A DNA stretch of 15,113 nucleotides, from NCBI GenBank assembly GCA_048886185.1, contig JBHLKY010000043.1:1-15113 (forward strand), in the 5' to 3' direction. The notes beneath the pieces are model-generated. The model did not search any database. It saw only the letters and a list, made by a program, of their open reading frames with translations, and was not told where the DNA came from. Numbering within the stretch: position 1 is the stretch's first letter; each line of letters opens with the position of its first letter. Both the position numbers and the translations under genes were made by a program. Origin of the DNA: Candidatus Hermodarchaeota archaeon. GTDB taxonomy: Archaea > Asgardarchaeota > Heimdallarchaeia > Hodarchaeales > Hodarchaeaceae. This document shows positions 1 through 15,113 of this stretch, piece after piece.

Positions 1-54
1 AAATAATGATTTTTTTATCCAGATTGATAATATTAAAACTGAAGGCGATCCATT

Positions 55-231
55 ATGACAAAAAAGAAAAAAGCTAAACAGATTTATCTTCGGGTTTCAG
101 GTAATCTTTATGATTCAATTGAAAAAGCAATTCAGATAGGAATTGCTGATAATGCCCCAGAGTTTGTACGTCGGTGTATAGTCAATCAGTTAATGGAGTT
201 AAAGCTGTTGGATCTTGAGAAAAAAGATTAA
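55..231 (+). CDS. Ribbon-helix-helix (CopG/Arc/MetJ-like) small DNA-binding protein, 58 aa (not in ORF track)
   Basis: Hand translation from ATG55 to TAA229-231 gives MTKKKKAKQIYLRVSGNLYDSIEKAIQIGIADNAPEFVRRCIVNQLMELKLLDLEKKD. It has an alternating beta strand (QIYLRVS), helix A (LYDSIEKAIQIG) and helix B (APEFVRRCI), matching the archaeal RHH pattern. A purine-rich GAAGGCGA lies just upstream. Confidence 0.75.
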   Translation: MTKKKKAKQIYLRVSGNLYDSIEKAIQIGIADNAPEFVRRCIVNQLMELKLLDLEKKD

Positions 232-1023
232 TTATTCACCTTTTCGTGCAACTCCAAAAAATACTGGCATAAATGAAAACAATTCAGTCGGGGGGTGTGT
301 TTCAAGTATGTGCTTAAGTTTTTTTAGATTATCTTTGTTTTTCTCAGAAAGGAATCGAGTTAATTTATCAATTTCATCTTTATATAAGTCCATCACAACA
401 TTTGGAGAGAGGACAGCTGACTGAAGACCTACTTCTACTTCAAGACCAACTTTAGAAAAGAGTGCACGTAGTTTTCGTCCAATAAGGGGATCAGGAGCAG
501 ATAATGACTCAAAAAGGAGCTCTTCCCAGAGTTTACTAGCAGGATAATCGATACGTCCTCCATAATCAGGCTCAGCTAAGCAAGCTATCCACCCTCCAAT
601 ACGAGTCACTCGCTTCATTTCTTTCAATACTGTGAGGGGTTCTTTTACCCACAATAAAAAATAATGGCTTAAAGTAATATCGAAACTGTTTGGTGAAAAC
701 GGTAATAATTCTCCTTTCGCGCAAACAACATGAGGATTAATTGACTCTCTCTTTGAATAATTTAATGCAATCAAATTCCAATCGACGCCCACTAGCTTTA
801 TTCTTGAGTTAATTGTCTGAATTTCTCTCAGTATTGCACCAGTCCCAGATCCCACTTCAAGAACCTTCTGTGCATGAAACAAATTCATCTTCCGGTATAA
901 CCGCTTTCTAGTTGATATGGTCCATTCCAGTTGATCCTCATAAAGTTCATTGAAATAATGAGTATCTTCTTCCGAATAAATTTGATCTTTCAAGCTTAAT
1001 CGTTGGCCTGACTCTCGGGACAT
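232..1023 (-). CDS. Class I SAM-dependent methyltransferase (Methyltransf_11/25-like)
   Basis: Motif I VLEVGSGTG, acidic VGVD at the end of beta2, and LPFSPNSFDITLSHYFLLWV post-II motif. An SD-like GTGAGGA lies 6 nt upstream of ATG1023. The gene overlaps the 3' end of the radical SAM gene by 28 nt. Substrate unknown. Confidence 0.9.
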   Translation of the reverse strand: MSRESGQRLSLKDQIYSEEDTHYFNELYEDQLEWTISTRKRLYRKMNLFHAQKVLEVGSGTGAILREIQTINSRIKLVGVDWNLIALNYSKRESINPHVVCAKGELLPFSPNSFDITLSHYFLLWVKEPLTVLKEMKRVTRIGGWIACLAEPDYGGRIDYPASKLWEELLFESLSAPDPLIGRKLRALFSKVGLEVEVGLQSAVLSPNVVMDLYKDEIDKLTRFLSEKNKDNLKKLKHILETHPPTELFSFMPVFFGVARKGE

Positions 1024-2321
1024 ATGTATTCCTCACGATAGAAACTCAGAGGGCAACCACCACCACAGAGATTAAGTTGATCACAGTTTCTACATTCATT
1101 AGGAACATTTGCATGAGTTCGCAGTTCTTTTGATAGAGGATTGTTCCAGATGCTTTCCCAACTATCATTCAGAATATTTCCCAATCCTTTATAATAACTC
1201 TGACATGGAATAACGGTCCCATTAGGTTCGATAGCCATTGCTAATTGTGAAGCCGAACATCTTTTCACTCCTAATCCAAGGTTGTTGGGATCAAGTTCAC
1301 AGTAACGAGTTGGCATATACCAAATAAACTGCATACCATATTCATCTGCCACATCCTGAATCGATTCGAGAATGGGTATTAGTTCACTCTCCGTTAAAGC
1401 TATCTTGGACATATTTTCCCCCTTTCCTGCATATATAATTGAGTTACAGGCGAATTGTTCAACATCAAGGCTATTAAGGAACTCTATGGTTTCTTCTATC
1501 TTGGGGGCATTCAATCGAGTCAATGTGGTGTTCGTTAGAGTGTAAGTGGGAGTATCTATGGCATTCTTTACGCCCTCAACCGTTTCTTTCCAAGCTTGGT
1601 CATTTCCCACCATTTGGTTGTGAATCCTTTCATCTACACTTTCGAATGTGATCTGAATATGATCTAAACCGTTATTTACTAGACTGTTTACATAGTTTGC
1701 ATCTTTTAAATTTCGACCATTTGTAATAAGTCCAGTAACTATTCCAATATTCTCTGCATGGTCAATTAAATCGGATAGATCAGAGCGTAACGTGGGTTCA
1801 CCTCCCGTGAAAGTCACGTGAGGGATAGAAATCTCCCAAAGTCGTTCTAGAATAGCCTTCCAAGTCTTTGTATCTAATTCAACTGCATTTTGTGAGTCTG
1901 GTTGATTATAGCAGTGTTCACATTTATTATTACATCGATAAGTAATAGCTAGATCCATCCGTAAAGGAGCTGCTAATTGTAGTTCCGTTAAATTCGATTC
2001 TTCCATCTGTAAGGAATGAATTGGACATATGTCATCTGTTATTGATAATGTATGAATCATCTCTTTCAATGATTGAAGATCTTGATTCGCTTGTTGCTCA
2101 CTAACACGATAAAGGCCTTTAAGCTCCTTTACGATTTCTGAATCTGTCTTACATTTCAAAATCCTTTCCACAAAGAATGTTGCCGTAGAGTTAAGGTTCA
2201 ATATTCTTGATGCGTTGATAATTAAGAGGCCACTATCTTCTTGGCGGCGAAGATGTAACCGAATATCTCCATCCTCCCCTTCTCTCAAATGTACAAGTTT
2301 AGGCTTATTTGAATGTTTCAT
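996..2321 (-). CDS. Radical SAM/SPASM enzyme with N-terminal PqqD-like RiPP recognition element (putative peptide/protein maturase)
   Basis: CxxxCxxC motif CNNKCEHC (1911-1934), GGEP motif TFTGGEPTLR, SPASM motifs CSASQLAMAIEPNGTVIPC and Cx2Cx5Cx3C (CRNCDQLNLCGGGCP). The N-terminal segment LLIINASRILNLNSTATFFVERIL...SEIVKELKGLYRVSEQQANQDL resembles PqqD/RRE winged-helix domains. Confidence 0.93.
   Translation of the reverse strand: MKHSNKPKLVHLREGEDGDIRLHLRRQEDSGLLIINASRILNLNSTATFFVERILKCKTDSEIVKELKGLYRVSEQQANQDLQSLKEMIHTLSITDDICPIHSLQMEESNLTELQLAAPLRMDLAITYRCNNKCEHCYNQPDSQNAVELDTKTWKAILERLWEISIPHVTFTGGEPTLRSDLSDLIDHAENIGIVTGLITNGRNLKDANYVNSLVNNGLDHIQITFESVDERIHNQMVGNDQAWKETVEGVKNAIDTPTYTLTNTTLTRLNAPKIEETIEFLNSLDVEQFACNSIIYAGKGENMSKIALTESELIPILESIQDVADEYGMQFIWYMPTRYCELDPNNLGLGVKRCSASQLAMAIEPNGTVIPCQSYYKGLGNILNDSWESIWNNPLSKELRTHANVPNECRNCDQLNLCGGGCPLSFYREEYICPESQAND
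1030..1036 (-). promoter_or_regulatory. Shine-Dalgarno-like site for the methyltransferase
   Basis: GTGAGGA on the minus strand, 6 nt upstream of ATG1023, inside the radical SAM coding region. Confidence 0.55.
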
Positions 2322-2387
2322 TTAACGTCCACCTCCAGCACAAGCACAGGCACAACCAGCACAGGCACAAGCGCAACCTCCACCTCC
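2322..2387 (-). repeat. Cys-Ala low-complexity tandem motif: two CACACAG heptads flanked by Gly runs
   Basis: Codons at 2322-2387 read GGGG CACACAG CACACAG GGR stop, with six Cys within 12 residues. Synonymous codons vary between copies (TGT/TGC, GCT/GCC), so the repeat is not a perfect DNA microsatellite. Confidence 0.9.
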
Positions 2388-3821
2388 TCTTGAACGCCCA
2401 CCACTTCCTCTAGGAATAGGATGACTAATTCGTGTCACTCTACTTGTGAAAGACCTACCATGAGGAACCCAGTGCCATCTATGGTAACCATAATGGTAGT
2501 ACCAGGGATAATAATCGTAATACTCTTCTCGCTCTGTTATTTGCACTTCTAGATCAGGGAGGAATTCCTCATCCAAAATTGCCCAGAACCAAGCCTCTTT
2601 CGGAACATTTTGAGGATCAAATTCAGATTTAATTGTAGCAACAGAATCTCGAATCAATTTTTCATAATATTCTACGGTTCTTTCATATGAATATCCACGT
2701 ATCCGTTGTTGAGTAGATTTCACCAAACTGGACACAGCTTTTACCATATCACCTTCATCAAGACTGAGATCAACCTGAATGGATTTCAGAACTATTTTCT
2801 CGTATTTACGGAGATACTTTTTCGAAATACCTTTAATAGGTTCAAGAAGAGGTCTTTCTGGAGAAAGCTGTCTTAACAAACCCTTCTGGATTAATGTAAG
2901 TATAATCATGGAGATTGTGACATTAACAGCTTTTTCTAATACAACTGCCACTTCTTCACGACGAAGATCAGTTCTTGGACCTGCTGTAGGTACAGATACA
3001 AAAGGAGGAATATAATCCATTAATCGACGTCGTTTCCTTACATAAGTTATACTAGCAATGACAATAACAATAATTATGCCACCTACAACACCCAAAATAA
3101 TTAGAAATTCCTCTGTGGTGAGAGGAATACTAGTATACCAAGTGACACCTTTTTTAGGAAATGATACTCCATACTGATACTGTTTATTAGGTAATGCTTC
3201 TGATTCGTGCCATTCGAAGACTTTACGTCCATTTGATAAGAAGTACTCGCGATCTGGTTTAAACCGATGATACTTTGTATAAGTTGTCTCATTTACTGTT
3301 ACAGGAAAAATAATTCTTGTTGTTAAATTAGTATTACCTATAGTATACTTTGAACTCCACCATGTATTTCCAAATTCTACACTAGCCATATCTTCATCTT
3401 CAGTGTCTTCAAATATCATGTACGGTTGGTTTCCCTTAACATGGAGTACCCCGCTATCTGTAATTGTGGATTCATATAAATGAATCTCAACACCAATACT
3501 TATTACCTCAGATTTCTTAATATCTGTCACTGGTGTCCCATCTACATCAGCTATCACACTTTCTAGTTTATAATGCTTGTTGGGAAAGCCTATATCCACA
3601 ATATCAATAGGATCACCTCCACTTTCTACAACAAATGTAATCCAGTATTCAATATCGGCAGAACCATCTAAATTGATACATACTTCGACTATTTCTTCGG
3701 GCACAGAGAATTTATAATCATTAACAGTATTAATGTTTCCGCTGATTCCAGTTATTGGTATAATCATTAATAAGAGAATGAAACAGATAACATAACAAGA
3801 AAAGTATTTCAATAACTTCAT
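2322..3821 (-). CDS. Signal peptide + extracellular beta domain + single TM + cytoplasmic region (DUF2207-like architecture) with C-terminal (CA)3G(CA)3GGGR tail; putative radical SAM substrate
   Basis: N-terminal hydrophobic signal, TM FLIILGVVGGIIIVIVIASITYV followed by RKRRR (positive-inside), then a Tyr/His/Trp-rich segment, a Gly/Arg linker and GGGGCACACAGCACACAGGGR-stop. The stop codon directly abuts the radical SAM ATG (TAAATG). The DUF2207 similarity is judged by eye only. Confidence 0.8.
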   Translation of the reverse strand: MKLLKYFSCYVICFILLLMIIPITGISGNINTVNDYKFSVPEEIVEVCINLDGSADIEYWITFVVESGGDPIDIVDIGFPNKHYKLESVIADVDGTPVTDIKKSEVISIGVEIHLYESTITDSGVLHVKGNQPYMIFEDTEDEDMASVEFGNTWWSSKYTIGNTNLTTRIIFPVTVNETTYTKYHRFKPDREYFLSNGRKVFEWHESEALPNKQYQYGVSFPKKGVTWYTSIPLTTEEFLIILGVVGGIIIVIVIASITYVRKRRRLMDYIPPFVSVPTAGPRTDLRREEVAVVLEKAVNVTISMIILTLIQKGLLRQLSPERPLLEPIKGISKKYLRKYEKIVLKSIQVDLSLDEGDMVKAVSSLVKSTQQRIRGYSYERTVEYYEKLIRDSVATIKSEFDPQNVPKEAWFWAILDEEFLPDLEVQITEREEYYDYYPWYYHYGYHRWHWVPHGRSFTSRVTRISHPIPRGSGGRSRGGGGCACACAGCACACAGGGR

Positions 3822-3828
3822 GATGATA

Positions 3829-3833
3829 ACCTC
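3829..3833 (-). promoter_or_regulatory. Shine-Dalgarno-like site for the Cys-tail membrane protein
   Basis: GAGGT on the minus strand, 7 nt upstream of ATG3821. Confidence 0.55.
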
Positions 3834-3930
3834 GGTAATTGTTTAGCTTTGTCACAGTTTTACTGAGGTTAAGAATGTTTTCTTCACATACTTTTCTTAA
3901 AAACTCAAAAAATTCTCAGGTATGAAAGGA

Positions 3931-4809
3931 TCATATATCAACATTCAGTACTGATCGAACGACTAATCCAATAATGAAAGTCAATGCTGCTACTCCTAAA
4001 CTAATTCCGACAATTTCAGAAAATCTTTTCTTAAATGAAAGATCCTTAGCAACCGAAATATAAAACGTAAAGAGAAAAATCACAATAATCGCATTGATAA
4101 TAGTGATTATCAAGCAAAAAATGGGAGATTGATTACTAAATACTAAAAAAGGGAAAATCAGAAAAAATACAGTAAGAACATATGCAGTTCCTGTATAAAT
4201 TGCAGCTTTTAAAGGATTTTTTGTCGATTTTTCCTCAGATTTTGTTGCTAGATATTCTGAAGCTGCCATGGATAATGAGGCTGCAATTCCTGTAATTAGT
4301 CCAGCCAGTGCAATTAGTTGAGAGTTTTGAAATGCTAATGTTAATCCAGCTAACGCTCCTGTTAGCTCGACAAGCGCATCATTTAACCCAAGTACAACAG
4401 ATCCGATATAATCAAGTAATTCTTCGTCTATCAGCCCTATAAGCTGTTTTTCATGAGCTTCTTCGTCGTCGATGATAGATTTAGCTTCAGGAATTACTTT
4501 CATGATTTTTGTATAGAAAGGTTGAGCTTGTCCTTCTCCGAGCTCCATTAGACGAATACCAAATGTCAATCCAAAGATCTTGGAAATAAAATAATAGACC
4601 CACTTTTTTATCCTACTGAGTTTCACATCACTATGTGTATATTGCTTCCAGAAATTATAGTGACTCAATTCATCCTCAGCGATCTTACTGAGTATTTTTT
4701 TATTGTGAGAATCTTTGATAGACTTCGAGAGCTTTTTATAAATGAAATATTCTGTAATTTCATTTTTCTGAGCTGTTAGTATGAGTTTTTTTGTTTGTTC
4801 ATCAAACAT
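3931..4809 (-). CDS. Ferritin/rubrerythrin-like domain + VIT1/CCC1 membrane domain (MbfA-like iron/manganese transporter)
   Basis: N-terminal four-helix di-iron motifs (KNEITEYFIY, AEDELSHY, EEAHEKQL). The C-terminal VIT1 signature is VVLGLNDALVELTGALAGLT...GLITGIAASLSMAASEYLATKSE, followed by multiple TM helices. Confidence 0.9.
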   Translation of the reverse strand: MFDEQTKKLILTAQKNEITEYFIYKKLSKSIKDSHNKKILSKIAEDELSHYNFWKQYTHSDVKLSRIKKWVYYFISKIFGLTFGIRLMELGEGQAQPFYTKIMKVIPEAKSIIDDEEAHEKQLIGLIDEELLDYIGSVVLGLNDALVELTGALAGLTLAFQNSQLIALAGLITGIAASLSMAASEYLATKSEEKSTKNPLKAAIYTGTAYVLTVFFLIFPFLVFSNQSPIFCLIITIINAIIVIFLFTFYISVAKDLSFKKRFSEIVGISLGVAALTFIIGLVVRSVLNVDI

Positions 4810-5042
4810 CTATTGCTTCAACTCTTTTGATTTTATTCTCTCAAAATGAATGAAAGTTTGTAGAACAATTTATGAGTATATGCATCTGATGGATTACAAC
4901 TCAGGAAATAATCTAATATAATTAGTACTCCCTCAATATTATTTGATCTTAGTACAGGTAAAAAGAGGCTTATTCAGAGAGGAATCAAAAGTTTAATCAA
5001 TCTCATGAAAAATAGTTTTGTAAATGAATGACGTGATCATAA

Positions 5043-5657
5043 ATGGCTGCTTATACAGATCTGGGTCAATTTATAATGAAATTGTTCGATGAACTTATTG
5101 CTGATTCTAAAGCTCAGTTAACTGAAGCGCAAAAATCCTTTTGTGAGGAGATGCCTCGTAGAGTGACCTCAAGATCTAGTGTGACGCTTGCTCAATCTGA
5201 AAGATTTGTTAAGGAAATAGCTGATCAATTATTACGAATTAATCAAGATTTGCTGAATCAATACGCAGTTTCAATCGCTAAGAAAGCACGGAGTGCTAGC
5301 AAGAAATCTTCTGATAGTCTAGAAAGAGACTTTGAAGAACTTAAACAGCAACTCTCTAAGAAAGAACAGGAAACTGAAGGACTTCAAGCAAAATCCAGAT
5401 CTTTGGAACACCGAATTGGGATCCTTGAACGAGAGAAAGAAGAGACATTACGTCAAGCTTCGAAATTGAATAACACTGTGATTGAATTGGAAAAACGTCT
5501 TACAGCAGCGAATGATGAATTTTCGCGACAGATCAATGATCTAAATGTAGAATGGGAAACTAAATTCCAAAAAAACCAAGAAGAATGGGACAGCTATCTT
5601 AAGTTAAAATTAGCTGAACGTGAAATTGTAACCTCTGACACCGCAGAGACAGAATAA
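5043..5657 (+). CDS. Hypothetical coiled-coil protein
   Basis: 204-aa ORF with a long charged heptad-like helix (LERDFEELKQQLSKKEQETEGLQAKSRSLEHRIGILEREKEE...). No family recognised. Confidence 0.75.
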   Translation: MAAYTDLGQFIMKLFDELIADSKAQLTEAQKSFCEEMPRRVTSRSSVTLAQSERFVKEIADQLLRINQDLLNQYAVSIAKKARSASKKSSDSLERDFEELKQQLSKKEQETEGLQAKSRSLEHRIGILEREKEETLRQASKLNNTVIELEKRLTAANDEFSRQINDLNVEWETKFQKNQEEWDSYLKLKLAEREIVTSDTAETE

Positions 5658-5669
5658 CCAAAATATTTA

Positions 5670-6062
5670 CTATTTTCTAGAGTACACTTTAGCTACAGCT
5701 TCTATTCCCTCACAAATTATTTCAACGAAATCTCCCTCTTTTATTTTGTGAGTAGCGGTTTTAGTTCCTAATACAGCTGGAACTTGAACAATTCCAGAGA
5801 CTTCGGACCCGCGACTAACTCGTGTTCCATGATCGGTCACAACACCTGCAACATCCTTAACAACATCAGACCAAGACCAATCAATACTTGGACAGACTAA
5901 TATGTGAGGATATTGATCACGAAAGGCGGAAATTCGGGCACGAGCGTCTTTAGGAGTGTTTGAAATAAATGCAATCCCATCTGTCTGTGATATTTGATTA
6001 GCTGCCCAGCCCTTTAAGATGATCCTAAGTTTTTTTTCTCTTTGCATTTCCATTCTTGTCAT
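5670..6062 (-). CDS. Stand-alone PEP-utilising enzyme mobile (swivelling) domain, phospho-His position occupied by Arg
   Basis: IILKGWAA...GIAFIS, ILVCPSIDWSWSDVVKDVAGVVTDHGTRVSRGSEVSGIVQVPAVLGT and ATHKIKEGDFVEI align with the PEP synthase/PPDK mobile-domain consensus (ILV...W...AAAIVTDEGGxTSHAAIVARELGIPAVVG..AT..IKDGD.V). Confidence 0.8.
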   Translation of the reverse strand: MTRMEMQREKKLRIILKGWAANQISQTDGIAFISNTPKDARARISAFRDQYPHILVCPSIDWSWSDVVKDVAGVVTDHGTRVSRGSEVSGIVQVPAVLGTKTATHKIKEGDFVEIICEGIEAVAKVYSRK

Positions 6063-6187
6063 CTGTTCTTTATTAGTTCCAAGAAGAAAAATTTAGTAAC
6101 ATTTTTTTGAACCCATTGTTAATTTATTAGCCAAAGAAAAACTCTTTAGAATAACACTAAACCAAGATTAATATCAGTTGAAGCTTT

Positions 6188-6922
6188 ATGATTTTTAGGA
6201 ACCACAATAAATTACTACTTCTTAGCTTAATTCTTTATTCAAGCCTTGTACTAGCTGTTTCCCAATTAAACATTAGTTCGTGTAAAGCAATTGAAGTGAC
6301 TCCTACCACAAGGGTTGGATGGCATGATGTTGTGGTTGTAAACTACACGTTATGGATATTAGAGGATGAAGAACCACCTTTAGTAGGAACAATTTACGTA
6401 GAGAATCCAGATATAATAGAACAAGAGGGTGTCCCTGAAAGTATTATTGAAGAATTTCCTGATGTGTATGCGCCACCAAATCTTGGTTTTGTGGAGGGAA
6501 TTTTAGGAATGAAAGCTGGAGAAGAAAAAAATTGGGAGGTTCCTTTCTCAAGTGGAAAAGCTTTCAATAATGCCACAAAAGATCCCGACTATTATGGTAA
6601 GGACCTCTTCTATCAAATCAGGTTAAAGGAAATCTTACTTGATGCAAGTATACCCCCCTCAACGTTACTAGATCTCCCTTTTTTTCTACCTCTAGTTGGT
6701 CTTATAGGTTTACTTATCTCCCTTTTGATAATCTTACGAATTCAGCGATATAGTCGTACACATAATCTTTTTGGGTTAAAGAAAAAGTGTTACAGCTGTA
6801 GAAAATTAGCAGAGGTACGGTGTGGAAACTCTGCGTGTAGCACTCATTATTGTAAAAAATGTTTTCTAAACAATAATATGTGTGATGTGTGTCACTCAAA
6901 TACTATGGTTCCTATAAAATGA
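6188..6922 (+). CDS. Membrane-anchored FKBP-fold (peptidyl-prolyl isomerase-like) protein with C-terminal 8-Cys zinc finger
   Basis: N-terminal signal/TM; FKBP-like motifs VVVVNYTL, GFVEGILGMKAGEEK and YYGKDLFYQIRLKEI; TM LPFFLPLVGLIGLLISLLIIL; then Cx2Cx7Cx4Cx4Cx2Cx6Cx2C (6788-6892). Confidence 0.75.
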   Translation: MIFRNHNKLLLLSLILYSSLVLAVSQLNISSCKAIEVTPTTRVGWHDVVVVNYTLWILEDEEPPLVGTIYVENPDIIEQEGVPESIIEEFPDVYAPPNLGFVEGILGMKAGEEKNWEVPFSSGKAFNNATKDPDYYGKDLFYQIRLKEILLDASIPPSTLLDLPFFLPLVGLIGLLISLLIILRIQRYSRTHNLFGLKKKCYSCRKLAEVRCGNSACSTHYCKKCFLNNNMCDVCHSNTMVPIK

Positions 6923-6929
6923 AGGATTA

Positions 6930-7604
6930 TTAGAGTAAAAATTCAAGAATTGCAATGATAATAGCTGCAATTGGAGGGTTGAATAAATTATCAGCTAAAT
7001 ACCAAGGTAAATCCTCAAAAAAATCAAAAAAACCCCAGACAAATGTGGGAATGAGTGGTAAGATGACCGAAGATACATTAAATCCCCAAACAATCATGAG
7101 AAAACAAAAACCGATCAAGTAATTAGTTAATAATCCCGCAACAAATCCTTCTACAGTTTTCTCTTTAGTAAGGGGTAGTCTAATGTGACCGATCCCTTTT
7201 CCAACTAAAGCTGCGGCAGAATCACCCATTACGGTTGTAATAAGTACTAGTTCCATCACCTCTATCTCATAAAATATGTTTACTCCAAGTAACAGTATTA
7301 GCCAGACAGCTGCAGTTAAAATGTAATTAGCTGGACGATCTTTCTCATAAGCACGTGTGAAATGATTAATCCAGGTTTTAGGATTAAATTTTAAGCGATA
7401 GATTTCCAAGGGGACGAAAAAAAGTAAAAATCCCAATAATGAAAGTTGGATAATCAATAATGAAAATTCATGCTGAAAACCTAATCCTGGAAACACCAAA
7501 TGATAAGCTAACGGAATAGCCCATACTGAAAGATGTATAGATTTCCGACCTACTTCATTGAGAAATTTGAAATCTTCTGGAGTCTGATTTTTGGTATCAA
7601 CCAT
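6930..7604 (-). CDS. CTP-dependent isoprenoid alcohol/diacylglycerol kinase family (dolichol/phytol kinase-like)
   Basis: EVGRKSIHL N-terminal motif and GDSAAALVGKGIG...KEKTVEG signature, with multiple TM segments. Confidence 0.85.
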   Translation of the reverse strand: MVDTKNQTPEDFKFLNEVGRKSIHLSVWAIPLAYHLVFPGLGFQHEFSLLIIQLSLLGFLLFFVPLEIYRLKFNPKTWINHFTRAYEKDRPANYILTAAVWLILLLGVNIFYEIEVMELVLITTVMGDSAAALVGKGIGHIRLPLTKEKTVEGFVAGLLTNYLIGFCFLMIVWGFNVSSVILPLIPTFVWGFFDFFEDLPWYLADNLFNPPIAAIIIAILEFLL

Positions 7605-7623
7605 GGCAAGATCACTTTCAAAG

Positions 7624-9003
7624 CTATTCTACCGTAGGAGGCCGGCCACGAAAGAATTGGAATTTATGATAGTCGTATGGTTCAATTGTTTTTAATAGAT
7701 ATTGAAATAAATCTTCCGCTTTTTTTTCGGCCTCACATACAAAAATATCAAGCGAAAGGTAATCCCATTCAGGCCAAGTATGCAAATGGCAATGACTTTC
7801 AACTAAAATAGCAATAATTGACAAGCCATATGGAGAAAACTCTTTAACGAATATTTCCTCCACGTGAAGTTGACTCTCTGTAATACCATTCCTTATGATA
7901 TTCGTTAGTAACTCAGCATTATTTAGAAATGTGGATTTGACTCCATAAAACTCAGCGATAATCTGATATCCTACTGTTGGGAGATCTTTTACTTTCTTCT
8001 GATTAAAAGTATAGATTGCTGTTTCAGAATGTTTAGTTTCAAGAATACGTAACTTTTGAGGGACAGAGCTTAAAACATACAAATTTGAAGTGTTACCCAA
8101 GATTGTTGCTCCATGGTAACGATTAAAATTCTGAAAAAACTCATCAATTGAAAAACCTGCTTCCAATAAGTGTTGTTGACATACCCAAGTTTCATGAGGA
8201 GATTTTGCTCCAAACGAAACATAACCTCTCCCACCATTTATTGGATTTAGAAGGGTAAGAGCTTGATTAATAAAGAGTTTAAACCCTGGTACTGTATAAG
8301 GTGGATCAGTTTCAAAAGTATCAAACCGATGAAACCATTCTGATGGAAATGATGTACGAATATCCCATAATTGAGTCTTTAAAACAGTTTCCAAGTTTTT
8401 CTCATAAGCGAAAGAATTGATAAATTCTAGGACACGGGGATCTATATCAATAACAAGTATTTCTCTTGCACATTGAAGAAATCCTAATGTTAAGGAAACA
8501 CCGTCATCATCTCCCAATATGGCAATTCTTTTCCCCTCCACATCACCATTTCTAAGCATTAATAGTGCTCTTTTTAACACTGTTTCTGAAAGACTCCGTG
8601 ACTGATCATAATTATAATCAGGAGGAGGCCGTTTATTAAGGTATTCTATTACTGGATTAAAAAACTCTAAATACTGTTTTGAGACCTTTAATGACGAGTT
8701 TTCACAAAATTTTTCAAGAAAATCAAAAGAATAAGATAATCCTAATCTATCATGAATCCAATCATTGGCTGCAGTTGAAAAACTGCTTTTTGTTTTTAGA
8801 AATCCTTTCTTTAACATCTCCCCCCTAACAGCAGAAAGAACAGGAACAGGGATTTGCACATACCTTGAGAGATCTTTATTGGTTACTTTTTGATTTTTAC
8901 GTCTGTACATCTCACGAATAATTCTTTCAACTCCCCTCGGACCTTCTTGCAAGTGGCTTTTCTCTGCAATTGATCTAAAGAAGGTTTGAGGATCTCCAAA
9001 CAT
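7624..9003 (-). CDS. bpsA-speD: Fusion: branched-chain polyamine synthase BpsA (N4-bis(aminopropyl)spermidine synthase family) + C-terminal pyruvoyl-dependent S-adenosylmethionine decarboxylase (SpeD class 1b)
   Basis: BpsA motifs RPPPDYNYDQS, GDVEGKRIAILGDDDGVSL, VIDIDPRVLEFI, RFDTFETDPPYT and FNRY. The SpeD domain (about 7974-7627) shows GYQIIAEFYG, FSPYGLSIIAILVE/SHCHLHTWPE and DIFVC...RG. It is one continuous ORF with no stop between the domains. Confidence 0.9.
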   Translation of the reverse strand: MFGDPQTFFRSIAEKSHLQEGPRGVERIIREMYRRKNQKVTNKDLSRYVQIPVPVLSAVRGEMLKKGFLKTKSSFSTAANDWIHDRLGLSYSFDFLEKFCENSSLKVSKQYLEFFNPVIEYLNKRPPPDYNYDQSRSLSETVLKRALLMLRNGDVEGKRIAILGDDDGVSLTLGFLQCAREILVIDIDPRVLEFINSFAYEKNLETVLKTQLWDIRTSFPSEWFHRFDTFETDPPYTVPGFKLFINQALTLLNPINGGRGYVSFGAKSPHETWVCQQHLLEAGFSIDEFFQNFNRYHGATILGNTSNLYVLSSVPQKLRILETKHSETAIYTFNQKKVKDLPTVGYQIIAEFYGVKSTFLNNAELLTNIIRNGITESQLHVEEIFVKEFSPYGLSIIAILVESHCHLHTWPEWDYLSLDIFVCEAEKKAEDLFQYLLKTIEPYDYHKFQFFRGRPPTVE

Positions 9004-9039
9004 AATAAAAACCTATTATTATTAGCTTTTCATAAATAT

Positions 9040-9990
9040 TTAAGACATTGTCAAGGCACCAGCCAAGAAAGAAAGGACTCCAGACCAAAGCGCTGTTCGA
9101 GTGTAAGTACGCCCTTTTTTACCTGTAGAAACAGATTGATCACGAGATAGAATTAGGACGCTGTAGAATAAAAGAATGATTGTTATAAGCATGAATATTG
9201 TGTAAAAAATATTATTGTGGAATTTAATGAATAGAGGAAGAGGAGCTAAGGTAATTACAGCAAGAAAGAATAGGGAAGCCAATTGTACAGCCCTTTTTGG
9301 CCCATACTTTACAGCAAAAGTGTTGGATTCAGCAACACGATCTCCTTCTATATCCATTATCCCTTTGATTAATTCTCGGCCAATCACACCAAAGAAAGTT
9401 ATCAAAGCCATTATTAATACAATAAGAGTGGTATCTAAATCAGTTCCCCCTTCTTTTCCTGCCATTGCTATCAATGCTAATAAAAAAGGAGCCATATCAC
9501 AGACAGCAACGGTCATGTTACCTATTAAGCCTTTTTCTTTTGTCCAAATATTATATGAAACTGATAGGAAACTAAAAACAGCCACCCCAAAAACTACAAG
9601 CAAATTATCTAGGAATAATAGGAATGAGAGTAAGATTCCAGCCGTTATCATCAACAAAGATAATGTTAAAGCATATTTAGGTTTAAGATCTGGATTCCGA
9701 ACTAAGGGCCTATCCATTCGATTGTTTATTCGATCTGCCTCAAAGTCATGATAATCATTGATAGCCATTGATGCTCCAACAATCAAGAATGGAATAGCCA
9801 GTCCTAATACAGCTAGCTCCCAATATTGCGGAAGAAGCTCCAACACATTATGTATTGTACTCTTAGAAGTATCCTGATGTCGAACTAAAACAACGATCAT
9901 TCCTGCTGTTAAACCAGCTATTGCCCCCATAATACCAAGAGGTAATCGAGTAAGATCATATATATCATGTAGAACGCTTTTTAGGGACAA
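9040..9990 (-). CDS. UbiA-family prenyltransferase, digeranylgeranylglyceryl-phosphate synthase-like
   Basis: First Asp-rich motif SMAINDYHDFEADRIN..DRPL, second motif RELIKGIMDIEGD..TFAVKYG, and many TM helices. The TTG start is supported by AGGAG 5 nt upstream. Confidence 0.85.
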   Translation of the reverse strand: MSLKSVLHDIYDLTRLPLGIMGAIAGLTAGMIVVLVRHQDTSKSTIHNVLELLPQYWELAVLGLAIPFLIVGASMAINDYHDFEADRINNRMDRPLVRNPDLKPKYALTLSLLMITAGILLSFLLFLDNLLVVFGVAVFSFLSVSYNIWTKEKGLIGNMTVAVCDMAPFLLALIAMAGKEGGTDLDTTLIVLIMALITFFGVIGRELIKGIMDIEGDRVAESNTFAVKYGPKRAVQLASLFFLAVITLAPLPLFIKFHNNIFYTIFMLITIILLFYSVLILSRDQSVSTGKKGRTYTRTALWSGVLSFLAGALTMS

Positions 9991-9995
9991 GTAAT

Positions 9996-10000
9996 CTCCT
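9996..10000 (-). promoter_or_regulatory. Shine-Dalgarno site for the UbiA-family gene
   Basis: AGGAG on the minus strand, 5 nt upstream of the TTG start at 9990. Confidence 0.6.
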
Positions 10001-10018
10001 CATGACAAGATAGGCGAA

Positions 10019-11104
10019 CTATCTATCAATTTCACCACGAATAAATGCTTCAACCTTATCACGAGCTTCAAAATCTGGGATTTGTACAGGAGGATGTTTA
10101 AATGCGTAACTCGAAATGGAAATTAATGGGCCAGAGATATTCCTGTCTATAGCTGTTTTAAGTGCACGTATAACATCAATCATTACACCTGCAGAATTTG
10201 GACTATCAATTACACTTAATTTGACTTCTATTGACAAGGGTTGATCACCAAATTTTTTACCTTCTAGGAGTAAATAACAGATTTTTCGATCTTCTAAAAA
10301 TGGAACGTAATCGGAAGGGCCGATTCTTGTAGGAACATCATGAGGTAATAGACTAGTTACAGCTTCAGTCTTACTAATCCGTTTAGTTTTTAATCTTGAT
10401 TCATATTTCATGTTCTCAAAGTCTGTATTACCTCCCACATTAAGCTGAAATGTCTTCTCAATTTCAACGCCTCGATCAAGCATCAATTGAGCTAAAACAC
10501 GATGTAAAATTGTAGCTCCTACTTGAGATTTAATATCATCTCCTGCACAAGGAAGACCTTTCTCCTCAAACCTCCTTGGCCATTCTTTGGTCGAATCTGA
10601 TACAATAAAAGTGGGTATTCCGTTAGCTAACGCAACACCAGCCTCCAAACAAGCTTCAGCATAAATTCTTGTTGCAGCCTCACTTCCCACTGGAAGGAAA
10701 TTAACAAGAATGTCCGCATTTGTCTTTTTAAGTATTTCAGCAATGTTCACAGGTTTCATTTTTGCTTCATCATAACAATGGAATGGTTTGACCATATGAG
10801 GAGGAACACCATCAGAGATAGGGCCAGGGTAAACTAGACTTTCAGTTTCAGGAACTTCAGAGAATTTAGGGGTGCAATTGGGATGGATCCAAATAGCCTC
10901 ACTGATTTTTTTTCCAATTTTGTCCTTATTGACTTCAAAAGCAGCTACAAATTCCAAATCACGTACATGATAGTCGCCAAATTTAACATGCATTAAACCT
11001 GGGACAGCAGAATCCTCTTTTTCATTACGATAGTAATGAACACCTTGAATTAAGGCTGAAGCACAATTACCCAGACCTGCAATAGCGACTCGAATTTTAT
11101 TCAT
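10019..11104 (-). CDS. ino1: myo-inositol-1-phosphate synthase (archaeal/actinobacterial type)
   Basis: IRVAIAGLGNCASALIQG NAD-binding start, with LVNFLPVGSE, GDDIKSQVGATILHR, LNVGGNTDFENM, SKTEAV, GPSDYVPFLEDRK and DSPNSAG motifs. Confidence 0.97.
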   Translation of the reverse strand: MNKIRVAIAGLGNCASALIQGVHYYRNEKEDSAVPGLMHVKFGDYHVRDLEFVAAFEVNKDKIGKKISEAIWIHPNCTPKFSEVPETESLVYPGPISDGVPPHMVKPFHCYDEAKMKPVNIAEILKKTNADILVNFLPVGSEAATRIYAEACLEAGVALANGIPTFIVSDSTKEWPRRFEEKGLPCAGDDIKSQVGATILHRVLAQLMLDRGVEIEKTFQLNVGGNTDFENMKYESRLKTKRISKTEAVTSLLPHDVPTRIGPSDYVPFLEDRKICYLLLEGKKFGDQPLSIEVKLSVIDSPNSAGVMIDVIRALKTAIDRNISGPLISISSYAFKHPPVQIPDFEARDKVEAFIRGEIDR

Positions 11105-11296
11105 ATCATCAATCTTCCTTTAAAACAGTCTTACTCTTCTTTGTTGGAAATAAATTACTTTTTGGTTTGCTAAGTTAGGATGATTTTAGAGCTTCCTTTT
11201 TTCAATAATAGGAATTTTGATAGGAAAGATACTATATAAGAAATCAAACATCGATGTAACGAACATTAGATTATCTAATAGCCTGTAAAAAGCACA

Positions 11297-11686
11297 TTAA
11301 CCTTTAGATATTGATTGTATTGCTAGCTCTATTGTCCTCACGAAATTCTTTAAAAAAGGTAAGACTTTGTACATCAATTTTGAAGTAGTTCTGATAATAA
11401 GTAATAATCCAGTTCCACCTCTCAAATCATCAATGTAAAAAGCTGCTTCAGCGGTACTGATCACAATGGAATCTAGAACTTGATTTAATGACGTTAGCTG
11501 TGTGAGAGTATTCTCGAACGAGGTGATTAGATGTGCATTTAAACTCTCAAGTACAGGCAAATCATCACATTCTCCAATAGAATGGATTACTAAACCATCA
11601 GAATCAACCAATGAAATGCAGGTACCAGGGAGCTGAATATCTCCAAATACCTCATCAATAACGGAAATTACCTCGTGAGTTCCCAT
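11297..11686 (-). CDS. Roadblock/LC7 (MglB/LAMTOR-like) domain protein
   Basis: Pattern of helix, CISLVDSDGLVIHSIG, helix (LESLNAHLITSFENTLTQL), LDSIVIST, AFYI, LLLII and a C-terminal helix matches the Roadblock alpha-beta-beta-alpha-beta-beta-beta-alpha order. I prefer ATG11686 (129 aa); the ORF track extends to ATG11743. Confidence 0.7.
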   Translation of the reverse strand: MGTHEVISVIDEVFGDIQLPGTCISLVDSDGLVIHSIGECDDLPVLESLNAHLITSFENTLTQLTSLNQVLDSIVISTAEAAFYIDDLRGGTGLLLIIRTTSKLMYKVLPFLKNFVRTIELAIQSISKG

Positions 11687-11868
11687 GGTTGAATTCACCA
11701 AGCTTTTCAATACTAGAAATCGACATCTAAATAATAAAGGCATTAAACATAATCTGCTATATTCTAAAAACCTAAATTAATTATAATTTCATAACATAAA
11801 TTAATTATTTTAATATTCCGAATTATAGCAATTAATATACCAGATTCTCCTTTTTTAGATGTATTCTA

Positions 11869-12576
11869 ATGAATAAAATACAACTCGACCCCATAACCAT
11901 TTATCTGATAGGAAGTAGTCAGCTAACTGACCGAAATGACTGTTGTGTCTATTTGGTTTTCAATCAAAATGATCCTGATTCCTCCATTCTTATTGATGCT
12001 GGAGCTGGAAGTAGTCAGTCAATTAAAACTATCATTAGGAATATTGAAAACATTGGAACGCTCAAAAATATTCGTTTTATTCTAGTGACTCATGCACACA
12101 TTGATCACATTGGTGGCCTTAAGGCTATTAGATCACATTTAAAGCGTGCGAAAATTATTGCTCACACTTATGCAGCTAAGGTGATAGAAGATGAAGATCC
12201 GATATTATCTGTAGCAAAGTGGTATCAGAGAACACTCCAGTCTACAGATATAGACATAAATATTACACAAAAATACTCAATCAAACTTAGTGTAGGTCAC
12301 TTTGACGTCATTCCAACTCCAGGTCATACGCCAGGTAGTGTGATTGGTTTATTAACAACTCCAAAAGGCCGTGTTTTATTTGGTCAGGATATTCATGGCC
12401 CATTTATGCCCGAATTTAACTCAGATATAGATCAATGGCGACAATCCATGCAGGATATCCTCTGCTTAGAATCTGATTATCTATGTGAAGGACATTTCGG
12501 GATTATTGAGGGAAGAGATAAAGTTAGGCAATTCATAGAGAGATATTTAAGACAATTCATTAGTACACCCGAATGA
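11869..12576 (+). CDS. Metallo-beta-lactamase-fold hydrolase
   Basis: ILIDAG, THAHIDHIGG (HxHxDH), TPGHTPGS, LFGQDIHGP and LCEGHFG metal-ligand motifs. Substrate unknown. Confidence 0.93.
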   Translation: MNKIQLDPITIYLIGSSQLTDRNDCCVYLVFNQNDPDSSILIDAGAGSSQSIKTIIRNIENIGTLKNIRFILVTHAHIDHIGGLKAIRSHLKRAKIIAHTYAAKVIEDEDPILSVAKWYQRTLQSTDIDINITQKYSIKLSVGHFDVIPTPGHTPGSVIGLLTTPKGRVLFGQDIHGPFMPEFNSDIDQWRQSMQDILCLESDYLCEGHFGIIEGRDKVRQFIERYLRQFISTPE

Positions 12577-12675
12577 TCAGATTGAAAATCTCATGTTAAT
12601 AAGTCATGGTAATGAATTGTTAAACACAATCAAATTTTTATTAGAACAATAGGTCCATCGAGTTTCCTCCTTAAT

Positions 12676-13074
12676 TTGTTTGATTACAAAAGAATGATTT
12701 TGAATTTTACATATATAATCGAAGACATAAAGATTATAGAAGAATTTGAGGATCTTGACCTTCCTCATTCCAGTCCCAGAATTAAAACTAATCTTACTCC
12801 TGTTATAGATTCTCCTCAGATAGATTTTGGTTTGGACTCAGATTCTGAAGATCTAAATTTGTTATATCTACAATCCCTTTTTTTAAAAACTACAGTACAC
12901 TTTTTATTAGAAGAATCGATAATTTATAGAAGAAAGGGAATGCTATCTCTATCGTTCCACTATTTACTTGATTTGCACAAGATGAAAAAGGATCCTGAAG
13001 TTAAAAATCAAATAAGAAGTATAATAATACAGCTTGAAGCTACAAAGCATAATTTGTATAGCAAAGGAGGGTGA
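12676..13074 (+). CDS. Hypothetical protein (acidic N-terminal half, helical C-terminal half)
   Basis: 132-aa ORF filling an otherwise empty gap. The start is uncertain (TTG12676 or ATG12694), no family was recognised, and the frame is open back to 12616. Confidence 0.45.
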   Translation: MFDYKRMILNFTYIIEDIKIIEEFEDLDLPHSSPRIKTNLTPVIDSPQIDFGLDSDSEDLNLLYLQSLFLKTTVHFLLEESIIYRRKGMLSLSFHYLLDLHKMKKDPEVKNQIRSIIIQLEATKHNLYSKGG

Positions 13075-13434
13075 ATTATCATTCTTTCGTTTAATTTTCT
13101 GTTTTTTCGTACAGACAGAGCCAATGGCTTTAAGGAAATTTTCAATAATAATTTCATCTTCTGTTTGAAACAATTCATATGATAATATTTACTTATATCT
13201 AGATACATTCAATATATGATTTTAGAGCAAACTCCCTTTTTAAATTCCCAAAAAGATATAAGACACGAAAATTCATCCCTATTAATTTAGGCTAATCTTA
13301 CGTATTATGATTTAATAGTAAGGTTGGAGAACAAAGGGCAATTCATTTTGAATTTAGTCCCTGAATTAATCCCAAACACAATAGACTAGAGCTTTAGATA
13401 CCATATTCGAATAATTTCTCTAGTGAAATCATCC

Positions 13435-13440
13435 TATAAA
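13435..13440 (+). promoter_or_regulatory. Possible archaeal TATA box for the beta-helix gene
   Basis: TATAAA begins 30 nt upstream of ATG13465, a spacing compatible with a leaderless or short-leader transcript. The background is AT-rich, so the evidence is weak. Confidence 0.35.
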
Positions 13441-13464
13441 TCAAATAAAAATGAGTAGATAATT

Positions 13465-15113
13465 ATGAAGAGAAGAATGATCTATGGTGCAGTTTTTTTA
13501 GTTTTTTCCGTTTTATTAGTGTCTCAATTTATAATTTCAGCTAATAAAAACATGTTTGATCCCACTAATGACATCCTACAAGCCCGAAAAAGGAAAAATG
13601 AGCCAATATCAATAGATGGTGATGCTGATTTTGCACGACAAGCTAATAGAAATGGGTGGCCTGGCAGTGGAACTAGTACAGATCCATACATTATCGAAAA
13701 TTATGATCTTGAAATTCCCTACAAAAAAGGGAAAAAATCAATTCCATCTACAGCCATCAGTATCAGTAATACCACTGTTGATTTTGTTATACGTTATTGT
13801 ACGTTGTATAATTATAATGGTGATGTCGATGGGATCGTGCTTTGGAATGTTATTAATGGACACATCTATGATAATTTCATTGTTAACTTCGTTAATGGTA
13901 TTTTTCTTGTTGGATCAGACTATATAACAATTACAAATAACAATATTCAAGGGTATAGTGAAATCGCATCTATAAATCCAACCTCTCAGAACATCAGGCT
14001 TAAAGTGAATAAAATTCAGGCCTTTATCAGTCGTGGGGTTTTTCTGGATCCCTCCAATCACAATGAAATAACTAATAATGTAATATCGGGTTGTACAGGT
14101 TCGGGGGTGGAGCTATTAGACTCTTCTGATAATCACATTGCTGGAAATACAATTGATAATAGTGTAGGTGAAAATGGGATCTTTCTTGCAGGATCAGACT
14201 ACAATAGTATTGCAGACAATGATATTTATGATTCAGGAGCTATTACTCAATCAAATCCATCGTTACAAGGCATCAAGTTCAAAGTAGATAGGGTCCAAGC
14301 ATTTATTAGCAGGGGTGTCTTTCTAGATCCATCTAATTATAACTTTATTACCAATAATAAAATTTCAGGCTATACAGGCACAGGGGTAGAACTATTAGAC
14401 TCTTCTAATAATCTCATTGATAGTAATATGATCGATAACAATGCAGGTGAAAACGGGGTCTTCCTCGCAGGATCCGATTACAATAACATAACAGACAATG
14501 ATATTTATGATTCAGGTGTTGCTACTTCTGTAAATCCATCGCCACAGAGTATCAGGTTAAAAATGGATGGAACCCAAGCCTTCATCAGCCGAGGTGTATT
14601 CCTGGACCCCTCCAACCATAATGTTATTACCAATAATAGAATTTCGGGTTACACAGGCACAGGTGTGGAGCTGCTAGGTTCTTCTGACAATCTCATTGAT
14701 GGCAATATGATCGATAACAGCGCAGGTGAGAATGGGGTCTTCCTCGCAGGATCCGACTACAATAACATAACAGACAATGATATTTATGATTCAGGTGTTG
14801 CTACTTCTGTAAATCCATCGCCACAGAGTATCAGGTTAAAAATGGATGGAACCCAAGCCTTCATCAGCCGAGGTGTATTCCTGGACCCCTCCAACCATAA
14901 TGTTATTACCAATAATAGAATTTCGGGTTACACAGGCACAGGTGTGGAGCTGCTAGGTTCTTCTGACAATCTCATTGATGGCAATATGATCGATAACAGC
15001 GCAGGTGAGAATGGGGTCTTCCTCGCAGGATCCGACTACAATAACATAACAGACAATGATATTTATGATTCAGGTGTTGCTACTTCTGTAAATCCATCGC
15101 CACAGAGTATCAG
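13465..15113 (+). CDS. Secreted right-handed parallel beta-helix (NosD/pectin-lyase-like) repeat protein, 3'-truncated by window end (not in ORF track)
   Basis: Hand translation from ATG13465 is open to the window end (549 full codons). It begins MKRRMIYGAVFLVFSVLLVSQFIISA (signal peptide), then EPISIDGDADFARQANRNGWPGSGTSTDPYIIENY (typical archaeal beta-helix N-cap), then GxxL..S..NxIxxNxI rungs. Confidence 0.9.
   Translation, partial: MKRRMIYGAVFLVFSVLLVSQFIISANKNMFDPTNDILQARKRKNEPISIDGDADFARQANRNGWPGSGTSTDPYIIENYDLEIPYKKGKKSIPSTAISISNTTVDFVIRYCTLYNYNGDVDGIVLWNVINGHIYDNFIVNFVNGIFLVGSDYITITNNNIQGYSEIASINPTSQNIRLKVNKIQAFISRGVFLDPSNHNEITNNVISGCTGSGVELLDSSDNHIAGNTIDNSVGENGIFLAGSDYNSIADNDIYDSGAITQSNPSLQGIKFKVDRVQAFISRGVFLDPSNYNFITNNKISGYTGTGVELLDSSNNLIDSNMIDNNAGENGVFLAGSDYNNITDNDIYDSGVATSVNPSPQSIRLKMDGTQAFISRGVFLDPSNHNVITNNRISGYTGTGVELLGSSDNLIDGNMIDNSAGENGVFLAGSDYNNITDNDIYDSGVATSVNPSPQSIRLKMDGTQAFISRGVFLDPSNHNVITNNRISGYTGTGVELLGSSDNLIDGNMIDNSAGENGVFLAGSDYNNITDNDIYDSGVATSVNPSPQSI
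13894..15113 (+). repeat. Coding tandem repeat, 279-bp (93-aa) period, about 4.4 units; identical from 14479 to the window end
   Basis: QAFISRGVFLDPSN codons start at 14017, 14296, 14575 and 14854, and NG.FL.GSDY starts at 13894, 14173, 14452, 14731 and 15010, all 279 apart. By-eye comparison found no mismatch at period 279 from 14479 to 15113. Confidence 0.95.

Follow-up and report, generated by a model that had tools for sequence, protein, structure and literature searches.

Does a radical SAM enzyme encoded beside a membrane protein act on the Cys-patterned tail of that protein while the tail is still part of the full-length chain? The question is raised by the window (the whole stretch of 15,113 nucleotides analyzed here, from a “Candidatus Hermodarchaeota” archaeon), the minus strand of which carries three co-oriented open reading frames (ORFs):

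2322..3821, minus strand: P0001, the tail protein (499 aa), a DUF2207-like membrane protein with a C-terminal Cys-Ala tail (ORF and translation)
2325..2375, minus strand: the tail itself, CACACAGCACACAGGGR, the last 17 residues of P0001, followed by TAA (translation)
996..2321, minus strand: P0002, an RRE/radical SAM/SPASM enzyme (441 aa; Pfam PqqD, Radical_SAM and SPASM above cut-off)
232..1023, minus strand: P0003, a class I SAM methyltransferase (263 aa; Methyltransf_11, 61 bits)

The TAA of P0001 occupies 2324..2322 and the enzyme's ATG abuts it without a spacer, giving TAAATG at 2324..2319. The second and third genes share 28 nt (996-1023), and a GAGGA is located 7 nt upstream of the methyltransferase ATG. 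ORF coordinates and GAGGA bear out the original prediction, made from the sequence alone, of three co-oriented genes with a TAAATG junction and a 28-nt overlap holding an internal SD. Its patterned Cys tail on the first gene is likewise present, with P0001 ending in GGGGCACACAGCACACAGGGR immediately before the stop codon. The prediction had also reported no separate small precursor, and this stands: besides the P0001 tail, no Cys-rich short ORF occurs in positions 1-4000, and database entries for short proteins with the tail prove to be C-terminal fragments of this full-length family.

The tail is near-invariant among the 120 best P0001 homologs, a search that is biased toward shared words. 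An unbiased homolog search returned the exact tail in 65 of 150 sequences and variants in 55, nearly all of the latter ending in CACACAGGGR. When species-representative genomes were scanned for the exact pattern, 122 copies were obtained, every one with a stop codon immediately after it (122/122). At the DNA level these are 122 different sequences, in which every synonymous codon is used and synonymous sites vary freely. The tail pattern matches 59 of 400 Asgard genomes, and a reversed control pattern matches none (0/400). The tail is under selection at the protein-sequence level and is not a product of chance.

P0001 belongs to a family of more than 2,500 homologs by sequence search, conserved over its whole length, and has no match among Pfam and NCBIfam models. 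Its further features are as follows:

3156..3710, minus strand: extracytoplasmic beta-sandwich domain, residues 38-222 (AlphaFold model, pLDDT > 90)
3027..3116, minus strand: transmembrane helix, residues 236-265, followed by RKRRR (helix in the model; hydropathy peak 3.17)
2412..2453, minus strand: leader-like motif SFTSRVTRISHPIP, residues 457-470, about 12 residues ahead of the Cys-Ala repeat

The model resembles the DUF2207/DUF2207_C cluster (TM 0.53 over 364 residues), and one P0001 homolog carries the UniRef name DUF2207. A signal/anchor helix, a beta-sandwich ectodomain, a transmembrane helix, a cytoplasmic helical domain and a Gly-rich C terminus are shared with DUF2207 proteins, the description of which, unlike P0001, includes neither a Cys-Ala tail nor a radical SAM partner. 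Membership in DUF2207 (PF09972/PF20990) was rejected, as the Pfam models give no match above the gathering score, and among 34 P0001 relatives the profiles match only one (DUF2207; E 0.05) and two (DUF2207_C; E 0.094). P0001 is a distant relative of DUF2207 and not a member by model, with a fold-level likeness that, judged on predicted structures, is real. By Foldseek, the beta-sandwich domain matches OST ribophorin I and the M1 aminopeptidase N-domain. From the basic cluster after the helix and the positive-inside rule we infer that the C-terminal part of P0001 is cytoplasmic, and the tail, which is disordered in the AlphaFold model, is thus predicted to lie within reach of the enzyme. Within the leader-like motif, F and two P residues are invariant in an alignment of 34 sequences from Asgard archaea and bacteria. 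Only 51 of 117 diverse representatives with the tail carry the strict motif, which is thus subfamily specific.

In P0002, as had been predicted, a PqqD-like domain, a radical SAM core and a SPASM domain all score above the Pfam gathering cut-offs: PqqD at 30.1 bits (residues 35-85; cut-off 23.4), Radical_SAM at 83.3 (29.5) and SPASM at 45.5 (21.5). They correspond to the following features:

2040..2297, minus strand: N-terminal RRE (PqqD-like winged helix), residues ~9-94 (PqqD score and model)
1911..1934, minus strand: CxxxCxxC radical SAM cluster motif (C130, C134 and C137), invariant in 34 orthologs
1050..1301, minus strand: SPASM domain with seven invariant Cys (C341, C355, C373, C410, C413, C419 and C423; Pfam and alignment)

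The model places a beta-sheet followed by three helices in the RRE region and contains the radical SAM barrel, and PqqD is matched in 28 of 34 P0002 orthologs. In RRE-dependent RiPP maturases, an N-terminal winged-helix domain of this kind binds the leader of the substrate. P0002 qualifies for the radical SAM superfamily (PF04055) and for the SPASM subfamily (PF13186), including an invariant C410-x2-C413-x5-C419-x3-C423. The former is defined by a CxxxCxxC motif for the SAM-cleaving [4Fe-4S] cluster within a partial TIM barrel, the latter by seven C-terminal Cys for two auxiliary [4Fe-4S] clusters. Over its full length, P0002 is best matched in structure by SkfB, SuiB and CteB, all of them RRE-bearing RiPP maturases. 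By its Pfam domains, its three plus seven invariant Cys and these structural matches, P0002 is an enzyme of the peptide-maturase type.

Assignment to a curated maturase family failed in each case. PqqE (TIGR02109) is the top curated HMM, at 144.7 bits against a cut-off of 381.35, and MftC (TIGR03962) reaches 89.5 against 265; neither PqqA- or MftA-like peptides nor other pqq or mft genes are present among the window ORFs. Sactisynthase models score 74.8 against 850 (AlbA, NF012164), 88.4 against 300 (SkfB, TIGR04403) and 81 against 625 (StsB, NF045574), and the CrpC family (TIGR04463, rSAM_vs_C_rich) scores 27 bits against 525. Since P0002 falls far below every curated maturase cut-off, its reaction cannot be deduced from homology. 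P0003 is a class I SAM methyltransferase (PF08241; Methyltransf_11, 61.0 bits versus 21.2), again in line with the prediction, and reaches no specific NCBIfam family at cut-off, the best being BioC (52.4 versus 184.95).

How firmly are tail and enzyme linked? Of the 99 exact-tail loci in which 1.5 kb or more is available, 91 have an enzyme ortholog as the next gene downstream in the same orientation, and in two further loci two tail genes in tandem are followed by the enzyme. Three bacterial loci picked by the length of their contigs, without knowledge of their neighborhood, show the gene order of the window. Among the 400 Asgard genomes, 73 contain an enzyme ortholog and 58 contain both enzyme and tail; in the sole genome with only the tail, the tail is located at a contig edge. 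The adjacency and co-occurrence put forward as a check on the original proposal are therefore observed. A same-strand downstream methyltransferase homolog is found in 37 of 50 loci with room for one and is missing from about a quarter. The window's own genome contains exactly one tail and one enzyme. Of 21 other genomes in its genus, 10 carry tail, enzyme and methyltransferase, and the remaining 11, five with a completeness of at least 90%, carry none of the three. In one Asgard family the tail gene is unlinked to the enzyme and methyltransferase genes, and the exact tail pattern was not seen in 12 of its 19 enzyme-bearing genomes. The cassette is most likely a self-contained three-gene accessory unit.

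In other Asgard genomes, of a sister clade, we observe a paralogous enzyme clade (31-34% identity). In all five genomes tested, this paralog lies 2.7-8.6 kb from a tail-protein homolog ending in (ACHS)n...GGFR, a repeat that is absent from five of five Cys-Ala-type carriers. Tail type co-varies with enzyme clade.

The surroundings of the cassette differ among lineages. In the window and in its genus, the gene immediately upstream is an iron transporter-like rubrerythrin-VIT1 gene, which is not conserved outside the genus, and the bacterial cassette also has a small zinc-ribbon membrane protein. No conserved protease, peptidase, exporter or transporter gene was found in the cassette. A RiPP system in the strict sense, in which a separate gene encodes a short leader-core precursor and a peptide product is released, was rejected, given the lack of a short separate precursor and of a conserved protease or exporter.

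Many anaerobic bacteria and archaea share the pairing, which thus probably makes an undescribed modification on the tail of a whole protein. That P0002 modifies the P0001 tail by some chemistry is in our judgment somewhat probable. For the full proposal, in which the enzyme modifies the tail within the full-length membrane protein and the methyltransferase takes part, the balance tips only slightly in favor. Of the earlier claim that the tail of the 499-aa membrane protein is the substrate, adjacency and the absent precursor speak for it, while its actual alteration and the chemistry involved stay inference, no chemistry having been shown. As we envisage it, P0001 would sit in the membrane with its beta-sandwich outside and its helical domain and disordered C-terminal tail in the cytoplasm. 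Co-translated P0002 would recognize the C-terminal module, probably via the RRE and the leader-like F-T-x-x-V-T-x-x-S-H/N-P-x-P segment, a role that is itself inferred; with the motif in 51 of 117 tail-bearing proteins and PqqD in 28 of 34 orthologs, RRE-leader recognition may not be universal. Its 5'-deoxyadenosyl radical chemistry could then modify the (Cys-Ala)3-Gly-(Cys-Ala)3-Gly3-Arg core, still within the full-length protein. The likeliest chemistry would be intramolecular thioether cross-links (sactionine or ranthionine type) that join the sulfur of Cys to carbons of neighboring Ala or Gly. A hairpin fold of the tail about its central Gly would bring each Cys opposite an Ala, much as in the CxCxC...GxGxG hairpin of StsA. 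The methyltransferase may then add one or more methyl groups to a target that is unidentified. A thioether, suggested only by analogy with StsB, CteB and CrpC, is taken singly a doubtful assignment.

The same tail could also simply bind metal, Cys-X-Cys repeats being classic ligands for metals or clusters, with a spacing typical of metallothionein-like and cluster-binding sites. Six thiolates on one hairpin face would form a metal or iron-sulfur site without covalent modification, and the radical SAM/SPASM neighbor would receive or donate a cluster, dock on the membrane protein or have another substrate. Disorder of the tail in the model is what an apo metal site would show, and the rubrerythrin-VIT1 gene and the zinc-ribbon protein fit such a setting, but the former is not conserved beyond the genus. 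Nor would a metal site need an RRE-bearing maturase-type enzyme kept adjacent across phyla, or the invariant Ala, Gly and C-terminal Arg in a strictly terminal repeat. We regard it as unlikely, if worth keeping in view. Alternatively, the membrane protein may be only the carrier of a scaffold for a small molecule or cofactor that is later cut off, as with PQQ, mycofactocin and pearlins. MftA- and PqqA-type substrates have a strictly C-terminal position and invariant last residues, which the tail recalls; PqqE is the best curated HMM of P0002 and MftC is listed too, all below cut-off, and a tailoring methyltransferase is present. Yet the cassette holds no conserved protease or peptidase gene, and a membrane protein of 500-600 aa, with a conserved ectodomain and conserved end to end, would be costly for single use, which leaves this explanation quite improbable.

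The linkage might finally reflect a shared pathway or regulation and no enzyme-substrate relation, with the enzyme acting, for example, on a lipid, a cofactor or another protein handled by the membrane protein. SPASM enzymes act on non-peptides too; heme and heme d1 enzymes and Tes are among the curated HMM matches of P0002, and the genes are unlinked in one Asgard family. Against this, the N-terminal RRE and the full-length structural matches indicate peptide maturases, tail type co-varies with enzyme clade, and presence and absence agree perfectly within the genus. It seems to us very unlikely.

Returning to modification of the tail by P0002, its most far-reaching form would be a ladder of radical SAM Cys cross-links, with methylation, on the cytoplasmic C terminus of a full-size membrane protein, with sister systems bearing other Cys-repeat tails; this we hold possible, short of an even chance. 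If true, the tail would be a rigid built-in prosthetic structure, possibly redox active or metal binding. The cross-link system would then be conserved from Asgard archaea to Chloroflexota and would stand for an entire family in which RiPP-like chemistry acts in cis on membrane proteins. Independently of its chemistry, a 17-residue tail is kept unchanged in every residue in two domains of life and is tied to a radical SAM enzyme in many anaerobic lineages, including archaeal relatives of eukaryotes. To our knowledge, no function is known for the host family, which is DUF2207-like and has an ectodomain resembling ribophorin I, so the final form of the tail would offer a first way into its role. 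The system lends itself to direct tests: trypsin should release the tail as a peptide, the enzyme can be produced together with its proposed substrate, and a cultured carrier exists in Ornatilinea apprima P3M-1.

As far as we know, radical SAM/SPASM maturases have been described almost only from small secreted peptides, and the few validated whole-protein cases (QhpD and CrpC) include no membrane protein. No description of the present system was found among Pfam or NCBIfam models or in the literature searched. The original prediction that the arrangement is uncharacterized thus holds within that literature, but whole-protein radical SAM thioethers have precedents in QhpD (PMC7876137) and CrpC/CrpA (PMC13692751), which makes the idea less unprecedented than first implied.

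The nearest precedents are StsA/StsB, CteB/SkfB, QhpD and CrpC/CrpA. In the StsA/StsB/StsC (Streptomyces sparsogenes) and BlaA/BlaB sactipeptides, an RRE-aided radical SAM/SPASM enzyme acts on a core in which alternating Cys precede small acceptor residues and yields a hairpin ladder product; StsB converts a CxCxC...GxGxG core into one with three nested sactionines from Cys to Gly (PMC10288494). The window tail shares the Cys-x-Cys rhythm and contains Gly and Ala acceptors. StsA, in contrast, is small and free, carries its leader at the N terminus and is served by an RRE that is a separate protein, whereas here the core forms the C terminus of the 499-aa membrane protein and the enzyme itself contains the RRE; at 81 bits against a cut-off of 625, P0002 is not a member of StsB. 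SkfB, CteB (SCIFF), AlbA and SuiB, which are also sequence matches of P0002 in the PDB, share its RRE, radical SAM and auxiliary-cluster domains, but their substrates are short secreted peptides and the window cassette is without a transporter or protease. PqqE, the best PDB sequence match, and MftC are cofactor-forming RRE/SPASM enzymes, the cognate peptides of which the window locus lacks. QhpD pre-forms intraprotein Cys thioether cross-links in QhpC, which stays functional as a protein (PMC7876137); QhpC is a small soluble subunit of quinohemoprotein amine dehydrogenase with Cys-to-Asp/Glu links and a quinone cofactor, and is neither repeat tailed nor a membrane protein. CrpA is soluble and consists of ten CxxQ/D repeats of 17 residues preceded by a leader-like region at the N terminus, unlike the membrane protein P0001 with its terminal tail, and the words membrane and Asgard, as well as any “CAC” string, are absent from the paper describing it (PMC13692751, 2026). 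That paper nevertheless reports, in Methanococcus voltae, an archaeal SPASM enzyme with an RRE, CrpC, which installs ranthionine links on the full-size Cys-rich CrpA encoded adjacent to it.

Contig C43 of an Asgard assembly (4.84 Mb; 96% complete) begins with the window, and the cassette is close to that end; the best matches are Hodarchaeales/Heimdall-type genomes. The cassette comprises three genes arranged head to tail on the minus strand, encoding a membrane protein with a (Cys-Ala)3-Gly-(Cys-Ala)3-Gly3-Arg tail as its last 17 residues (P0001), an RRE/radical SAM/SPASM enzyme (P0002), and a class I methyltransferase (P0003).

Genes of the cassette (window coordinates)
3821..2322, minus strand: P0001, 499 aa, ending in ...GGGGCACACAGCACACAGGGR and the stop codon
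2321..996, minus strand: P0002, 441 aa, its ATG abutting the TAA of P0001 to form TAAATG
1023..232, minus strand: P0003, 263 aa, with a 28-nt overlap with P0002 and GAGGA 7 nt 5' of its ATG

The original prediction had described this arrangement correctly in every detail (open reading frames, TAAATG junction, 28-nt overlap, and domain content). P0002 matches PqqD (30.1 bits; cut-off, 23.4), Radical_SAM (83.3 bits), and SPASM (45.5 bits), and P0003 matches Methyltransf_11 (61.0 bits). P0001 has no Pfam or NCBIfam match, even at an E value of 1, and none of the three proteins reaches an NCBIfam curated cut-off. Because the cassette sits at the contig edge, genes past the methyltransferase are not visible in the window; in two relatives of the same genus (L009 and L016), nothing cassette-like was found beyond it. 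Nine sequencing runs are listed, eight of DNA and one of unknown kind, with none recorded as RNA; they derive from sediment, estuary, soil, and mangrove metagenomes, plus one unrecorded source.

Other features of the window were noted in passing. Directly upstream of the cassette, a rubrerythrin-like domain is fused to a VIT1/CCC1-type iron transporter (3931-4809, minus strand), a neighbor kept within the genus (L009 and L016) and not in other lineages. A 244-aa protein (6188-6922, plus strand) without a Pfam match, its synteny conserved in the genus, has a signal or anchor helix, an ectodomain, a transmembrane (TM) helix, and a cytoplasmic Cys-rich, zinc-finger-like end; considered as a counterpart of the small zinc-ribbon proteins of related cassettes, it was rejected for lack of any sequence relationship. 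One open reading frame at 7624-9003 (minus strand) fuses a branched-chain polyamine synthase domain (BpsA_C) to an S-adenosylmethionine decarboxylase domain and adjoins lipid-related genes for a UbiA prenyltransferase, an inositol-1-phosphate synthase, and a cytidylyltransferase family member.

The tail is strongly conserved across distant phyla. A word-based search returned >2,500 P0001 homologues, and the 17 residues are identical in nearly all of the best 120, bacterial ones included. Since such a search favors shared words, an index-free HMMER search was added: of its best 150 representatives, 65 match the tail exactly, 55 have variant forms [such as (CA)5GGGR, (CA)2G(CA)4GGGR, or S replacing the central G] that almost all finish in CACACAGGGR, and 30 lack a tail, many of these being apparent fragments. 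Scanning species-representative genomes with a back-translated DNA pattern gave at least 120 loci. Among the matches listed, most are from Anaerolineae, with further carriers in Acidobacteriota, Aminicenantes, Planctomycetota, Zixibacteria, Fermentibacterota, Coatesbacteria, Clostridia, Syntrophothermus, and Asgard archaea; one of the tails comes from a cultured organism, Ornatilinea apprima P3M-1. The stop codon directly follows the tail in 122/122 copies among the matches listed, and all 122 differ in DNA, with every synonymous codon used, so that selection acts on the peptide and its terminal position. A DNA-level explanation (microsatellite or palindrome) is thereby ruled out, as the copies vary at synonymous sites while the peptide stays identical.

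About 12 residues ahead of the repeat in the window's P0001 lies a leader-like motif, F-T-x-x-V-T-x-x-S-H/N-P-x-P (residues 457-470; segment SFTSRVTRISHPIP). Aligning the final 75 residues of 34 sequences shows no variation at the F of SFT or at either P of H/N-P-x-P. The strict motif occurs in only 51/117 diverse tail-bearing representatives and is thus a feature of the major clade, to which the window belongs, rather than a universal one.

Adjacency and co-occurrence of tail and enzyme, the check named by the original prediction, are both borne out. Among the matches listed, 91/99 loci with room for it have a P0002 orthologue (40 to 52% identity) as the next gene downstream, in the same orientation; in two additional loci, a tandem pair of tail genes precedes the enzyme. 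A co-oriented P0003 homologue follows in 37/50 loci with room. In three bacterial loci picked only for their long contigs, a Radical_SAM/SPASM gene of 445 to 456 aa directly follows the tail gene every time. A survey of 400 Asgard genomes, counting matches of E 1e-80 or better as enzyme orthologues, found the tail in 59 and the enzyme in 73, so that 58 of the 59 tail carriers also carry the enzyme.

Tail and enzyme in 400 Asgard genomes
Both present: 58
Tail without enzyme, at a contig edge: 1
Enzyme without tail: 15

In the window's genome, the tail and its cognate enzyme are each present in a single copy. Within its genus, all three genes occur together in 10 of 21 other genomes, contiguous wherever contigs allow, and all three are absent from the remaining 11, five of which are at least 90% complete. 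This all-or-none pattern identifies the cassette as an accessory unit gained or lost whole.

Cassette composition varies between lineages, as the Anaerolineae version, described here from Ornatilinea locus L063, illustrates.

Genes of the Ornatilinea cassette, in order (L063 coordinates)
6437-6811, minus strand: small membrane protein carrying a zinc ribbon at its C terminus, ahead of the tail gene
second gene: tail protein
third gene: enzyme
2118-3278, minus strand: enzyme paralogue with an RRE-like N terminus, only two Cys, and no CxxxCxxC
fifth gene: methyltransferase

The window cassette has the three core genes only. In bacteria and a subset of Asgard genomes, the gene ahead of the tail gene encodes the small TM and zinc-ribbon protein; in the window's genome, a single query found no match to it, which does not establish absence. 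A search of that genome for the Cys-poor paralogue matched P0002 alone, with no second copy. One Asgard family has its enzyme and methyltransferase genes (L143-L146) unlinked to the tail gene. At L150:1420-4027, that tail gene follows a gene for a 127-aa TM and zinc-ribbon protein, and its product ends in CACACACVSCACACAGGGR; 12 of the 19 enzyme-bearing genomes of this family gave no match to the exact tail pattern.

Other Asgard genomes have a second enzyme clade (31 to 34% identity to P0002), together with a P0001 homologue that ends in a different repeat, (ACHS)n...ACVSGGFR, and is 24% identical to P0001 from the TM helix through the cytoplasmic domain (E 4e-10).

Genes of the sister system (L148 coordinates)
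5947-8115, plus strand: tail protein, 722 aa
3804-5237, minus strand: paralogous enzyme

The two genes lie 2.7 to 8.6 kb apart in all five genomes tested. In 5/5 sister-type genomes (that of L148, G312, G336, G375, and G385), the (ACHS)n repeat was found at a single locus that shares a contig with the enzyme gene; it was found in 0/5 carriers of the Cys-Ala type. In this small sample, tail type and enzyme clade go together, as would be expected of a substrate and its enzyme.

No separate precursor peptide was found, in agreement with the original prediction. The cassette locus contains no further Cys-rich open reading frame; a 58-aa frame at the very start of the contig (55-231, plus strand), convergent with the P0003 gene, is not a candidate because it has a single Cys. 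Short proteins bearing the tail module number only 178, against thousands of full-length ones, and most are on contigs under 2 kb. Those inspected extend upstream into P0001-family sequence and are therefore pieces of that family, not leader-plus-core peptides.

The AlphaFold model of P0001 (mean pLDDT, 79) places the tail in a disordered C terminus.

Predicted regions of P0001
Residues 2-24: N-terminal hydrophobic helix
Residues 38-222 (window 3156-3710, minus strand): beta-sandwich ectodomain, pLDDT above 90
Residues 236-265: TM helix, then RKRRR
Residues 288-444: helical domain
Residues 456-466: short helix spanning SFTSRVTRIS
Residues 471-499: disordered tail

By hydropathy, nearly all P0001 relatives also have the single central TM helix, and from the positive-inside rule we infer that the C-terminal half and tail are cytoplasmic.

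Our best reading is that P0002 modifies the cytoplasmic tail of full-length P0001, although no chemistry has been shown. By analogy with StsB, which forms three nested Cys-to-Gly sactionines on CxCxC...GxGxG (PMC10288494), and CrpC, which installs ranthionines on a whole archaeal protein (PMC13692751), thioether cross-links would be the most likely product. Folding the tail about its central Gly would set each Cys opposite an Ala, an inference weakened by the tail variants in which that Gly is shifted or missing. The methyltransferase is inferred to belong to the modification system; its target has not been identified.

Other readings must be set beside this one. The Cys-Ala tail could be a plain metal or cluster site, a reading that six cysteines in a disordered terminus leave room for and that we consider unlikely given the enzyme gene beside the tail gene. 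Less probable still is a scaffold for a released product. That the genes are linked without any enzyme-substrate relation is a slim prospect: the Asgard family with unlinked genes may be placed on its side, and the agreement of tail type with enzyme clade on the other. Complex prediction for P0002 and the C-terminal 75 residues of P0001 (34-row alignment for each) gave a score of 0.15 against a mark of 0.32 and carries no weight either way.

Compared with known proteins, P0001 resembles DUF2207/DUF2207_C proteins in fold (TM score, 0.53) but not by profile, as the Pfam DUF2207 models miss it. Among solved structures, the whole model best matches ribophorin I from human oligosaccharyltransferase, then the N-domain of M1 aminopeptidases; the ectodomain (residues 38-222) resembles both. 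Among predicted structures, a Ribophorin_I cluster from archaea was also matched. The possibility that, in an Asgard archaeon, DUF2207-like proteins are linked by fold to ribophorin I may merit attention.

In P0002, C130, C134, C137, and the seven SPASM Cys are invariant. Its model (pTM, 0.85) comprises an N-terminal beta-sheet and three-helix domain, a barrel, and a SPASM region; the best full-length structural matches are the RRE-bearing RiPP maturases SkfB, SuiB, and CteB, with PqqE and anSME next. Sequence comparison puts P0002 at roughly equal distances from PqqE, SkfB, and SuiB, and it falls far below the cut-offs of the PqqE, MftC, AlbA, SkfB, StsB, and CrpC models. It represents a clade without an assigned family. 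In the enzyme tree, Chloroflexota sequences form a clade apart from all others, whereas Asgard monophyly and transfer direction are left unresolved (supports, 83 to 94); we therefore claim no donor or direction.

The original prediction knew of no characterization of this arrangement, and we likewise found no Pfam or NCBIfam model and no paper describing the tail-enzyme system. Literature searches returned nothing for the string CACACAGGGR, for DUF2207 together with radical SAM, or, among the papers listed, for an ACGX repeat, and CACACAG with radical SAM returned viperin primer sequences only. The system is thus undescribed in the literature and models searched, while its principle already has precedents in QhpD (PMC7876137) and CrpC.

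Follow-up and report, generated by a model that had tools for sequence, protein, structure and literature searches.

A BpsA-like transferase fused to an S-adenosylmethionine decarboxylase domain in Hodarchaeales: a candidate self-supplying aminopropyltransferase

In archaea and eukaryotes, polyamines are commonly pictured as products of an S-adenosylmethionine decarboxylase (AdoMetDC, SpeD) together with a spermidine synthase of the SpeE type. The only characterised members of another family of transferases, BpsA, act on polyamines (PMC12979288). In the enzyme of Thermococcus kodakarensis (Tk-BpsA), decarboxylated S-adenosylmethionine (dcSAM) has its aminopropyl group held in position by the GDDD motif, the residues D225, E259, Y290 and Y316 activate the acceptor, and the true aminopropyl carrier is an acidic cluster (E339-E345) in the flexible C-terminal tail, which sets product specificity (PMC12979288). 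Fusions of AdoMetDC with an aminopropyltransferase have been described in Ca. Pelagibacter (PMC11107197), where both halves of the proteins were shown to be active, and in eukaryotes (PMC12803844). In addition, some SpeD homologues have turned into arginine or ornithine decarboxylases (SpeDA and SpeDC), and the occurrence of a SpeD homologue in a SpeE-less genome is the criterion that was used to find such neofunctionalised copies (PMC10407285).

The window analysed here is a stretch of 15,113 nt of a Candidatus Hermodarchaeota archaeon (contig JBHLKY010000043.1). A 459-codon ORF (7624..9003, (-)) was found in it that starts with ATG, contains no internal stops and ends at a stop codon at 7624-7626. 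Pfam analysis placed BpsA_C (PF01861) at residues 116-312 (E 2.8e-45; 154.9 bits, cut-off 27) and the full profile of AdoMet_dc (PF02675) at residues 348-453 (E 2.7e-25; 89.2 bits, cut-off 25). The NCBIfam equivalog TIGR03330 (Bacillus-type SAM decarboxylase) gave 90.3 bits with a cut-off of 75.65. The ORF reading, Pfam, NCBIfam and Foldseek all agree with the original prediction of one 459-aa ORF joining a BpsA-type and a SpeD domain. The BpsA domain had been called complete, but its match spans profile positions 4-199 of 243, and the missing last ~44 positions include the region of the acidic C-terminal tail of Tk-BpsA.

Modeling of the fusion using AlphaFold (AF2) with 41 homologues led to a model with a mean pLDDT of 85.7, which consists of a transferase part (residues 1-316), a disordered linker and a compact SpeD domain (residues 343-453). 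Residues 1-115 of the transferase part (8659..9003, (-)) form the N-terminal domain of the BpsA family, which resembles a winged helix, is largely helical, has a pLDDT of ~90 and aligns with Tk-BpsA and PF 2qm3 from residue 50 onward. It continues with the Rossmann-type BpsA_C transferase core (residues 116-316; 8056..8658, (-)), assigned using PF01861 and Foldseek matches to 5xnc and 2qm3 (E 1e-20). The linker (residues 317-342; 7978..8055, (-)) has a pLDDT below 50 and contains Y331-T332, and the class-1b SpeD domain (residues 343-459; 7627..7977, (-)) was recognised via PF02675, TIGR03330 and the structure 1tlu.

The full length of the ORF is kept in the 41 aligned homologues, which extend down to 34% identity. 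Invariant residues in this alignment are G164-D165-D166-D167, D233-P-P-Y-T, K267 and Y296 in the transferase half and E402-S403-H404, H408, W410-P411-E412 and C423 in the SpeD half. The invariance of these catalytic and processing residues indicates that both halves are under purifying selection. About 65 clusters of a 90%-identity protein collection, with proteins of ~459 aa that are 45-80% identical to the fusion, carry both domains; where the source is named, these are Hodarchaeales/Heimdallarchaeota MAGs, and the annotation reads just 'adenosylmethionine decarboxylase'. The ~459-aa frame is also present in 19 of the 21 species genomes of the same genus, two of them closed. An assembly artefact or frameshift as the source of the fusion was thereby ruled out.

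To determine how widely the fusion recurs, one genome per species was scanned with a query alignment of eight sequences. Full-length fusions were found in Hodarchaeales (59-81% identity), in Loki-type 'Promethearchaeota' MAGs (31-37% identity; 474-482 aa) and, among bacteria, in one Clostridia MAG and in Vagococcus, where the cultured V. silagei 2B-2 is among the carriers. In Bathyarchaeia, the matches span both domains over ~1.9 kb; the 547-553-aa GDDD ORFs read there carry no HTWPE-type SpeD motif, and the two domains are probably linked rather than fused. Unfused neighbouring bpsA and speD genes occur in both orders in Putridiphycobacter and Dormiibacterota. When the transferase cores were placed in a tree, the fusions were spread over four or more distinct clades, one of which retains a zinc-ribbon tail between the domains and another of which has S-N instead of S-H after the cleavage Ser. 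Judging from this tree, we conclude that the fusion architecture arose several times. Repeated fusion and adjacency are a classical sign of a shared pathway. The fusions of Hodarchaeales are sister to those of the Loki type (support 0.95), with the solo genes of the sister family f2 branching within this group. Genome G070 has bpsA and speD as two separate neighbouring genes, and this pair was considered as a precursor of the fusion; with the f2 solo genes inside the fusion clade, it may be a secondary split, which is equally likely.

No description of a BpsA-SpeD fusion was found in the full-text literature searched, including PMC11107197, PMC12803844, PMC12979288 and PMC10407285, and the original prediction, too, was not aware of a characterised one in this domain order. 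The possibility that the fusion is already common and described was thus confirmed in its first part, since it occurs in Asgard lineages and several bacteria, and not in its second. The fusion is a real variant of two kinds of enzyme already known; it is conserved and widespread, and apparently it has not been described before.

The SpeD domain superimposes on the T. maritima AdoMetDC 1tlu with a TM score of 0.88 and an rmsd of 1.8 A (Foldseek). The predicted self-cleavage site E402/S403 (7795..7800, (-)), at which S403 would be converted into the pyruvoyl group, is invariant and aligns with E62/S63 of the T. maritima enzyme. Alignment and invariance also identified H408-T-W-P-E412 (7768..7782, (-)), in which H408 corresponds to T. 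maritima H68, and the catalytic and processing cysteine C423 (7735..7737, (-)), which corresponds to C83. In T. maritima, S63, H68 and C83 are required for self-processing and catalysis (PMC10407285). The codons proposed earlier for E402/S403 (7800-7795) and for C423 at the end of DIFVC (7737-7735) are exact, as is the length of 57 aa for the alpha chain (residues 403-459). According to the text of PMC10407285 on the central block, one proline there never varies among true AdoMetDCs, which does not hold for the derivatives that decarboxylate arginine; P411 of HTWPE, the sole candidate seen, is probably this diagnostic residue as far as that text allows the two to be matched, and it is invariant in the 41 homologues. 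Both this proline and the score against the equivalog TIGR03330 speak for AdoMet as the putative substrate of the SpeD half. A word-index search for free-standing relatives of this half returned fragments of the same fusion only.

The polyamine pathway genes were then sought in the whole genome (4.84 Mb in 75 contigs, 96% complete). It contains one AdoMet_dc gene and one BpsA_C gene, and both are the fusion ORF. SpeE was not found in this 96% complete assembly, and tblastn with the SpeE pair of a relative also gave no match; therefore, no other enzyme could supply spermidine. Deoxyhypusine synthase (DHS), which normally requires spermidine, is encoded, as are TiaS and three proteins of the arginase family, two of them agmatinase-like and one arginase-like. 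The genes for TiaS, DHS and one agmatinase-like protein lie side by side (C3:122724-126169), and the second agmatinase gene is located elsewhere.

A search of the same genome for pyruvoyl arginine decarboxylase (PvlArgDC), decarboxylases of the alanine-racemase and AAT folds and a second SpeD returned none of these. In the relatives G055 and G050, a gene for a 428-aa PLP decarboxylase lies between those for DHS and the agmatinase-like protein; in the genome studied here these two genes are 192 bp apart and the PLP decarboxylase is cleanly absent. Neither this enzyme nor the SpeA-type enzyme of the relatives was found in the genome by tblastn, and with the syntenic site cleanly empty, an assembly gap hiding the PLP decarboxylase was rejected. 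Six species of the derived fusion clade, including the closed G058 and the 99%-complete G065, have no known arginine or ornithine decarboxylase (ADC, ODC), while the two other members of the clade, G056 and G066, carry a SpeA-type decarboxylase. It is unlikely that SpeE or other decarboxylases were missed through incompleteness, because six related genomes share the lack. With no recognisable source of the amine acceptor, putrescine or agmatine would need to be imported or made by an unrecognised route. The missing decarboxylase would be explained either by import of agmatine or putrescine, by an unrecognised decarboxylase or by a SpeD domain that also accepts arginine.

A survey of 83 species genomes of the same class (Heimdallarchaeia) revealed true SpeE in one of them, the closed G058, as a tandem pair. 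SpeD was found in 19 of the 21 genomes of the same genus, always within the ~460-aa frame, as well as in the sister family f2 and in the family f7, where a free 126-aa speD is located directly upstream of a ~390-aa BpsA_C gene. Linkage of SpeD to BpsA_C therefore takes three arrangements in the class: fused (f1), bpsA followed by speD (G070) and speD followed by bpsA (f7). In family f4 (31 genomes) SpeD is absent and, as determined from the ~30 genomes in which both genes were located, a ~386-aa BpsA_C gene adjoins one for a PLP decarboxylase (~425 aa, LysA/ODC fold); in the five loci read, the two genes are transcribed away from each other. Across the class, PvlArgDC and SpeD are almost mutually exclusive, and the genomes that have PvlArgDC are nearly the exact set of those without SpeD.

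The donor site varies together with this linkage. The GDDD motif of the fusion (G164-D167; 8503..8514, (-)) was located by alignment to BpsA and is invariant in the 41 homologues; its middle Asp corresponds to D159 of Tk-BpsA, which contacts the aminopropyl amine of dcSAM. All SpeD-linked BpsA_C proteins of f1, f2 and f7 (10 of 10) are GDDD in the alignments. Of the 30 f4 proteins, 29 carry GDSD and the remaining one GDGD; the motif of the short paralogues is GDMD or GDFD. Among the best 150 representatives, GDDD is found in each of the 30 that include a SpeD domain, and none of the 13 non-GDDD proteins includes one. In addition, P0091, a fusion whose SpeD has lost the Ser and is dead, has the motif GDAD. 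The middle Asp is thus lost exactly where dcSAM cannot be made, which argues that the GDDD forms use dcSAM made by the attached SpeD. Since most non-GDDD forms belong to one clade of the tree, this co-variation rests on few independent events. Taken together, linkage and co-variation point to a protein that would use dcSAM as a general aminopropyltransferase rather than as a branching specialist.

All these characteristics make it reasonably probable, in our view, that the fusion is a self-supplying aminopropyltransferase and the general polyamine synthase of the organism, not a specialist in the branching of spermidine. As the conserved residues suggest, the proenzyme would cleave itself at E402/S403, and the expected outcome is two chains, one of 402 residues, comprising the BpsA-like transferase, the linker and the beta part of SpeD, and one of 57 residues with an N-terminal pyruvoyl group. 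The reassembled SpeD module would decarboxylate S-adenosylmethionine, and the tethered GDDD-type transferase, to judge from its motif and the co-variation, would spend the resulting dcSAM to aminopropylate an amine. Putrescine or agmatine could in this way be converted to spermidine or N1-aminopropylagmatine, for DHS among other uses, and the addition of further aminopropyl groups is possible. BpsA needs spermidine and the genome contains no other aminopropyltransferase, so in the simplest reading the fusion performs the first aminopropylation itself. Being the sole enzyme of either kind in the genome, it is probably the basic polyamine synthase of the lineage rather than a branching enzyme.

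Another reading concerns the SpeD domain, which would decarboxylate arginine, as in SpeDA, or both arginine and SAM, and so supply agmatine; in the bifunctional form, N1-aminopropylagmatine would be made from arginine and SAM. The genome needs agmatine, as TiaS, DHS, the agmatinase-like gene of their cluster and the second agmatinase indicate, and it lacks the known ADC and ODC folds, with the syntenic site of the PLP decarboxylase empty. Six species of the derived clade share this lack, and the near exclusion of SpeD and PvlArgDC across the class would also fit. Switches from SpeD to ADC are known and are hard to spot in sequence (PMC10407285). However, the relatives that do have a SpeA-type or PLP decarboxylase possess a SpeD with the same motifs, and the fusion sequences contain neither a substitution that distinguishes the ADC-less genomes nor any other signature of SpeD neofunctionalisation in them. 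The proline of HTWPE is kept, GDDD co-varies with SpeD as the use of dcSAM predicts, and in f7 and the basal members of the genus PLP-dependent decarboxylases account for the complementarity of SpeD and PvlArgDC. We therefore regard decarboxylation of arginine by this domain as unlikely.

An extended scenario can be put forward as a long shot. In the ADC/ODC-less clade of Hodarchaeales, the single SpeD domain of the self-cleaving fusion might handle both arginine and SAM and so lead to N1-aminopropylagmatine, from which an enzyme of the agmatinase family might release spermidine for hypusination. More broadly, BpsA_C, not SpeE, might be the ancestral polyamine synthase of Heimdallarchaeia, with one branch (GDDD) that uses dcSAM and another (GDSD) that uses SAM and works with a PLP decarboxylase.

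The original prediction was that of a BpsA-type branched-polyamine synthase with its own donor enzyme. The best matches among solved structures are indeed the BpsAs of T. kodakarensis and Thermus thermophilus (Tt-BpsA), and in addition to GDDD the fusion has conserved the equivalents of Tk-BpsA D225 and Y290, namely D233, the aspartate of TDPP, and Y296. However, Glu259 of the Tk-BpsA acceptor site is replaced by K267 (8203..8205, (-)), which is invariant in the fusion alignments; the correspondence comes from HMMER alignments to both Tk-BpsA (5xnc) and Tt-BpsA (6j27), with moderate posterior. The alignment with Tk-BpsA stops at Y296, after which come the 26-residue linker, which is basic, and then SpeD, in the place of the C-terminal lid and acidic tail of BpsA. 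The acidic carrier cluster that determines specificity (PMC12979288) is consequently absent, and this suggests a transfer chemistry that departs in some details from the ping-pong relay of Tk-BpsA. Residues Y331-T332 of the linker are invariant even among 25 distant fusions, and Y331, which lies in the unaligned region, may be the equivalent of Tyr316 of Tk-BpsA. The CxxC of Tk-BpsA and of the f4 and f7 forms is lost in the fusion.

The position of the fusion in the family and the content of the genome bear on the same point. When 1.84 billion representatives were scanned with HMMER, the match at rank 150 still reached 117.7 bits. At least 150 clusters at 50% identity, all uncharacterised, thus outscore Tk-BpsA, which gave 101 bits in a separate phmmer search against PDB sequences. 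This places the fusion within a large portion of the BpsA family that is uncharacterised. The genome, moreover, has neither SpeE nor another route to the spermidine that a branching enzyme would consume. From these comparisons, we assign the transferase half as BpsA-like and GDDD-type rather than BpsA proper, and the reading as a branched-polyamine synthase, which they do not support, seems quite unlikely; no observation speaks for branching in particular.

The genes around the fusion are lipid genes. On the same strand, the order is inositol-3-phosphate synthase (10019..11104, (-); TIGR03450, 432 bits, below the cut-off), a UbiA-family prenyltransferase similar to GGGP geranylgeranyltransferase (9040..9990, (-)), the fusion and a CdsA-like membrane protein with a weak match to CTP_transf_1 (6930..7604, (-); Pfam 26.6 bits); successive genes are 28, 36 and 19 nt apart, and the first two are upstream and the last a downstream operon partner of the fusion. 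This arrangement is kept in G065, G058 and G069 and partly in G070: the order with UbiA is found in G065, G058 and G069, inositol-3-phosphate synthase lies upstream of bpsA in G070 and G065, and the CdsA-like gene is syntenic in G058 and G065. A target that is not a free polyamine, such as a lipid head group or some other metabolite carrying an anionic group, would suit this tight cluster in Hodarchaeales and the basic K267 in place of an acidic acceptor-site residue, but it is improbable, as the lipid context was not seen beside the Loki-type or Vagococcus fusions, i.e., outside Hodarchaeales, and is not a general feature of the fusion, and as the characterised members of the family all act on polyamines. 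We know of no aminopropylated lipid of such a kind.

Nearly all of the 83 Heimdallarchaeia genomes are without SpeE, and in many of them the sole candidate for a polyamine synthase is an enzyme of the BpsA family tied to SpeD through fusion or as a neighbour. If the fusion enzyme makes spermidine, enzymes of the BpsA type could not be regarded as a speciality of thermophiles any longer. An origin of the eukaryotic spermidine synthase in the sampled Heimdallarchaeia would also be unlikely, and the BpsA family would provide a compact one-gene module for aminopropylated amines. The presence of the architecture in the cultured bacterium Vagococcus silagei 2B-2 makes its function directly testable.

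In comparison with the known systems, the fusion shares the Pfam family, the fold and the N-terminal helical domain with BpsA, the N4-bis(aminopropyl)spermidine synthase (EC 2.5.1.128) known from Thermococcus kodakarensis (5XNC/5XNF/5XNH) and from Thermus thermophilus (6J27). However, the identity is ~24% over the structural alignment, a SpeD domain is attached in the fusion only, and in BpsA hosts SpeE feeds BpsA with spermidine, whereas the host of the fusion has no SpeE. With the class-1b AdoMetDC (SpeD/SpeH) of T. maritima (TM0655; PDB 1TLU/1VR7), the SpeD half shares 30% identity and the equivalents of E62/S63, H68, C83 and HTWPE, but it does not stand free as a protein of ~130 aa, and its beta chain would stay covalently joined to 340 residues of transferase and linker. 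As in the SpeDA and SpeDC cases, a SpeD homologue occurs in a genome without SpeE, and here also without another ADC or ODC; unlike them, it keeps the proline, is fused to a dcSAM-type transferase and shows no sequence change that tracks the loss of the decarboxylases. Finally, the fusions of Pelagibacter and eukaryotes follow the same logic, with the donor-making and the donor-using enzyme in one chain. In those proteins, an N-terminal AdoMetDC is joined to a SpeE-type transferase (PF01564), whereas the fusion described here has the reverse order, with SpeD at the C-terminus, and a transferase from an unrelated family, PF01861.

The BpsA-SpeD fusion gene lies in a tight cluster on the minus strand (window positions 6930-11104) together with genes encoding inositol-3-phosphate synthase, a UbiA-family prenyltransferase and a CdsA-like membrane protein, with intergenic gaps of 28, 36 and 19 nt. 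The prenyltransferase adjoining the fusion was GGGP geranylgeranyltransferase-like, and the CdsA-like protein gave a weak match. This cluster was kept within the order and was not seen beside Loki-type or bacterial fusions.

A bacterial fusion with the same domain order (445 aa; motifs GDDD and ESHFTIHTWPE) is encoded by Vagococcus silagei strain 2B-2 (NZ_SDGV01000026.1, locus L111, 4929-6266), where it is preceded by a TetR-family gene. V. silagei is a cultured mesophilic Firmicute and a practical choice for work on what the fused enzyme makes. In the Loki-clade fusion P0091 of the representative library (478 aa), the SpeD domain has lost the cleavage serine and the transferase carries GDAD where others carry GDDD; it appears that the two domains have degenerated, or taken on another role, together. 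A BpsA half (P0062, 321 aa) and a SpeD half (P0080, 116 aa) were separate protein calls of one Hodarchaeota MAG; the contig reported for each is 22,028 bp long, and the two contigs are probably identical. The separate calls may stem from a frameshift or a misassembly, or the gene may truly be split.

The free-standing SpeD encoded next to bpsA in family f7 of the Heimdallarchaeia has the self-cleavage site E-T-H, not E-S-H, in all nine species read (L008 886-1266, L009 2380-2760 and L145-L151). Threonine at this site would yield an alpha-ketobutyryl instead of a pyruvoyl group, or processing would be absent. In family f4, which lacks SpeD, GDSD replaces GDDD in a BpsA_C protein of about 386 aa (29 of 30 genomes), and the divergent partner of its gene encodes a PLP decarboxylase of LysA/ODC fold of about 425 aa (L013 106-2705, L014 1088-3612, L015 394-2953, L021 214-2806, L022 207-2822). 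One idea is that the GDSD proteins use SAM as the donor of an aminocarboxypropyl group and carry out decarboxylation only after the transfer; if true, this would be a polyamine route not yet described.

Among the genomes of the class searched, true SpeE genes were found only in G058, a closed genome of the same genus as the window, as a tandem pair (L028 1402-3155). G058 also contains a second, divergent SpeD-like gene (124 aa; L019 705-1079) without the E-S and HTWPE motifs. Possibly, these genes are an acquired polyamine module; the genome from which the window comes has no counterpart of either. No recognisable arginine or ornithine decarboxylase was found in that genome, and its cluster of a TiaS, a deoxyhypusine synthase and an agmatinase-like gene (contig C3, 122724-126169; L003, L005, L007) cleanly lacks a gene for a 428-aa PLP decarboxylase, which in relatives (L025, L026) sits between the latter two. 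The arrangement of these relatives is similar to that of SpeY-ADC-SpeB clusters (PMC13625781).
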